In this document: piece after piece, positions 1 through 64,000 of the stretch
Layout of the letters: each line of letters starts with the position of its first letter
Position numbering within the stretch: position 1 is the stretch's first letter
From: a virus
Direction: 5' to 3' (one strand)
DNA: 64,000 nucleotides
Virus record (IMG/VR): IMGVR_UViG_3300046794_000123
Coordinates: 1-64,000 of that record
Position numbers and translations under genes: made by a program
Notes under the pieces: generated by a model
Databases searched by the model: none
The model's input: only the letters and a program-made list of their open reading frames with translations
What the model was told of the DNA's origin: nothing

Positions 1-11500: not shown

Positions 11501-13405
11501 CAATGCCAGTGCTTGTTCCTGTGCCGAGTTCTTCGGGTTCTTGGCTTCGTTCGCCAGGTTCTGGAAGAAGTGAATACGGGAGGTCTGTCCGGCCGCTGCA
11601 CGCTGAATCACATCCGGCATGCCCTGCGTCTCGGCGGAATCGAAGTGCACCACACCCTTGGCCGCTTCGACGTAGGAGTGAGCCTCTTCCTTCTGGCTCG
11701 GGGTCAGGTCGGAATTGTTGATCGCATCGGTGGCAGCCTGCGCTGCTGCCGGTGCGTTCTGAACAGCCTCCTGCGCAGCCGTGGAGACGGCCTGGTCCGA
11801 GACAGGAGACTTCGCCTCGTTCTCGGCCATGATCCGGTCACCCCGCTTGCCAGCAAGCTCCACCGCCTTGTTGCCGACGCCTAGTGCTGCACGGGTACCG
11901 GAGCTCAAGATCGAGCCAGGACCAGACACCGCGCCGGCTGAGGCCATGCCATACAGACCGCCGAGACCGGCTTGCTCACCGACACCTTCGAGCAGATCTT
12001 TGTTCTCGTTGCTGGTTTGTTTGGTGGCGACGTTCTGTGCCGCCTGACCGGTACCCGACTGGATCGTCTCTTCGAGACCTTCCTTCAGGATGTTCTGGCC
12101 GAGCTGACGCAGCGTCGGGATCTTGAGCGGTGCCGATTCGAACTTGGCAACCAGACCACCGGTAGCCGTAGCCAGCGGTGCCTGAATGGCAGCCGCCCAC
12201 AGACCCGAGCGATTGGCGACCGTCTGGCGTGCTTCCTCGAAGGACATGCCTTCGCCACCGTCTTCCTTCTTGGCAGCGAGTCGGTTGAAAAGCGGCGAGG
12301 TCTTGGCCAGATCCTCGAAGCTCGTGTTCATCACGTCCGAGGCATTCTGTTGATACGCTCCACCCGCTTCCGTGGCACCAATACCCGCCATCGTCGCACC
12401 TTCGTGTTGAGCGAAGTCCAACACCTTGGAGCCAAGGGGAGAAGCAGCTGCCCGGCCCAGTAGCGCCGAAGCACCGGTAGCGCCTGCATCAGCGGCCATT
12501 GCACCTTCGACCAGTGCACGACGCACGAGCTTGCCACCGGCCACATCGGCTACACCGACAATGCCTCGACCGATCGGACCAGCGGTGAGAAGCGAACCGA
12601 CACCTTGTGCCAGACCATCGGAGGCGACTGTCGGATCCGAGACAGCGTTACCCACGGCGGTAACACCGTCTTTGGCGATGCGTCGCAGACCTGCGACAAA
12701 CGCCCCATCCGTTTCCTTGGTTCGCGCCTCTTCATCTGCGTTGTCCCGGAATCCGAGCTCGTTCCGTGCAGCATTGAGTTGGCGATGAGCATTCATCCCA
12801 TCCGACTGAAGGTTCTGCTGAACCACATCGTTGAGTGCCTTGATGCCTTGTGCAGCGGCAACCCCTGCGCGTTTGTTAACGATGCCCGCACCCAGCGCTG
12901 CCACACCACCAACCGAATTGGCAATACCCAAGCCGACACCGGTAGCGAAGTCGCCGGCCGCCTGCGGAAGCGAGCGAGTCGTATTGATGTCGGTCTGCGT
13001 GGCCCCCTGTGCCTGCAACTGACCATTGAGCATGTCCTGGGCACGGTCGAAACCGTACTTCTTCGCCAGATCATAGGGCGACATGTTGTTCAGATCGGCC
13101 AGCTCCTGGGTCGGCAGCGTCTGATTGCCCACACCTGAGTTACGGGCCAGCGTCGAGCTGTACAGCTGATCCAAGGAAGGCACACCGTTCTGTTGAACGA
13201 CATCTGCCTTCTTTGCATCAGCCGTTTGAGCAAGTGCTGCTTTCTTCGTGTCGGCTGTTGCGGCTACTACGTTCTGTTTGGTTGGGGCGGGTGAGTCTGG
13301 AAGGAAGGGGTTATCGACTACCCCAGTGACCGGCCCTGAACCAGGTACCGTCCCAGTACCGGCTGTACCCAGGTACTGGTCGAACATCTCTTGCGCAGAC
13401 GGCAT
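2555..13405 (-). CDS. Virion-encapsidated RNA polymerase (N4 gp50 vRNAP)
   Basis: 3616 aa; T7-like motifs KVGRL, EADGMTNGP (A), RDLTKNPLTVTMY (B), IFDG (C); HELIH motif; no Cys seen on reading, a vRNAP hallmark. Confidence 0.97.
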   Translation of the reverse strand: MPSAQEMFDQYLGTAGTGTVPGSGPVTGVVDNPFLPDSPAPTKQNVVAATADTKKAALAQTADAKKADVVQQNGVPSLDQLYSSTLARNSGVGNQTLPTQELADLNNMSPYDLAKKYGFDRAQDMLNGQLQAQGATQTDINTTRSLPQAAGDFATGVGLGIANSVGGVAALGAGIVNKRAGVAAAQGIKALNDVVQQNLQSDGMNAHRQLNAARNELGFRDNADEEARTKETDGAFVAGLRRIAKDGVTAVGNAVSDPTVASDGLAQGVGSLLTAGPIGRGIVGVADVAGGKLVRRALVEGAMAADAGATGASALLGRAAASPLGSKVLDFAQHEGATMAGIGATEAGGAYQQNASDVMNTSFEDLAKTSPLFNRLAAKKEDGGEGMSFEEARQTVANRSGLWAAAIQAPLATATGGLVAKFESAPLKIPTLRQLGQNILKEGLEETIQSGTGQAAQNVATKQTSNENKDLLEGVGEQAGLGGLYGMASAGAVSGPGSILSSGTRAALGVGNKAVELAGKRGDRIMAENEAKSPVSDQAVSTAAQEAVQNAPAAAQAATDAINNSDLTPSQKEEAHSYVEAAKGVVHFDSAETQGMPDVIQRAAAGQTSRIHFFQNLANEAKNPKNSAQEQALALATLNDSINNVFGENGLNFAGEDFKSLPDDHAAKQFSSQVGELLTAFQQSPAGKTAANTERAEKVAQRVAKDTLTEQHFDSPEGQQAVQANIAAAQISPQNSNRANNELILNMAAAGKITLDNRQSAALRTANAILDGQKAYIEQLKKTGLKSSADLVSEKVTVNQGSAEGEESALEHTNAIRAAYGRGDTEGAKTALLGFQKFVQSQQNKIRAVNAQIAAHGGNANPGNALHYDAARQDKSGFTKSQNPFGVSVRGKRAASSIGFVQQVAAESHALTGIHNALATAFPELGVKHLAEVSLDPSLADAHPSKVAKEFADGVRGKKEAPASQSSESTVQDEAPKQPVTSEKPAAKDAVKETAKPVESVNKDLPAAAPVEDTPSLEDERDDLINRKIDGPLTPQEEARLSEINRRLNPGQASKEVVQKYAAKRKYRIVGEADQQGGLASTYPTLIHFPTGNMFVNAFKFPSKPITKFSGEENPLEQVQQALHSGSAFTHAAGIDGTNLFTPKVAADYQAFLRYVPKIIAAMNAQIPVFLDKGNNQKDFDEGTKDINRYKNGKLMNLVEEGEDGVLRLNQQLAEGAALAGLQWLLEARQKASHYNNEDVARIFGVPLDTVDENGPLATFLQSGTLRIDAYSDLAQKIQEYWGLTKDADADVAYSQGIPQAMAAEVIKALDTIELKTGENKGQSLTNPETMVVDTSTGQPVPFVRKEGQKLPKGFREVEIFRIQPATVFKGVAAMPDAIERVVMTKPKQIYYMDGAVPVNSDEQMRNPGVKLTDEQQEMVGRESSVPHTLDMETVNLMEALNAGGNLLKIFGPGESDSEKLNKNDAISKKGQALSITSAFDAMRDLVAVTRAQSAATGKPMEEIEHRYGYGVSKVGRLQMLGAFNPQASKLMRHVILPTLSTLNMLRGEHIRAFDLGVAQGIGIKVHNMPYTAARNQMLDALNGKYAPAVDVLRAYLKGGKLGMETADIEKLSASLGSGASFAQLYALKEYARLLNAQEAGEDLSQFKTKLYLEADGMTNGPIMAMAMFARGHTDVQNLENMSRGGLYYGGLPFQNSTIQRTIDPTDLYKATANVVNTRFADKLSDKDMPADMKGQLTHVLRLMNVLLGNKVIEFDGENVTMQRDLTKNPLTVTMYASGAGGIANKLVSMLTDAMYQQMSVAMQNEWGADQIFGPDQAKKNADFNESLRALREFVPEWNKKERKYALTKTKNTLADQALKDYTLGSGDLQAMSSNLKTLFVSDLRSAIKQVVGNDTFVAMDMVKTATQVQSIVQQHMFEAKVKRAVQERIDSKDPTYRTGDFLSQKQLDAIKRSMAGYSPLIKAPGQTFFLSGQNKVGLAGASFASSLSGSHAVPATVNGPGNIGVAGTASLNIGMGDGKMIQTFSNDPDTDPRRLLIFDGIHLALDQIYAGSEQANRAVWNTWMGNPLKAVSQSFDSFMDNIPATEVTKGSDLHRDLVAALFGPFNATDEKIGDFPPEVVMEELQKLQGDLQLSEKQVDARHRAMNRVNVSVDHLASAASPYQITDKEMVVGSPEQVAQRLSEITQEEYAKIRAKEKKDPSNKTESIPTELAKWGEAVEGGARSLTMQSVHRVIENVLKKVPRDQAIVLQSIQKTLAAEGYSLIHGTREQLLDYNASLGANMIDASRLTDENVHGFTMTGRQEIWLVSPSSETLAHELIHAATIRKVQAFYNGEDLGPNSQQVTKAIQNLEVLMQQFLNLGDLDQEEGGLDAMPREMQVAYNHAQSAINAALSDMNLDPATRKAAALNEYMAWGLANTQLTNLQKKVESHWLVQMAKDVVNAIRQIVFGKDKPMAPENDMFSNLLFNTQVVMAAQIDLPQIMSDTTLYQSTQYGTNDHLTELGNSFDETITKWIVQADGDVKEMLRRHFNARYESQDRGARMADNFATVFPMTLQEKTTFHQIVAGLTSEAQFDPTVLARMQQLWSQVNQHLTADMMEDPNEPDANQRRHDAQAKVDAIRGDLFAEEDSKGRSTLLPTFVALAMTNDQFRQVLANLLVEKQGRSKAESRVDRALENLATDVLDSLGRRISGEGKSRDVLAAMDAMGDRFMDIAQERETAMDRYLRDSGGLVDSANDYMVQGMDALSRFLVRKTGEWDQAYDNKLTNAVASSARLFGAIVSEDQAGHVAEGLLAATNKIKAFKPFTDIIHDMIGRVASNAQVYDMIKTVRSMIQKTRQQFREEVPSVIEAQFSRKLEEHEWDLLHKGMGRADLASLSQGMTQDQVLELARSSKARKAKIAELEDQIKALDKPNFDIRQKKMKELARYMMTGETASHLLRNATAITRMVGMPGWEKQKSNPALTKPIDMLTSLYALEELSAKETADLAGLVTSQEKGMKFALSYLQGQRKDEMSRADSSERALLNHFKGYIPQVQQAGASLIVADDSEYANLTNRSYVRIGDYKGSNVEPGKTKKGYYFMPVNGRQAFQQGNLQNVRQTAGGVDVASGYSQMQSAGRITDANAVKRIESMVAIGAEKGNEHLMPVFNHAGEVVAYERALNPQIVNSKLQFNTQLHQMLGVWRGRQVEEELSAVYNNELIDKLADMYDTDLNESKANAERYINVFDQREQAKDPVLKDAVALITPAMKRQIEQKFGKQFWIRRDMLNDVLGYRSASVGDAWTGNSRWSEDTQKHFQRIAMSVFGNKAYRYAVNAERTFQNLVSDMKTMIVVKSVVVPVANLVSNAYQLAGRGVPIKDIITGMPKKTAEVKAYVANELRRIEADAELRAAEGRRDAVAVRKLRTEIQSIEDSHKRLSIWPLIQAGEFSAVSDGKATAEEIELTSGRLHGYIEQLVDKLPPGIKTAGRYALITKDTALFQGMQTAVEYGDFLAKAILYDDLTKRKKQSQEYALARVTEEYVNYDRLPGRFRGYMESMGLMWFYNFKIRSAKVALSMIRNNPVHALLAGLVPAPSFLGSIGTPLTDNLFAKLADGQISYSFGFGQLFHAPTLNPWVNLFSN

Positions 13406-13465
13406 AGAGTTGATCCTTTAGATATAAGTTTGAGGTATAACTGTATCAGGTTATTGCTGCCCCAG

Positions 13466-13498
13466 AAATGAAAAAGCCCCGCCATGAAAGCGGGGCTC
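13466..13498 (-). terminator. Terminator upstream of vRNAP gene
   Basis: Minus strand GAGCCCCGC-TTTCATG-GCGGGGCTT then TTTCATTT. Confidence 0.75.
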
Positions 13499-13549
13499 GT
13501 CTATTGTCGAGAGCAGAGTGGAGTTTACTCGCTCACTGAAGGCTCGTGA

Positions 13550-13816
13550 TCAGAGATTGCATTTACGCAACTCGGACATCTTGTAGCCGTTCACTTGCGG
13601 CTCACCATCTTTTACCGGTATCGCAACCAGCACGCCGGTATCATTCACTTTCCGCCAGGTTCCGAAAAAGATCCCGTATGTGTCCGAGCTGATCAGGAGC
13701 TGCTCATCGGGGAGAAAGTACATCATGCCAGTGGGCTGACTGCCCCGGCAGATGACTTCTCGTGCACCGGCCACCGGCGAACATAGTACAAGCAGCAAAG
13801 CGATTGCGAATTTCAT
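13550..13816 (-). CDS. Small secreted/periplasmic protein (88 aa), moron-like
   Basis: Signal peptide MKFAIALLLVLCSPVAGA; flanked by hairpin terminators; weak RBS. Confidence 0.6.
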   Translation of the reverse strand: MKFAIALLLVLCSPVAGAREVICRGSQPTGMMYFLPDEQLLISSDTYGIFFGTWRKVNDTGVLVAIPVKDGEPQVNGYKMSELRKCNL

Positions 13817-13866
13817 GGTAACTCTGGCCCTAATTAGAATTGTCGGATGATCTTGCAACCGCATTG

Positions 13867-13894
13867 TAAAGCCCCGCCCACTTCGGACAGGGCT
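13867..13894 (-). terminator. Hairpin/terminator after gp51-like gene
   Basis: Minus strand AGCCCTGTCC-GAAGT-GGGCGGGGCT-TT. Confidence 0.55.
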
Positions 13895-13901
13895 CGGAAC
13901 A

Positions 13902-16112
13902 TCACATACCCGAAGTGAGCAGCAACGGATTCTTGGTCGGATCCGATGCCGCATCCAGCGCATCACGCATGCGAACTTGACGAGCAGCCTCAGCCGCAGC
14001 ATCTGCATTGCGCTTCTGTGCAGCTGCTGACACATTGGTCTGCTGTGCATTCGCCCCATTCAGACGTTCCTGGGACTTGTCTCGACGGGCCTTGGCTCGG
14101 GTGTATTCGCTAGCCAGACGCTGCTTTACATCATCCGGGATCTCCCGGCCAGCATTGTCCGCCGACTGCTGAGTCTTGGTGATCTTGTCGGTAACCGCGT
14201 CCAATGCCTGCTGAGCCGAAGTCAGGCTGTCCTGTACCTGCTTGTTCTCGGACATGACCGCCGATGCCTTGGTGATCTCACCGGCATTGAACGCACCCAC
14301 CAGATTGGCTGCCGCTGCCGGATCATAGTAGGAGCCGCTCTTGAGCGTGTTGGGCTTGAGGCCAGAAAGAATGCCGCTGCCGATGCCGCCACCCTTAATC
14401 ACACCATTACCGCTTGCGAGCATCACACCCGCAGTCGCAGCTGAGAGCTGGGCCACGGCCTTGTTTTCAGCGTTGAGCTGTACCGAGCGTTGCTGGATGT
14501 CGTTGACCCAGTTCAAAACCTTATCTGAGTCTTCGCCTTCGAATGCACCACCCTTGGCCGTGAGCCTGTTGGCCACTTGCTTGGCCGACGAACCATCGCT
14601 CTGCGCTGCCAGATAGTCTGCAGCCTTGATACCGGTGTTGGCGATGTTCTGGCCGTCACGCTGCTGCGAACCGGCAATCAGCGAGTTGTTGAGCGACTTC
14701 GACTGGTTCGAAGCCTCACGCAATGCGTCAATCGTAGGGAAGTCCGCTGCTGTTGCCTTGGCAATGGCATTGCCTGCCGGAGTCGCACCCTGCTCGGCCG
14801 GAGCCACCGAACCCGGACGAAACGAGGCAGTCTGAATTGCCGCCGGGGACGTGCTCGACTCACCCTTGGCAATCACTTCCCTTGCCTGGTTCCAGTCTGC
14901 ACCCTTCAGCGCCTGAGCCTCAGCCGGAGACAGTGAAGTCCACCGGCCCACCATGGCCGAAGGGTTGTTCTTGACCGTATCCCAGATTGCACTACCCACC
15001 TTGTCATGGGTGGCGAAGTCATTGATGTCAGCCTTGCGCCAGTCCGAACCCAGCGCCTTGGGTGCGAAGTCTTTCCAGGTCGGGGCCGTGATCTGAAACG
15101 GACCCACATTGGAGTGACCCACACCGTCTTGCGTCTTGTGGGCATCGGCCAGTGTCTTGCCGTTATCGACCACATCGCCTACGGTGTTGATGGTCGGATC
15201 TGCTTGACCGCCACCCAGCGTGAGGCGCATCGGGTTTGTACCTGAGCCAGGGGAAACACTGCCGCCGCTGCCGAGCACTCCACCCGAGCCTGCCGGACCG
15301 GGTGTGATGTCCCACTTCTTGCCGAGCTTCTGGCCCACTAGTGCCTGCACTTCTGCCGGGATACCGAGCTTGTCGAGCTGGTCACGTGCACCCTGCTCGT
15401 CCGTGTTCAGACTCTGGATGTAGCCCGCCAGACGGGAGGCCTGCAGATCGTTGGTCTGCTCTCGGACACCCTTCTCGAAGTTGAAGGTGCCTTGGGAATT
15501 GGAGACGGTCTTGCCGAAGCCTTCCAGGCTACCCCGGCTCAACTCGCCATACTTGGTCGGATCGACCGCTTGCAACAGAGGGCGGATGGACGGATCGTTC
15601 TCCAGTGCACGAGCACCGGCTTCGTCCCCCTGGTTCCGGCGAATCTGGATCTCGTTGATAACCGGTTGAGCCGCATTGAGTGCCGACTGGTTGCGCTGTT
15701 CGACACCCAGATCGAACTGGGTCTTGCCGGTACGTGCCTGGTCGTACTGTCCCTTCAGAATAGCCGCCGCAGCCTGCTGTGTATGAAGGTCATTGGTGAC
15801 ACGGTCACCCACACCCTTCTGGAGAGCGCCCAGCGTAGCCGCGCTCACACGAGTCGGATCGACACCTTGTAGGGAACCAAGGAGAGAACCGTCACCCAGT
15901 GCGGTACGCAGGCCATCTGCCGTCTGGAGACGGGAAGCCGCTTGCAGTGCGGCGTTGTCTGCCAGATCGGTCTGGGCCTGACCAAACTTTCCGAGGGCAT
16001 CGGACAATCCATCGGTGCCCCTGGAAAGTAGACCAGCAGCCGTAGCCAGACCGGCAATCTCGCCGTTCCCGCCACGAGGCGCATCGACATTGCGCCAAGT
16101 CAAAACAGCCAT
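13902..16112 (-). CDS. Internal virion/ejection protein with lysozyme-like domain (N4 gp51-like)
   Basis: MAVLTWRNVDAP start; SNVGPFQITAPTWKDF muramidase-like motif; adjacent to vRNAP. Confidence 0.75.
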   Translation of the reverse strand: MAVLTWRNVDAPRGGNGEIAGLATAAGLLSRGTDGLSDALGKFGQAQTDLADNAALQAASRLQTADGLRTALGDGSLLGSLQGVDPTRVSAATLGALQKGVGDRVTNDLHTQQAAAAILKGQYDQARTGKTQFDLGVEQRNQSALNAAQPVINEIQIRRNQGDEAGARALENDPSIRPLLQAVDPTKYGELSRGSLEGFGKTVSNSQGTFNFEKGVREQTNDLQASRLAGYIQSLNTDEQGARDQLDKLGIPAEVQALVGQKLGKKWDITPGPAGSGGVLGSGGSVSPGSGTNPMRLTLGGGQADPTINTVGDVVDNGKTLADAHKTQDGVGHSNVGPFQITAPTWKDFAPKALGSDWRKADINDFATHDKVGSAIWDTVKNNPSAMVGRWTSLSPAEAQALKGADWNQAREVIAKGESSTSPAAIQTASFRPGSVAPAEQGATPAGNAIAKATAADFPTIDALREASNQSKSLNNSLIAGSQQRDGQNIANTGIKAADYLAAQSDGSSAKQVANRLTAKGGAFEGEDSDKVLNWVNDIQQRSVQLNAENKAVAQLSAATAGVMLASGNGVIKGGGIGSGILSGLKPNTLKSGSYYDPAAAANLVGAFNAGEITKASAVMSENKQVQDSLTSAQQALDAVTDKITKTQQSADNAGREIPDDVKQRLASEYTRAKARRDKSQERLNGANAQQTNVSAAAQKRNADAAAEAARQVRMRDALDAASDPTKNPLLLTSGM

Positions 16113-16121
16113 AGGACCCCC

Positions 16122-16583
16122 TTATGCGCTGAGCCGGTTCTTGTTGATGTAGTCCTGCACCTGTTGTGCCGACTGCCCTTCAACTGCACCACGGGCCGTA
16201 GCACGGTCAGTGAGTGCCGTGTTGTACGAAGTGGTGGAGTTGACCAGATTCTTCTGGGCGAACTGCTTCTGGAAGTCGAACTGATCCTGAGCCAAGCCCA
16301 ACGCCTTCAGGCCGCTGTACAGGTTTGCCAGCGTCGAGACCCCGCCCAACCCGAGTTGCAGAGTCGGGATGTTCATGCCGAGCCCGCCTGCTGCCGGAGC
16401 ATTGCCCGCAGGAAGATTGAACCCGCCAGAATTCGCCCCCAGCGTCGGAGAGCTCATGCCAAAGGAGCTGAGGGAGTTGAATTCACCGGGAGCGTTCACA
16501 CCCAGTCCCGTGGGAACAGTGAAGTTGTAGGGCGTCACATTAGCACCGGCCCCAAACTGAAAGTCATTCACACCAAGAGCCAT
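16122..16583 (-). CDS. Virion structural protein (N4 gp52-like)
   Basis: 153 aa Gly-rich, hydrophobic stretch then LAQDQFDFQK...SYNTALTDRA; synteny. Confidence 0.75.
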   Translation of the reverse strand: MALGVNDFQFGAGANVTPYNFTVPTGLGVNAPGEFNSLSSFGMSSPTLGANSGGFNLPAGNAPAAGGLGMNIPTLQLGLGGVSTLANLYSGLKALGLAQDQFDFQKQFAQKNLVNSTTSYNTALTDRATARGAVEGQSAQQVQDYINKNRLSA

Positions 16584-16595
16584 TTTCGGATCCTG

Positions 16596-19154
16596 TCAGA
16601 TAGAGAGTGTTTGGTTGATGTCCAGAGTTAATGCGGCGAAGTTCGCAATCAAGGTGGAGTTCAACTCCGCAATGTCGCTGCCTGTCATTAGTGTTCTGTT
16701 CAGAAAGACAGAAGGAGGTTCTGGCGTAAAGGCCCGCAAGGAGCCAACAGTGGAGTCCGTGAGAGTCAGCGGATCGATGGACCCCATATCATTGCCCAGA
16801 ACATCAGCGTACTGGTCAGCTACGCCTTTCATCTGCGTATTGTACTGATCAAGCATGTCCTGTGTCTGCTTCAGAACATCCTTAATCTCGGCCTGCTCGT
16901 ATTCCACGATGCCGTTGCCGACCGCATTGGTGATGGCCAGGATGTTCTGTGGCGAGGTGAGCGAGCTCAGACCCTCGGTCCAGCCACCGCCATTAGCGAC
17001 GCCTGCACCATAGACGATCATCACCACGGCAGCCACAGCCTGCACGATGGCCCCAACCTTATCCCCGAAAAGGGACTTGGCTGCCATGCCAATGACCTGG
17101 AGCAGGATCATCGATGCAATCATGGTGATGGCCATGCCCGCAATGATCGCAGCGGTGCCAGTGAGCCCGATCGCCGCACCGATCGCCCCATAGGCTTGCA
17201 GCGCTGGTCCGGTACCTGCACCCCAGGTCAGATAGGTGATGACGATGATGATAATGATCATGATCACCGTGAAGATCCCAGTCTGATACCACTTCTGCTT
17301 CACCACCTGATAGCAGTTGAAGACAAGGTAGCAGCAGGCCGTGCTCATCTGGGTGGCGTCCACAATGGACATTGACCGGTAGATCTCCTCGTGCAACGGG
17401 ATGATGAAGCCCGACTCCTCGGTGTCCCGGATCGCATCCGTGATCCCAATGTCGACCGACTTGCCGTTGTAAACGAAGTTCTGGTGTACCAGCCCATACA
17501 GGGTGAAGGCCTTCCAGTTGTTGTCATCCACCTGCCAGTAGAGCGTGACGCTGGATACCTGGTAGCTCGTCACGAACGGAGGCACGCTCGGATCCTGACT
17601 GGTTCGGATCGTCTTCTGGAAGACATCGGCACCATTGATCTTCCACCAGATATCCCCTGCCTTGTGCGCAGGATCAGCCAGGCCTGCCCCGAAGGTATCC
17701 ACGATGCCGTTCCACGAGATCTTCATATCGAAGTTGATGTTGCTCGTCTTCGACGTTTTGATCTCGATCGATTGGGTAGGCAGACTCGGAAAAGGCGCAA
17801 TCGCCGGAGCTGGCTGGCTCGAACCCAGGCCGCCGTGGGCCAACACCCAGTCGTTGTAGGCCAGCTGGCTGGCCTGAGCGATCGCCCACTGTGCCTTGAA
17901 CTGGGTGTATTCGTGGTGAGGGAAGGAAGCCGAATCCAGGATCGATTCGAAGAATGCCCAGAGGTATTTCTTCGACGCCAGCTCGGCCACATTCACCGAC
18001 ACGCCAAACACAATATAGGCGTAGTCGATATCACCAATCGAGGCATTGTCGTTGATCTTGTCCACCACATCATCGAAGTGGCCACCGGTGGCTTTCTTCA
18101 GAGCCCGCTTGGCGAGCGCATACACGTTCGGCTGATACGTGGGCGAGACCATCCGATTGTCGATGCGCACCGGAATGTACGGGAAGAACGTGCCCATGTT
18201 GGCCGGTGCGTTGAACATCGCATCGAGCACAGCGTTGCCGGAGCCAAGGGGATAAATGAAGATGTTCAGTCCCGACTGCACCGAGTTCGTGAGCTCCTGT
18301 GTATCGATCCGGTACCAGCGAGTGGTGACCGGCACACCACCCTGCGCAACGATCGTCTGCACCATCGTAATGATCTGACGAGTCGAGTGCGTACGAGACG
18401 GGTTGGCCGGATCAATCCCCAGGTACGTCGTCTTCTGGAACACGGTGTTCGTGTTCATCCCCTGCGTGGTGACATTGGCCAGGACAAGCGTCACCGGAGT
18501 GAGCGTGTTCGAGACCAGTGTCCAGCCAGTTGTATCCGGGAAAGCCGTATTAGCATCCAGGTTCACCTGACTGCCCGGTACCACGGGACCATCCGTCCCA
18601 CCTGAAATTAAGGTATAGGCTGCGAAAAGGAACTTCGCCTCCGGGTTGAAGCCAGCCGGAGAGAAGCTTTCCTTGGTTCCATCGGCGTAGGTGACGACTG
18701 CCTGACCATTCAGATAGTCGCAGTGCCAGTTCGTCTCGATGAGTGTCGGATGATGAGCGAGGATGTATTGCTCGGCCCACCAGGTGATATCCGCGTAGCC
18801 CAGATCACTTTCCTGGATCAGCACAGTCTGTCCGGCCGGTGCCGGAATCTGTGCCGCCAGCTGCTCATTGTTGAGCGAGTTACCGGTGATGATCTGGCCG
18901 GAGGTAAAGCCCACCGTATCACTGTAGCCGGAGCTGCTGCCCGGACTCGCCCACCGGGCAAACGAGCGCAGTTGCAAACCGGGACCGTTCTTGTAGGCGC
19001 TGGAGATCACATCACCCAGCGACTGGTTACCCGAACCAATCCTGCTGGAGGCCACCGTCGATTTCAGGTAGTTCGCACGCTTGTTGACATCCCCGGCCAT
19101 GTTGTACACGACCGAGGAGACAAAGGTTTCTGAGCCGCCGCCAAAGAAGCCCAT
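16596..19154 (-). CDS. Virion/tail protein (N4 gp53-like)
   Basis: 852 aa, MGFFGGGSETFVSSVVYNMAG start, KQKWYQTG followed by C-terminal hydrophobic helices; synteny. Confidence 0.75.
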   Translation of the reverse strand: MGFFGGGSETFVSSVVYNMAGDVNKRANYLKSTVASSRIGSGNQSLGDVISSAYKNGPGLQLRSFARWASPGSSSGYSDTVGFTSGQIITGNSLNNEQLAAQIPAPAGQTVLIQESDLGYADITWWAEQYILAHHPTLIETNWHCDYLNGQAVVTYADGTKESFSPAGFNPEAKFLFAAYTLISGGTDGPVVPGSQVNLDANTAFPDTTGWTLVSNTLTPVTLVLANVTTQGMNTNTVFQKTTYLGIDPANPSRTHSTRQIITMVQTIVAQGGVPVTTRWYRIDTQELTNSVQSGLNIFIYPLGSGNAVLDAMFNAPANMGTFFPYIPVRIDNRMVSPTYQPNVYALAKRALKKATGGHFDDVVDKINDNASIGDIDYAYIVFGVSVNVAELASKKYLWAFFESILDSASFPHHEYTQFKAQWAIAQASQLAYNDWVLAHGGLGSSQPAPAIAPFPSLPTQSIEIKTSKTSNINFDMKISWNGIVDTFGAGLADPAHKAGDIWWKINGADVFQKTIRTSQDPSVPPFVTSYQVSSVTLYWQVDDNNWKAFTLYGLVHQNFVYNGKSVDIGITDAIRDTEESGFIIPLHEEIYRSMSIVDATQMSTACCYLVFNCYQVVKQKWYQTGIFTVIMIIIIIVITYLTWGAGTGPALQAYGAIGAAIGLTGTAAIIAGMAITMIASMILLQVIGMAAKSLFGDKVGAIVQAVAAVVMIVYGAGVANGGGWTEGLSSLTSPQNILAITNAVGNGIVEYEQAEIKDVLKQTQDMLDQYNTQMKGVADQYADVLGNDMGSIDPLTLTDSTVGSLRAFTPEPPSVFLNRTLMTGSDIAELNSTLIANFAALTLDINQTLSI

Positions 19155-19155
19155 A

Positions 19156-20019
19156 TCAGCCCAACTGGTTGTTGGTCTTCAGCGCAGTCAGGACCGTATC
19201 GAGCGAGGCATTGGTGAACCCGTTCGGAGGCACCAGACCTTCATCGATCGTCTTCATCGTGATCCATGCATCCGAGAAGATCTTCGATGCCTTCACTTCA
19301 GCGTCCCGCTGGTAGCTGATGATCTGCTGGGCGTAGAGCTTCTTCTGGGAACCAACCGAACCAGTCACCACCGTGCCATCGGTACGGGTGTCCATCGTCT
19401 GGGCACGTTGTCCTTCGGTCTGTTCCGAGACGAGCCCCTGTTGCTTCTGCACGAGCGTGAGCTGAGCAGGCAGCATATTGTCGTTCTGGAACTTGAGCTG
19501 ACCATACTGGGCATCTTCCGTACCGATCTTGGCCTTGGTGAGAGCCAGGGTGACCTTGGCCGTCTCCGCTTCGATGCGTGCCCGCACTGCCTGGTACTTG
19601 ATCGTCTCCAGCTGCACACGAGCAGTGACCGCGGCGATCTGCGCATTGACCGACTGCCAGTACGCAGCATCCCGGCCAAGCAGGTATTGCACCGCATTCT
19701 GGAGCACTGCACCGGTCAGTGCTGAATATGCCTTGGTGTACTCTGCTCCGGTGATACGGCCCTTCTCGTACTCGCTCTGGAGCTGCGCTTTCAGGCCCTG
19801 CATCATCACATCGAACGTGCCCGTGCCATCGGTCTTGCCGTTGGTGAAGTCTGCGTTCGTGAGCTTGGCGACTTCCTGATACGCCGGGGAGTCCGTATCG
19901 GAAGCCACTTTGTAGATGTCGGCCGTCAGGTCCAGCGGCTCGACTGCAATGGGTGTCCCAGCCATCAGGAGGCTGTAGACCAGATTTGCATCGGTATCAA
20001 TACCGTACGGTGCAGGCAT
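19156..20019 (-). CDS. Structural/tail tube protein (N4 gp54-like)
   Basis: 287 aa, GTGTFDVMMQ...EYEKGRITGAEY motif; synteny. Confidence 0.75.
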   Translation of the reverse strand: MPAPYGIDTDANLVYSLLMAGTPIAVEPLDLTADIYKVASDTDSPAYQEVAKLTNADFTNGKTDGTGTFDVMMQGLKAQLQSEYEKGRITGAEYTKAYSALTGAVLQNAVQYLLGRDAAYWQSVNAQIAAVTARVQLETIKYQAVRARIEAETAKVTLALTKAKIGTEDAQYGQLKFQNDNMLPAQLTLVQKQQGLVSEQTEGQRAQTMDTRTDGTVVTGSVGSQKKLYAQQIISYQRDAEVKASKIFSDAWITMKTIDEGLVPPNGFTNASLDTVLTALKTNNQLG

Positions 20020-20036
20020 GTTCTTTTCCTTGGCTC

Positions 20037-20071
20037 AAAACAAAAGACCCGCCCAGTAGATGAGCGGGCCT
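20037..20071 (-). terminator. Rho-independent terminator
   Basis: Minus strand GGCCCGCTCA-TCTAC-TGGGCGGGTC-TTTTGTTTT. Confidence 0.75.
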
Positions 20072-20093
20072 CTTTTCATGAAAGACGGCGGCT

Positions 20094-20705
20094 TTACTCG
20101 CCCGGTGCTTCGATGGAACCGGCTGCGATCTGGGCGGTGGCCAGCTGGTCGATATCCTTCTGCGAGAGTTGCGGCAGCACCTCGATGGCGAATTCCTTGG
20201 ACATCGATGTCTCGACTCGGGTCGTTCCCGTGCGCTTGTCCTTGACCGTGCGGATGTTCAGAAAGCGCCGAGCTTCGAGTGTCTTGTAGAGGATGTTCGG
20301 GATGTGATAGCCGCCATCCGTCGCCTCGCCGTAGGGAATGAACTTCTTGACGTTGCCCAGGTACTCGTTGGCCACCGTCAGCAATTCACCCGGCAGATTC
20401 GCCTTCTTCGGGTCCAGACACTGGATCCGTACACGAATGAGCTTCATCTCCTCGTCGTGCAGGTGTTGGCGCAGAGTCTTTTTCTTGACCGGCGTATTCT
20501 GGCCGATCAGCGGATTGGCCGGATGCACGTCCGTGCTCGGTGCAGCTTCTTCGGTCGTCTCGCCCATCTTCTCGGCAATCTTCGCCTTGAGGGTTTCGAC
20601 GGAACTGTTGTTGGACACTGCAATGCCCATCAGCTTGGCACGATCGAGCAGCAGTTGTTTCTCGGTGGGCTGGTTCTCAGCCGGATCTTTGAGGAGTTCG
20701 CTCAT
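20094..20705 (-). CDS. N4 gp55-like protein
   Basis: Start MSELLKD with AAGGAAG RBS; LIRVRIQCLDPKK, FAIEVLPQL; just downstream of MCP. Confidence 0.75.
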   Translation of the reverse strand: MSELLKDPAENQPTEKQLLLDRAKLMGIAVSNNSSVETLKAKIAEKMGETTEEAAPSTDVHPANPLIGQNTPVKKKTLRQHLHDEEMKLIRVRIQCLDPKKANLPGELLTVANEYLGNVKKFIPYGEATDGGYHIPNILYKTLEARRFLNIRTVKDKRTGTTRVETSMSKEFAIEVLPQLSQKDIDQLATAQIAAGSIEAPGE

Positions 20706-20791
20706 GATGTCTTCCTTGGTTCTTTGAATCAGGAGCCAAGGGAAAGGAGACTGCGGGGACAATCTCCTTTCCTCTGGTTCAGCCGGACTGC

Positions 20792-22021
20792 TTAGACCGG
20801 TGCGACGGTCTTGATCAGACCAATCCGTTCCGGGCGCTTGATCAAGATGCCGTAGTACCACTTGATCGAGCTGAAGCCTTGCTCACCATACGGGTCCGTC
20901 TTGTCGGCGGTGGCCTGGCCCGGCATCTTCGTGAGCACGCTGAACTTGACCGTCTTGCCGTCCGTCTGGAAGCCGATCGTCGTGAACGAATCGTCACCGA
21001 TGCAGAGCATCGGGAAGATGTCGTAGTGCTCAGAGCCACCCACCGTCGAGGAACGGTAGCCGGGGTTGTCCGTCACCACCGCACCAGCGCCCGCCCAGTG
21101 CAGCATTTCCGGCACCTGGATGAAGCGGAACTTGCCGATGGTGCCGACTTCGCCGTTCATGATCGTGCCAGCATCGCCGTAGTGCTGCACTTCGATGAAG
21201 GCCTTGTTGCCGAACAAATCGGTGATGGCCATGAGCGCCGGGACCAGCTCCGAGCCCACGAACATGATGCGCGTCGCACCGATCACCTTCGTATCCACCA
21301 GACGGGAACCCGTGATGATGGTCGTCGAAGTCGGCGTGCGGTTGTCGGTCAGGATCTGATCCAGGCGGATCAGGTTCTTGTACGACACCACCGAGGCCGG
21401 GATTTCCGGCACCGGACCCGCAGCCGGCGTCACTTCACCGGTCACCGTCGCATCCGAGGTGGCCGCACCTGCGAACAGGACGACACCGGGAGCAGCGAGC
21501 AGATCCTTCTGCAGCACGGCTTCCGTGATCTGCACGGCACCATTCATGAGCTCGGTCGACAGATGCGACATGAGCTCGGCGTCCGAGTCGAAGTCGAGCG
21601 ACTCTTGCGTGAACTCGGTGAAGAAACCGAACTTGTGAATCGATCCTTCACGCTCCAGACGGGTGAAGCCGACCCGGTTCACGCGGCCACCGTTTTCGCT
21701 GAGCGTCGGCAGCTTCGAGGTGATCGTGCCGATGTCCTTCGACGAACCGTACAGGTTGCCATTGGCAATCGTAGCGCCGGTAGCGTCGATGCCTTGATCG
21801 TTGATGTTGCGTGCGTCGAGCAGCGGCACATACTCGTACACCTTGATCTTCTTGCCGTAGTTCTTCGGCATGTTGGTGACCGAGGCGAGCGGCATGAAAT
21901 ACTGCTCTTTGCGGGCGGTGATGATTGCCTTCTTCAGCCAGAAGAAGGTGTTCATCTGGTCCGACGAAGCCGAGTCGATGCTCGACTTCTGACCTTCAGC
22001 AGGGGCGTTGTAATTCAACAT
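20792..22021 (-). CDS. Major capsid protein (N4 gp56-like)
   Basis: 409 aa; [31 protein letters not shown] typical of N4-family MCP. Confidence 0.95.
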
Positions 22022-22038
22022 GAGTCAGGTTTCCCTTT

Positions 22039-23307
22039 TCAAACACGGTTATGGAACGTTTTCAGAAACTCTTCATCGCTCATGGCGAGCGGATTGACGA
22101 GCTTCTTGACCTCTCCGGGAGTGCTCCGCGTTGCCGCAGCGGCACTTGCCTGATCGTTGTTCGTGACCGAAGCCTTCGGGGTGACGACTCGTGTTGCGAC
22201 TGGCTCTTTCACAGCGGGCTTTTCAACTTCGCTTGAGCCAGAGGAGGCGGGGGATTCCGTGACGTTGGGTTTAGCCAGATCGTTGAAAGCGCCCGCCTTC
22301 TGCAACGCATCGCCCACGACCTGGTAGGCCTGGATGAACGGCAGATCAGCTGGAATGGCCCCCAATGTCCGCTGGCGATTCACTTCAGCTTCGATACGGG
22401 CGTAAATGCCCATCTCGCGCTGCTCGTGCATCACCTGCATGATTGCAGGGTTCTCCCACAGCACTTCCTTACTGGACTTGTCCCATGTCGAGTTGATTGT
22501 CTGAAGTGTCGCTTTACCCTCCTGGTGCGAGTTCAACTCGTCCAGAGTGGTGCGGAAATTCGCTTCAGCATCACTGACCTGGTGATTCCCACCAAGGTAG
22601 TTTGAATCTTCGCTGGTATCGATGGACAAGGGATCGACGCCCTTGTCCTTCAGCAGCTTCTGGATTGCCTTGGTGTCGCCGTTGTTCAGGTCGATTAAGA
22701 ACGAGAGCTTCTCCGGGTCCAGCAGCTGGTTGTTCTCCAGCATCAGCAGCGTCTTTCGATGCGGCTGAATGTCCTGCATCTTGCGGGTGTAGTTGGCCCC
22801 CATCTGCATCAGCTGGATGACTTCCTGCGGATCCCGCAGCTCAATCATCTTGCCGTTCGCTTTGAACGGGGCCATCACCTGCTTGTAGAAACCTTCGTAG
22901 TCGACAGGTCCAGTCTGGGCAGCTGGCTTGGTTTCGACGGTACTGTCCGTCTTCTCCTTGCCCTGGGCGTCCTTCGCTTCGTCTGCCGACTTGGCGAGAG
23001 GATCACTTGCAGTTGCTTCGTCCTTCTTGGTTTCCTTCGACTCCGCAATGGTCGGAACGTTACCACCATTCACCTCTGGTTTACTAGAGGCTTCTTGCGT
23101 GGATGCAACATTCGACGCATCAACAACTGCGACTTCAGCCGGTTTGACTTCAGTTGCTGCGTTGTTGACTTCGGTGTTCGTTTCGCTGGGCTTGTCGTTG
23201 GAGACTTCCTGAATCACCTCTACCGGCTCGGAGCCAGGGAAAGGCTGATTCAGGAAGTCCTCATCGTCCATTGCCAGCGGATTGGTATCCGTGGCTTGGG
23301 TCGTCAT
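22039..23307 (-). CDS. N4 gp57-like protein (scaffold / often annotated tape-measure)
   Basis: Acidic N-term, PFKANGK...LMQMGANYTRKMQ, C-term NPLAMSDEEF. Confidence 0.8.
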   Translation of the reverse strand: MTTQATDTNPLAMDDEDFLNQPFPGSEPVEVIQEVSNDKPSETNTEVNNAATEVKPAEVAVVDASNVASTQEASSKPEVNGGNVPTIAESKETKKDEATASDPLAKSADEAKDAQGKEKTDSTVETKPAAQTGPVDYEGFYKQVMAPFKANGKMIELRDPQEVIQLMQMGANYTRKMQDIQPHRKTLLMLENNQLLDPEKLSFLIDLNNGDTKAIQKLLKDKGVDPLSIDTSEDSNYLGGNHQVSDAEANFRTTLDELNSHQEGKATLQTINSTWDKSSKEVLWENPAIMQVMHEQREMGIYARIEAEVNRQRTLGAIPADLPFIQAYQVVGDALQKAGAFNDLAKPNVTESPASSGSSEVEKPAVKEPVATRVVTPKASVTNNDQASAAAATRSTPGEVKKLVNPLAMSDEEFLKTFHNRV

Positions 23308-23657
23308 TCGGCGTTAGCCTCCCCTTCTTCTGCACGGAGCTGCTCGATCGTGCTTTCGATCTCGGGCAGCTGCTCGGCCGCCGAGTTGCCCATCTGGATC
23401 TGGAAATTCAACCAGCGCTTGAAGTGACCTGCCGCCTGTGCCATCGCCAGTGCATCGGCGCGTTGACGATCCGAGAGTGCCGGATCCGCCGACTCTCGTG
23501 CGTAGCGTGCGCATTCCTTCTCGAAGTACTCTTCACGCACCACTCGCTTGAACTCACGGTTCTCGGTGAGCTTCAGAATCTGATCGCGGAAAGCGATGAC
23601 TTTCTTGGCCTCTTCGAGTCCCGTTTCGAGTTGCTGAAGATCGGTAGGTTCTTGCAT
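23304..23657 (-). CDS. N4 gp58-like protein
   Basis: 117 aa helical protein between portal and gp57. Confidence 0.7.
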   Translation of the reverse strand: MQEPTDLQQLETGLEEAKKVIAFRDQILKLTENREFKRVVREEYFEKECARYARESADPALSDRQRADALAMAQAAGHFKRWLNFQIQMGNSAAEQLPEIESTIEQLRAEEGEANAE

Positions 23658-23702
23658 TTGAGGCGTCCTTGACTATAAAGATAGGTTGAATGATCCAGCG
23701 TT

Positions 23703-25973
23703 TTAGGCCGGTATTCCTTGGTTCACGGGGGCAGGTTGTACCCCAAAGTTAACTTGGGGAATTGTAGGGTTTGCTGCGGTCTGTTGTCCAGCACCGGATT
23801 GTGCTTTTGACAGTGCGTTGTACCCTACAGCAGCAGGAATATCCGGCTTCGACTCCGCCCCATTAGCCTGCTTTCTTGGTTTGAGCAACGCATTGGTGAC
23901 GGCCAGTGCCTGATTGCCTTCAGCCTGCCCTGCCTGCTTTTCCATGTCCCGAGCATGTTTGGTGCCGGTTTCCTGCTCGACGTAATCGAGGTTGGTCTTG
24001 TCAGCAGTCGCCCCTGCGGCACGAGCCTGAGCCTCATACATCTGAGCCTGAGCCTGGTTCTTCGCAATCTCAGACTGAAGCTTCTGGGCTTCGAGCTGCT
24101 GCATCTGCTGCTGGAATGGATCGGGCTGCGGCTGGAAGGTAGCAATCTTGTGAGCCAGTTCCGGCATTCTCTTGAGCTTGGCAATCTCACTCAGAATGAG
24201 TGCCCGGAAACTCCAGTCGGTCGTCGGCCCCATGGTCTGCATCATGAAGGCCAGATCCTGAGACTTCTGGTTGTCCACCTCAGCCGTCGAGATGTCCACG
24301 TCCAGATCGAAGTTGCCGATGAGCTCATCCCGATTGACGGACACGAACTCTTCATTGGTCACTCGGACAACTTCCTTGTCCGACATGAAGGCCTGATTCA
24401 TCGAGATGACCTTGCTGCCGATCTCGCTCATGCCCGTCGCCAGTCTCCGGAGGATGGCCATTTCACGCTTGCTGGCAGCATCCAGTGCTCCCCGTATGCC
24501 GGCAGCGACATCGCCATACGCTTCACCCGACATCCCGCCTGAGAAGGATTTGACGCCGGTGAGGGCTTCTGCGTCCTGGTTCATCAGTTGCACCATGGTG
24601 AGCGCCGAGTTCGGCAGCTCCGGGTACTTGTGCTCGATGAGCCCGTTCTGCACCGGCATGTTCGGGTTGAACTCGTAGTCCTGCCCGTTCTCGTAGCGGC
24701 GACGATTCACCACATCGAGCATGCCCTTGGCGAAACCCTGCTGACCATTGGCCGAACGTCCCAAGAGATCGATCATGCCGCGAGTCACTGCACCCAGAAT
24801 CTTCTGGTTGTCCTCCAGCACCTCCGCATCCGGCTCACCGTAGGCGGCGCGTTTGATCGGCAGATACGGCACCACGACGAAGGGAATCTTCTGGTCGGGG
24901 AACGGATTCAACTCCATCCGGACCATCGTGTTGGCGATCCAGGTCGCCACGATCGGCACCAGCGTCCCATCGCCATTCACGTCATAGACGCCCCAGTATT
25001 CGTAGGCCACGACCTTCTTGCGAGGCGCATCCCGGAACTGGAAGTCCTGCGGCGTGTTGGTGGCGTGGTCGGGATCTTGGACTGCCGAAGCCCCTTCCCA
25101 GTTGACCTGGTCCAGGTTCTTGTAGCGCTGCGGTTCCTTGAGCAGCTCGGCCTTGTTGGTCTCGAACGAGACGACTGCGAACAGTGCCTTGCTCGGATCC
25201 CCGTTACAGCTCGGGTCGAGGTAAAAGTTCCGGATGTCGATCACTTCGATCGTCGGACGATTCTCCACCAGCTTGTCGGTCAGCACCGTCTCTACGCCAG
25301 CCTGCACGGCATAGGTCGCCTGCCCCGTTTCCTGGTAGTGAGAGACGGCCGACTGCATCTCGGGAGGCACAGTATCCGCATAGGTATGAGGATCTTCCTG
25401 AGCCAGGGAGATAGCCTGTTGCAGCGCCAGAAGCTGTTCCTGCGTCTCGATCTGGAAGTGCTTGAACACCGGCACTTGCTGCTTGATCTTGGTGGTGACC
25501 CGCTTCCAGCCGAGCCGCACCACGGATGTCCCTTCATCGACCGTGCAGCGCACGAAGTCGTCAATGAACTTCACCCGGTTCATCTTGGTCTTGAACTGCC
25601 AGTTGAGTACGAGCTCATTCTGGTCGGCTGCCTTCTTGTCTTCCCAGCTGGTGGGCGAGACCTTGAACAGCTTGTTCGAGCCAAGGAAAGGCTCAGTCAG
25701 CGCAGGATAGCGCCACTCCGCTTGCCGGCGAATGAGCTTTGGCTGAACGGACGAACGCCCCTTGATCTTCTGGGGAGCCGCCTTGCCCTTGACCTCCGTC
25801 AACTCAATCCAGTGGTTGATCTTGGCCACCTGGGCATCATGGCTGGGCTTGGCCGCTTCCAGATCCCCTTTCAGTACCTGGATCGACGGCTCGTTTTTCC
25901 ACGTGGTCAGCTTCTGCTCGACAGCCGTCGAGGGCAGGATCTGATCCGGAGATTGCGTTTGCAGTTGTGTCAT
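23703..25973 (-). CDS. Portal protein (N4 gp59-like)
   Basis: 756 aa; [35 protein letters not shown]. Confidence 0.93.
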
Positions 25974-26500
25974 TCGGCGGCACCTGGGTCAGAGATGAGA
26001 TGGCGATCCGCCGTCAGTTGCTCGCCGACTTGCACGAGCTGTCGGTCACGCAATTCAACAGTTGCCCGGAGTTCTGCAACCAGAGATCGACCCGCTTCAA
26101 GAGATCGGTCGAGTTCGGCTGTATGGCTTGCGAGACTTGCGCACTCAACGGAGCCAGATTCGGCTTGACGTTGATAAATTGCGGCTCGGGCGTCACTGCG
26201 CTGCAAGCTGCGAGCGTAGTCAGCGCGCAGAGCATCAAGCTCCTGCGCATGAGCGCTTGAAGCCGCATCGAGTGCGGCTGCTGCACGTTGAGATTCCTGG
26301 GCATGCTTGTTTTCCTTTTGCGCAAGCTCGGCCTTCACCGTGGTGATGGCCTCGCTCTGCGCTTCTTTTTCTGCATCCCATTTGGATTGAATCTCGGCTT
26401 TTCCGTGATCCGATCCAGATGAGTAGCAATACCAAGCTGCTCCCGAGATGACCGCTACAGGCAGCACCCCGTAGAGCAGGATCCTGAGCAATATGCTCAT
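25970..26500 (-). CDS. Rz: i-spanin (Rz-like)
   Basis: N-terminal TM helix followed by coiled coil; downstream of endolysin. Confidence 0.8.
26014..26250 (-). CDS. Rz1: o-spanin (Rz1-like lipoprotein) embedded in Rz
   Basis: Alternative frame [16 protein letters not shown] with lipobox LAAC, Pro-rich mature part, fully nested in Rz. Confidence 0.75.
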   Translation of the reverse strand: MRRSLMLCALTTLAACSAVTPEPQFINVKPNLAPLSAQVSQAIQPNSTDLLKRVDLWLQNSGQLLNCVTDSSCKSASN

Positions 26501-26928
26501 GGCACGTCCTTGTAGAAGATGTGGCTCCCTATCTGCACCGTGCGGGTGGCATCCTTCGTCCACGCCGGAGCAGCAATGCTCTTGGCGTAGTAATGCGTCG
26601 CACCCAGCGTGATGTCAGGCTGGTAGTGGGCGAGTACCAGGAGCGCCGCATCCTCACACTCCTGGTACTCGGACTTGGGTATGACTCGGGAACCAGAAAG
26701 AAAGGCGAAGTTCGGGTCATTGACGTTCCAGCAACTGAACTGGTACTTGGCCCGGCAGACGCTTGCGTAATCCTTCCCCCACCATGTCTTTGGGGAAAGA
26801 ACTCGGTTTTTGATTACCCAAGCGACCGCTATCTTGCCTTCCTTCGTTTCCCCTCGGGATTCTCCCCAGAGGGTTCTAGCTACCGCATCCAAATCACCAT
26901 CAGTATATGTTGGGTTTGTAACAGACAC
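26497..26928 (-). CDS. Endolysin, SleB/Hydrolase_2-type cell wall hydrolase
   Basis: ARTLWGESRGE, AVAWVIKNRV, YQFSCWN, GATHYY, IGSHIFY. Confidence 0.9.
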   Translation of the reverse strand: MSVTNPTYTDGDLDAVARTLWGESRGETKEGKIAVAWVIKNRVLSPKTWWGKDYASVCRAKYQFSCWNVNDPNFAFLSGSRVIPKSEYQECEDAALLVLAHYQPDITLGATHYYAKSIAAPAWTKDATRTVQIGSHIFYKDVP

Positions 26929-26949
26929 AATCCATTTCCTCCGATTGGT

Positions 26950-27201
26950 TCAGGTTGAGGAGTCCTCACCGGGCGCTGTAGCGCCACCGATACTGGACTG
27001 TTTCACTATTCGACCCACGATTCCGGACAGTGCTACCAGCGGAGCCAGGCCCCAGAGCATCCATCTGCAGTGCTGCTGCAAGTCGGGTGGCATCGAAGCC
27101 CAGGCCACTGGAATCGCCCCCGCAATGCTCAGTGCATGCGTGGAGTACATCCGCCAGACTTGTTTCCATTCGTCGATCAGTTTTAGGTTTTTGAGAGCCA
27201 T
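26950..27201 (-). CDS. Putative holin (two TM)
   Basis: KLIDEWKQVWRMYS...GRIVKQ with two hydrophobic segments; directly upstream of endolysin. Confidence 0.7.
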   Translation of the reverse strand: MALKNLKLIDEWKQVWRMYSTHALSIAGAIPVAWASMPPDLQQHCRWMLWGLAPLVALSGIVGRIVKQSSIGGATAPGEDSST

Positions 27202-27515
27202 TTGACGATCTCCACACGGAAAGAAAATGCCAACCCAATCAGGAAGGCAAGCGTCCCCCACGCCCATTTGCCAAAGATCCCGGCACCGGTGATCTTGTGC
27301 TTGATCGTGATGAATTCCTCGATCGTGGGGCTCTGTTTGGTCAGAGACTCCTCGACTGCCTTCAGCCGATTGCCCATGTTTGCCAGGCTCACCGACTGCT
27401 CTTCCATCTTTTCGTACTGGGTCTTTCTGGCAGCCTTGGCTTCCTCCAGCTCTTTCTGGATGAACTTGTACTGCTCACCCAACACGGCAAGCTGAACTTC
27501 AAGAGAGTTGGGCAT
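27183..27515 (-). CDS. Coiled-coil plus C-terminal TM protein (N4 gp63-like holin/antiholin candidate)
   Basis: PTIEEFITIKHKITGAGIFGKWAW followed by TM helix. Confidence 0.7.
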   Translation of the reverse strand: MPNSLEVQLAVLGEQYKFIQKELEEAKAARKTQYEKMEEQSVSLANMGNRLKAVEESLTKQSPTIEEFITIKHKITGAGIFGKWAWGTLAFLIGLAFSFRVEIVKWLSKT

Positions 27516-27526
27516 CTTTGGGCTCG

Positions 27527-27580
27527 CAAACGAAAAAGGGGGGAGCACCTGAGATCAACTCTCTTGGCGCTCCCCCCTTG
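27527..27580 (-). terminator. Terminator separating tail-fibre and lysis genes
   Basis: Minus strand AAGGGGGGAGCG...TGCTCCCCCCTT-TTTCGTTT. Confidence 0.7.
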
Positions 27581-27631
27581 GTGAACCGACGCTGCAGTTC
27601 ACTGGGATTAGACTGTCCGAATGATACTTTA

Positions 27632-27802
27632 TTAGTCAGGAGGATTGGGTGAACTGTCACCAGAAGCAACAGTCGGATTCACCGCAACCGGTACCTCCGG
27701 GTCGACCACGATCCGGCTGGAGTGATTCAGCAGGTGCGGATTGGCTGCCAGGAACTGCGCATACGTGGGTGTCTTCCACTCCGGCACTGGGGTGTCTGCC
27801 AT
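27632..27802 (-). CDS. Hypothetical protein (56 aa)
   Basis: Start coupled to upstream stop; MADTPVPEWK. Confidence 0.45.
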   Translation of the reverse strand: MADTPVPEWKTPTYAQFLAANPHLLNHSSRIVVDPEVPVAVNPTVASGDSSPNPPD

Positions 27803-27996
27803 CACAGGCCTCCTTTCGGATAGCGGTCTTTGACCGACTTGCAGTGCTCGACCCACAGCATCGTCTCAACAGGCAGCTCGATACCTTTTTCCATGAGCGC
27901 TGCAAAGCCCTTCATCAGCGCATCGAGCTGGTCCCCGATGCTCATATAGGCCTGCTTACGCAGCGGCCCCACATCCACCTCGTGTCGGATCTTCAT
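27802..27996 (-). CDS. Tail-fibre-associated small protein
   Basis: RKQAYMSIGDQLDAL...VKDRYPK motif common after tail-tip genes. Confidence 0.6.
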   Translation of the reverse strand: MKIRHEVDVGPLRKQAYMSIGDQLDALMKGFAALMEKGIELPVETMLWVEHCKSVKDRYPKGGL

Positions 27997-28397
27997 ACCT
28001 GGCTCACCTGAAAGGACGCATCGAGCCAGGGGAAAGAAGACACCCTTACGCTGTAGGTACCGGGTTGAGAGAACTCCAGCTCACAGTGATCGTCCGTGCA
28101 GTCATGGACCACGCCCTCGATCGTGATCGTGCAGGGCACCGGCAGGTTCTCAAGTACCCTGCCCACGAGTGTTGCAGGGCAGGCTGGCCGAACAAGAACC
28201 TCCCCGTCTTTCACGTAATGCGTCTCGGCTGTGCCCATCCCTTTCGTCAGCCGCCCGCCATCTGGTATCACCTGGATGTCGAAAATGAATGCCGGCACGC
28301 TGCCGTAGTAGAGGATCTTCCCTGCCGCATCGGAGGCGACGTATTCGACCACCGTGTGATCCAGGACCGGTGCTTCCACCACTTGTTCTTCGCTCAT
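27993..28397 (-). CDS. Tail-fibre-associated protein
   Basis: 134 aa, translationally coupled within the tail module. Confidence 0.6.
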   Translation of the reverse strand: MSEEQVVEAPVLDHTVVEYVASDAAGKILYYGSVPAFIFDIQVIPDGGRLTKGMGTAETHYVKDGEVLVRPACPATLVGRVLENLPVPCTITIEGVVHDCTDDHCELEFSQPGTYSVRVSSFPWLDASFQVSQV

Positions 28398-29995
28398 CGC
28401 TTTGCCTCAAGAAGTGCAACTGTGGAGCCAGTGAAACCGCCTTGTGCCGAGGAAAGGGTGATCGTGATCACCTGAGCCGCCCACGCTCCCAGACGCACGA
28501 ACGTCCCTGCCTGAACCTGATCACCCTGCAGCGTTGCCTGCACACTGCCATTCACCTTCAGCTGGAGGATGCCTGGCACTCGTGTGCCCGCTTCCGGGTT
28601 ACCAGTGCCGAGACACAAAGCGCCGATGAAGATGATGATGTCACCGCCCACGCTCTGGTACGTCACTGACTGATTGTTGGAAAACCCGCCCCACGAAGCG
28701 AGTGTCGATACTGCATTGTTGCCAATGCGCAGCGTATCGACCTGAGCGAAGCCAATCTTGGCCGTGGTGATCTGGGCATCTCCGATCTTGGCGTTCGTGA
28801 TCGATGCATCAGCGATCTTGGCGTTGGTAATGGCCGCATCGGCAATCTTCGCATTGGTGATCGTGGCATCACCGATCGCTGCATTGGTGATGCACACCTG
28901 CGGCACACCATTGACCGAGCCCACCCAGAACGGCTGCACACCGGGATACCCCGGCAACTGCACCGTGAACCGGTCAGCCAGAATGTTGAAGTAGCTGACG
29001 ACTGCGCCATTGGCTGCGGTTGAGTACAGACCAAACCCGGATACATAGCCGTTGTTGTCGATCTTGACGGCGTAATTCGCATACACACCATTGATCGAAC
29101 TCTGCTGAACGTTGATCGTGCTGGTGTGTCCATTGAGCGTCGTCGTCAGCGCCAGCATGGCAGACGCATTGGACTGGTTCGCCGCAGCCAGTGCCGTCTG
29201 TAGCGAAGTAATCGCAGCCGATGACACGTCCGTGTGGGCCTCGACCTGAGTGATCCGGGTCGACAGTGCCGAGTCTGCATCAGCACGGGCTTCTTGCTCA
29301 TCGAGGATGCTGGCCGTGTTCTGGCCGACATCGGCCACAACCACATCGATGCGCTTACCGATCGCCGTATCGGCATCGGCATAGGCGATCTTCGTCTCAT
29401 TGATGGCGACCGTGTTGGCGGCTGTTGTCGCCACCACCTGCTCGATCCGCTCACTAAGTGCCGACTCAGCATCGGCACGGGCGAGCTGCTCATCCTGAAT
29501 GGCCGCTACGTTCGCATCAATCCGGGCACCGACCGTATTGATCTTGATCGCCACCGACTCTTCATTGGTCTGCCGGATCGCCTTTTCTTCGGTGATCTCG
29601 GCCTCGAAGATGCTATCCGCGAGCTGGCGTGCCTCCACCTCGGCTTGAAGCACAGCATTGGCCGTGGTTTCGGCAGTGATCTGTGCCTGCGCCACGGCTT
29701 TCGCAATGACCGCATCGATCACTGCCTTTTCCAGCAGATCCTTGTCTGCCTGCGTCAGTCCTCCTGGGTCGCCCTTGAAAAACGGTACGAAATCGGTGCC
29801 CAGCGTCGAGCCATCCGGGCTGTAGAGCCGGATGACCAGATTCTTTGTCTCAAGCACCCCGGAAATGGGATCGTCTTCGAGAGCTGCCGACAGGACATTG
29901 GATTGGAGACCGAGCTGCATTTCCTCGGTCCCCAATCCAACAGCCAGTCCGGAAGTCTTGATGACGATCTGGGGATCATCCAGAACGTCACTCAT
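28394..29995 (-). CDS. Tail fibre/tip protein with coiled coil and DUF1983-like (lambda J C-terminal) domain
   Basis: ARADADSALS heptad repeats; YAVKIDNNGYVSGFGL...FNILADRF; 10-aa IADAAITNAK repeats. Confidence 0.75.
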   Translation of the reverse strand: MSDVLDDPQIVIKTSGLAVGLGTEEMQLGLQSNVLSAALEDDPISGVLETKNLVIRLYSPDGSTLGTDFVPFFKGDPGGLTQADKDLLEKAVIDAVIAKAVAQAQITAETTANAVLQAEVEARQLADSIFEAEITEEKAIRQTNEESVAIKINTVGARIDANVAAIQDEQLARADAESALSERIEQVVATTAANTVAINETKIAYADADTAIGKRIDVVVADVGQNTASILDEQEARADADSALSTRITQVEAHTDVSSAAITSLQTALAAANQSNASAMLALTTTLNGHTSTINVQQSSINGVYANYAVKIDNNGYVSGFGLYSTAANGAVVSYFNILADRFTVQLPGYPGVQPFWVGSVNGVPQVCITNAAIGDATITNAKIADAAITNAKIADASITNAKIGDAQITTAKIGFAQVDTLRIGNNAVSTLASWGGFSNNQSVTYQSVGGDIIIFIGALCLGTGNPEAGTRVPGILQLKVNGSVQATLQGDQVQAGTFVRLGAWAAQVITITLSSAQGGFTGSTVALLEAKR

Positions 29996-29997
29996 GG

Positions 29998-30315
29998 CTA
30001 TCCTTGTGTCACCGTGTCCAGCACGTCGATCTCTTCGGTGTTGGAGATCAACACATTGCCCGCCCCATCCGTCAGCCGGATGTCCATCAGATGGGGCATG
30101 ACCTTCCACTTGGTGGTGTCCGTGGTCGGCGCATAGATCCGGATCATACCGGTGGCCGGATCCAGAATCGAACAGATCATGTGCTGAACGAACTCGAAGT
30201 TCGTCTTCGTGCGCAAATCAGCAGCAAGGATGTACCCAGCAATCGGATACGGTTCACCCTTGTTGGTGATCTGCCCAGAGAAATCGAACGTCTGTCCGCG
30301 CTTGAACTTCACCAT
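29998..30315 (-). CDS. Tail-fibre adaptor-like beta protein
   Basis: FKRGQTFDF...TTKWK...DIRLTD pattern typical of small proteins preceding fibres. Confidence 0.55.
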   Translation of the reverse strand: MVKFKRGQTFDFSGQITNKGEPYPIAGYILAADLRTKTNFEFVQHMICSILDPATGMIRIYAPTTDTTKWKVMPHLMDIRLTDGAGNVLISNTEEIDVLDTVTQG

Positions 30316-30767
30316 GCCAGCGTCCCTCCAGCAGCTTCACGCCGCAAAATGTCAGCAAGAAGGTTCGGACTATAGCGCCACGACTCCGGGAATCCCAGTG
30401 CACGGGCAACGGCTTCCGAGCAGAACCACTTGCACTTCTCACCTTCCTGCCGTGCCCACACGAACTGGAACAGGCCCAGTACATCGTAGCCTTGGCCTGC
30501 ATGCGCCTGGAACCAGGAAAGAGAAGCTGCCTCCTCTTCAGGTGTCGTCGGGATCTCGATCACATCCCAGTCAGCCGGATCGAGATCGACGATCTTCTGA
30601 CGCACGCCACCGTCGAGGTAGGCCGAGCTCCAGCACACTGCCCTGCCGTTCTCTTCAGCAACGACCAGCTCGCAGTGCGAGTACGGACCCACCGTCCACC
30701 ACTTCGTGAGCACGCCCAGCCAGCCCTTCACACCTGGATGACGACCCTTGAAAAACGCAATTTTCAT
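30309..30767 (-). CDS. Permuted papain-like (NlpC/P60, YiiX-like) protein
   Basis: GPYSHCELV (His first), GYDVLG, KWFCSE (Cys last). Confidence 0.7.
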   Translation of the reverse strand: MKIAFFKGRHPGVKGWLGVLTKWWTVGPYSHCELVVAEENGRAVCWSSAYLDGGVRQKIVDLDPADWDVIEIPTTPEEEAASLSWFQAHAGQGYDVLGLFQFVWARQEGEKCKWFCSEAVARALGFPESWRYSPNLLADILRREAAGGTLAW

Positions 30768-30775
30768 GTGTGCCC

Positions 30776-31261
30776 TTATTCAATCGATTTAGCGGCCATG
30801 TTGATAGCGTCGATGATCGAGTCATAAGACGCCTGCGCCACAGCCGCCGAGGTTGCGGTGATGATTTCGTACTTGCGCATACGCAAGGCACCGATCTGGG
30901 ACAGTGCCGCCTTCAGGTTGGTGGCTTGCACGAGAATCAGGTCAGCTGCCTGCTGGTTCGACATGCCGGACGGAACCGCAAAGCCCGTCACCCACGGACC
31001 AGGATCACCCACGTAATCGGCATCCTTGAACGCTTGGGCTGCTGCTTCCCGTGACAGGTATTCCTGCTGAAAGCGGGTCCAGTTCGAGTAGATCTCAGCG
31101 ACGAGACCGTCGATGGCTGTCGGATAAATGTCCTGCAGATACGCGAGCCAGGCAGGATCACTGTCCGCCACGAGGGTGCTGCTGCCATCGTCGGCCACTG
31201 CCCACACATGGTGGGCATCCGTTTGGCCGGTCGATGGGTTGATGGCCATTAGATACTTCAT
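30776..31261 (-). CDS. Tail fibre assembly protein
   Basis: Directly downstream of the long fibre; EYLSREAAAQAFKDADY motif. Confidence 0.6.
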   Translation of the reverse strand: MKYLMAINPSTGQTDAHHVWAVADDGSSTLVADSDPAWLAYLQDIYPTAIDGLVAEIYSNWTRFQQEYLSREAAAQAFKDADYVGDPGPWVTGFAVPSGMSNQQAADLILVQATNLKAALSQIGALRMRKYEIITATSAAVAQASYDSIIDAINMAAKSIE

Positions 31262-34200
31262 GCTGCATTCCTCATCTCAAGTGCTGCGATGCGTGCATTT
31301 GCGTTATCGAGCTTGTCAGCGAGTTCTTTCACCGCCTCGATCAGCGGAGCCACGAGATCGTTGTACGAGACGCCCAGGTACTTCTCCTTGGTTCCTGCAC
31401 CGTGGTTCTCGTTGACGCAGTACGGGAACACTTCCCGGACTTCCTGAGCGATCACCCCGTAGTGCTTCTCGCCGTTTGCCTTGTACGCGTACGAAACACC
31501 CCGGATCGAGCGGATCTTGTCGAGCGAGTCAGACAGGTCCTGAATGTCTTCCTTCAGATTACGGTCCGACCCCTGCGAACCTGCGCCGGCCGCCGTGATC
31601 GTGAAGCGACCCAGTTCCGCCGTGTTGGCATTGTTGACGGTACGGAACACGAAGCCGCCACTGCCCAGCCCCTGGTTGTTGACCAGGCAAGTCTCGCCCG
31701 TGCCCACGTCATTCCAGACAAACTTGCCCCCTTGGGACGAGTAGTTCAGGCCGAAGTTGGCAGCAACTGAAACGCCCCCGCCGAACTGAGCGCCCGCAGA
31801 TCTTGAAGCCGGGTCAGTCACGCCACCAACGCTATTTGCCGAGGCAGCAACGCCTGCCGAGTTTGCGTAGTTCACGCTGAAGTTGGCGGGATTCCACACC
31901 AACATGTTCGCGCCGTCATTGCTGCCCCACATCCAGCTGGGCTGTCCGGCCTGTCCGGAGAAGTTCCATGTCGAGTCGGTACCGCTAGCGAGACGAAGGT
32001 GAAGCGCGGTGTAGATCGAACCGTTAGTCTGTGCCGGACTCGGCAGGTTGCCGGTATCCCACGGCGTGACACCTGCCCAAGTCGGACGAGCACGAGGCAG
32101 ATTCAGTACGCCCCCATCGCTGAGCGACATGTTGATCGCATTGTTCGCGTTATTAACCCACTCCCACTGCTGCGGGGAACCATTGACCCGCATGTGCGGC
32201 GCATAGCCACCCGACCCCCGCATGTAGAACAGTTTCGAGAGAACGCCTGCTCCCGAGTAGTCAACGATCATGTTCCCTTGGAACGTGTGTGACGCCGCAG
32301 CGTACGTCAGGTTGCCCTGCCCCGACGCAGCGGCACCACCCGTAGAGATAATGCGCGAGTCATAATCCGTGCCCAGACCCGAGCTATGGAAGTCGAGCAG
32401 AGCAGTGGTAGTGGCGGCAGCACCAAGCTCGATGTTGCCGCCGTTGATCTGCACACCCCCTTCGAACGTGTGACTGCCCACTGCACTGATCGTGTAGCGT
32501 AGGGTGGCCCCCGTGTAGAAAGTCAAGGCCGGGGCAGTAGTAGCGCCGATCGCCTGAGTACTGAGACGAGTCTCTCCCGGCACGACCAAAAGTTGACCAA
32601 GGGTCGCGTTGTTTGTATCTGCGTTGGAGTAGGCGTTGTAGTTCGCCTGAGTACCCGCACCATTCGGAATCGCGCCTACCACGGTGGGGCTGTCCGGAGT
32701 GGTCGTCTGGAACAGCAGCCGGTTTGCAACCGTGGCGTTCGACATATCGCCCCGGATACGCCGAGCCGCACCGGAGAACGTCAGATCCCCGGCAAGCGTG
32801 GTCAGGCCCGTGCTTCGTGCGATCTTCAGCGGCGTATCGATGAGCGTTCCGCTGTCGTCGTAGCGATTAATGCTGAAGTCGGAGCCCGCGTTTGCGCCGG
32901 CTTCAGTAGCGTTGTTCCGGCCCACCCTCCAGCGATTGAGCATCGCCTTAGAGAACATGACCGACGACTGCGCCCCATCCACGGTGGAGAGTGTCAGCAG
33001 TGCATCCGCCGCAGCCTTGTCGACAGTCACGTTACCGGCGACGTTCACGCTGCCAGTTACGGCCGTGTTGCCGCCGACCTGAAGCACGGACGTACCATCA
33101 TCTACGATCGTGCCGATCAGCTTGCGATTGACGCGCCGGTCCATACAGTTGCCTGCTGCGACATCTACCATAGTCGCACTCCGGCCAACCAGTGTCACCC
33201 ACTCGGCACGGTTGAGCGTAATGGTCTGATAAAGCGCCCCGGCGAAGGCGAACTGAGATCCGTCAGCTGGCAGCGCCAAGGTGAGCGGGCCGACCCCAAC
33301 GTTGAAGAACGTGAGGGTGCGTCCGTTCAGGAACTGGATTGCCGTGAAGAGCGTCAGCGTACCGGCCGTCGCTTTCGACCACTTGACCGCCTTACCAACG
33401 AACGTTGGGTCGATGTCTTGATCTGCCGACAGCGAGACGACACCGCTGAATTGCAAACCGGATGCAGCGATCGCACTGGCTGCTGCCGCAAGTTCACTGG
33501 CATACGCTGCAGTTGCACTCTGCCCCGCCGCTGTTGCGCTACCCGCTGCTGCAACTTCGTGATCATGAGCCAGACCTTCGCTGACTGCTGCTGCCTGCTT
33601 CGACCCATCCGCCGCAGTAGCCGAGAGCGCCGCTGCTTGCTTCGATCCGTCTGCCGCCGCTGCACTGTCCGCAGCTGCCGTCTTAAAGCCATCCGCTGCT
33701 GAGGCGCTTGCTGCCGCAGCAGTCTGGCTGACAAGGGCGGCCGCAGCACTTCCCGAAGCGGCCGAGGCGGCTGCTGTCGCATTGGCGGCCTGGGTGATCG
33801 CTGTCTCATCCTGATCATGCCAACCATCCGACTGGTAGACACGCATCATGTTGGTGACAGTGTTGAAGTATTCGGCACCCACCGCCAGTGGATCGCCGTT
33901 GTTGTCGGTCGTTGGGTCAGCCGCCTTCTTGCCCAAATAGAGGGCATTCATCGTCGAGAGGATGCCCTGAACCAGAGAGAGAGAACTGGCAGCGTCCGCC
34001 GCCGATGCAGCGGTATTCGTCTCACTTACCTTAGATTTGGTCTCGCTGTCCTTGGCATTGAGTTCACTGGTTCGGGCCTTTGCTTCGCTGTCCGCAGCCG
34101 CAGTTTGCGAAACCAATGCTGCCGCTTCTGAATCAGAAGCATTGGTTTCGCTCAACTGGGCGTGTTGCTCTGCGAGCTCGGCCGCAATCCTGGCTGTGTC

Positions 34201-34677
34201 CGAACCAGCGGCGCTTTGTGCAGCAGCCACTTTCGAGGCATCGGCATTCGCCTCAGAGAGAGCTGCCGCCCGCTGCGAAGCAGCTGCTGCGACTTCGCTG
34301 TCCGCGGCATTCGCTTCCGAGAGTGCGGCAGCTTGTTGGCTGGCGAGTGCTGCTGCCGCCTGTGCCGTTGCCCCAGCTTCGTGCTCTGCCGCTGCCAGTT
34401 CCGAGGCATGTGCCGCAGCCTCACTGGCCGCTGCTGCCATCTGGCTGGCCAGTGCCTCAGCCGCTTTGGCGATCGCCGTCTGCTCGGCGGCGAGCGTCGT
34501 AGCCATGGCAGCCTGAATGTCCCCGACAAGGCCATCCACGTTCTGCTCAAGGTACACGATGATGGGGAGCTTCTCGGACACCGACTTCACGATGTCGTAT
34601 GCCGTCCCCACCATCTTGTCCACGGGCAGCGTGTTGCTGCTGCTACCTCGCCGGTCAAGGGTGCTTCGGATGCCCAT
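31258..34677 (-). CDS. Long tail fibre with C-terminal intramolecular chaperone (peptidase S74)
   Basis: Stf-like Ala/Ser coiled repeats, YLGKKAADPTTDNNGDPL, C-term SDRNLKEDI...HYGVIAQEV...LIEAVKEL. Confidence 0.88.
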   Translation of the reverse strand: MGIRSTLDRRGSSSNTLPVDKMVGTAYDIVKSVSEKLPIIVYLEQNVDGLVGDIQAAMATTLAAEQTAIAKAAEALASQMAAAASEAAAHASELAAAEHEAGATAQAAAALASQQAAALSEANAADSEVAAAASQRAAALSEANADASKVAAAQSAAGSDTARIAAELAEQHAQLSETNASDSEAAALVSQTAAADSEAKARTSELNAKDSETKSKVSETNTAASAADAASSLSLVQGILSTMNALYLGKKAADPTTDNNGDPLAVGAEYFNTVTNMMRVYQSDGWHDQDETAITQAANATAAASAASGSAAAALVSQTAAAASASAADGFKTAAADSAAAADGSKQAAALSATAADGSKQAAAVSEGLAHDHEVAAAGSATAAGQSATAAYASELAAAASAIAASGLQFSGVVSLSADQDIDPTFVGKAVKWSKATAGTLTLFTAIQFLNGRTLTFFNVGVGPLTLALPADGSQFAFAGALYQTITLNRAEWVTLVGRSATMVDVAAGNCMDRRVNRKLIGTIVDDGTSVLQVGGNTAVTGSVNVAGNVTVDKAAADALLTLSTVDGAQSSVMFSKAMLNRWRVGRNNATEAGANAGSDFSINRYDDSGTLIDTPLKIARSTGLTTLAGDLTFSGAARRIRGDMSNATVANRLLFQTTTPDSPTVVGAIPNGAGTQANYNAYSNADTNNATLGQLLVVPGETRLSTQAIGATTAPALTFYTGATLRYTISAVGSHTFEGGVQINGGNIELGAAATTTALLDFHSSGLGTDYDSRIISTGGAAASGQGNLTYAAASHTFQGNMIVDYSGAGVLSKLFYMRGSGGYAPHMRVNGSPQQWEWVNNANNAINMSLSDGGVLNLPRARPTWAGVTPWDTGNLPSPAQTNGSIYTALHLRLASGTDSTWNFSGQAGQPSWMWGSNDGANMLVWNPANFSVNYANSAGVAASANSVGGVTDPASRSAGAQFGGGVSVAANFGLNYSSQGGKFVWNDVGTGETCLVNNQGLGSGGFVFRTVNNANTAELGRFTITAAGAGSQGSDRNLKEDIQDLSDSLDKIRSIRGVSYAYKANGEKHYGVIAQEVREVFPYCVNENHGAGTKEKYLGVSYNDLVAPLIEAVKELADKLDNANARIAALEMRNAA

Positions 34678-34679
34678 AA

Positions 34680-35381
34680 TTATTTCCACCCATTGCGTTG
34701 GAATCGGTTGTTGGTCTGTGACTGGGACTGGCCTACCAGATCCAGGGAGATCACCTCAGCGCAGGTCGCCTCGAACGCTGCCAAGTGTCCCTGGCTCATC
34801 ACCTGTGCTTCCTGTGTCTGAGGCTTACCGAAAGCCCGGTACGCGATCCAGGAACGAAGAGCAGGAACAAGGACATCCGGCAGGTCGATCTCCTGCGTCA
34901 GATCTTCGAGCATGAGCAGTGGGTGCTTGGCCTGATAGGTGGCCGACAGCGCCTGCCCCGTCACCGGGTTCGGCACCTGCAAGACATTGAACTGGGGAGT
35001 AAACACCGAACGATGGTCGCTCTCGTTGTTCAGCGGCAACTCCCCACACTCACTGAAGACCGACATGATCCGGAGCACGTCCTCCTGAAACGGCTCCTCG
35101 AACGTGTCACGGATGTAGAGGTACGGCTGCGTGGAGATGCCAGCCTGCGACTGCGCGAACTTGAGCAGCAGGTGGTAGTTCGTAATCGAGTCGACCAGAT
35201 CGAGCACGACATCGCTCTGCTTCAGTACAAAGCGGGTGTAGAGCTTGAGCAGTCCCTCGTTGGTGAAGCGGATGATCGACTCTTTGCCGGCATCGGTAAT
35301 GATGCCGTCCCCGTCTTGGGCGAGAGAGAGGGTCGACAACTCTCCGAAGGAGAGGTCGGCAAACAACTCCGAGATATTCAT
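34680..35381 (-). CDS. Head-tail adaptor (N4 gp67-like)
   Basis: LSFGELS, NEGLLKLYTRF, C-term RFQRNGWK; adjacent to terminase. Confidence 0.8.
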   Translation of the reverse strand: MNISELFADLSFGELSTLSLAQDGDGIITDAGKESIIRFTNEGLLKLYTRFVLKQSDVVLDLVDSITNYHLLLKFAQSQAGISTQPYLYIRDTFEEPFQEDVLRIMSVFSECGELPLNNESDHRSVFTPQFNVLQVPNPVTGQALSATYQAKHPLLMLEDLTQEIDLPDVLVPALRSWIAYRAFGKPQTQEAQVMSQGHLAAFEATCAEVISLDLVGQSQSQTNNRFQRNGWK

Positions 35382-35389
35382 TCAAGACC

Positions 35390-36979
35390 TCACACGATAT
35401 AACTCGACAACCCACTGGGCTCGGAATGCTGCTCCTCGTCCTCGTAGATCTGCACTTCATCAGGGGTGGCCGGCACAGAGTCGGAAGGCTTCCACGGCTT
35501 GAGGAACGCCAGCATGGACACGGTGTCCACGAAGTCGTCTTTGCCTTTGATGCCCGACGATGTGACCAGCTTGATCTGGCCCATAGCCAGACCCATGATG
35601 ACGCTCGACTTCATCTCTGTCGGGAAGAACATCTTCCCCACCTTGAACCAAGGAACAACAAGATTGAAGCGGGAGAGCTTGTCGGTGATTGGGCGTATGC
35701 CAGGAGAGCCACTCTTCTCAGAGCTCGCAAAACTGAACCAGATATTCCTGTTGATCTGTTCGTTCTGGAGCCAGGAGATGAAGCCCTGCTGCTGTCCCGT
35801 GATCTCGATGCCTACCTGCTGCGGTTTGTACTGCTGAACGAGACGGAATAAATCATTGACCGTCTTGTCCATCTTCTGGCGTTCCATGACGCCATCGACC
35901 CAGAACCAGTCGCCGTTGGAATTGTATGCCCAAACACTGATGACGGAGTAGTCAGCCGTGGTTTTTTCGCTGGTGGCGAAGTCCGTGGTGATATAGAAGT
36001 TGAAACTGCTGCGGTTCTGCAACAGGTTCTGTCGGCTGTACCAGCGGATCTCCTCGTCCATCACGAGCCGTTCTTCATCCGAGCTGATACGCAGCATCAA
36101 CTCCTGCATGAACGCTGCCACCTTGCCGGTGAGCACGGCCAGGTCGTACTGCTCCTTGACGAACTTGTAGGTGAAGCGATCCGGCCAGGCCCCGACGAAT
36201 TCCTCCTCGGTGCAGGGAAAGCGCTCACAGACGGGCCACACGTTCACGTCCCACGCACCCGACTCGACCGCTTCAATGAGGATGTCCTCCTTGTTGAACG
36301 GCGTGCCGTTGAAGATGATCTTGCGTTTGGTCGGGTCGAGCGCGTGGTTTACGCCCTTGTAGACCGTGTCCTTGATCGCCTGCATGGCGGCCTTGGACTT
36401 CGAGTCGTCATCACTCACGAGGTCATCGAGCACGCACAGCTTCGGGCGCTTGCCGAAGATCTTCGTCCCTCGGATACCGGTCTTCGCACCGAACATCTTG
36501 ATGCCGAGTCGGTGCCCATCCTTGGACTGGAACTCCAGGTAGTTGTCAGTGAAGGTGGCCTTCGGGATCCAGTGCTGGAGAAACTCCGAGTTGTTGTAAC
36601 GGAACTCGATGTTTTTCCGGGCGCTCTTCACCCCGTTGTCCATGGAGTCGGACACGTAGATCATCGCCTCGACCTTACCGAAACCGGGCAGGTAGCCGAA
36701 GACTGCTAGGAACAGGGAAAAATACTCGAAGAACAGAGTGGTTTTCGCTGCACCCCGGAAACACAGGTTTGCAATGTAGTCCGACCGGGATTCAACTACC
36801 TTGTCCAGCATCTTCAAGTGGACTGGCGGAGTTTTATGAGATTCACCCTGCTCGCCGTTGACGAGCTTGATGAAGTTCATAAAAGTCAGCGCAAACTCAC
36901 TCGGTGTATAGCTTGGACTGTTCAATTCGTGGTAGTTGACCTGATCGAGCCATTGATCTAGCTCTTGTTTGATCAGCAT
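35390..36979 (-). CDS. terL: Terminase large subunit (N4 gp68-like)
   Basis: CFRGAAKTT Walker A, LCVLDD Walker B, ITTDFATSEK and KDDFVDTVS nuclease motifs. Confidence 0.95.
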   Translation of the reverse strand: MLIKQELDQWLDQVNYHELNSPSYTPSEFALTFMNFIKLVNGEQGESHKTPPVHLKMLDKVVESRSDYIANLCFRGAAKTTLFFEYFSLFLAVFGYLPGFGKVEAMIYVSDSMDNGVKSARKNIEFRYNNSEFLQHWIPKATFTDNYLEFQSKDGHRLGIKMFGAKTGIRGTKIFGKRPKLCVLDDLVSDDDSKSKAAMQAIKDTVYKGVNHALDPTKRKIIFNGTPFNKEDILIEAVESGAWDVNVWPVCERFPCTEEEFVGAWPDRFTYKFVKEQYDLAVLTGKVAAFMQELMLRISSDEERLVMDEEIRWYSRQNLLQNRSSFNFYITTDFATSEKTTADYSVISVWAYNSNGDWFWVDGVMERQKMDKTVNDLFRLVQQYKPQQVGIEITGQQQGFISWLQNEQINRNIWFSFASSEKSGSPGIRPITDKLSRFNLVVPWFKVGKMFFPTEMKSSVIMGLAMGQIKLVTSSGIKGKDDFVDTVSMLAFLKPWKPSDSVPATPDEVQIYEDEEQHSEPSGLSSYIV

Positions 36980-37668
36980 CAGGGGATCTCTTTGGCCTCC
37001 ACGTCGATAACTTCCACCAGACGTTGTGCTGCGATGTCTTTTGCGGTGGCTCCATTGGCAATGAGTTCTTGTTGTTGCTGACTCATCTTGCTCAACATCT
37101 CCTTGAGTTCGGTCATTCCTGAACTCTCCTTCAGGTCAATCGGCAGAACACCGACTGCTTCCTTGGGTTTAGCCAAGTGAGTGAGCAGTGAGTTGGCGGC
37201 TTCCTGCCTAACCTTCTCACTCATCGCAGTTCGCATCAGGGTGGCTTGGGTCGTGATCGCCTCCTGATACAGGTGGTTGTTCATCACCCAGCTCGGGACG
37301 ATGGTCTGTTCCAGAATCAGGTTGACCAGCTTGCCCTTGGCGTACGCCGAGACGTAGGAGCTGATCGTCTTCTCGTCGCAGCCCTTCTGCACCAGCGCCT
37401 GGTAGCGGGCCGGGAAGGTCTTGAAGTAGGCGTCCTTGTTCGAGTCGCCCATCACCTTGTAGGAGACGAAGGCCACCGCATGGACGTAGTCCTCGGCCTT
37501 GAACTTGCCCTCCTTCAGCACGGACGTGTAGCTGATGAAGTTGTTGCGTACCTGCTCCGCGACCAGCGGGTCGGCTGCGATGTTGTTGACCAGATCGACC
37601 AGCTGCTGGCTGATCGAGCTCTTGAGCGTGGGCGGTACCGCCCGCACCACCATGTCTTGCGTCAGCAT
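36979..37668 (-). CDS. N4 gp69-like protein (putative small terminase)
   Basis: 229 aa directly upstream of terL; SEKVRQEAANSLLTHL. Confidence 0.75.
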   Translation of the reverse strand: MLTQDMVVRAVPPTLKSSISQQLVDLVNNIAADPLVAEQVRNNFISYTSVLKEGKFKAEDYVHAVAFVSYKVMGDSNKDAYFKTFPARYQALVQKGCDEKTISSYVSAYAKGKLVNLILEQTIVPSWVMNNHLYQEAITTQATLMRTAMSEKVRQEAANSLLTHLAKPKEAVGVLPIDLKESSGMTELKEMLSKMSQQQQELIANGATAKDIAAQRLVEVIDVEAKEIP

Positions 37669-37679
37669 TGGATACTCCG

Positions 37680-37710
37680 TAAACAGAAACGGGCCACCGG
37701 AGTGGCCCTT
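37680..37710 (-). terminator. Terminator
   Basis: Minus strand GGGCCAC-TCCG-GTGGCCC-GTTTCTGTTT. Confidence 0.6.
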
Positions 37711-37714
37711 GGTC

Positions 37715-38497
37715 TTAGCCCTGACTGGCTCGTGCGATTCGTCGTTTCAGGAGCCAGAGGTACTCCTCCTGGCAGTCGGCCTGCGTCTTCAGATCCTGCT
37801 GCTCGACAGGAGGCAGAGCAGCGAACGCCTCGGTCTTGAGGAAGGGCCGCAGCTTCTCGTAGCGAGCTTCCAGCTCAGCAGCCTCGACTTTCAGACGATC
37901 CAAGAAGGAAGTGGAGCGGGGTTCCCCACTCACCGTGTACGCACGTTCGAACACTTCCTTCGGGGACCAGCTGAGGTAGCCGGCGAAGCCAACAACATTC
38001 GAAGCACCGCCGTCCGTGTACTCGACCAGGTAACCGGCATCGTCCGGATTCTCGTCGGCCGGCACAGTCCAGCCACGCAGACCGCTGTACTCTCCGCGAC
38101 TCATCGGTGTGCCGTGGACAACCTTGGTGCCAACATACGTCTTCGTCTCTGAGCCAAGGGGAAGGAGATCCCGCGAAGCTGGGCCGGCTGCGTCGATGAG
38201 CGACAGCTTCCACGCCAGTACGGTACCCAGTGCCTTCCAGACTTCGTTGGTGGCCAGCTTCAGCGCGGCACTCTCACCCATTTCCTGGTTGAAGTTTTCC
38301 TTCGAGACGCACGCGCTATACCCTTCGCAGGAGAAGCGCTCACCGAAGATCTCGACCTGGGCCACGGTCGTGCGGCCATTGGGCAGGACGGTGAAGGTCA
38401 CCTTTCCTTCTTTGATCGCCCTCTCGACTTCCTCCAAGCTGACTCGCGGTGCCTTAGCTCCCGCCGTCAAAAGTTTTTCTGCCGCTGCGGTATCCAT
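37715..38497 (-). CDS. Multi-domain protein: Gp49/Sf6-66-like + GYLVEY...SWSP domain + crAss001_48-like coiled domain
   Basis: APRVS...SACVSKENFNQEMG; YVGTKVV...GYLVEY...SWSPKEVFERAY; FLDRLKVE...LKRRI. Confidence 0.7.
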   Translation of the reverse strand: MDTAAAEKLLTAGAKAPRVSLEEVERAIKEGKVTFTVLPNGRTTVAQVEIFGERFSCEGYSACVSKENFNQEMGESAALKLATNEVWKALGTVLAWKLSLIDAAGPASRDLLPLGSETKTYVGTKVVHGTPMSRGEYSGLRGWTVPADENPDDAGYLVEYTDGGASNVVGFAGYLSWSPKEVFERAYTVSGEPRSTSFLDRLKVEAAELEARYEKLRPFLKTEAFAALPPVEQQDLKTQADCQEEYLWLLKRRIARASQG

Positions 38498-38902
38498 TGT
38501 TTATGTCCTCGTCTGTACGGTAGTCCACAAATAGACTAAGCGCAGTCTAAAGTCTATGTTAGGATTCGTCTACAGAAATTTCAGACTCTATTTCCTTATG
38601 GGAATGGGAGGGTCACTCCTATGGTTGCTCCGCAACAGGGAGGGGGAGAAAAGCTACCCAAACTGAAATCAAGCTGTTAACGTAGCGCCGTGGAAGCTAA
38701 CCCGCGTCCACATGCCGTTACGTTAGGCTTGCCTTCGTTTCGATACCCAAGCGAGAGTGGGGAATGAATAACCATCGCAGTTCCAGCTGACGAACTCCTC
38801 TTCTGAAGTGGTCATGAGTCGGGCTACGCCCTCCTCGCCTACGGCTGCTTCAGTTGTCAGTCAGTGATGGGATACGGAGCCTGAACCGTTCATCAGTCAG
38901 GG

Positions 38903-38941
38903 GATAAGGGAGAGCACTGGTTGCTCTCCCTTGTCTTTTCT
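38903..38941 (+). terminator. Rho-independent terminator in genome-end region
   Basis: GATAAGGGAGAGCA-CTGGT-TGCTCTCCCTTGTC-TTTTCT. Confidence 0.75.
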
Positions 38942-39307
38942 AGGTCCCCTCTCTGCACACCTGGAGCCAAGGGAAAGACAGTTAGTAGACTTCCCCGCAA
39001 ACGCGAGGGTGACCTTCGGGGTCAGCCGAGTCGTACTCTCCCCCCGCTTATAGAGAAAATTTCTCGCCAATTTTCTGGACGAGACCGGATCGGCATGTGC
39101 TCAAAAAAGAGGCACGGTTTCCAGGAAATCTCATAGCTAAGGGACATAGCAGTGTGTGGCCCTCCGGCTTTACACACATACACCACCCCCCCGGTACTGC
39201 TTGCCTATGTGGTATCGCATGCCACCCCTGCTTTACACGGTACACAACCCTTGCTGCTACGCAGATGTTGGTGCTTGTGTTCAAGCTAACTGTTTATCGG
39301 GGGTTGT

Positions 39308-39535
39308 ATGACATTCGCTGCTATCGCTCTGCCTGAGTCCAATGCTGATCTGTATCCCGTACATGCTGATGTGTGTGACTGGGAGGATGAGTTGACTGAG
39401 GAGGAGCTTGAGTTGGCTTCGCTACACGATGCTCACTACTCCCAGTGGTACCTGACTGGACGTAACTCACTGCATAACTACCACGTACGTGAGTGGCTGG
39501 TACACGGTATCGATCTAGGTGATGTGCCGTTCTGA
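39308..39535 (+). CDS. Hypothetical acidic protein (75 aa)
   Basis: ORF with GGGG RBS; ends DVPF. Confidence 0.45.
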   Translation: MTFAAIALPESNADLYPVHADVCDWEDELTEEELELASLHDAHYSQWYLTGRNSLHNYHVREWLVHGIDLGDVPF

Positions 39536-39612
39536 GGATACTGAGACTTAGTCTCGCTTCACTCAGTATGAGGTGAGTGGTAGGTCAGTGCTAACTCAGT
39601 GATTAGCTCTGT

Positions 39613-39632
39613 TCGGCTACGCCGATGTTGGA
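39613..39632 (+). promoter_or_regulatory. vRNAP early hairpin promoter
   Basis: TCGGC-TAC-GCCGA-TGTT-GGA: 5-bp stem, template GTA triloop, 4-nt spacer, +1 G (39630) as in N4 P1-P3. Confidence 0.88.
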
Positions 39633-39720
39633 TCATCTTGATCCTTCTCTTTTTCTGGGTTCAGCCTAAATCCTAAGCTGTTCCTCTTTCCTCAAACTTG
39701 GTTCTAATTGGAGTTTCAAA

Positions 39721-40062
39721 ATGACAACAGCACGCATGACGTTCGGTACGGTTCTGGGCACGGTTTCGGATGCAGCAGTGGCCGTCAGCACGACGCTGGG
39801 TTCGCTCACCCAAGGCGTCAACATGTTGGATGAGTTCGTGAAGGTAGCAGCACTCAAGCAGAAGGCACGCAATGTCGTCGAGGTGGAGACCTTCGCCGTC
39901 AAGCTGCAAGAGGAAGTGGCCATGGAAGAAGTCGAGCGTGGCATCAAGCTGGAGGAGTTCAAGGGCAAGAGCGATGCTCACCGTGCAGCGTTCGACAAGA
40001 GCTTCGAGCGTATCGGCGCACTGCTGGCCAAGCACAAGATCGACATGCCGGTGACGGCGTAA
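39721..40062 (+). CDS. First early protein (N4 gp1-like position)
   Basis: GGAG RBS; RMTFGTVLGTV N-term; first ORF after hairpin promoter. Confidence 0.75.
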   Translation: MTTARMTFGTVLGTVSDAAVAVSTTLGSLTQGVNMLDEFVKVAALKQKARNVVEVETFAVKLQEEVAMEEVERGIKLEEFKGKSDAHRAAFDKSFERIGALLAKHKIDMPVTA

Positions 40063-40221
40063 CACCGTCTGGTCTGCTCACCCTCGGGTGGGCGGGCCAG
40101 CGCACTCCATCTGGATAGACATTCTAGATGGTCATCAAGGGTCTATTGGCGTGTCGCTCAGACAGTCCAATTGGCCCTTTTTATTTTTCCATCATTAGAC
40201 ATATCTTTGAGGTAATCTCCC

Positions 40222-40425
40222 ATGAACAAATCCATCACCTTCGCTGCCATCCTCATTTGCCTGATTGGCATGGGCTTCATCGCTTGGGCCTGTGCACAAA
40301 TGATGATGATCGTTCCCTATTATTCCCATTGGAGCGACGTCGCTGGCCTGCTCATCGGTGTCTGCCTTAATGGGGCTGGCTACATCATGCTGATCGACCT
40401 CGGATCGAGGCCATCACTCGCATGA
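40222..40425 (+). CDS. Small two-TM early protein
   Basis: GAGG RBS; two hydrophobic segments. Confidence 0.65.
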   Translation: MNKSITFAAILICLIGMGFIAWACAQMMMIVPYYSHWSDVAGLLIGVCLNGAGYIMLIDLGSRPSLA

Positions 40426-40556
40426 AAACCTACCGCATTCGGGCATCCAGGTCTGGACGTGCATTTGCCGTCCGGGCCATGGATGAGCGTGATCTCAAGC
40501 TGGTGCTGCGTAATTGCTACGCCTGCACTGTATACATAGTGTTAGAAGTTTATTGA
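40422..40556 (+). CDS. Hypothetical protein (44 aa)
   Basis: ATGA overlap; MKTYRIRASRSGRAFAVRAMDERDLK. Confidence 0.5.
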   Translation: MKTYRIRASRSGRAFAVRAMDERDLKLVLRNCYACTVYIVLEVY

Positions 40557-40571
40557 GCCAAGGAGAAAGAC

Positions 40572-40757
40572 ATGAACCAGCGTGATCTAGTTGTCATCCA
40601 AGGGATGCTCGATGCCCGCACGGAATTCGATCTGCGTGTGCGTGATCCGGAAAACAAGTCAGTGGTCTGTCCGTTCGATCCACTCACTGAGTCGCAGGAA
40701 TACGACTACTGGTGGGAGGGCTACACCTTCCACCGTGATCCGAAGATAGTTGGATAA
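40572..40757 (+). CDS. Hypothetical protein (CPF...WWEGY motif)
   Basis: AAGGAG RBS; 61 aa. Confidence 0.6.
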   Translation: MNQRDLVVIQGMLDARTEFDLRVRDPENKSVVCPFDPLTESQEYDYWWEGYTFHRDPKIVG

Positions 40758-40770
40758 CTACGGTCGTAGA

Positions 40771-40791
40771 TCCGCTACGCGGATGTTGGGA
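40771..40791 (+). promoter_or_regulatory. vRNAP early hairpin promoter
   Basis: TCCGC-TAC-GCGGA-TGTT-GGGA; +1 at 40788; same geometry as 39613. Confidence 0.88.
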
Positions 40792-40878
40792 TATGTGATC
40801 CCAGTTTCATTGTTTTTCTGGGGTGAGTCCATCTCATCCCACTGCTACTTTCTCTCAATCTCTCAAGGAGTTATCGCA

Positions 40879-41277
40879 ATGCCCATTCTCGAATCCAAGA
40901 ACCTGTTCGGCAACACCAAGCAAGCCGCTGCGAGCAGCAAGCAGGACAAGCCCAAGGCCAACTTCTGGCTGAATGTCGGGCTTCTGAAGAAGGTCGACGA
41001 CGGTGAGGTGTTCCTCTCGCTGCCCATCGGCATTCCGCTGGACACGCAGGATCGTCTGCCGGAAACGAGCTCCAACAAGGAGTTCGCCCAGATGCAGGCA
41101 GCTCGCAACAACATCATGGATCAGCTGATCGCCTACGCCAACACCATGGAACCGGGTCAGGACATCGTCATCGACCTTCAGGTTCAACTGCGTCGAGTCA
41201 AGGAGACGCAGGAAGTGAGCACCAAGGTTGGCGAGAACAAGTTCGCCATGGACTTGGGTCTGCTCGAATCGAAGTAA
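40879..41277 (+). CDS. RNAP II ssDNA-binding transcription cofactor (N4 gp2-like)
   Basis: KPKANFWLNVG, FLSLPIGIPLDTQ, LQVQLRRV; AAGGAG RBS. Confidence 0.88.
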   Translation: MPILESKNLFGNTKQAAASSKQDKPKANFWLNVGLLKKVDDGEVFLSLPIGIPLDTQDRLPETSSNKEFAQMQAARNNIMDQLIAYANTMEPGQDIVIDLQVQLRRVKETQEVSTKVGENKFAMDLGLLESK

Positions 41278-41403
41278 ACCCAAGCTGAGGGAGTGAGGCT
41301 ATAATGCCTCGCTTCCTCAAACTTACCTCTAATTGACAGTCTAACTTTCCATGCCCTAAGTAGGGTTGGAGGCTGGATTTCGACTATAGATAGCCAAAAG
41401 ACT

Positions 41404-41922
41404 ATGAAACCCCTGAAATACGCTGGCATCGGACCTCGTGCAACGCCTCTGGATGTCTGCACTCAGATGTTCAACGTCGCCGGAGAGCTCAATAAACTGG
41501 GCTGGATAGTCAGATCCGGCCATGCCGAGGGCGCAGACCAGGCGTGGGAGCTTGGCCATGATCCGGCTCAGCGGGAGATCTATCTGCCGTGGAATGGCTT
41601 CAACAATGGCCAAGGCAAGGGAGTCTACGTATCGCCCTCCTCTCCTGCATTGGTGGCTGTAGCCCAGCTCATCCACCCACGCTGGGACTTCCTCAGCCAG
41701 GGTGCCCAGAAGCTGATGATGCGAAACGTCTCGATCATCTTAGGTCCCCAGCTCGACGACCACGTCAAGTTCGTCGCCTACTGGTCAGCCACCCGTGAGG
41801 TGCAAGGTGGCACCGGCAACGCAGTGAAGCTGGCCACGGCCTACGGCATTCCTGCCTACAACATCGCATTCGAGGATGAGCAGGAAGAGATGACTGCACT
41901 CATCAACGTGCTCTCGCCCTAG
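41404..41922 (+). CDS. SLOG/DprA-like nucleotide-binding protein
   Basis: YAGIGPRATP, RSGHAEGAD, IYLPWNGF, GGTG. Confidence 0.8.
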   Translation: MKPLKYAGIGPRATPLDVCTQMFNVAGELNKLGWIVRSGHAEGADQAWELGHDPAQREIYLPWNGFNNGQGKGVYVSPSSPALVAVAQLIHPRWDFLSQGAQKLMMRNVSIILGPQLDDHVKFVAYWSATREVQGGTGNAVKLATAYGIPAYNIAFEDEQEEMTALINVLSP

Positions 41923-41987
41923 CCTTCGCTGCCGCTCAGGCTCGTTCTCGCGTTTGGGTGAGATACCTCTCAGGAACCAAGGAAACC

Positions 41988-42290
41988 ATGAACCAAGGAA
42001 AGAAGGTGGCATTCGTCACCAAGGCTCAACTCGTCCGTGCTGAAGACATCTGGATCGGTGATGAACTATATGTAGGCAAGTTCGTGCTGCGTGCAGTGAT
42101 GGTCGCAGACAAACCCGAAGCACGAGTTCACGAGAATCAACACCGTGTCTTTCAGGCTGGTGAGGATGTCCGTACATCGTTCCTCATTCGGGTCGACATC
42201 GAGAAGAACGAGTTCGAGACCATGAACACCATCTACAAGGTGGTGCCCGAAGCACAGGTCGATGTGTACCGCATGACCAACCCGTTCTGA
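41988..42290 (+). CDS. Hypothetical protein
   Basis: RBS; VRTS...FETMNTIY motif common in phage proteins. Confidence 0.65.
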   Translation: MNQGKKVAFVTKAQLVRAEDIWIGDELYVGKFVLRAVMVADKPEARVHENQHRVFQAGEDVRTSFLIRVDIEKNEFETMNTIYKVVPEAQVDVYRMTNPF

Positions 42291-42380
42291 ATCAGTAGAA
42301 GACGTTCAACAAGCTATGTCAGCGTTCACCGCTTCACTACACCAGGAATGTTCATGACATAAAAACTGAGGCTATATCCC

Positions 42381-42695
42381 ATGTCCAATCCGGACCCGAA
42401 GGAAGTGCTGCAAGTATTGCGAATGACCGAGGAACAGATGGCGACTGTCTCGACCATCGTTCTGTATCAGGCCTTTTACGCTCTGCCTACCCACTATCCA
42501 CTTGCCCTGTGTGATGTGTCCACTGGCAAGGGGTTCGAGCAATTGAACAAGGAAGAAAGGGTCATCGCTGAACGCATTGTGCGTGTGATTCAACACCGAT
42601 GCCCAGTGCCGAAGATTGAGCGTTGGAAGAAATTCGAAGCACCCGCAGCCAACGATCCGCAGATCCCGATCGAGCTGCGCATCACGCATCACTGA
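42381..42695 (+). CDS. Hypothetical protein
   Basis: GAGG RBS, phage-like codon use. Confidence 0.6.
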   Translation: MSNPDPKEVLQVLRMTEEQMATVSTIVLYQAFYALPTHYPLALCDVSTGKGFEQLNKEERVIAERIVRVIQHRCPVPKIERWKKFEAPAANDPQIPIELRITHH

Positions 42696-42710
42696 GCCAA
42701 GGAAAAGAAT

Positions 42711-43145
42711 ATGAGCCAGGAAAAGAAAGAGTGCGCTGACTGCTGCGGCTGGGCAGAGCCGGGCAATGATCGTTGCGGCTATCACCAGTGCAAGCCAGCA
42801 GCAGCAACTCCTGCGCAGTCTGAACTCCTCACCAAGTTTTACCGTGCGTATGCTGCATGGATTGACGATGGCGCACCTGAAATCCCGGTGTTCACTCGTC
42901 AGCATGGCCTCTGCCACAACCTGAAAACGTGGATTCGAGCAGTCGACGGGGTAGTAATCCCACAGACCTGGTACGAGCTCGATCAGGAAATGCGCAAGCA
43001 GTTCCGGCAAGCACGTCTGCATGAAACCTTCCCGTTCAACGGGGGCGACCGCATGTATTACCAGATCGAGCAGAACACTGTGGCTTCTGGTCCGCAGTGT
43101 CACTCCAACGCAAACCGACTGTCATGGGTACGTGACCATGTTTAA
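42711..43145 (+). CDS. Hypothetical protein
   Basis: RBS motif; FYRAYAAW...GLC...PFN...RLSWVRDH. Confidence 0.65.
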   Translation: MSQEKKECADCCGWAEPGNDRCGYHQCKPAAATPAQSELLTKFYRAYAAWIDDGAPEIPVFTRQHGLCHNLKTWIRAVDGVVIPQTWYELDQEMRKQFRQARLHETFPFNGGDRMYYQIEQNTVASGPQCHSNANRLSWVRDHV

Positions 43146-43446
43146 TAGCCAACAGTTTTTCACGATCTCCAACGCAGAAGGACGTTGGCCCAATCGAACC
43201 TACTTCGACATTCTTCCTGGTTCAGTGCTCTATCACGAAGGAACCAAGGAGGAGTACATCGACTGGCTGTACACCAGTGCGGAGGAAGATCCGGCTGTAG
43301 CTGAAGAGCTCACCAAGATCGTCGATGCAGTCAGTGTGAGTCATCTGGTCCGTCTGGTTGTGCCTGACCGGTTCAATGACTTCCGAGGTAATGCTGTCAT
43401 TGGGCTGGTGAAGCAAGCCATGGAACAACTCAAGGAGCAATCGTGA
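43138..43446 (+). CDS. Hypothetical protein
   Basis: Overlapping start MFNSQQFF. Confidence 0.55.
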   Translation: MFNSQQFFTISNAEGRWPNRTYFDILPGSVLYHEGTKEEYIDWLYTSAEEDPAVAEELTKIVDAVSVSHLVRLVVPDRFNDFRGNAVIGLVKQAMEQLKEQS

Positions 43447-43652
43447 GCTATCAAGTCATTGTCGAGATCAAGGTCATCAATGAAGTTGGTGATGTGGTGG
43501 ACCACAGGGGACATCCACAAATCAGCAACAAGAAGATCTTCACACCTCTGGAGACCAAACAAGACTTCAAGTATTACGAGCACATCGAGTCCGCTCACCA
43601 GAACCTCAACGTGCTGCATGCCGTCATCAAACATATGAAGGAACTCTCGTGA
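43443..43652 (+). CDS. Hypothetical protein
   Basis: GTGA overlap, AAGGAG RBS. Confidence 0.55.
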   Translation: MSYQVIVEIKVINEVGDVVDHRGHPQISNKKIFTPLETKQDFKYYEHIESAHQNLNVLHAVIKHMKELS

Positions 43653-43828
43653 TCACCTCACAAGAATTCAGGAAGGCAACGGGTCGTGATCCTGCTCAGG
43701 ATGACCTGGAACGCTGCAACTGCAAGTACGCAGGCAAGCTGGGCCATTCGGATTGTGGCTGGAACAAAGAACACAACCTGCCCAACTTCATGGCCAACTA
43801 TCTCAACGTCAAACTGAGCCGCCAATGA
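43649..43828 (+). CDS. Small Cys/His protein (59 aa)
   Basis: MITSQEFRKATGRDPAQDDLERCNCKYAGKLGHSDCGW; coupled at both ends. Confidence 0.6.
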   Translation: MITSQEFRKATGRDPAQDDLERCNCKYAGKLGHSDCGWNKEHNLPNFMANYLNVKLSRQ

Positions 43829-44214
43829 GCAACAAACCCATTTTCGTCTTTGGCTCTAATGAAGCCGGCCGCCACGGTGCAGGTGCTGCGTATACCGCAC
43901 TCAAACAGCACGGTGCCGTGTATGGCATGAGCTATGGCCACTATGGTGACTCGTTCGCCATTCCCACCAAGGACCGGGCTGTCAAGAACCCTTTACCGAT
44001 GAGCCAGATAAAGGGCTACGTGGAAGGCTTCGTTGCGTATGCCAGAAGCCATCCGGAGTGGACCTTTCAGGTCACACGCATTGGCTGCGGACTGGCTGGC
44101 TGGACGGATGAGTACATCGCACCGCTGTTCATGTTTGCGCCTGACAACTGCCTCTTCGATGAGAAGTGGAGGCCATGGATTCAGGCGTATCACAAAACTT
44201 GGGGAACGTTCTAA
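43825..44214 (+). CDS. IFVFGSN-family macrodomain-like protein (N4 gp14-like)
   Basis: IFVFGSNEAGRHGAGAA, FAIPTK, VTRIGCGLAG. Confidence 0.8.
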   Translation: MSNKPIFVFGSNEAGRHGAGAAYTALKQHGAVYGMSYGHYGDSFAIPTKDRAVKNPLPMSQIKGYVEGFVAYARSHPEWTFQVTRIGCGLAGWTDEYIAPLFMFAPDNCLFDEKWRPWIQAYHKTWGTF

Positions 44215-44403
44215 ATGAGCAACGCACACGTGAAAGAGGACTTCATCCTCGAATCGGCCTATGGCCACAAGATCATGAGCTTCCCTACTGCTGAGCAAGC
44301 ACGTGAGTGGGCACAGCAGCGTCGTGAGAAAGCCAAGGGTGTGATCCCTGCTGTACGCCTGGTCAAGAAGACTGTCCTCGAAGAAGAGCTGGGCGTCGTC
44401 TGA
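44215..44403 (+). CDS. Hypothetical protein
   Basis: 62 aa ORF in operon. Confidence 0.55.
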   Translation: MSNAHVKEDFILESAYGHKIMSFPTAEQAREWAQQRREKAKGVIPAVRLVKKTVLEEELGVV

Positions 44404-44433
44404 ACCAAGTAACCAAGCTTCCAAGGAACCAAG

Positions 44434-44601
44434 ATGAGCACGAAGAAGTGCTGCCCTCATTGCGGCAGTGAACGCATCCTGCGTGATGCGTGGACCAAGT
44501 GGGACGGCACCGAATGGGTAGTCCATGACGTGCTGGACAACTGCGTCTGCAACGAATGCGGTGCGGACTTCAATGACGACGAGATCGAGGATCAAACGTG
44601 A
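44434..44601 (+). CDS. Zn-ribbon protein (55 aa)
   Basis: CPHC...CNEC; RBS; overlaps RNAP1 start. Confidence 0.6.
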   Translation: MSTKKCCPHCGSERILRDAWTKWDGTEWVVHDVLDNCVCNECGADFNDDEIEDQT

Positions 44602-45407
44602 GTGACTCGAAGATCGAGCATCAGAAAGAACTTGAGCGTCTCTATAACAAGAACCAGCTCATGCCACGCATGCGAGCTGAGTTCAAGGCTGAGCCGGAGA
44701 TCATCGAGCACCTGAAGGCCAATGGCATTCCGGAGGACTTCGGTATCGATCTCCTGGTTCAGATGGCACTGCATAAGCGAGCTGATCTGCAGACCATGAT
44801 CGGCACTCTGCGCCACCACTGTGTGTCGGCCCAGGAATGTGCGGATCTGCTCGTCAAGGCTGCCGAGGCCGATCTGTGCACCTACAACACTGTCCTGCGT
44901 CAGTTCATCGTGATCTTCGAGATCGATGCTCAGACACAGGAAGAGATCGATCGATTCCAGTATCCGCTGCCGATGGTAGTCGAGCCAAGGGAGATCAAGC
45001 ACAACGCCCAGAGCGGTTACCTGCTCAACAACAGCTCCATCATCCTGAAGGATAACCACCATGAGGATGATGTGTGTCTCGACCACATCAATCGGATGAA
45101 CAAGGTCCGATTCAAGTTCAACTTCAACACCGCGAAACTCATCAAGAATGAATGGAGAAACCTCGACAAACCCAAGGAAGGTGAAGAGCGAGGCGAGTAC
45201 GAGCGCCGAGTCCGTGCTTTCGAAAAGTACGACAAGACTGCTCATGCTGTCATCGATCTACTTGTTCGAGAAGGGAACGAGTTCAACTTCACGCATCGAT
45301 ACGATAAGCGTGGTCGCACGTACTGCCAGGGCCATCATGCGAACTACCAGGGCACGGCGTGGAACAAAGCCGTGATCGAGTTCGAACGAGGAGAAGTGAC
45401 GCAATGA
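44598..45407 (+). CDS. RNA polymerase II subunit 1 (N4 gp15-like)
   Basis: 269 aa; FQYPLPMVVEP, YDKRGRTY, QGTAWNKA. Confidence 0.93.
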   Translation: MSDSKIEHQKELERLYNKNQLMPRMRAEFKAEPEIIEHLKANGIPEDFGIDLLVQMALHKRADLQTMIGTLRHHCVSAQECADLLVKAAEADLCTYNTVLRQFIVIFEIDAQTQEEIDRFQYPLPMVVEPREIKHNAQSGYLLNNSSIILKDNHHEDDVCLDHINRMNKVRFKFNFNTAKLIKNEWRNLDKPKEGEERGEYERRVRAFEKYDKTAHAVIDLLVREGNEFNFTHRYDKRGRTYCQGHHANYQGTAWNKAVIEFERGEVTQ

Positions 45408-45625
45408 TCACGCACGAACAGGCGCTGGATGTCTGTGCCCAGAAATATGCTGAGTACAGGGATAAGTGCGACAAAGCGTTCCGTACAGGTGCTGGAGGAC
45501 GCTCAGTCGTCCATGCACAGAATGCCCACGTCATGGCAGAACAATTCCAAAAACTCGCTGGGCTGCGAAACACAGATGAAGCTGTGGCCCAGATCCGTGA
45601 ACGACTCAAGAGGAAGAAACGATGA
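45404..45625 (+). CDS. Hypothetical protein
   Basis: ATGA overlap. Confidence 0.55.
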   Translation: MITHEQALDVCAQKYAEYRDKCDKAFRTGAGGRSVVHAQNAHVMAEQFQKLAGLRNTDEAVAQIRERLKRKKR

Positions 45626-45894
45626 AAACCACCTGGCGTCATCCGGGCTACGATGCCCTCAATGAGAAGAGCAAGCCTGTCGTCGTGAAGACGTATTCGA
45701 GACCTGGAGTGAGTCCCGATCCGCAGGTCTCGGTAGGCTGCACCATGCGCAACTTCACCACGCTGGAGCTGCTCGACGATGGCACGCTGCAAGTGCGAGA
45801 TCGTGATCTCGACAAGGCAGTCAACCTAGGCCGAGCCAAGGAAGCAATGGAGGCCATGGCCTACTCCATGAACATGCTGAAGATCCACTTCTAA
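45622..45894 (+). CDS. Hypothetical protein
   Basis: ATGA overlap, RBS. Confidence 0.55.
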   Translation: MKTTWRHPGYDALNEKSKPVVVKTYSRPGVSPDPQVSVGCTMRNFTTLELLDDGTLQVRDRDLDKAVNLGRAKEAMEAMAYSMNMLKIHF

Positions 45895-46014
45895 CCAAGG
45901 AACGAGGGAGACAAGGAAAAGTCCTTCCTTGGTTCCCTCCCTCCTTCATTCGCGGGAGGCTTGCATCCCTCCAAGAATGGTTTACCGTATACGGTTGAAC
46001 CAACCTTCTTGGAG
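45893..46014 (+). promoter_or_regulatory. Putative centromere/operator and sigma70 promoter of the par operon
   Basis: Inverted array of 4-bp boxes (AACC AAGG AACG AGGG AGAC AAGG / CCTT CCTT GGTT CCCT CCCT CCTT); TTGCAT-16-TACCGT; IR CTCCAAGAA...TTCTTGGAG around palindrome ACCGTATACGGT. Confidence 0.6.
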
Positions 46015-46019
46015 TTCAG

Positions 46020-46664
46020 ATGAGAACAATCGTCTTCTCCTGCCTGAAAGGCGGGAGTGGCAAAACCACGCATTCAGCCCACTTCGCAGTGGCGCTGGAA
46101 GCCATGGGCAAAGGTCCAGTAGTCACTATGGACCTCGATCCGCAAGGATCTCTCTCAGCCTGGTGGAATGACCGCAAGGCTGAGACACCCCAGTTCGCCA
46201 TGGTCGAGAACGTAGCGCACCTGGCCAAGAAGCATGTCGAGCTCACCAATGCCGGCTACCAGTGGTGCGTGATCGATACGCCACCGCAGGACCACGAGAT
46301 CAACCGCACAGCCATTCGTCTGGCTGATCTGGTGGTTATTCCGGCCAAGCATTCTCCGCATGACATCCGGGCTGCCGAGAGCACGGTGGATCTATGCGAG
46401 CAAGAGAAGAAGAAGTTCTTCTTCCTGCTCAATGAGACCAACGGCAAGTCGGTCTCGCTGGCTGCTACCCGTAAGCTTGCCTCGATGGGGCCGGTGATTC
46501 CACACGCCATCCCCAAGCTCAATGGCTACTGGGAGTCGATGATCGACGGCCGTACCTTTCAGGAAGTAAACAAGGGGACCGGTGCAATCATCATTGATGA
46601 CGTAGCCAGCTTCCTTATCAGCCAGTTCGAGAAGCAGCCGAAGAAGGAGAAGGCTCATGTCTAA
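46020..46664 (+). CDS. parA: Type Ib ParA partition ATPase
   Basis: Deviant Walker A KGGSGKTT, DLDPQGS, VIDTPP; 214 aa with no N-terminal HTH. Confidence 0.95.
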   Translation: MRTIVFSCLKGGSGKTTHSAHFAVALEAMGKGPVVTMDLDPQGSLSAWWNDRKAETPQFAMVENVAHLAKKHVELTNAGYQWCVIDTPPQDHEINRTAIRLADLVVIPAKHSPHDIRAAESTVDLCEQEKKKFFFLLNETNGKSVSLAATRKLASMGPVIPHAIPKLNGYWESMIDGRTFQEVNKGTGAIIIDDVASFLISQFEKQPKKEKAHV

Positions 46665-47010
46665 GCCATCACTCGACTCACTCGTCACCCGTAAGGGCAG
46701 TGCTGCGCCTGCCGCCTTGGAACCGCCTGCAATCGAGCAAGCAAGCAAGGAGCCAAGGAAGGAAGTAACCAAGGAGGCATCCAAGGAACCCTCCAACCAA
46801 GGAGCCAGTGAAGGAAGGAGACGTGCTTGGCACCAACCCGGCCAGGAGGAGTGGAAGAAGACGAACTATGAGATGCCGCTGCGTGTGCAGACCAAGCTCA
46901 AGGAGATGAAGAATTGGGGTTACATCCCCAATGTCTACAAGTTCGTGGCTGAGGTGGTCGAGAAAGAGATCGACAAGGTCATTGCCAAGGCCGAGAAGGA
47001 GGGCTACTGA
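46657..47010 (+). CDS. ParG-like ribbon-helix-helix centromere-binding protein
   Basis: Overlaps parA; disordered N-term, then WKKTNYEMP (strand)-LRVQTKLKEMK (helix)-VYKFVAEVVEKEI (helix). Confidence 0.7.
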   Translation: MSKPSLDSLVTRKGSAAPAALEPPAIEQASKEPRKEVTKEASKEPSNQGASEGRRRAWHQPGQEEWKKTNYEMPLRVQTKLKEMKNWGYIPNVYKFVAEVVEKEIDKVIAKAEKEGY

Positions 47011-47011
47011 C

Positions 47012-47650
47012 GTGAGCGTACCCGAGCTATTCGATGACGAGCCAGAGAAGATACAGCAGCTGGAGCTATTCAAGGCTGAGACTCGCTGGTTCCATGTCTT
47101 CAAATCCATGATCGCCAGCGGTGATGTGGCCAAAATGGGGCCGTATGCCTTCACCGTCTATTCGGTGATCAAGGCCCATACCAGCTTCAGCAAGGGCCAC
47201 AGCTTCCCGGAGATCTCCACCATCGTGGAGGAGTCGGGCATCAGCAAGGCACAGGTGCATCGAGCTCTCGATGTACTGGAGGAACTGGGTTACGTGCGCA
47301 GGGGCAAGAAGCCCAGCGGACGAGGGAACCTCTACATCTTCCGTGAGAAGGTGGACATCGAGGACAAGCAGGGCAACCATGTGGCTGATGCCTCATGGGA
47401 TTACCTGCCGCTCGGTGTCAGCTCTGCCATCGCTGAGCTGAAGCATGTCAAAATGACTGGTGACTTTAGCGGAGCCAAGATCGTCCAGATCGAGAACCTG
47501 ACTGTCAACGTGAACACAGCGAACGACAGTTCGATTCAGATCAACATTCAGACGCTTATGGACAACATGGAAATGCTGCCCAAGGAGCTGAAAGAGATAT
47601 TGGTTAGACGATTAGCAGAGATGCAGTTGAAGTCTCCCACTGAGACTTGA
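47012..47650 (+). CDS. Winged-HTH putative plasmid replication initiator (Rep)
   Basis: HTH_36-like SFPEISTIVEESGISKAQVHRALDVLEELGYV; QLELF clamp motif; directly followed by iterons and DnaA box. Confidence 0.7.
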   Translation: MSVPELFDDEPEKIQQLELFKAETRWFHVFKSMIASGDVAKMGPYAFTVYSVIKAHTSFSKGHSFPEISTIVEESGISKAQVHRALDVLEELGYVRRGKKPSGRGNLYIFREKVDIEDKQGNHVADASWDYLPLGVSSAIAELKHVKMTGDFSGAKIVQIENLTVNVNTANDSSIQINIQTLMDNMEMLPKELKEILVRRLAEMQLKSPTET

Positions 47651-47835
47651 AACGTAGGTCTCACACTGAGACGTATCCAAGAGAGACTGAACAACTCCCT
47701 TCAAGTCTCAGGCTGAGACTCGAAACCGGGGTTCAGGTCTCACACAGAGTCACTAATAAGATAAGACTTGTTTACTAAGTAAACCCAGAGCATCGAAGAC
47801 TTATCCACACTTTCAGTGGCTAACCCTGTGAACAA
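47632..47835. repeat. Putative plasmid replication origin (iterons, AT-rich IR, DnaA boxes)
   Basis: GTCTC-N5-GAGAC at 47632, 47658, 47705 with degenerate copies at 47673 and 47737; GTTTACT-A-AGTAAAC 47770-84; TTATCCACA 47801-09; inverted near-box at 47827-35. Confidence 0.78.
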
Positions 47836-47837
47836 CT

Positions 47838-48050
47838 ATGAGCGACGCACAAGAACCGAAGAACCTCGTCCTGGTCAAGCTGGATCAGGTACTGACCAGG
47901 CTCGACAACCTGCATGACGACATGCGGCAGATCAAGGCACGCATGACAGCACTGGAAAAGCAGATGCAGACAACCAGTGAATCCGTGGTCGCCCAGTGGG
48001 ACACCTTTGATAAGCACGAAGACCGGATCCGCACGCTGGAAAACCAATGA
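47838..48050 (+). CDS. Small coiled-coil protein
   Basis: Heptads LDQVLTRLDNLHDDMRQIKARMTALE. Confidence 0.6.
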   Translation: MSDAQEPKNLVLVKLDQVLTRLDNLHDDMRQIKARMTALEKQMQTTSESVVAQWDTFDKHEDRIRTLENQ

Positions 48051-48056
48051 CCGACC

Positions 48057-48284
48057 ATGGCCATCGAAAACATCCCACGATTCGAGTCAGAAGAGCAGGA
48101 GCTGCGCTGGATCCTCAACGAGCTGCACAAGGAGTACCAGCGCAAGATTCAGCCCATTGTCAAACGGCTGAGCAAGATTGACGCAGCCAGGCCGCTGCCA
48201 CCGCTCATCGTGAGCGACTACGACAAATACAACCAGCAGGCGCTACAGCAGCTGCTGGACAAGTTCAGACAAGGCCGAACATGA
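48057..48284 (+). CDS. Hypothetical protein
   Basis: 75 aa ORF in operon. Confidence 0.55.
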   Translation: MAIENIPRFESEEQELRWILNELHKEYQRKIQPIVKRLSKIDAARPLPPLIVSDYDKYNQQALQQLLDKFRQGRT

Positions 48285-48478
48285 ACCAGGAAAAAGAAAT
48301 GACGCACAAACCCATGAATGCCTGGAAGGTGTATCAGCCTTCCGGCACCACCGACCCGGATGCCCATCTCGACACGGTGTTCTTCATCCCGAGCATGGAA
48401 GCGGACGACATCAAGAAAGCCCTGATTGAGCATGACGGCTTTCCATCCAACATCTACATTGAGTTGGATAAGCGATAA
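48281..48478 (+). CDS. Hypothetical protein
   Basis: LDTVFF...IKKALIEHDGF motif. Confidence 0.6.
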   Translation: MNQEKEMTHKPMNAWKVYQPSGTTDPDAHLDTVFFIPSMEADDIKKALIEHDGFPSNIYIELDKR

Positions 48479-48500
48479 GCGCAGTACCGCATCAAACCTC

Positions 48501-64000: not shown

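Follow-up and report, generated by a model that had tools for sequence, protein, structure and literature searches.

N4-like phages (Schitoviridae) are textbook obligately lytic viruses, the early promoters of N4 need a polymerase delivered by the virion, and several members of the group are phage-therapy candidates, including against Acinetobacter and Pseudomonas. What, then, would such a phage do with genes and sites that resemble the replication and partition unit of a low-copy plasmid? A first-pass annotation had proposed that the phage described here is an N4-like phage-plasmid.

A cassette amid the RNA polymerase genes of an N4-like phage

The window, by which we mean the whole 64,000-nucleotide stretch analysed, belongs to IMGVR_UViG_3300046794_000123, a complete N4-like genome of 78.5 kb (CheckV completeness 100%). 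Two hallmarks of the Schitoviridae are present: a giant virion-packaged RNA polymerase (vRNAP) that covers the whole phrog_2206 profile, and a heterodimeric RNA polymerase II (RNAPII) encoded by two genes, which are here split by the cassette and small ORFs. The window DNA is that of an N4-like phage with a plasmid-style replication and partition cassette amid its RNAPII genes. It combines, as phage-plasmids do, a complete phage genome with genes whose predicted functions are plasmid replication and partition. The cassette is encoded on the strand of the surrounding early/middle genes, and its features and landmarks are as follows.

2555..13405, minus strand: vRNAP gene, 3616 aa (phrog_2206, E 0, profile positions 6-3406 of 3406)
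44598..45407, plus strand: N4 RNAPII small subunit, left flank of the cassette (phrog_2166, E 1.5e-102)
45893..45975, no strand: imperfect inverted repeats of CCAAGGA and GAGGGAG words, with 22-nt arms at 45897-45918 and 45925-45946
45960..46019, plus strand: parA-upstream block, comprising CTTGCATCCCTCC, a 25-bp imperfect palindrome, GGAG and ATG
45978-46002, no strand: the 25-bp imperfect palindrome 5' of parA, with a perfect 12-bp core ACCGTATACGGT at 45984-45995
46020..46664, plus strand: type Ib (ParF-like) ParA ATPase, 214 aa
46657..47010, plus strand: 117-aa ParG-like partner
46747..46819, no strand: eight AAGGA boxes inside the gene for the 117-aa protein
47012 (GTG)..47650, plus strand: 212-aa winged-helix (wHTH; HTH_36) protein
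47632..47751, no strand: five 15-bp palindromic iterons, GTCTC-N5-GAGAC
47752..47800, no strand: AT-rich stretch, candidate unwinding element
47801..47809, plus strand: perfect DnaA box, TTATCCACA
48552..49745, plus strand: N4 RNAPII large subunit, right flank of the cassette (phrog_2051, E 3e-160)

Isolated N4-like phages keep the two RNAPII genes close together, within about 2.1-2.5 kb, and in more than 170 phage records the match to the query is confined to these genes, with at most 34% coverage, indicating that isolated N4-like phages have no such cassette between them. As a metagenome contig whose ends overlap by ~1,037 bp at just 91.6% identity, a value that points to mixed strains, the record might be suspected of being an assembly chimera of an N4-like phage with DNA of a plasmid or another phage. 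However, contigs from other runs bridge the RNAPII small-subunit gene through ParA, the gene for the predicted ribbon-helix-helix (RHH) partner and the wHTH gene (X3, 3032 bp with 0 differences; X5, 4561 bp; X6, 2670 bp), and no joint skipping the cassette was found among them. Moreover, two independent, diverged N4-like assemblies, L063 and L064, show the same arrangement. A chimera is hence rejected as extremely improbable. These two are further complete metagenomic genomes with the cassette at the same RNAPII site but with different iterons; all ORFs of their cassettes are intact and syntenic and the parA-upstream block is kept, although the vRNAP core is just 39% identical.

The partition genes and candidate centromeres

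The first gene of the cassette encodes a protein with a deviant Walker A motif (KGGSGKT, residues 10-16) and full-length matches to a 214-aa ParA (5u1g) and to ParF (4dzz, E 2.5e-12), both at E about 2e-12, besides a match to phrog_164 (E 4e-33). It agrees with the type Ib ParAs in its KGGxxK[ST] signature, in a length within about 200-220 aa and in the absence of an N-terminal HTH, as P-loop families alone (AAA_31, MipZ, VirC1 and CbiA) match in Pfam. The type Ib assignment made in the first-pass annotation is accordingly upheld by the Walker A motif, the size and the full-length ParF match. The annotation had also described the genes as intact and translationally coupled, and this is borne out by the parA stop, which overlaps the ATG of the 117-aa ORF by 8 nt (ATGTCTAA), and by the junction of that ORF with the wHTH gene, which reads TGA-c-GTG.

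The 117-aa product combines a conserved N-terminal peptide, a disordered K/E-rich linker and a C-terminal strand-helix-helix. In the AF2 model residues 66-74 are extended and helices span 75-86 and 93-115, with pLDDT below 50 for residues 12-40, and in the alignment L6, K13, G14 and A16 are nearly invariant. The best Foldseek rows of the model are RHH proteins, at non-significant values (E >2), and the ORF at the same position in L009 matches a TacA-type RHH (E 1.2e-5). Neither the protein nor its family profile has a Pfam, ParG-family or PDB match, and a scan of metagenome contigs found no relative of the RHH alignment. The predicted complex of a ParA dimer with ATP and the 117-aa protein scored 0.29 against a mark of 0.32. 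The model, its Foldseek rows and the L009 match weakly point to the C-terminal end as a probable ribbon-helix-helix. Of the RHH partner originally proposed, the coupled small ORF with a disordered tail can thus be retained, while its fold is weakly supported (Foldseek E >2, no Pfam match).

Upstream of parA, the CCAAGGA/GAGGGAG inverted repeats, whose RNA fold reaches -30.7 kcal/mol (z -2.4), have counterparts in L063 and L064, where these words are likewise inverted. They are a candidate centromere/operator, or else a terminator of the upstream gene, and the arms at 45893-45946 account for the centromere-like repeats noted at first sight. The adjoining block at 45960..46019 is kept in 3/3 N4-like carriers when set side by side with L063 and L064, and likely holds the operator and promoter that serve the par operon. 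A sigma70-like promoter, also reported at first sight, was not recovered: a consensus scan of 45300-48600 gave no match, and no convincing -35/-10 pair could be placed by eye in the conserved block. The lack of a consensus sigma70 promoter 5' of parA is an observation that speaks against reading the cassette as that of a plasmid, and it makes any expression of the cassette from a silent episome hypothetical.

A second candidate centromere lies within the gene for the 117-aa protein itself, where the eight AAGGA boxes, 4 of them CCAAGGA, keep one 4-bp register and occur in all three codon phases. A single 4-bp register is also seen in L063 (6/6), L064 (5/5), L065 (3/3), L066 (5/5) and L072 (4/4), and the distant homologues L078 and L083 have CCAAGAA words in place of these boxes. 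On the strength of this pattern we propose the array as a putative intragenic centromere. The word GARCCAAGG was also considered as a centromere dispersed over the genome, and this was largely rejected: many copies precede a start codon by 7-10 nt, within GARCCAAGGAaaagaaCATG, and resemble an extended ribosome-binding context.

The winged-helix protein and its origin-like DNA

The wHTH protein matches HTH_36 (E 2.4e-9) and phrog_28562 (E 3.6e-27), and all of its weaker PHROG hits fall on replication initiators or DnaD/O-like proteins. Its family keeps a Q-x-[ED]-L-F motif at the N terminus (Q-x-E-L-F in the window protein). Against PDB profiles the family gives weak matches, some of them to proteins of partition systems, namely TubR (E 0.015) and AspA (E about 0.1), and none to a Rep. 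The best Foldseek rows of the model are MarR/Fur-type single wHTH proteins, none significant, and the protein atlas returns HTH_36 clusters only; a minority of their members also have DnaD_N or RP-C, which is a lead only. Pfam gives HTH_36 and generic wHTH, placing the protein outside the classical Rep families (Rep_3/RepA/pi/RepE and TrfA, with two winged-helix domains or the TrfA fold). Of the Rep-like wHTH of the first-pass annotation there accordingly remains a winged helix beside origin-like DNA, though not a classical Rep. The single generic winged-helix fold, the lack of a curated Rep family and the use of palindromes instead of direct repeats are further observations against a plasmid reading.

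The DNA 3' of this gene has the features of a classical iteron origin, namely repeated sites, an AT-rich region and a DnaA box, with the difference that the sites are palindromic and not direct repeats. The first iteron overlaps the 3' end of the wHTH gene and the start-to-start distances are 26, 15, 32 and 32; the exact palindrome occurs 3 times in 64 kb, always inside 47632-47751, where two one-mismatch sites are also found. The stretch that follows has 65% A+T, versus 43% for the genome, and an equivalent is kept in L063 and L064. The DnaA box beyond it is the sole perfect copy in the window.

The same association was examined across the family in the 360 bp after the gene at 48 dereplicated loci encoding wHTH homologues, with control windows for comparison. 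A perfect DnaA box is present at 22/48 loci (46%) versus 0.4% of control windows, a box with at most one mismatch at 77% versus 3.8%, and repeated palindromes at 35% versus 1.2%. The half-sites of the palindromes change together with the wHTH protein across the loci: the L005 iterons have identical spacing and related half-sites, and L063, L064, L004 and others have other half-sites. The arrangement of iterons, AT-rich stretch and DnaA box is no chance pattern, and the origin recognised in the first-pass annotation stands on the clustered palindromes, the lone perfect DnaA box and the 48-locus enrichment. From the DnaA-box enrichment, and so from context alone, we infer that the protein is an initiator that has an origin of its own.

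It is conceivable that the wHTH protein is instead a centromere-binding protein or regulator and the palindromes its centromere, as in the AspA-ParB-ParA type of pNOB8, with no replication function. The TubR and AspA matches, the generic MarR-like fold and the resemblance of palindromes 3' of the operon to some centromeres would all suit such a partition-only system. However, many chromosomal islands have the wHTH gene and palindromes without any ParA, and DnaA boxes and an AT-rich stretch are features of origins, enriched about 100-fold by the gene. The conserved Q-x-[ED]-L-F motif, the initiator and DnaD/O-like PHROG matches and the AAGGA arrays, which offer a separate candidate centromere, likewise argue against this interpretation, and we hold it to be quite improbable.

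Beyond the N4-like carriers, the wHTH gene is accompanied by ParA on viral contigs, on plasmids and on small contigs, and lacks it where an integrase adjoins the wHTH gene in the chromosome. The closest IMG/VR relatives of the wHTH protein (G001-G005 and G008-G010) have no detectable vRNAP and are hence not N4-like. The Polaromonas plasmid pA29BJ2 (NZ_MN657148) carries the trio at 3514-5130 in the same order, with a ParA-type ATPase, a small ORF whose product shares 26% identity with the 117-aa protein, and a wHTH protein (35% over 91%), followed by three palindromes spaced 32-33 bp and DnaA boxes. It differs from the window in being a 104-kb catabolic, defence-carrying plasmid without phage genes and in its half-site, CCCTTA and not GTCTC. 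No other replication protein is listed for pA29BJ2, and the trio looks like the replicon of this plasmid. Replicon modules built from an HTH_36 initiator, palindromic iterons and DnaA boxes appear to be widespread, recurring in plasmids, phages and integrase-flanked islands in Beta- and Gammaproteobacteria; we found no prior description of them.

To judge from sequence comparison, the cassette is a mosaic, common to non-N4 phages, the Polaromonas plasmid and integrase-flanked genomic islands: the window ParA is 81-83% identical to ParAs of non-N4 phages versus 66-74% to those of the other N4-like carriers, and it is likewise in non-N4 phages that the L063 and L064 wHTH proteins have their nearest relatives. 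Such exchange would also be in keeping with a weapon, acting through incompatibility or exclusion on co-resident plasmids or phage-plasmids with related iterons or ParA, or with a selfish module useless to the phage. Nevertheless, each of three diverged N4-like genomes has the full set of three genes and every cis element, complete and in syntenic order, exclusion requires iterons or one protein and not the full set, and the iteron specificities differ among carriers, as is expected for avoiding incompatibility and not for causing it; we regard either role as very improbable.

Proposed extrachromosomal persistence and comparison with known systems

The cassette is in our view probably a horizontally acquired plasmid-type maintenance unit, kept between the RNAPII genes in a clade of N4-like phages, where it would enable extrachromosomal persistence. 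Dimers of the wHTH protein would bind the palindromic iterons just 3' of their own gene and, with host DnaA at the adjacent box, would open the AT-rich stretch, after which host-driven theta replication of the circularised phage genome could follow; the N-terminal Q-x-E-L-F motif may touch the sliding clamp. The ParF-like ATPase and its RHH partner would segregate the copies, the latter binding the AAGGA-box arrays and the palindrome 5' of parA and autoregulating the operon. The phage genome might thus persist in dividing cells without an integrase, either as a plasmid prophage or in a stabilised N4-like pseudolysogeny.

In favor of persistence, an N4-like genome is on record as a plasmid. The Acinetobacter phage vB_IME_Ab2712 (OK149216, Schitoviridae) has a full vRNAP, the RNAPII large subunit, the N4-gp56 capsid protein and a related trio of ParA, small ORF and wHTH genes, and it matches the circular A. 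baumannii plasmid pRBH2-3 (NZ_CP110465), from one clinical isolate, at 99.5% over a 4-kb query spanning the cassette. The first-pass annotation had advised looking in plasmid databases for vRNAP together with ParA and Rep; of 72,556 plasmids, this Acinetobacter analogue is the sole N4-like record. Proteins of vB_IME_Ab2712/pRBH2-3 also occur on about 150 element-sized (~74-kb) A. baumannii isolate contigs of 72-77 kb, none exceeding 77 kb, so that in many clinical isolates the element assembles on its own. This element resembles the window in its ParA (35% identity), its HTH_36 wHTH protein (38% identity, E 6e-31) and related palindromes, GTATC/GTCTC-N-GATAC, 3' of the trio. In contrast to the window, its cassette adjoins lysis and tail genes instead of separating the RNAPII genes, its middle ORF bears no relation to the 117-aa protein, no DnaA box lies within 450 bp, and a serine recombinase gene is present. 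Being just 35-38% identical and at another site, it offers an analogy but is a different element, one seemingly acquired independently in a different host lineage. The literature searched, whose coverage was incomplete, yielded no paper describing pRBH2-3, RBH2 or Ab2712, nor any linking N4-like phages or Schitoviridae with phage-plasmids, partition or lysogeny.

The window phage itself was not found as a replicon in a bacterial isolate, for which the first-pass annotation had advised a check: all 24 sequencing runs that hold it are rhizosphere metagenomes of 2023, none is an isolate or RNA run, and L063 and L064 are also known from metagenomes alone. A phrog_2051 search of 401 Burkholderiales and 401 Pseudomonadales sampled genomes found no N4-like RNAPII, its hits being just full-length T7-type RNAPs of 818-890 aa. 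As the phage is seen in rhizosphere metagenomes only, we infer its episomal carriage. The proposal of an N4-like phage-plasmid thus retains an intact par and rep/ori unit, its constant site in three genomes and the Acinetobacter precedent, whereas carriage of this particular phage is presumptive.

Profiles of integrase, HTH_3, S24 peptidase and resolvase detected no member in the three N4-like carrier genomes, and none of 20 early/middle ORFs scanned gave an HTH match, so that the repressor or lysogeny switch expected of a phage-plasmid was not found with them; the earlier statement that neither integrase nor CI-like repressor is visible extends to L063 and L064. That profile and ORF scans returned no repressor or other lysogeny regulator counts against a plasmid reading, as does the expectation that each infection would bring in vRNAP and so set off the lytic cascade.

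This raises the possibility that the origin is used early in an ordinary infection, for instance for host-primed theta replication ahead of the takeover by the phage polymerase, with ParA and the RHH protein positioning the replicating genomes and no plasmid state at all. The cassette's place among same-strand early/middle genes, which phage promoters could read through, would then be natural, as would the failure to find a sigma70 promoter of its own, a repressor or an integrase, and the sighting of the phage in metagenomes only. Yet the more than 170 records of isolated N4-like phages manage without such a cassette between the RNAPII genes, and vB_IME_Ab2712, the sole phage record with a close wHTH homologue among all phage records, is also the lone N4-like plasmid record, with its roughly 150 isolate assemblies. 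Moreover, ParA joins the wHTH gene in non-integrated contexts only, and on a 104-kb catabolic plasmid the trio appears to be the replicon. A purely lytic use is on these grounds unlikely.

If the cassette does serve persistence, a question is raised as to how a phage whose early genes are read by an injected polymerase would be silenced. Lytic silence may stem from the N4 cascade, as its early promoters need the virion-delivered polymerase. In an episome without vRNAP the early promoters would be off, neither RNAPII nor SSB would be made, and the middle and late genes, that of vRNAP included, would stay off, with the host-read par/rep cassette alone active. Entry and exit would then hinge on whether the injected vRNAP works (supercoiling, starvation) or on its stochastic expression. 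That the Schitoviridae include true temperate phage-plasmids, silenced by the architecture of the transcription cascade and not by a repressor, is nonetheless a speculation that we consider doubtful. A conserved plasmid replicon lineage and the Acinetobacter element would together bring the phage-plasmid lifestyle into a family whose transcription strategy is wholly different and would give a molecular basis for N4-like pseudolysogeny, and plasmid carriage of N4-like phages would bear on the safety screening of "lytic" therapeutic phages.

Among known partition systems the closest parallel is ParF-ParG-parH of TP228, in which a small ParA without HTH is coupled to a partner with a flexible N-terminal tail and a C-terminal RHH, and parH, the binding site, consists of arrayed 4-bp boxes that keep a 4-bp register. 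The window ParA likewise matches ParF over its full length, has a coupled small partner and is accompanied by AAGGA boxes in one 4-bp register. It departs from TP228 in that the partner has no ParG-family sequence match and a modelled RHH fold that is weakly supported, and in that the main box array, a candidate binding site, lies inside the partner's own coding sequence. In P1 (RepA/oriR), pSC101, RK2 (TrfA/oriV) and lambda (O/ori-lambda) repeated binding sites adjoin the initiator gene, together with a DnaA box and an AT-rich stretch; TrfA also has a known Q-x-x-L-F motif of the clamp type, and the origin sites of lambda are dyad-symmetric and start inside the initiator gene. The window sites are also dyad-symmetric, the first inside the initiator-candidate gene. 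Unlike the initiators of those replicons, the window protein has a single HTH_36 winged helix with no significant match to the Rep_3/RepA double winged helix, TrfA or lambda O, and the likeness is one of function and not of membership.

As in the phage-plasmids P1, N15, SSU5 and the AB group (PMC7969092), a full tailed-phage genome is joined in the window phage to plasmid replication and partition genes without an integrase. The groups described by Pfeifer et al. 2021 (PMC7969092) are all temperate and have repressors; no repressor was found in the window phage, and the Acinetobacter AB group, of about 110 kb, is unrelated to it. The N4-like phage Ab09 of Pseudomonas aeruginosa is kept as an unintegrated genome in pseudolysogens long-term, through many colony passages, but this maintenance is unstable, with 20-80% of colonies still carrying the phage (PMC6467409). 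Unlike the window phage, Ab09 has no reported maintenance cassette, and the window cassette would supply the replication and segregation functions that pseudolysogeny of the Ab09 type lacks.

The cassette and its genomic setting

The phage genome (57% G+C) comes from a 78,537-bp IMG/VR virus record with a completeness of 100% by CheckV, of which the window covers bases 1-64000. At the DNA level its matches to isolated N4-like phages (of Pseudomonas, Erwinia, Achromobacter, Stenotrophomonas and others) are confined to the two RNAPII genes, a pair that spans 5.1 kb in the window as against about 2.1-2.5 kb in the isolated phages. Between them lie three genes, all intact. The main features of the window are:

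2555-13405, minus: vRNAP ORF, 3,616 aa (phrog_2206, E 0, whole profile length)
44598-45407, plus: small N4 RNAPII subunit (phrog_2166, E 1.5e-102)
46020-46664, plus: ParA, 214 aa, deviant Walker A motif KGGSGKT, matching P-loop families only
46657-47010, plus: 117-aa ORF, with an 8-nt overlap with the parA stop
47012-47650, plus: winged-helix (wHTH) protein, 212 aa, GTG start 1 base past the previous stop (HTH_36, E 2.4e-9; phrog_28562, E 3.6e-27)
47632-47751: five 15-bp palindromes GTCTC-N5-GAGAC, directly 3' of the wHTH gene
47801-47809: perfect DnaA box, the sole perfect one in the window
48552-49745, plus: large N4 RNAPII subunit (phrog_2051, E 3e-160)

The first-pass annotation had described a translationally coupled plasmid module at this site. 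The genes, iterons, DnaA box and repeats are all present and the junctions bear out the coupling, but a consensus scan found no sigma70-like promoter of the kind it had included. An assembly chimera of phage and foreign cassette is ruled out by contigs from other rhizosphere sequencing runs that join the small RNAPII gene through the cassette (X3, 3,032 bp with 0 differences; X5, 4,561 bp; X6, 2,670 bp). None of the contigs from those runs has a joint that skips the cassette, and the arrangement is genuine. The ends of the full record overlap (1-1037 with 77499-78537, 1,037 and 1,039 bp) at 91.6% identity; the assembly thus closes on itself with two strains mixed, which fits a circle or terminal redundancy alike. 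IMG/VR labels its topology linear. A strong terminator-like hairpin (48501-48532; 9-bp stem with 5 G-C pairs, T-run) immediately precedes the start of the RNAPII large-subunit gene and would insulate that gene from the cassette and three small ORFs (47838-48478).

Searches with the 117-aa protein led to two more complete N4-like genomes (74,740 and 77,219 bp; loci L063 and L064), both labelled as having direct terminal repeats, with giant ORFs of 3,402 and 3,635 aa that are 39% identical to the core of the window's vRNAP. In both, the two RNAPII genes likewise enclose this cassette.

Identity of the two further N4-like carriers to the window
RNAPII subunits: 67-76%
ParA: 66-74%
117-aa protein: 76-79%
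wHTH protein: 59%

Probable partition genes and candidate centromere

The best solved relatives of ParA, matched over their full length, are a 214-aa ParA (5u1g) and, from TP228, ParF (E about 2e-12), and it is probably of type Ib. The 117-aa protein opens with a conserved peptide at its N terminus, continues as a disordered, K/E-rich linker and ends in a conserved C-terminal strand-helix-helix. Its best structural matches are all ribbon-helix-helix (RHH) proteins, namely ParD antitoxins, NikR and the RHH ParB of pCXC100, none of them significant; the ORF at the equivalent position in a homologous locus (L009) matches the TacA-type RHH family. The 8-nt overlap with parA is also found in L064, and in L063 a gap of about 160 bp (4839-5001) separates the two genes.

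Upstream of parA, a 60-bp block is kept in all three N4-like carriers. It consists of CTTGCATCCCTCC, an imperfect palindrome of 25 bp whose core ACCGTATACGGT is perfect, and lastly GGAG and the ATG, and we read it as a putative operator/promoter region. Inverted repeats of the words CCAAGGA and GAGGGAG also lie 5' of parA. Within the RHH-candidate gene itself, the linker-coding DNA (46747-46819) holds eight AAGGA/CCAAGGA boxes, all eight in one 4-bp register and spread over all three codon phases. A single 4-bp AAGGA register is likewise kept in five homologues, non-N4 phages among them (L063, L064, L065, L066 and L072, at about 5065-5180). L066 contains three 8-bp units of CCAAGGAa in tandem, and the distant homologues L078 and L083 have CCAAGAA words instead. 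Because the boxes share this register across codon phases, in the window as in the homologues, they point to an array maintained at the DNA level, resembling the centromere of tetramer boxes to which ParG binds. The array is a candidate centromere, possibly a dual-coding one inside the RHH gene, and the palindrome 5' of parA and the inverted CCAAGGA words are candidate parts of it as well.

The related word GARCCAAGG occurs genome-wide in 45 copies, 28 on the plus strand (for example at 40555, 42694, 51235, 54818 and 58053) and 17 on the minus strand (for example at 20028 and 20714), and CCAAGGA is found 48 times against about 9 expected. Since many GARCCAAGG copies precede a start codon by 7-10 nt (as GARCCAAGGAaaagaaCATG), the word looks like part of an extended ribosome-binding or translation-initiation context, and we largely reject the idea of a dispersed centromere.

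The winged-helix protein and its probable origin

The wHTH protein belongs to a well conserved and widespread family and gives weak matches to several replication-initiator, O-like and DnaD-like phrogs. The iterons and DnaA box of the first-pass annotation are present: the five palindromes, which include all three exact GTCTC-N5-GAGAC copies in the 64-kb window, are followed by a stretch of 65% A+T and then by the DnaA box. For 48 dereplicated loci, we set the 360 bp around and after the wHTH stop codon against 1,365 control windows of the same loci, and each origin feature proved strongly enriched.

Origin features after the wHTH gene and in control windows
Perfect DnaA box: 46% against 0.4% (p about 1e-40)
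DnaA box with at most one mismatch: 77% against 3.8% (p about 1e-42)
At least two perfect palindromes with a common half-site: 35% against 1.2% (p about 1e-20)

Spacing between the palindromes is about 32 bp, and their half-sites vary with the wHTH protein (GTCTC, GTGTC, GTGCC, CGGTC, TGCTC, AGCTC, CCCTTA). All three N4-like carriers share the order of iterons, AT-rich stretch and perfect DnaA box, with iterons that differ (GTCTC-N5-GAGAC in the window, GGTGTCA-N3-TGACACC in L063, GGTGAC-N5-GTCAC in L064), a pattern that would be expected of co-evolving initiators and origins. About 21 of 25 aligned family members have Q-x-[ED]-L-F at the N terminus (residues 16-21 in the window, within 47012-47100), similar to the beta-clamp-binding pentapeptide, a sliding-clamp motif known from TrfA and Hda. 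As the protein folds into just one generic winged helix, whose wing is long, and matches no classical Rep family, it would act in the manner of an iteron initiator or lambda O while belonging to neither family; the likeness to lambda O extends to dyad-symmetric sites that start inside the initiator gene. We consider it likely that the cassette combines type Ib partition genes with a DnaA-assisted iteron replicon. With these initiator and origin features beside parA, a cassette for partition only is a very unlikely reading; that it provides an origin for the lytic cycle only is improbable too, if less so.

The same initiator module occurs in chromosomes, there without ParA. The wHTH gene adjoins a tyrosine integrase, in some cases together with AlpA, and lies at the edge of islands whose cargo includes genes for defence or transfer (MmeI-type restriction-modification system or NikA/TrbL). 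The hosts are Burkholderia, Bordetella, Pandoraea, Pseudomonas, Stutzerimonas and Methylotenera. Beside the integrases the HTH_36 initiator comes with palindromic iterons, an AT-rich stretch and DnaA boxes (L033, 6065-8570; L016, 5602-8594; and the loci L012-L062 generally). The arrangement suggests that such islands may replicate after excision; we found no description of this replicon module in the literature. ParA lies directly upstream of the wHTH gene in viral contigs, small contigs and the 104-kb Polaromonas plasmid pA29BJ2, where the ParA/small ORF/wHTH trio is the sole replication candidate listed in an incomplete PLSDB gene table.

Mosaic ancestry and proposed episomal persistence

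With ParAs from viral genomes of 36-54 kb that are complete by CheckV and lack vRNAP (one has a lambda-J-type tail tip), the window's ParA shares 81-83% identity, more than with ParAs of the other N4-like carriers. The nearest relatives of the L063 and L064 wHTH proteins are likewise from non-N4 phages (73% and 78%), and the RHH gene is the only part most similar among N4-like carriers. The cassette is thus mosaic, its parts shuffled between N4-like and non-N4 phages. Across phage types (L063-L083) ParA is 81-83% identical and the adjacent RHH and wHTH genes 33-62%, differences that imply frequent recombination in a common pool of par/rep modules in one habitat; the repeated exchange suggests that non-N4 phages share cells with the N4-like carriers. 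Some non-N4 carriers lack an integrase, one of these having a 208-aa ORF that matches HTH_3, and they look like temperate phage-plasmids. That the cassette serves exclusion or is selfish is very unlikely, marginally more so than the partition-only reading.

The absence of an integrase and CI-like repressor, noted at first pass in the window, extends to all three metagenomic N4-like carriers, in which no integrase, HTH_3, S24 peptidase or resolvase domain was found; 20 early/middle ORFs gave no HTH match. Pseudolysogeny has been demonstrated experimentally for the N4-like phage Ab09, so unintegrated persistence exists in this family (PMC6467409), and the cassette would provide the replication and segregation functions needed for that state. 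Episomal persistence is the reading we lean towards for this phage, and the vRNAP-gated lysogeny switch of the first-pass annotation remains a hypothesis. The suggested check for carriage in a bacterial isolate placed this phage in rhizosphere metagenomes only, and the searchable literature yielded no description of N4-like phage-plasmids.

The plasmid-database check, by comparison, returned a precedent. Among 72,556 PLSDB plasmids an N4 RNAPII-L homologue occurs only in pRBH2-3, a plasmid that is circular, 75,126 bp long and from a clinical isolate of A. baumannii, and that encodes a full-length vRNAP, ParA, wHTH and an annotated N4-gp56 capsid protein. A 749-aa structural-block protein (58104-60353; L090 10105-12354) is annotated there as 'chromosome partitioning protein ParB' and is probably a virion or portal-region protein containing a ParB-like nuclease domain. 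Over a 4-kb stretch spanning the cassette pRBH2-3 is 99.5% identical to the Acinetobacter phage vB_IME_Ab2712, and both have RNAPII-L (E about 1e-160). Among phage records this one alone has a close homologue of the wHTH protein, and it also gives the best ParA match; its trio of ParA (35% identity), small ORF and wHTH (38%, E 6e-31) is followed by related palindromes. The pRBH2-3 wHTH, ParA and capsid proteins recur on some 150 contigs that bear the label A. baumannii; the longest measure 72-77 kb, element-sized and never chromosome-sized. An N4-like genome carrying such a cassette thus occurs as a separate replicon-sized molecule in many isolates, whether as a quiescent prophage or in chronic infection. 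The Acinetobacter cassette lies near the lysis genes, unlike that of the window between the RNAPII genes, and so was apparently acquired independently.

Follow-up and report, generated by a model that had tools for sequence, protein, structure and literature searches.

The window analyzed here, i.e., the whole stretch of DNA under study, corresponds to positions 1 to 64,000 of an IMG/VR virus record of 78.5 kb and contains an ORF of 3,616 aa. A small ParA-type Walker ATPase of 214 aa is encoded on the plus strand at positions 46020-46664. This protein scored above the cut-offs of the Pfam models AAA_31, MipZ, VirC1, and CbiA and matched the ParA-like family PHROG 164 (E = 4e-33); against the NCBIfam model ParA_partition it reached 127.6 bits, under the cut-off of 180 for that model. 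The closest plasmid relatives of the ParA, from Acidiphilium and Xanthomonas, were only 42-44% identical to it, and their small partners were either unnamed or not listed. A second gene on the plus strand (46657-47010) encodes a protein of 117 aa, which we refer to as the partner. The ATG of this gene, at 46657, overlaps the parA stop codon (46662-46664), so that the two genes share 8 nt. In the partner, two conserved parts, an N-terminal peptide (MSKPSLD..RKG) and a C-terminal domain at residues ~63-117 (46843-47007), are joined by a variable linker. Two of the features by which type Ib partition cassettes are recognized are a small Walker-type ParA without an N-terminal DNA-binding domain and a small partner encoded directly downstream. 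The product of 46020-46664 and the gene that follows it fulfil both, and the cassette is type Ib by architecture; by sequence, the partner lies outside the Pfam ParG family. Relatives of the locus, the DNA of which was taken from IMG/VR, are identified below by L numbers. The order of parA and partner gene was shared by the relatives examined with the exceptions of L002, L016, and L048: ~160 nt separate parA from the partner gene in L002, and the ParA of L016 and L048 is a different one.

Immediately 3' of the partner gene, also on the plus strand, lies a gene (47012-47650) for an HTH_36/replication-initiator-like protein, which matched Pfam HTH_36 (2.4e-09) and replication-initiation families of PHROGs. 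Iteron-like repeats of the AGGTCTCACACTGAG type, both direct and inverted, were found at 47630-47749, at and after the 3' end of this HTH gene. They are part of the context of the cassette and lie outside the array described below.

The top period-4 signal of the window was given by an array in 4-nt register inside the partner gene (46739-46818, plus strand). These 80 nt resolve into 20 tetramers, of which eight are exact AAGG in a single mod-4 register, and the sequence reads exactly as it had been listed in the preliminary description of this DNA, within ORF 46657-47010. The array encodes the linker, i.e., the peptide ...QASKEPRKEVTKEASKEPSNQGASEGRRR... in the middle of the 117-aa protein. 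Elsewhere in the window, AAGG did not exceed four copies in any 80-nt stretch, the total being 300 per 64,000 nt. The longer word CCAAGGA occurred four times in the array (46753, 46769, 46781, and 46797), with spacings of 16, 12, and 16 nt, and its copies were read in all three codon phases, namely as PR, as TKE or SKE, and as NQG. In the best register, 89% of the array positions matched the pattern WWSS, and Fourier analysis assigned a power of 10.0 to period 4 versus 0.21 to period 3. A sliding period-4 scan of the window ranked the linker array first with a value of 11.45 (window mean 0.81, sd 0.55), followed by the parA-upstream region (45891, 5.36) and an intergenic site at 44401 (4.26).

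Next we compared the array with codon-based null models. In the synonymous null, the peptide was held fixed and codons were sampled from the codon usage of the window. Eight or more AAGG were obtained with a frequency of 1e-5 in 200,000 synonymous draws, and four or more CCAAGGA with a frequency of 2.65e-4 under fixed-peptide synonymous draws. A motif-agnostic register statistic, which considers any 4-mer in any register, was reached by none of 20,000 synonymous resamplings and by none of 20,000 codon-order shuffles. The same outcome, 0 of 20,000 resamplings and 0 of 20,000 shuffles, was obtained for the WWSS fit and for the period-4 power. The periodic array thus exceeds what the codon nulls produce. 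It had been claimed in the preliminary description that a period of 4 does not arise from codon structure, and this held only in part. On the one hand, four of the eight AAGG derive from a four-residue KExx repeat, and such a repeat of 12 nt can arise from codon structure. On the other hand, the remaining four require locally unusual codons (AGG, CAA-GGA, GAA-GGA, and GGA-AGG), AGG, CAA, and GGA being minority codons in the window at 7%, 21%, and 12%, respectively.

The same tetramer vocabulary was found in a non-coding array upstream of parA (45893-45946; AACC AAGG ... TTCC TTGG), which gave both the second-highest period-4 signal in the window and the second-highest WWSS score in the genome. 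It has two inverted arms (45897-45918 and 45925-45946) with 82% complementarity, and was kept in relatives, where its motif co-varies. In several of these it extends to the ribosome-binding site of parA. A third array (AACC AAGT AACC AAGC TTCC AAGG AACC AAG) occupies the intergenic positions 44403-44434 in the same orientation as the linker array and runs into an ATG at 44434. It ranked third by period-4 signal and fourth by WWSS score, so that the linker array, the parA-upstream array, and the array at 44403-44434 were all among the top four of the genome-wide WWSS scan. Similar arrays or AAGGA strings directly precede start codons at 44403, 41971, 51228, and genome position 64802. A perfect 12-bp palindrome, ACCGTATACGGT (45984-45995), is located in the interval that separates the upstream array from parA; it is the sole exact copy in the window and was conserved in L002 and L003. 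A scan of 45700-47100 with the sigma-70 consensus found no promoter, and an operator role of the upstream array is therefore not anchored to a consensus promoter in this region.

A motif-agnostic period-4 scan was also applied to 13 loci. In nine of them the linker and the parA-upstream region gave the two strongest signals. In the N4-like loci L002, L003, and L046, both arrays were within the top three to four, beside further arrays that abut start codons.

Arrays of this kind could be neutral low-complexity DNA, i.e., a degenerate tetranucleotide repeat born by slippage in a tolerant linker, the likeness of which to the upstream array would come from a purine-rich, Shine-Dalgarno-like composition. 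Compatible with such an origin, linker length varies freely, the indels between relatives come in 4-nt units, and the word AAGGA is Shine-Dalgarno-like, with similar strings before several start codons. The output of TRF can also be counted in its favor, inasmuch as it consisted only of weak 12- and 16-nt repeats, with no period-4 array reported. Against it stands the longest perfect tetramer run in the array, AAGGAAGG, which is only two units long; for this reason the array cannot be regarded as an active microsatellite. A phase-variable tetranucleotide repeat (contingency locus) was ruled out on the same run length and on the absence of a period-4 array from the TRF results.

The register and the reading frame of the array were further analyzed across relatives. 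Every linker AAGG fell in a single mod-4 register in the window, L002-L005, L007, L011, L014, L039, and L046, and its codon positions were mixed. All core-to-core spacings in the linkers were multiples of 4, e.g., 8, 16, 12, and 16 nt in the window, 8, 12, and 12 in L022, 8, 24, and 12 in L021, and 8 and 8 in L005. The non-coding upstream arrays also had spacings in multiples of 4, as illustrated by the reverse copies of L022 (-97, -85, -73, -61, and -13) and L017 (-126, -114, and -106) and by the copies of L021 (-68, -48, -40, and -16). Since coding and non-coding arrays alike adhere to the 4-nt register, this register is a property of the DNA and not of translation. Consistent with this, 119 linker 12-mers were shared between genomes yet read in different phases. 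Between the window and L004, indels of +4 and -16 nt preserve the tetramer register and shift the frame between them, so that CTCCAACCAAGG is read as PSNQG in the window and as LQPR in L004. Codon choice in the linkers of the 13 loci was skewed in the direction of the motif relative to the rest of parA and the partner gene: AGR was used for 32 of 48 Arg (versus 39 of 138 in the rest), GGA for 12 of 17 Gly (versus 39 of 262), and CAA for 14 of 15 Gln (versus 18 of 122). The count for the rest of L002 wrongly contains the ~160 nt of intergenic DNA, read in frame. That the register was kept in all clades also argues against neutral slippage.

The number of motif copies in the linker was then compared with that in the 200 nt preceding parA. 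In each genome with the arrays, the dominant word of the linker was also the dominant word upstream of parA, and this word differed between clades. CAAGGA was present in two to five copies in the linker and one to four copies upstream in the window, L002-L005, L011, L012, and L019, and was absent from both places in L017, L021, and L022; L039 and L046 also belong to the CAAGGA class. The word CAAGAA characterized L017 (three copies in the linker, four upstream) and L022 (four and four), and CTAGAA was found in L021 only (three and three). Across the whole 26.6-kb record of L021, six of seven CTAGAAA fell in the two arrays, as did eight of 12 CAAGAAA across the 42.6-kb record of L022. The partners of L021 and L022 are sister proteins (support 100/99), yet their motifs differ by one base in both arrays. 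Because these sisters carry different motifs and L017 does not group with L022, at least three motif switches are required on the tree. Linker and upstream motifs have thus switched jointly across the relatives. The weight of this covariation as evidence is limited by the existence of only three motif classes, by the small size of the family, and by the many loci that are near-copies of each other. Moreover, L016, which carries a different ParA, has no array in either the linker or the upstream region, from which it follows that the array is not obligatory for the family.

The peptide of the linker changed along with the motif: KE, PR, and QG accompany CAAGGA, QE, SR, and KK accompany CAAGAA, and LE and SR accompany CTAGAA. 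With CTAGAAA, one of the three phases would give a TAG stop, and the linker employs just the other two. The joint motif switches weigh against neutral slippage, as slippage within one array cannot change the motif three times in step in two arrays ~800 bp apart. Composition does not account for the likeness of the arrays either, given that CTAGAAA and CAAGAAA are not Shine-Dalgarno-like and that separate GGAG or GGAGG sites precede parA in the genomes that carry them. On balance, we regard a neutral origin of the arrays as unlikely. Shine-Dalgarno function or ribosome pausing was also rejected as a general explanation, since the same layout of two arrays is retained in the CAAGAAA and CTAGAAA clades, whose motifs are not Shine-Dalgarno-like. 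Within the clade of the window, a translational role is not excluded, because AAGGA is Shine-Dalgarno-like and arrays are found directly before start codons.

Covariation of this type could also reflect base pairing, if the arrays acted as an RNA element in which the purine-rich linker mRNA pairs with complementary leader or upstream copies and thereby controls translation or stability. A pyrimidine tract of the upstream region (45922-45951) is indeed 74-86% complementary to 46739-46788 over 21-27 nt, and in L021 all four upstream copies are in reverse orientation, i.e., they are the reverse complement of the linker copies. However, most upstream arrays hold both orientations (those of the window, L004, L012, L017, and L022 do), which suits the reading of double-stranded DNA. 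In addition, a strict 4-nt register would be meaningless for RNA duplexes, and extra arrays such as that at 44403-44434 share the orientation of the linker. An RNA element therefore appears to us improbable, and we favor the interpretation of both arrays as sites that are recognized on DNA.

If the arrays are DNA sites, the question is which protein reads them. The partner belongs to a small family: 21 proteins were retrieved by a word-indexed search, and an exhaustive profile search of 1.84 billion sequences yielded 21 representatives. Wider scans for relatives returned one truncated locus from metagenomes and none from genomes. A tblastn search with the partner against PLSDB plasmids and INPHARED phages gave no match, nor did blastn against INPHARED phages. 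Family-wide, an N-terminal MSK..L(D/S)..(R/K)KG peptide and a conserved C-terminal region of ~55 residues are separated by a linker of variable length. No named family could be assigned to the partner. The 117-aa protein had no family match in Pfam, NCBIfam, PHROGs, or PDB sequences (including a PDB profile search). The Pfam ParG model (PF09274) did not match it at E<=0.1, nor did it match any of the 21 family members at E<=10, and a six-frame search of the genome with the ParG, RHH_1, and DUF5388 models was without match at E<=10. The term parG-like in the preliminary description is thus appropriate for the architecture of the cassette and not for the sequence of the partner, in which neither Pfam ParG nor RHH_1 was detected even at E<=10.

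A ribbon-helix-helix domain in the partner is probable; it is inferred, and its sole support comes from structural neighbors in the ESM Atlas. For residues ~63-117 these neighbors corresponded to RHH_1, ParD, or Antitox_RHH in six of ten rows and to DUF5388 in one (model pLDDT 0.47), with modest TM values of 0.36-0.47 by query. When the partner family was compared by hhalign with the canonical ribbon-helix-helix partner of L048, the alignment was confined to six residues (KGxAxP) and had a probability of 0.3%. Residues of the predicted beta-strand were considered as specificity markers and rejected, as the distinction of KTNYEM or KANYEV from KVNYEV does not track that of CAAGGA from CAAGAA: L039 has KVNFEV together with CAAGGA. 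The N-to-G change (KVGYEV) was unique to the CTAGAA clade, which is a single lineage.

The sites could also be read by another protein, such as ParA itself, the downstream HTH/Rep-like protein, or a protein of the host. No binding data tie the sites to the partner, and the HTH protein is a clear DNA binder. However, the ParA proteins, including those of the L021 and L022 contigs, remain 74-83% identical across the three motif classes. The type of HTH gene varies independently of the motif: L012 and L019 have different HTH genes despite a common partner and motif, L022 combines an HTH gene of the window's type with a different motif, and the HTH gene of L021 is similar to those of L011 and L014. 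The loci also differ in the phage backbone around them (contigs of 26-78 kb). Identity among the partners, by comparison, drops to 37-40% across motif classes (40% for L021 and 37% for L022). With ParA conserved and the HTH type uncoupled from the motif, the partner is the only component that diverges with the sites. Recognition by another protein is accordingly very unlikely in our judgment. The partner is the likely reader of the boxes, because it has diverged this far among motif classes in which ParA has been conserved; this remains an inference from sequence comparison, without a binding result.

Taken together, we interpret the linker tract as a second binding-site array for the partner that is embedded in the partner's own linker, and we assign this reading a probability of about 0.7. 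Binding, centromere activity, and the ribbon-helix-helix fold are inferred parts of it. The preliminary description had inferred dual-coding DNA, in which the site array doubles as the flexible linker, and had proposed homologues as a check. This inference is supported by the motif covariation, the register, and the independence of frame, binding itself not having been shown, and in the homologues the 4-bp register was kept across clades while the partner fell to 37-40% identity. We envisage that short binding boxes that keep a strict 4-bp register, the distance between cores being 8, 12, or 16 bp in most cases, would be read by the 117-aa ParA partner, a putative centromere-binding protein with a probable ribbon-helix-helix domain. 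Contact with ParA would be made by the N-terminal peptide of the partner, whose C-terminal domain would recognize the 4-bp boxes as dimers. The mixed-orientation array before parA may serve as an operator or as a first centromere site. The second array, made mostly of direct repeats, would act ~800 bp downstream from within the linker of the partner, and dimers of the partner would cover both arrays and present them to ParA, in the manner of parH and OF of TP228 or of parC1 and parC2 of pB171. Because a unit of 8 bp does not correspond to a whole number of codons, the frame moves on from one box to the next, and therefore the residues of the linker (KE, PR, and QG) would be largely a by-product of the DNA motif. 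A location in the linker suits the array, as protein-level constraint is weakest in this part of the gene. Whether the function of the array is that of a centromere or a regulatory one is also a matter of inference.

A more complete version of this reading is possible, and we put it forward only tentatively, short of considering it probable. In it, the linker would be a passenger of the DNA sites, and switches of specificity (CAAGGA to CAAGAA to CTAGAA) would rewrite it (KE/QG/PR to QE/KK/SR to LE/SR). The intragenic array would be a working centromere similar to parC2 or parH, and maybe also a roadblock within its own gene that sets the ratio of ParA to partner. In the N4-like phages, phage gene expression would be coupled to the partition protein through the arrays at start codons.

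For small ParA systems, the usual place to look for partition sites is adjacent non-coding DNA, and here a second cluster is hidden in the coding sequence of the presumed binding protein. The comparative pattern, in which a DNA motif dictates the amino-acid sequence of a disordered linker, provides a natural example of overlapping codes at the DNA and protein levels and a caution against reading "low-complexity linkers" as purely protein features. The three natural specificity variants (CAAGGA, CAAGAA, and CTAGAA) may also be of use for studying the co-divergence of partition proteins and their sites that leads to incompatibility groups. Furthermore, these observations bear on the possible inheritance of N4-like phages that carry a plasmid-type cassette.

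Partition sites within genes are known from other systems. In Bacillus subtilis a parS site lies inside spo0J/parB, i.e., within the gene of its own binding protein, and the dispersed centromere sites of the plasmid-prophage N15 can sit near phage genes. The proteins of these systems are ParB/SopB proteins of the HTH type, and their sites are single palindromes; to our knowledge, they involve neither a periodic array nor a link to linker sequence. In open-access text, supplements excluded, we found no description of a partition-site array that forms the linker of its own binding protein. The open-access literature on intragenic centromere sites yielded only work on parS of HTH-type ParB and on single SegB sites. 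It yielded no N4-like phage with a ParA array, and the mentions of "ParA" in the accessible portion of PMC10654107 were unrelated. According to the available part of PMC12284271, archaeal SegB is a ribbon-helix-helix centromere-binding protein that partners the ParA-type ATPase SegA, and its ChIP sites are mostly intragenic (83.7% and 82.85%), some of them within segAB. As far as that part of the source goes, these sites are single 13-bp palindromes scattered over the chromosome and not a tandem array that forms the protein's own linker.

Closer parallels are found among plasmid cassettes. In par2 of pB171, both site clusters are read by the small partner, and parC2 is non-coding DNA after parB. 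The order parC1-parA-parB-parC2 can be taken from the construct descriptions in the accessible part of PMC4270457. Like pB171 par2, the cassette described here has two site clusters that bracket parA; unlike in pB171, the second cluster is coding. The ParF/ParG/parH-OF system of TP228 is similar in further respects. ParG of TP228 reads degenerate 4-bp boxes with an 8-bp period in either orientation, parH is made mostly of direct repeats, and OF is mixed, doubles as a centromere, and adjoins the promoter, as described in the portion of PMC3130281 available to us. Judged against that portion, both systems encode a small ParA-type ATPase and, after it, a small partner whose N-terminal part is flexible, and in both the degenerate 4-bp boxes are arranged in arrays of 4/8-bp register, one mostly direct and one mixed. 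The grammar of TP228 is also met in that all arrays have spacings in multiples of 4 bp and both orientations occur upstream. The AT-rich 4-bp spacers of parH and OF are not present in the arrays described here, the tetramers of which follow WWSS (AAGG, AACC, AAGC, TTCC, and TTGG), and the partner, unlike that of TP228, lacks a match to Pfam ParG. Finally, as far as the TP228 arrays are described there, both are non-coding and upstream, whereas the direct-repeat array of the present cassette lies inside the linker of its own partner protein.

A third array in 4-nt register was located at positions 44403-44434 of the window (AACC AAGT AACC AAGC TTCC AAGG AACC AAG), and the ATG at its end is the start of a 55-aa CxxC...CxxC protein (44434-44601). 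In the N4-like relatives, similar arrays were observed immediately 5' of the starts of small genes, at about position 1673 in locus L002, about 1441 and 1905 in L003, and about 297 in L046. Shorter AACCAAGGAA strings abutting start codons (window 41971-42005 and 51228-51250, and 64802-64845 of the full genome record G000) also obtained high scores in the WWSS scan for the tetramer pattern. These strings may be additional sites of the factor that reads the arrays or, alternatively, may merely reflect the ribosome-binding context of the phage.

Between the upstream array and parA lies a 12-bp perfect palindrome, ACCGTATACGGT (45984-45995). It does not recur exactly anywhere else in the window, and L002 and L003 have kept it. 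Locus L016 (IMGVR_UViG_3300037418_000334, 1912-3189), whose HTH gene is of the type found in the window, carries CCGTATGG repeats 5' of its different ParA. The palindrome at 45984-45995 may be a site of the HTH protein. At 47630-47749, the HTH/Rep-like gene is overlapped at its 3' end, and then followed, by iteron-like repeats, both direct and inverted and of the GTCTC-N5-GAGAC type; these repeats are a candidate plasmid-type origin.

The family member of L016 adjoins this different ParA (215 aa), and the periodic array is absent from both its linker and its upstream region, so the array cannot be a fixed requirement of this protein family. In L048 (IMGVR_UViG_3300046526_000053, 132-1433), a different ParA and a 124-aa partner of canonical ribbon-helix-helix appearance are followed by a truncated family member of 74 aa without the N-terminal peptide and linker. 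The family shares a KGxAxP stretch with the N-terminus of this 124-aa partner, and the hhalign alignment consists of those 6 residues only.

Compared with the window, ParA of the related loci L021 and L022 is 82-83% identical whereas the partner is only 37-40% identical, and the site motif also differs. Such a pattern would be anticipated if partition specificity had diverged in the incompatibility-type manner while the motor stayed conserved.

Follow-up and report, generated by a model that had tools for sequence, protein, structure and literature searches.

The question raised by this locus is whether a 212-aa winged-helix protein, encoded between the two RNA polymerase (RNAP) II subunit genes of a phage, is a plasmid-type replication initiator (Rep), as a preliminary description had proposed from the sequence, or whether it instead serves transcription, partition or helicase loading. 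The window, that is the whole stretch of DNA analysed, comprised the first 64 kb of a virus record of 78,537 bp. The source of the phage is a metagenomic virus record.

The phage is N4-like, with a Schitoviridae-type backbone. Both RNAP II subunits shared 54-61% identity with their counterparts in Pseudomonas phage Holyagarpour, and many Schitoviridae were also matched. An ORF of 3616 aa on the minus strand (2555-13405) was taken as the virion RNAP, judged from its size and place, and a DNA polymerase A gene was located at 70.6-71.8 kb of the genome. No lysogeny repressor was recognisable among the early ORFs at 39.3-44.2 kb. A 243-aa ORF in this region (42372-43103, minus strand) overlaps likelier plus-strand ORFs and could be assigned to no family.

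Between the RNAP II subunit genes lies a three-gene operon, encoding ParA, a 117-aa protein and the 212-aa winged-helix (wHTH) protein. In cultured relatives, merely one to three small ORFs separate the two subunit genes. The features of this interval were as follows.

44598-45404: gene for RNAP II subunit 1
46020-46664, plus strand: ParA-type partition ATPase of 214 aa, the first gene of the operon
46657-47010, plus strand: 117-aa partner, a ParG-like candidate, its start overlapping the parA stop
46996-47002, plus strand: strong Shine-Dalgarno sequence AAGGAGG, 9 nt ahead of the GTG, read from the sequence
47012-47650, plus strand: 212-aa winged-helix protein, the proposed initiator (Rep)
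47054-47071, plus strand: codons of QQLELF (residues 15-20), candidate beta-clamp-binding motif
47135-47296, plus strand: HTH_36 winged-helix core (residues 42-95), from Pfam and AF2
about 48549-49742: gene for RNAP II subunit 2

There was no compositional break in GC content at the cassette. A scan of 45300-48600 gave no sigma-70-type promoter for it, and the sole plus-strand terminator-like site in that interval was at 48501-48522, ahead of the RNAP II subunit 2 gene (RNAP2).

The gene for the wHTH protein runs from a GTG start codon at 47012 to a TGA stop codon at 47648-47650, and the protein collection holds an identical 212-aa protein with the same start (P0004). The HTH_36-like winged helix of the preliminary description was borne out by Pfam, in which residues 42-95 matched HTH_36 (PF13730) above the gathering cut-off (E=2.4e-9; 37.3 bits against a cut-off of 25). 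The same scan gave no match to the Rep_3 HMM at E<=0.1 and none to the TrfA HMM or to Phage_rep_O, and DnaD_N was matched weakly (E=0.03, 15 bits), under its cut-off of 27. NCBIfam held no specific family for the protein. The best PHROG was 28562, of 'unknown function', and was followed by replication initiation, O-like and DnaD-like families at E values of 1e-8 to 1e-5; among these, 'replication initiation O-like' families matched the HTH region (E about 1e-5), and PHROG 186, a DnaD-like helicase loader, was matched at E 1.7e-5.

An AF2 model of the protein was built with 135 sequences (mean pLDDT 89). One winged helix was predicted (helices 44-55, 68-75 and 79-92), followed by a long beta-hairpin (95-130) and a C-terminal part with helices at 133-149 and 191-206. 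A Foldseek comparison against the PDB, a check proposed along with the original reading, returned generic wHTH regulators alone, none at E<=1e-3. The longest VIA-align matches were to the N-terminal domain of the staphylococcal (pSK41) RepA (4pta; Z 9.1, rmsd 4.4, 100 residues) and to the N-terminal domains of DnaD, over 97-103 residues with Z values of 8.1 (8ojj) and 7.7 (2vn2). These values of about 8-9 are tied with those of generic winged-helix regulators. Neither RepE nor pi chains were among the fold matches listed, and the AF2 model has one winged helix. A search of PDB sequences with the profile of the family again gave generic wHTH proteins; AspA was matched weakly, at E about 2e-3, and TubR likewise, at E about 7e-3. 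The predicted fold leans weakly towards replication proteins.

The DNA at and after the 3' end of the gene was then compared with the anatomy of a plasmid origin. Iterons had been described here, with the first repeat overlapping the last codons of the gene. That overlap was confirmed (47632-47646 lies within the ORF end), as was a repeated-site array adjoining the gene, but the repeats are not direct and head-to-tail, each site being itself a palindrome, to which the name iteron fits only loosely. The repeat unit is a 15-bp palindrome, GTCTC-N5-GAGAC, with 5-nt arms and a 5-nt spacer. The elements found were as follows.

47556-47564, plus strand: DnaA-like box TTATGGACA, one mismatch, inside the gene
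47632-47646: palindromic site 1, GTCTCCCACTGAGAC, lying within the final codons of the gene
47658-47672: palindromic site 2, GTCTCACACTGAGAC
47673-47687: palindromic site 3, GTATCCAAGAGAGAC, one mismatch
47705-47719: palindromic site 4, GTCTCAGGCTGAGAC
47737-47751: palindromic site 5, GTCTCACACAGAGTC, one mismatch
47744-47783: AT-rich tract, candidate DNA-unwinding element, containing the palindrome GTTTACTAAGTAAAC
47801-47809, plus strand: perfect DnaA box TTATCCACA, the sole one in the whole 78.5-kb genome
47827-47835, minus strand: DnaA-like box TTGTTCACA, one mismatch, in inverted orientation

The five palindromes occupy 120 bp (47632-47751), and all three perfect matches to the unit in the 64 kb window fall here. 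Sites 3, 4 and 5 follow one another at a spacing of 32 bp, and the half-sites of each palindrome are one helical turn apart. The block of genes that leads to RNAP2 follows immediately downstream of the array. The AT-rich tract contains 72.5% AT, against a genome mean of 43%, and ranks joint second among the 40-mers of the 78.5-kb genome. The perfect DnaA box lies 50 bp beyond the palindromes; together with the boxes at 47556 and 47827, three of the 14 such sites in the window fall within 280 bp, and the window total of such DnaA-like sites is below chance expectation. Of the features of a theta replicon, a repeated-site array by the gene, an AT-rich element and a DnaA box were therefore present, and direct iterons were not.

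To place this anatomy in context, relatives of the protein were collected, giving 526 representative clusters at E<=1e-3 and 259 at E<=1e-10, mainly from Pseudomonadota and their phages. A comparative set of 90 loci from genomes and viral contigs was reduced to 46 clusters at 80% identity. The exact DnaA box TTATNCACA was present at -100 to +300 from the stop codon in 29 of the 46 clusters and absent near the gene in 17. Its density near the stop codon was 2.34 per kb, compared with 0.021 per kb elsewhere in the loci, an enrichment of about 113-fold across the 46 clusters (Poisson P about 1e-71). At least three palindromic sites starting about the stop codon were found in half of the clusters (23/46). 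The arms of these palindromes vary by cluster (GTCTC, GTGAC, CGGTC, GTGTC, GTGCA, TGCTC and others), and a spacing of about 32-33 bp recurs across clusters. A constant host-factor box combined with lineage-specific sites is the pattern that should be expected of an initiator with its origin.

The genetic settings of the family were diverse. ParA was found nearby in 23 of the 77 gene-called loci, most being without it. Other members were located beside tyrosine integrases in Burkholderia and Pseudomonas islands and, in Methylotenera, between ParB/KorB and VirB4. The presence of the gene in integrase-borne islands and ICE-like regions suggests that it may serve replication of such elements after excision.

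Several members were found on small circular contigs and plasmids, elements that have to replicate autonomously. Exact end overlaps, as in circular assemblies, were present in four whole-contig loci. One circular contig of about 2.9 kb (L037) encodes a Mob_Pre relaxase and the family protein and nothing else of size, and the stop codon of the family gene is spanned by three palindromic repeats, each about 26 bp long, beyond which lies an AT-rich tract; another, of about 3.9 kb (L008), carries the family gene and a recombinase. When 72,556 plasmids were searched with tblastn, two records were matched, pA29BJ2 and pRBH2-3. The first, a complete 104-kb plasmid of Polaromonas, has the same cassette of ParA, a 110-aa protein and the wHTH protein. 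The region downstream of this cassette contains three CCCTTA-N4-TAAGGG palindromes, spaced at 33 and 32 bp, as well as an AT-rich tract and three DnaA boxes. No other initiator was present among its listed genes, in a gene table that is incomplete. The second record, pRBH2-3, was deposited as a circular 'plasmid' of 75 kb within the complete A. baumannii RBH2 genome, and also encodes an N4-type RNAP. Neither pRBH2-3 nor pA29BJ2 turned up in a search of the published literature.

Pfam, PHROG and NCBIfam give the family no specific name; its members are currently labelled 'helix-turn-helix domain-containing protein' or mislabelled as MarR/ArsR regulators. The earlier suggestion of an untyped Rep family agrees with this, as no library names the family and PLSDB shows no replicon type for either of the two plasmid records.

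Among 50,697 phage records there was one other clear homologue (38% identity), in the Acinetobacter phage vB_IME_Ab2712 (Schitoviridae). The order of ParA, small ORF and wHTH gene is the same in Ab2712 and the palindromes again overlap the stop codon, with no exact DnaA box near the gene. The cassettes of Ab2712 and pRBH2-3 share 99.5% identity. In two IMG/VR contigs (L061 and L062) the cassette again occupies the slot between RNAP1 and RNAP2, and three contigs of 42-47 kb that encode a full-length T7-type RNAP carry it too. Cultured phages rarely have the cassette, yet it is present in several phage lineages.

The proposal of a Rep-like initiator is well supported, chiefly on comparative grounds, by the origin anatomy, the family-wide DnaA-box enrichment, the minimal circular replicons and the plasmid with the same cassette. 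On this evidence the gene probably encodes a plasmid-type replication initiator, with the DNA at and after its 3' end serving as origin, and we put the probability of this reading at about three in four.

The alternative that survives best is that the wHTH protein is a transcriptional regulator only, a MarR-like dimeric repressor that brakes the lytic cycle. Bound to its palindromic operators, it would then autoregulate the par operon, or block read-through or initiation into 47838-48478 and RNAP2. Palindromes are equally expected as the operators of a dimeric repressor, half-sites one helical turn apart are typical of wHTH operators, and the array separates the cassette from the genes that lead to RNAP II subunit 2. 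The Foldseek, PDB and NCBIfam matches are also mostly to MarR, ArsR, Fur and IclR regulators, and source annotations name relatives as MarR, ArsR or MocR regulators. However, this reading leaves unexplained the 113-fold enrichment of DnaA boxes beside the gene, the AT-rich tract and the circular contig of ~2.9 kb with a relaxase as its sole other gene. Iteron-type Reps commonly autoregulate too, so operator-like behaviour is compatible with initiation, and an exclusively regulatory role is considered unlikely.

The neighbouring genes bear on a second alternative. The ParA gene was matched in Pfam by AAA_31, MipZ, VirC1 and CbiA, in NCBIfam by ParA_partition (E=4.5e-37, 127.6 bits, under the 180-bit equivalog cut-off) and in PHROG by family 164, ParA-like (E=4e-33). 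The 117-aa protein gave no Pfam, PHROG, NCBIfam or PDB sequence match. It consists of a conserved N-terminal peptide, a disordered Lys/Glu-rich linker and 50 conserved C-terminal residues. In its AF2 model residues 1-60 were disordered, with an extended stretch at about 68-74 and helices at 75-87 and 93-114 (pLDDT about 90), and the only well-superposing Foldseek rows were ribbon-helix-helix (RHH) proteins (ParD, NikR), none significant. Its C-terminal domain is therefore a candidate RHH-like domain. With this predicted domain and a ParG-like disordered tail, ParA and its 117-aa partner would make a complete type Ib pair, which would leave the wHTH protein for another job. A candidate centromere for this pair lies upstream of parA.

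The wHTH protein could instead be the centromere binder in a partition system of three components, the others being ParA and an adaptor, on the model of pNOB8 AspA-ParB-ParA or TubR, with the array as centromere. The arrangement of ParA, small protein, wHTH protein and repeat array in one operon would suit such a system, as would the fact that phages and a plasmid carry the cassette as one unit. The weak profile matches to AspA and TubR (E about 2e-3 and about 7e-3) were judged insufficient. Against it, ParA accompanies the gene in just 23 of the 77 gene-called loci, and elsewhere the gene sits beside tyrosine integrases or by itself on tiny circular contigs, DnaA boxes and an AT-rich tract are features of an origin and not of a centromere, and the type Ib pair already appears complete. 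This makes a partition role very improbable.

Least probable of all is that host DnaA is the true initiator and the wHTH protein a DnaD-like protein that is needed to remodel the origin or to load the helicase but leaves origin opening to DnaA. The resemblance of its fold to the N-terminal domains of DnaD along some 100 residues, the weak DnaD_N (E 0.03) and PHROG 186 (E 1.7e-5) matches, DnaD_N in a share of the look-alike Atlas clusters and the conservation of DnaA boxes beside the gene speak for it, but the 17 of 46 clusters without an exact DnaA box have palindrome arrays or nothing recognisable, the palindrome arms co-vary with protein lineage while the DnaA box stays constant, which fits an initiator that gives specificity, and this reading differs from the main explanation in degree only.

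For the preferred reading, a plasmid-type initiator acting at an origin at the end of its own gene, the following course of events is proposed. Dimers of the wHTH protein would bind the five GTCTC-N5-GAGAC palindromes and, because the half-sites are one helical turn apart and the sites are phased at about 32 bp, these dimers would all face the same side of the helix. The complex so formed, aided by host DnaA at the neighbouring box or boxes, would open the AT-rich tract between them, and the host helicase and Pol III replisome would be loaded next. The N-terminal QLELF may assist this loading via the beta clamp, as in RK2 TrfA. The initiator may also act independently of the phage's own DNA polymerase, as had been suggested at the outset, which we infer only.

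The clamp-binding motif was examined in the relatives. QQLELF was indeed found near the N-terminus, at residues 15-20, and within it QLELF (residues 16-20) fits a QL[SD]LF-like pentapeptide. Across 135 diverse relatives, Q..[LM]F was present at the same aligned position in 44 and elsewhere once in the remaining 24,370 residues; the motif in relatives (Q-x-[DE]-L-F) usually lies 1-8 residues from the N-terminus. Numbering backwards from the nearly invariant Trp26, Q was found at position -10 in 54 of the 135, an acidic residue at -8 in 66, L at -7 in 49, and F, L, Y or W at -6 in 110 (F 55, L 40). Since position -6 is hydrophobic in 110 of the 135, the last residue of the motif may belong to the fold. 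Variants such as QLKLPL and QG[DE]LW were observed. About two thirds of the family do not have the motif, among them Ab2712 and pA29BJ2, the latter with QGDLW. In the AF2 model residues 1-30 were without secondary structure, at pLDDT 83-93. The value of 83 for the first 20 residues is unlike the low confidence expected of a free tail.

In TrfA, an N-terminal clamp-binding motif of the QL[SD]LF type serves replisome assembly (PMC4980987). With TrfA as precedent, the pattern of conservation seen here fits a clamp-binding motif. Clamp binding by the N-terminal motif is plausible, though we would place the odds somewhat against it. If the motif does bind DnaN, then initiator-directed clamp recruitment, known from TrfA, would have a second and independent example.

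At the level of the phage, ParA, the RHH-like partner and the wHTH gene would constitute a replication-plus-partition cassette through which the phage genome persists as a low-copy plasmid. By gene content, the genome falls under the definition of a phage-plasmid, a phage genome with plasmid replication and partition genes, and the phage may persist in cells as a plasmid. The wider proposition, that a portable cassette (ParA, ParG-like partner, wHTH initiator and an origin of palindromes and DnaA box) turns supposedly virulent lineages, N4-like here and T7-like with a full-length single-subunit RNAP in related contigs, into plasmid prophages or stable carrier-state episomes, with an initiator that recruits the clamp through its N-terminal Q-x-[DE]-L-F peptide in the manner of TrfA, is put forward tentatively and is held to be less likely than not.

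N4-like phages (Schitoviridae) are treated as strictly lytic and have been used or proposed for phage therapy. A literature search found no plasmid, temperate or persistent state and no phage-plasmid described for N4-like or Schitoviridae phages. If the replicon and partition system work, some N4-like phages can persist in host lineages, which would be relevant to the safety of therapy, to the annotation of 'plasmids' such as pRBH2-3 in finished genomes and to phage ecology. It would also provide a function for a widespread family and add an untyped replicon to plasmid typing schemes.

Among known systems, the locus resembles RK2/RP4 TrfA and oriV (IncP-1) in having a repeated-site array by an AT-rich region and DnaA boxes, an N-terminal motif of the clamp type (here a candidate) and a partition system on the same element. 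There is no sequence relationship between the proteins. TrfA is built differently and its monomers bind 17-bp direct iterons, whereas one winged helix with a long beta-hairpin is predicted here and the sites are palindromic.

A second parallel is lambda O, the N-terminal winged-helix dimer of which binds four palindromic repeats that lie within or at the O gene and adjoin an AT-rich region. The palindromic sites at the end of the gene, the AT-rich region and the O-like PHROG matches are shared with that system. The lambda ori is without DnaA boxes, and O recruits P-DnaB through its C-terminal domain; the C-terminal half of the protein studied here is unrelated to O, and its context is plasmid-like, with ParA and a ParG-like partner.

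The Pfam HTH_36 domain is common to the 212-aa protein and the Reps of the small theta plasmids pKL1, pAES1 and pMOS2. The accessible text of two reports describes HTH_36-domain Reps as plasmid initiators with repeats or inverted repeats near or in oriV (PMC3832669, PMC4224046), and within that text palindromes at the gene end with DnaA boxes, or a Q-x-[DE]-L-F N-terminus, are not described for this class. No close similarity to these Reps was detectable, none of the three plasmids being among the two records returned by tblastn. RepA_N (4pta) and DnaD, which gave the longest structural matches, are likewise initiation proteins with an extended winged helix; they come from Bacillota, in contrast to the present family with its concentration in Pseudomonadota and their phages.

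The phage-plasmids P1, N15 and SSU5 differ from the present genome, which has an N4-like backbone and in which no lysogeny repressor was recognised. Like them, it is a tailed-phage genome with plasmid replication and ParA-type partition modules, and a finished bacterial genome includes a related phage, pRBH2-3, as a circular record outside the chromosome.

The coding sequence of the wHTH gene (47012–47650), which encodes the proposed replication initiator, contains palindrome-arm sequence near both of its ends. Close to the N-terminus, the codons of a conserved Ala-Glu-Thr (GCT GAG ACT, 47073–47083) form a half-site identical to the palindrome arm GAGAC. At the C-terminus, the codons of a Thr-Glu-Thr supply the right arm of site 1, the first of the five GTCTC-N5-GAGAC palindromes. 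Conserved residues of the wHTH protein and its own putative binding sites therefore share sequence.

Two further features were located in the regions flanking the ParA/ParG-like/wHTH cassette:

45893–46019, intergenic, upstream of parA: inverted repeats ACCAAGGAA / TTCCTTGGT and GGGAG / CTCCC
48501–48522, just ahead of the likely start of RNAP II subunit 2 (~48549): strong terminator-like hairpin with a 9-bp stem and a T-run

The upstream region may serve the ParG-like protein as centromere or operator, or may instead be the terminator of the preceding gene. The downstream hairpin would set RNAP2 apart from the cassette and three small ORFs.

The opening 30 nt of the phage genome are found again at 77498, and the closing 30 nt at 1007. 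The recurrence of these end 30-mers indicates that the two termini carry a direct repeat of ~1.04 kb, its copies differing by a small indel (window 1–1039 and genome 77498–78537), contrary to the IMG/VR classification of the record as linear with no end repeats.

Family members also occur on other elements that are circular or probably mobile. A Nitrosospira multiformis Nl18 contig of 8457 bp with an end overlap of 95 nt, a circular element of ~8.4 kb, encodes an HK97-type capsid, a prohead protease, the wHTH gene, ParA and a Dam-type methyltransferase, and resembles a capsid-forming phage satellite borne on a plasmid. On Methylotenera/Methylophilaceae chromosomes (L040 and L043), the family member has a ParB/KorB gene on one side and the gene of a type IV secretion ATPase (VirB4/TrbE) on the other, and is followed downstream by two DnaA boxes. 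It probably serves an integrative conjugative element as replication module.

Among the phages, pRBH2-3 of A. baumannii RBH2 (L093; NZ_CP110465.1, 75,126 bp) is an N4-like phage genome despite its database entry as a plasmid. Besides an N4-type RNAP it encodes a DNA polymerase and an amidase. Its cassette is near-identical to that of the Acinetobacter N4-like phage vB_IME_Ab2712. The ParA/small protein/wHTH cassette, with DnaA boxes downstream, was likewise present in three IMG/VR contigs rated 100 % complete (L066, L069 and L057; 42.6, 44.1 and 46.9 kb). As these contigs also contain open frames of 765–846 aa for a T7-type single-subunit RNA polymerase of full length, T7-like phages also bear the plasmid module.
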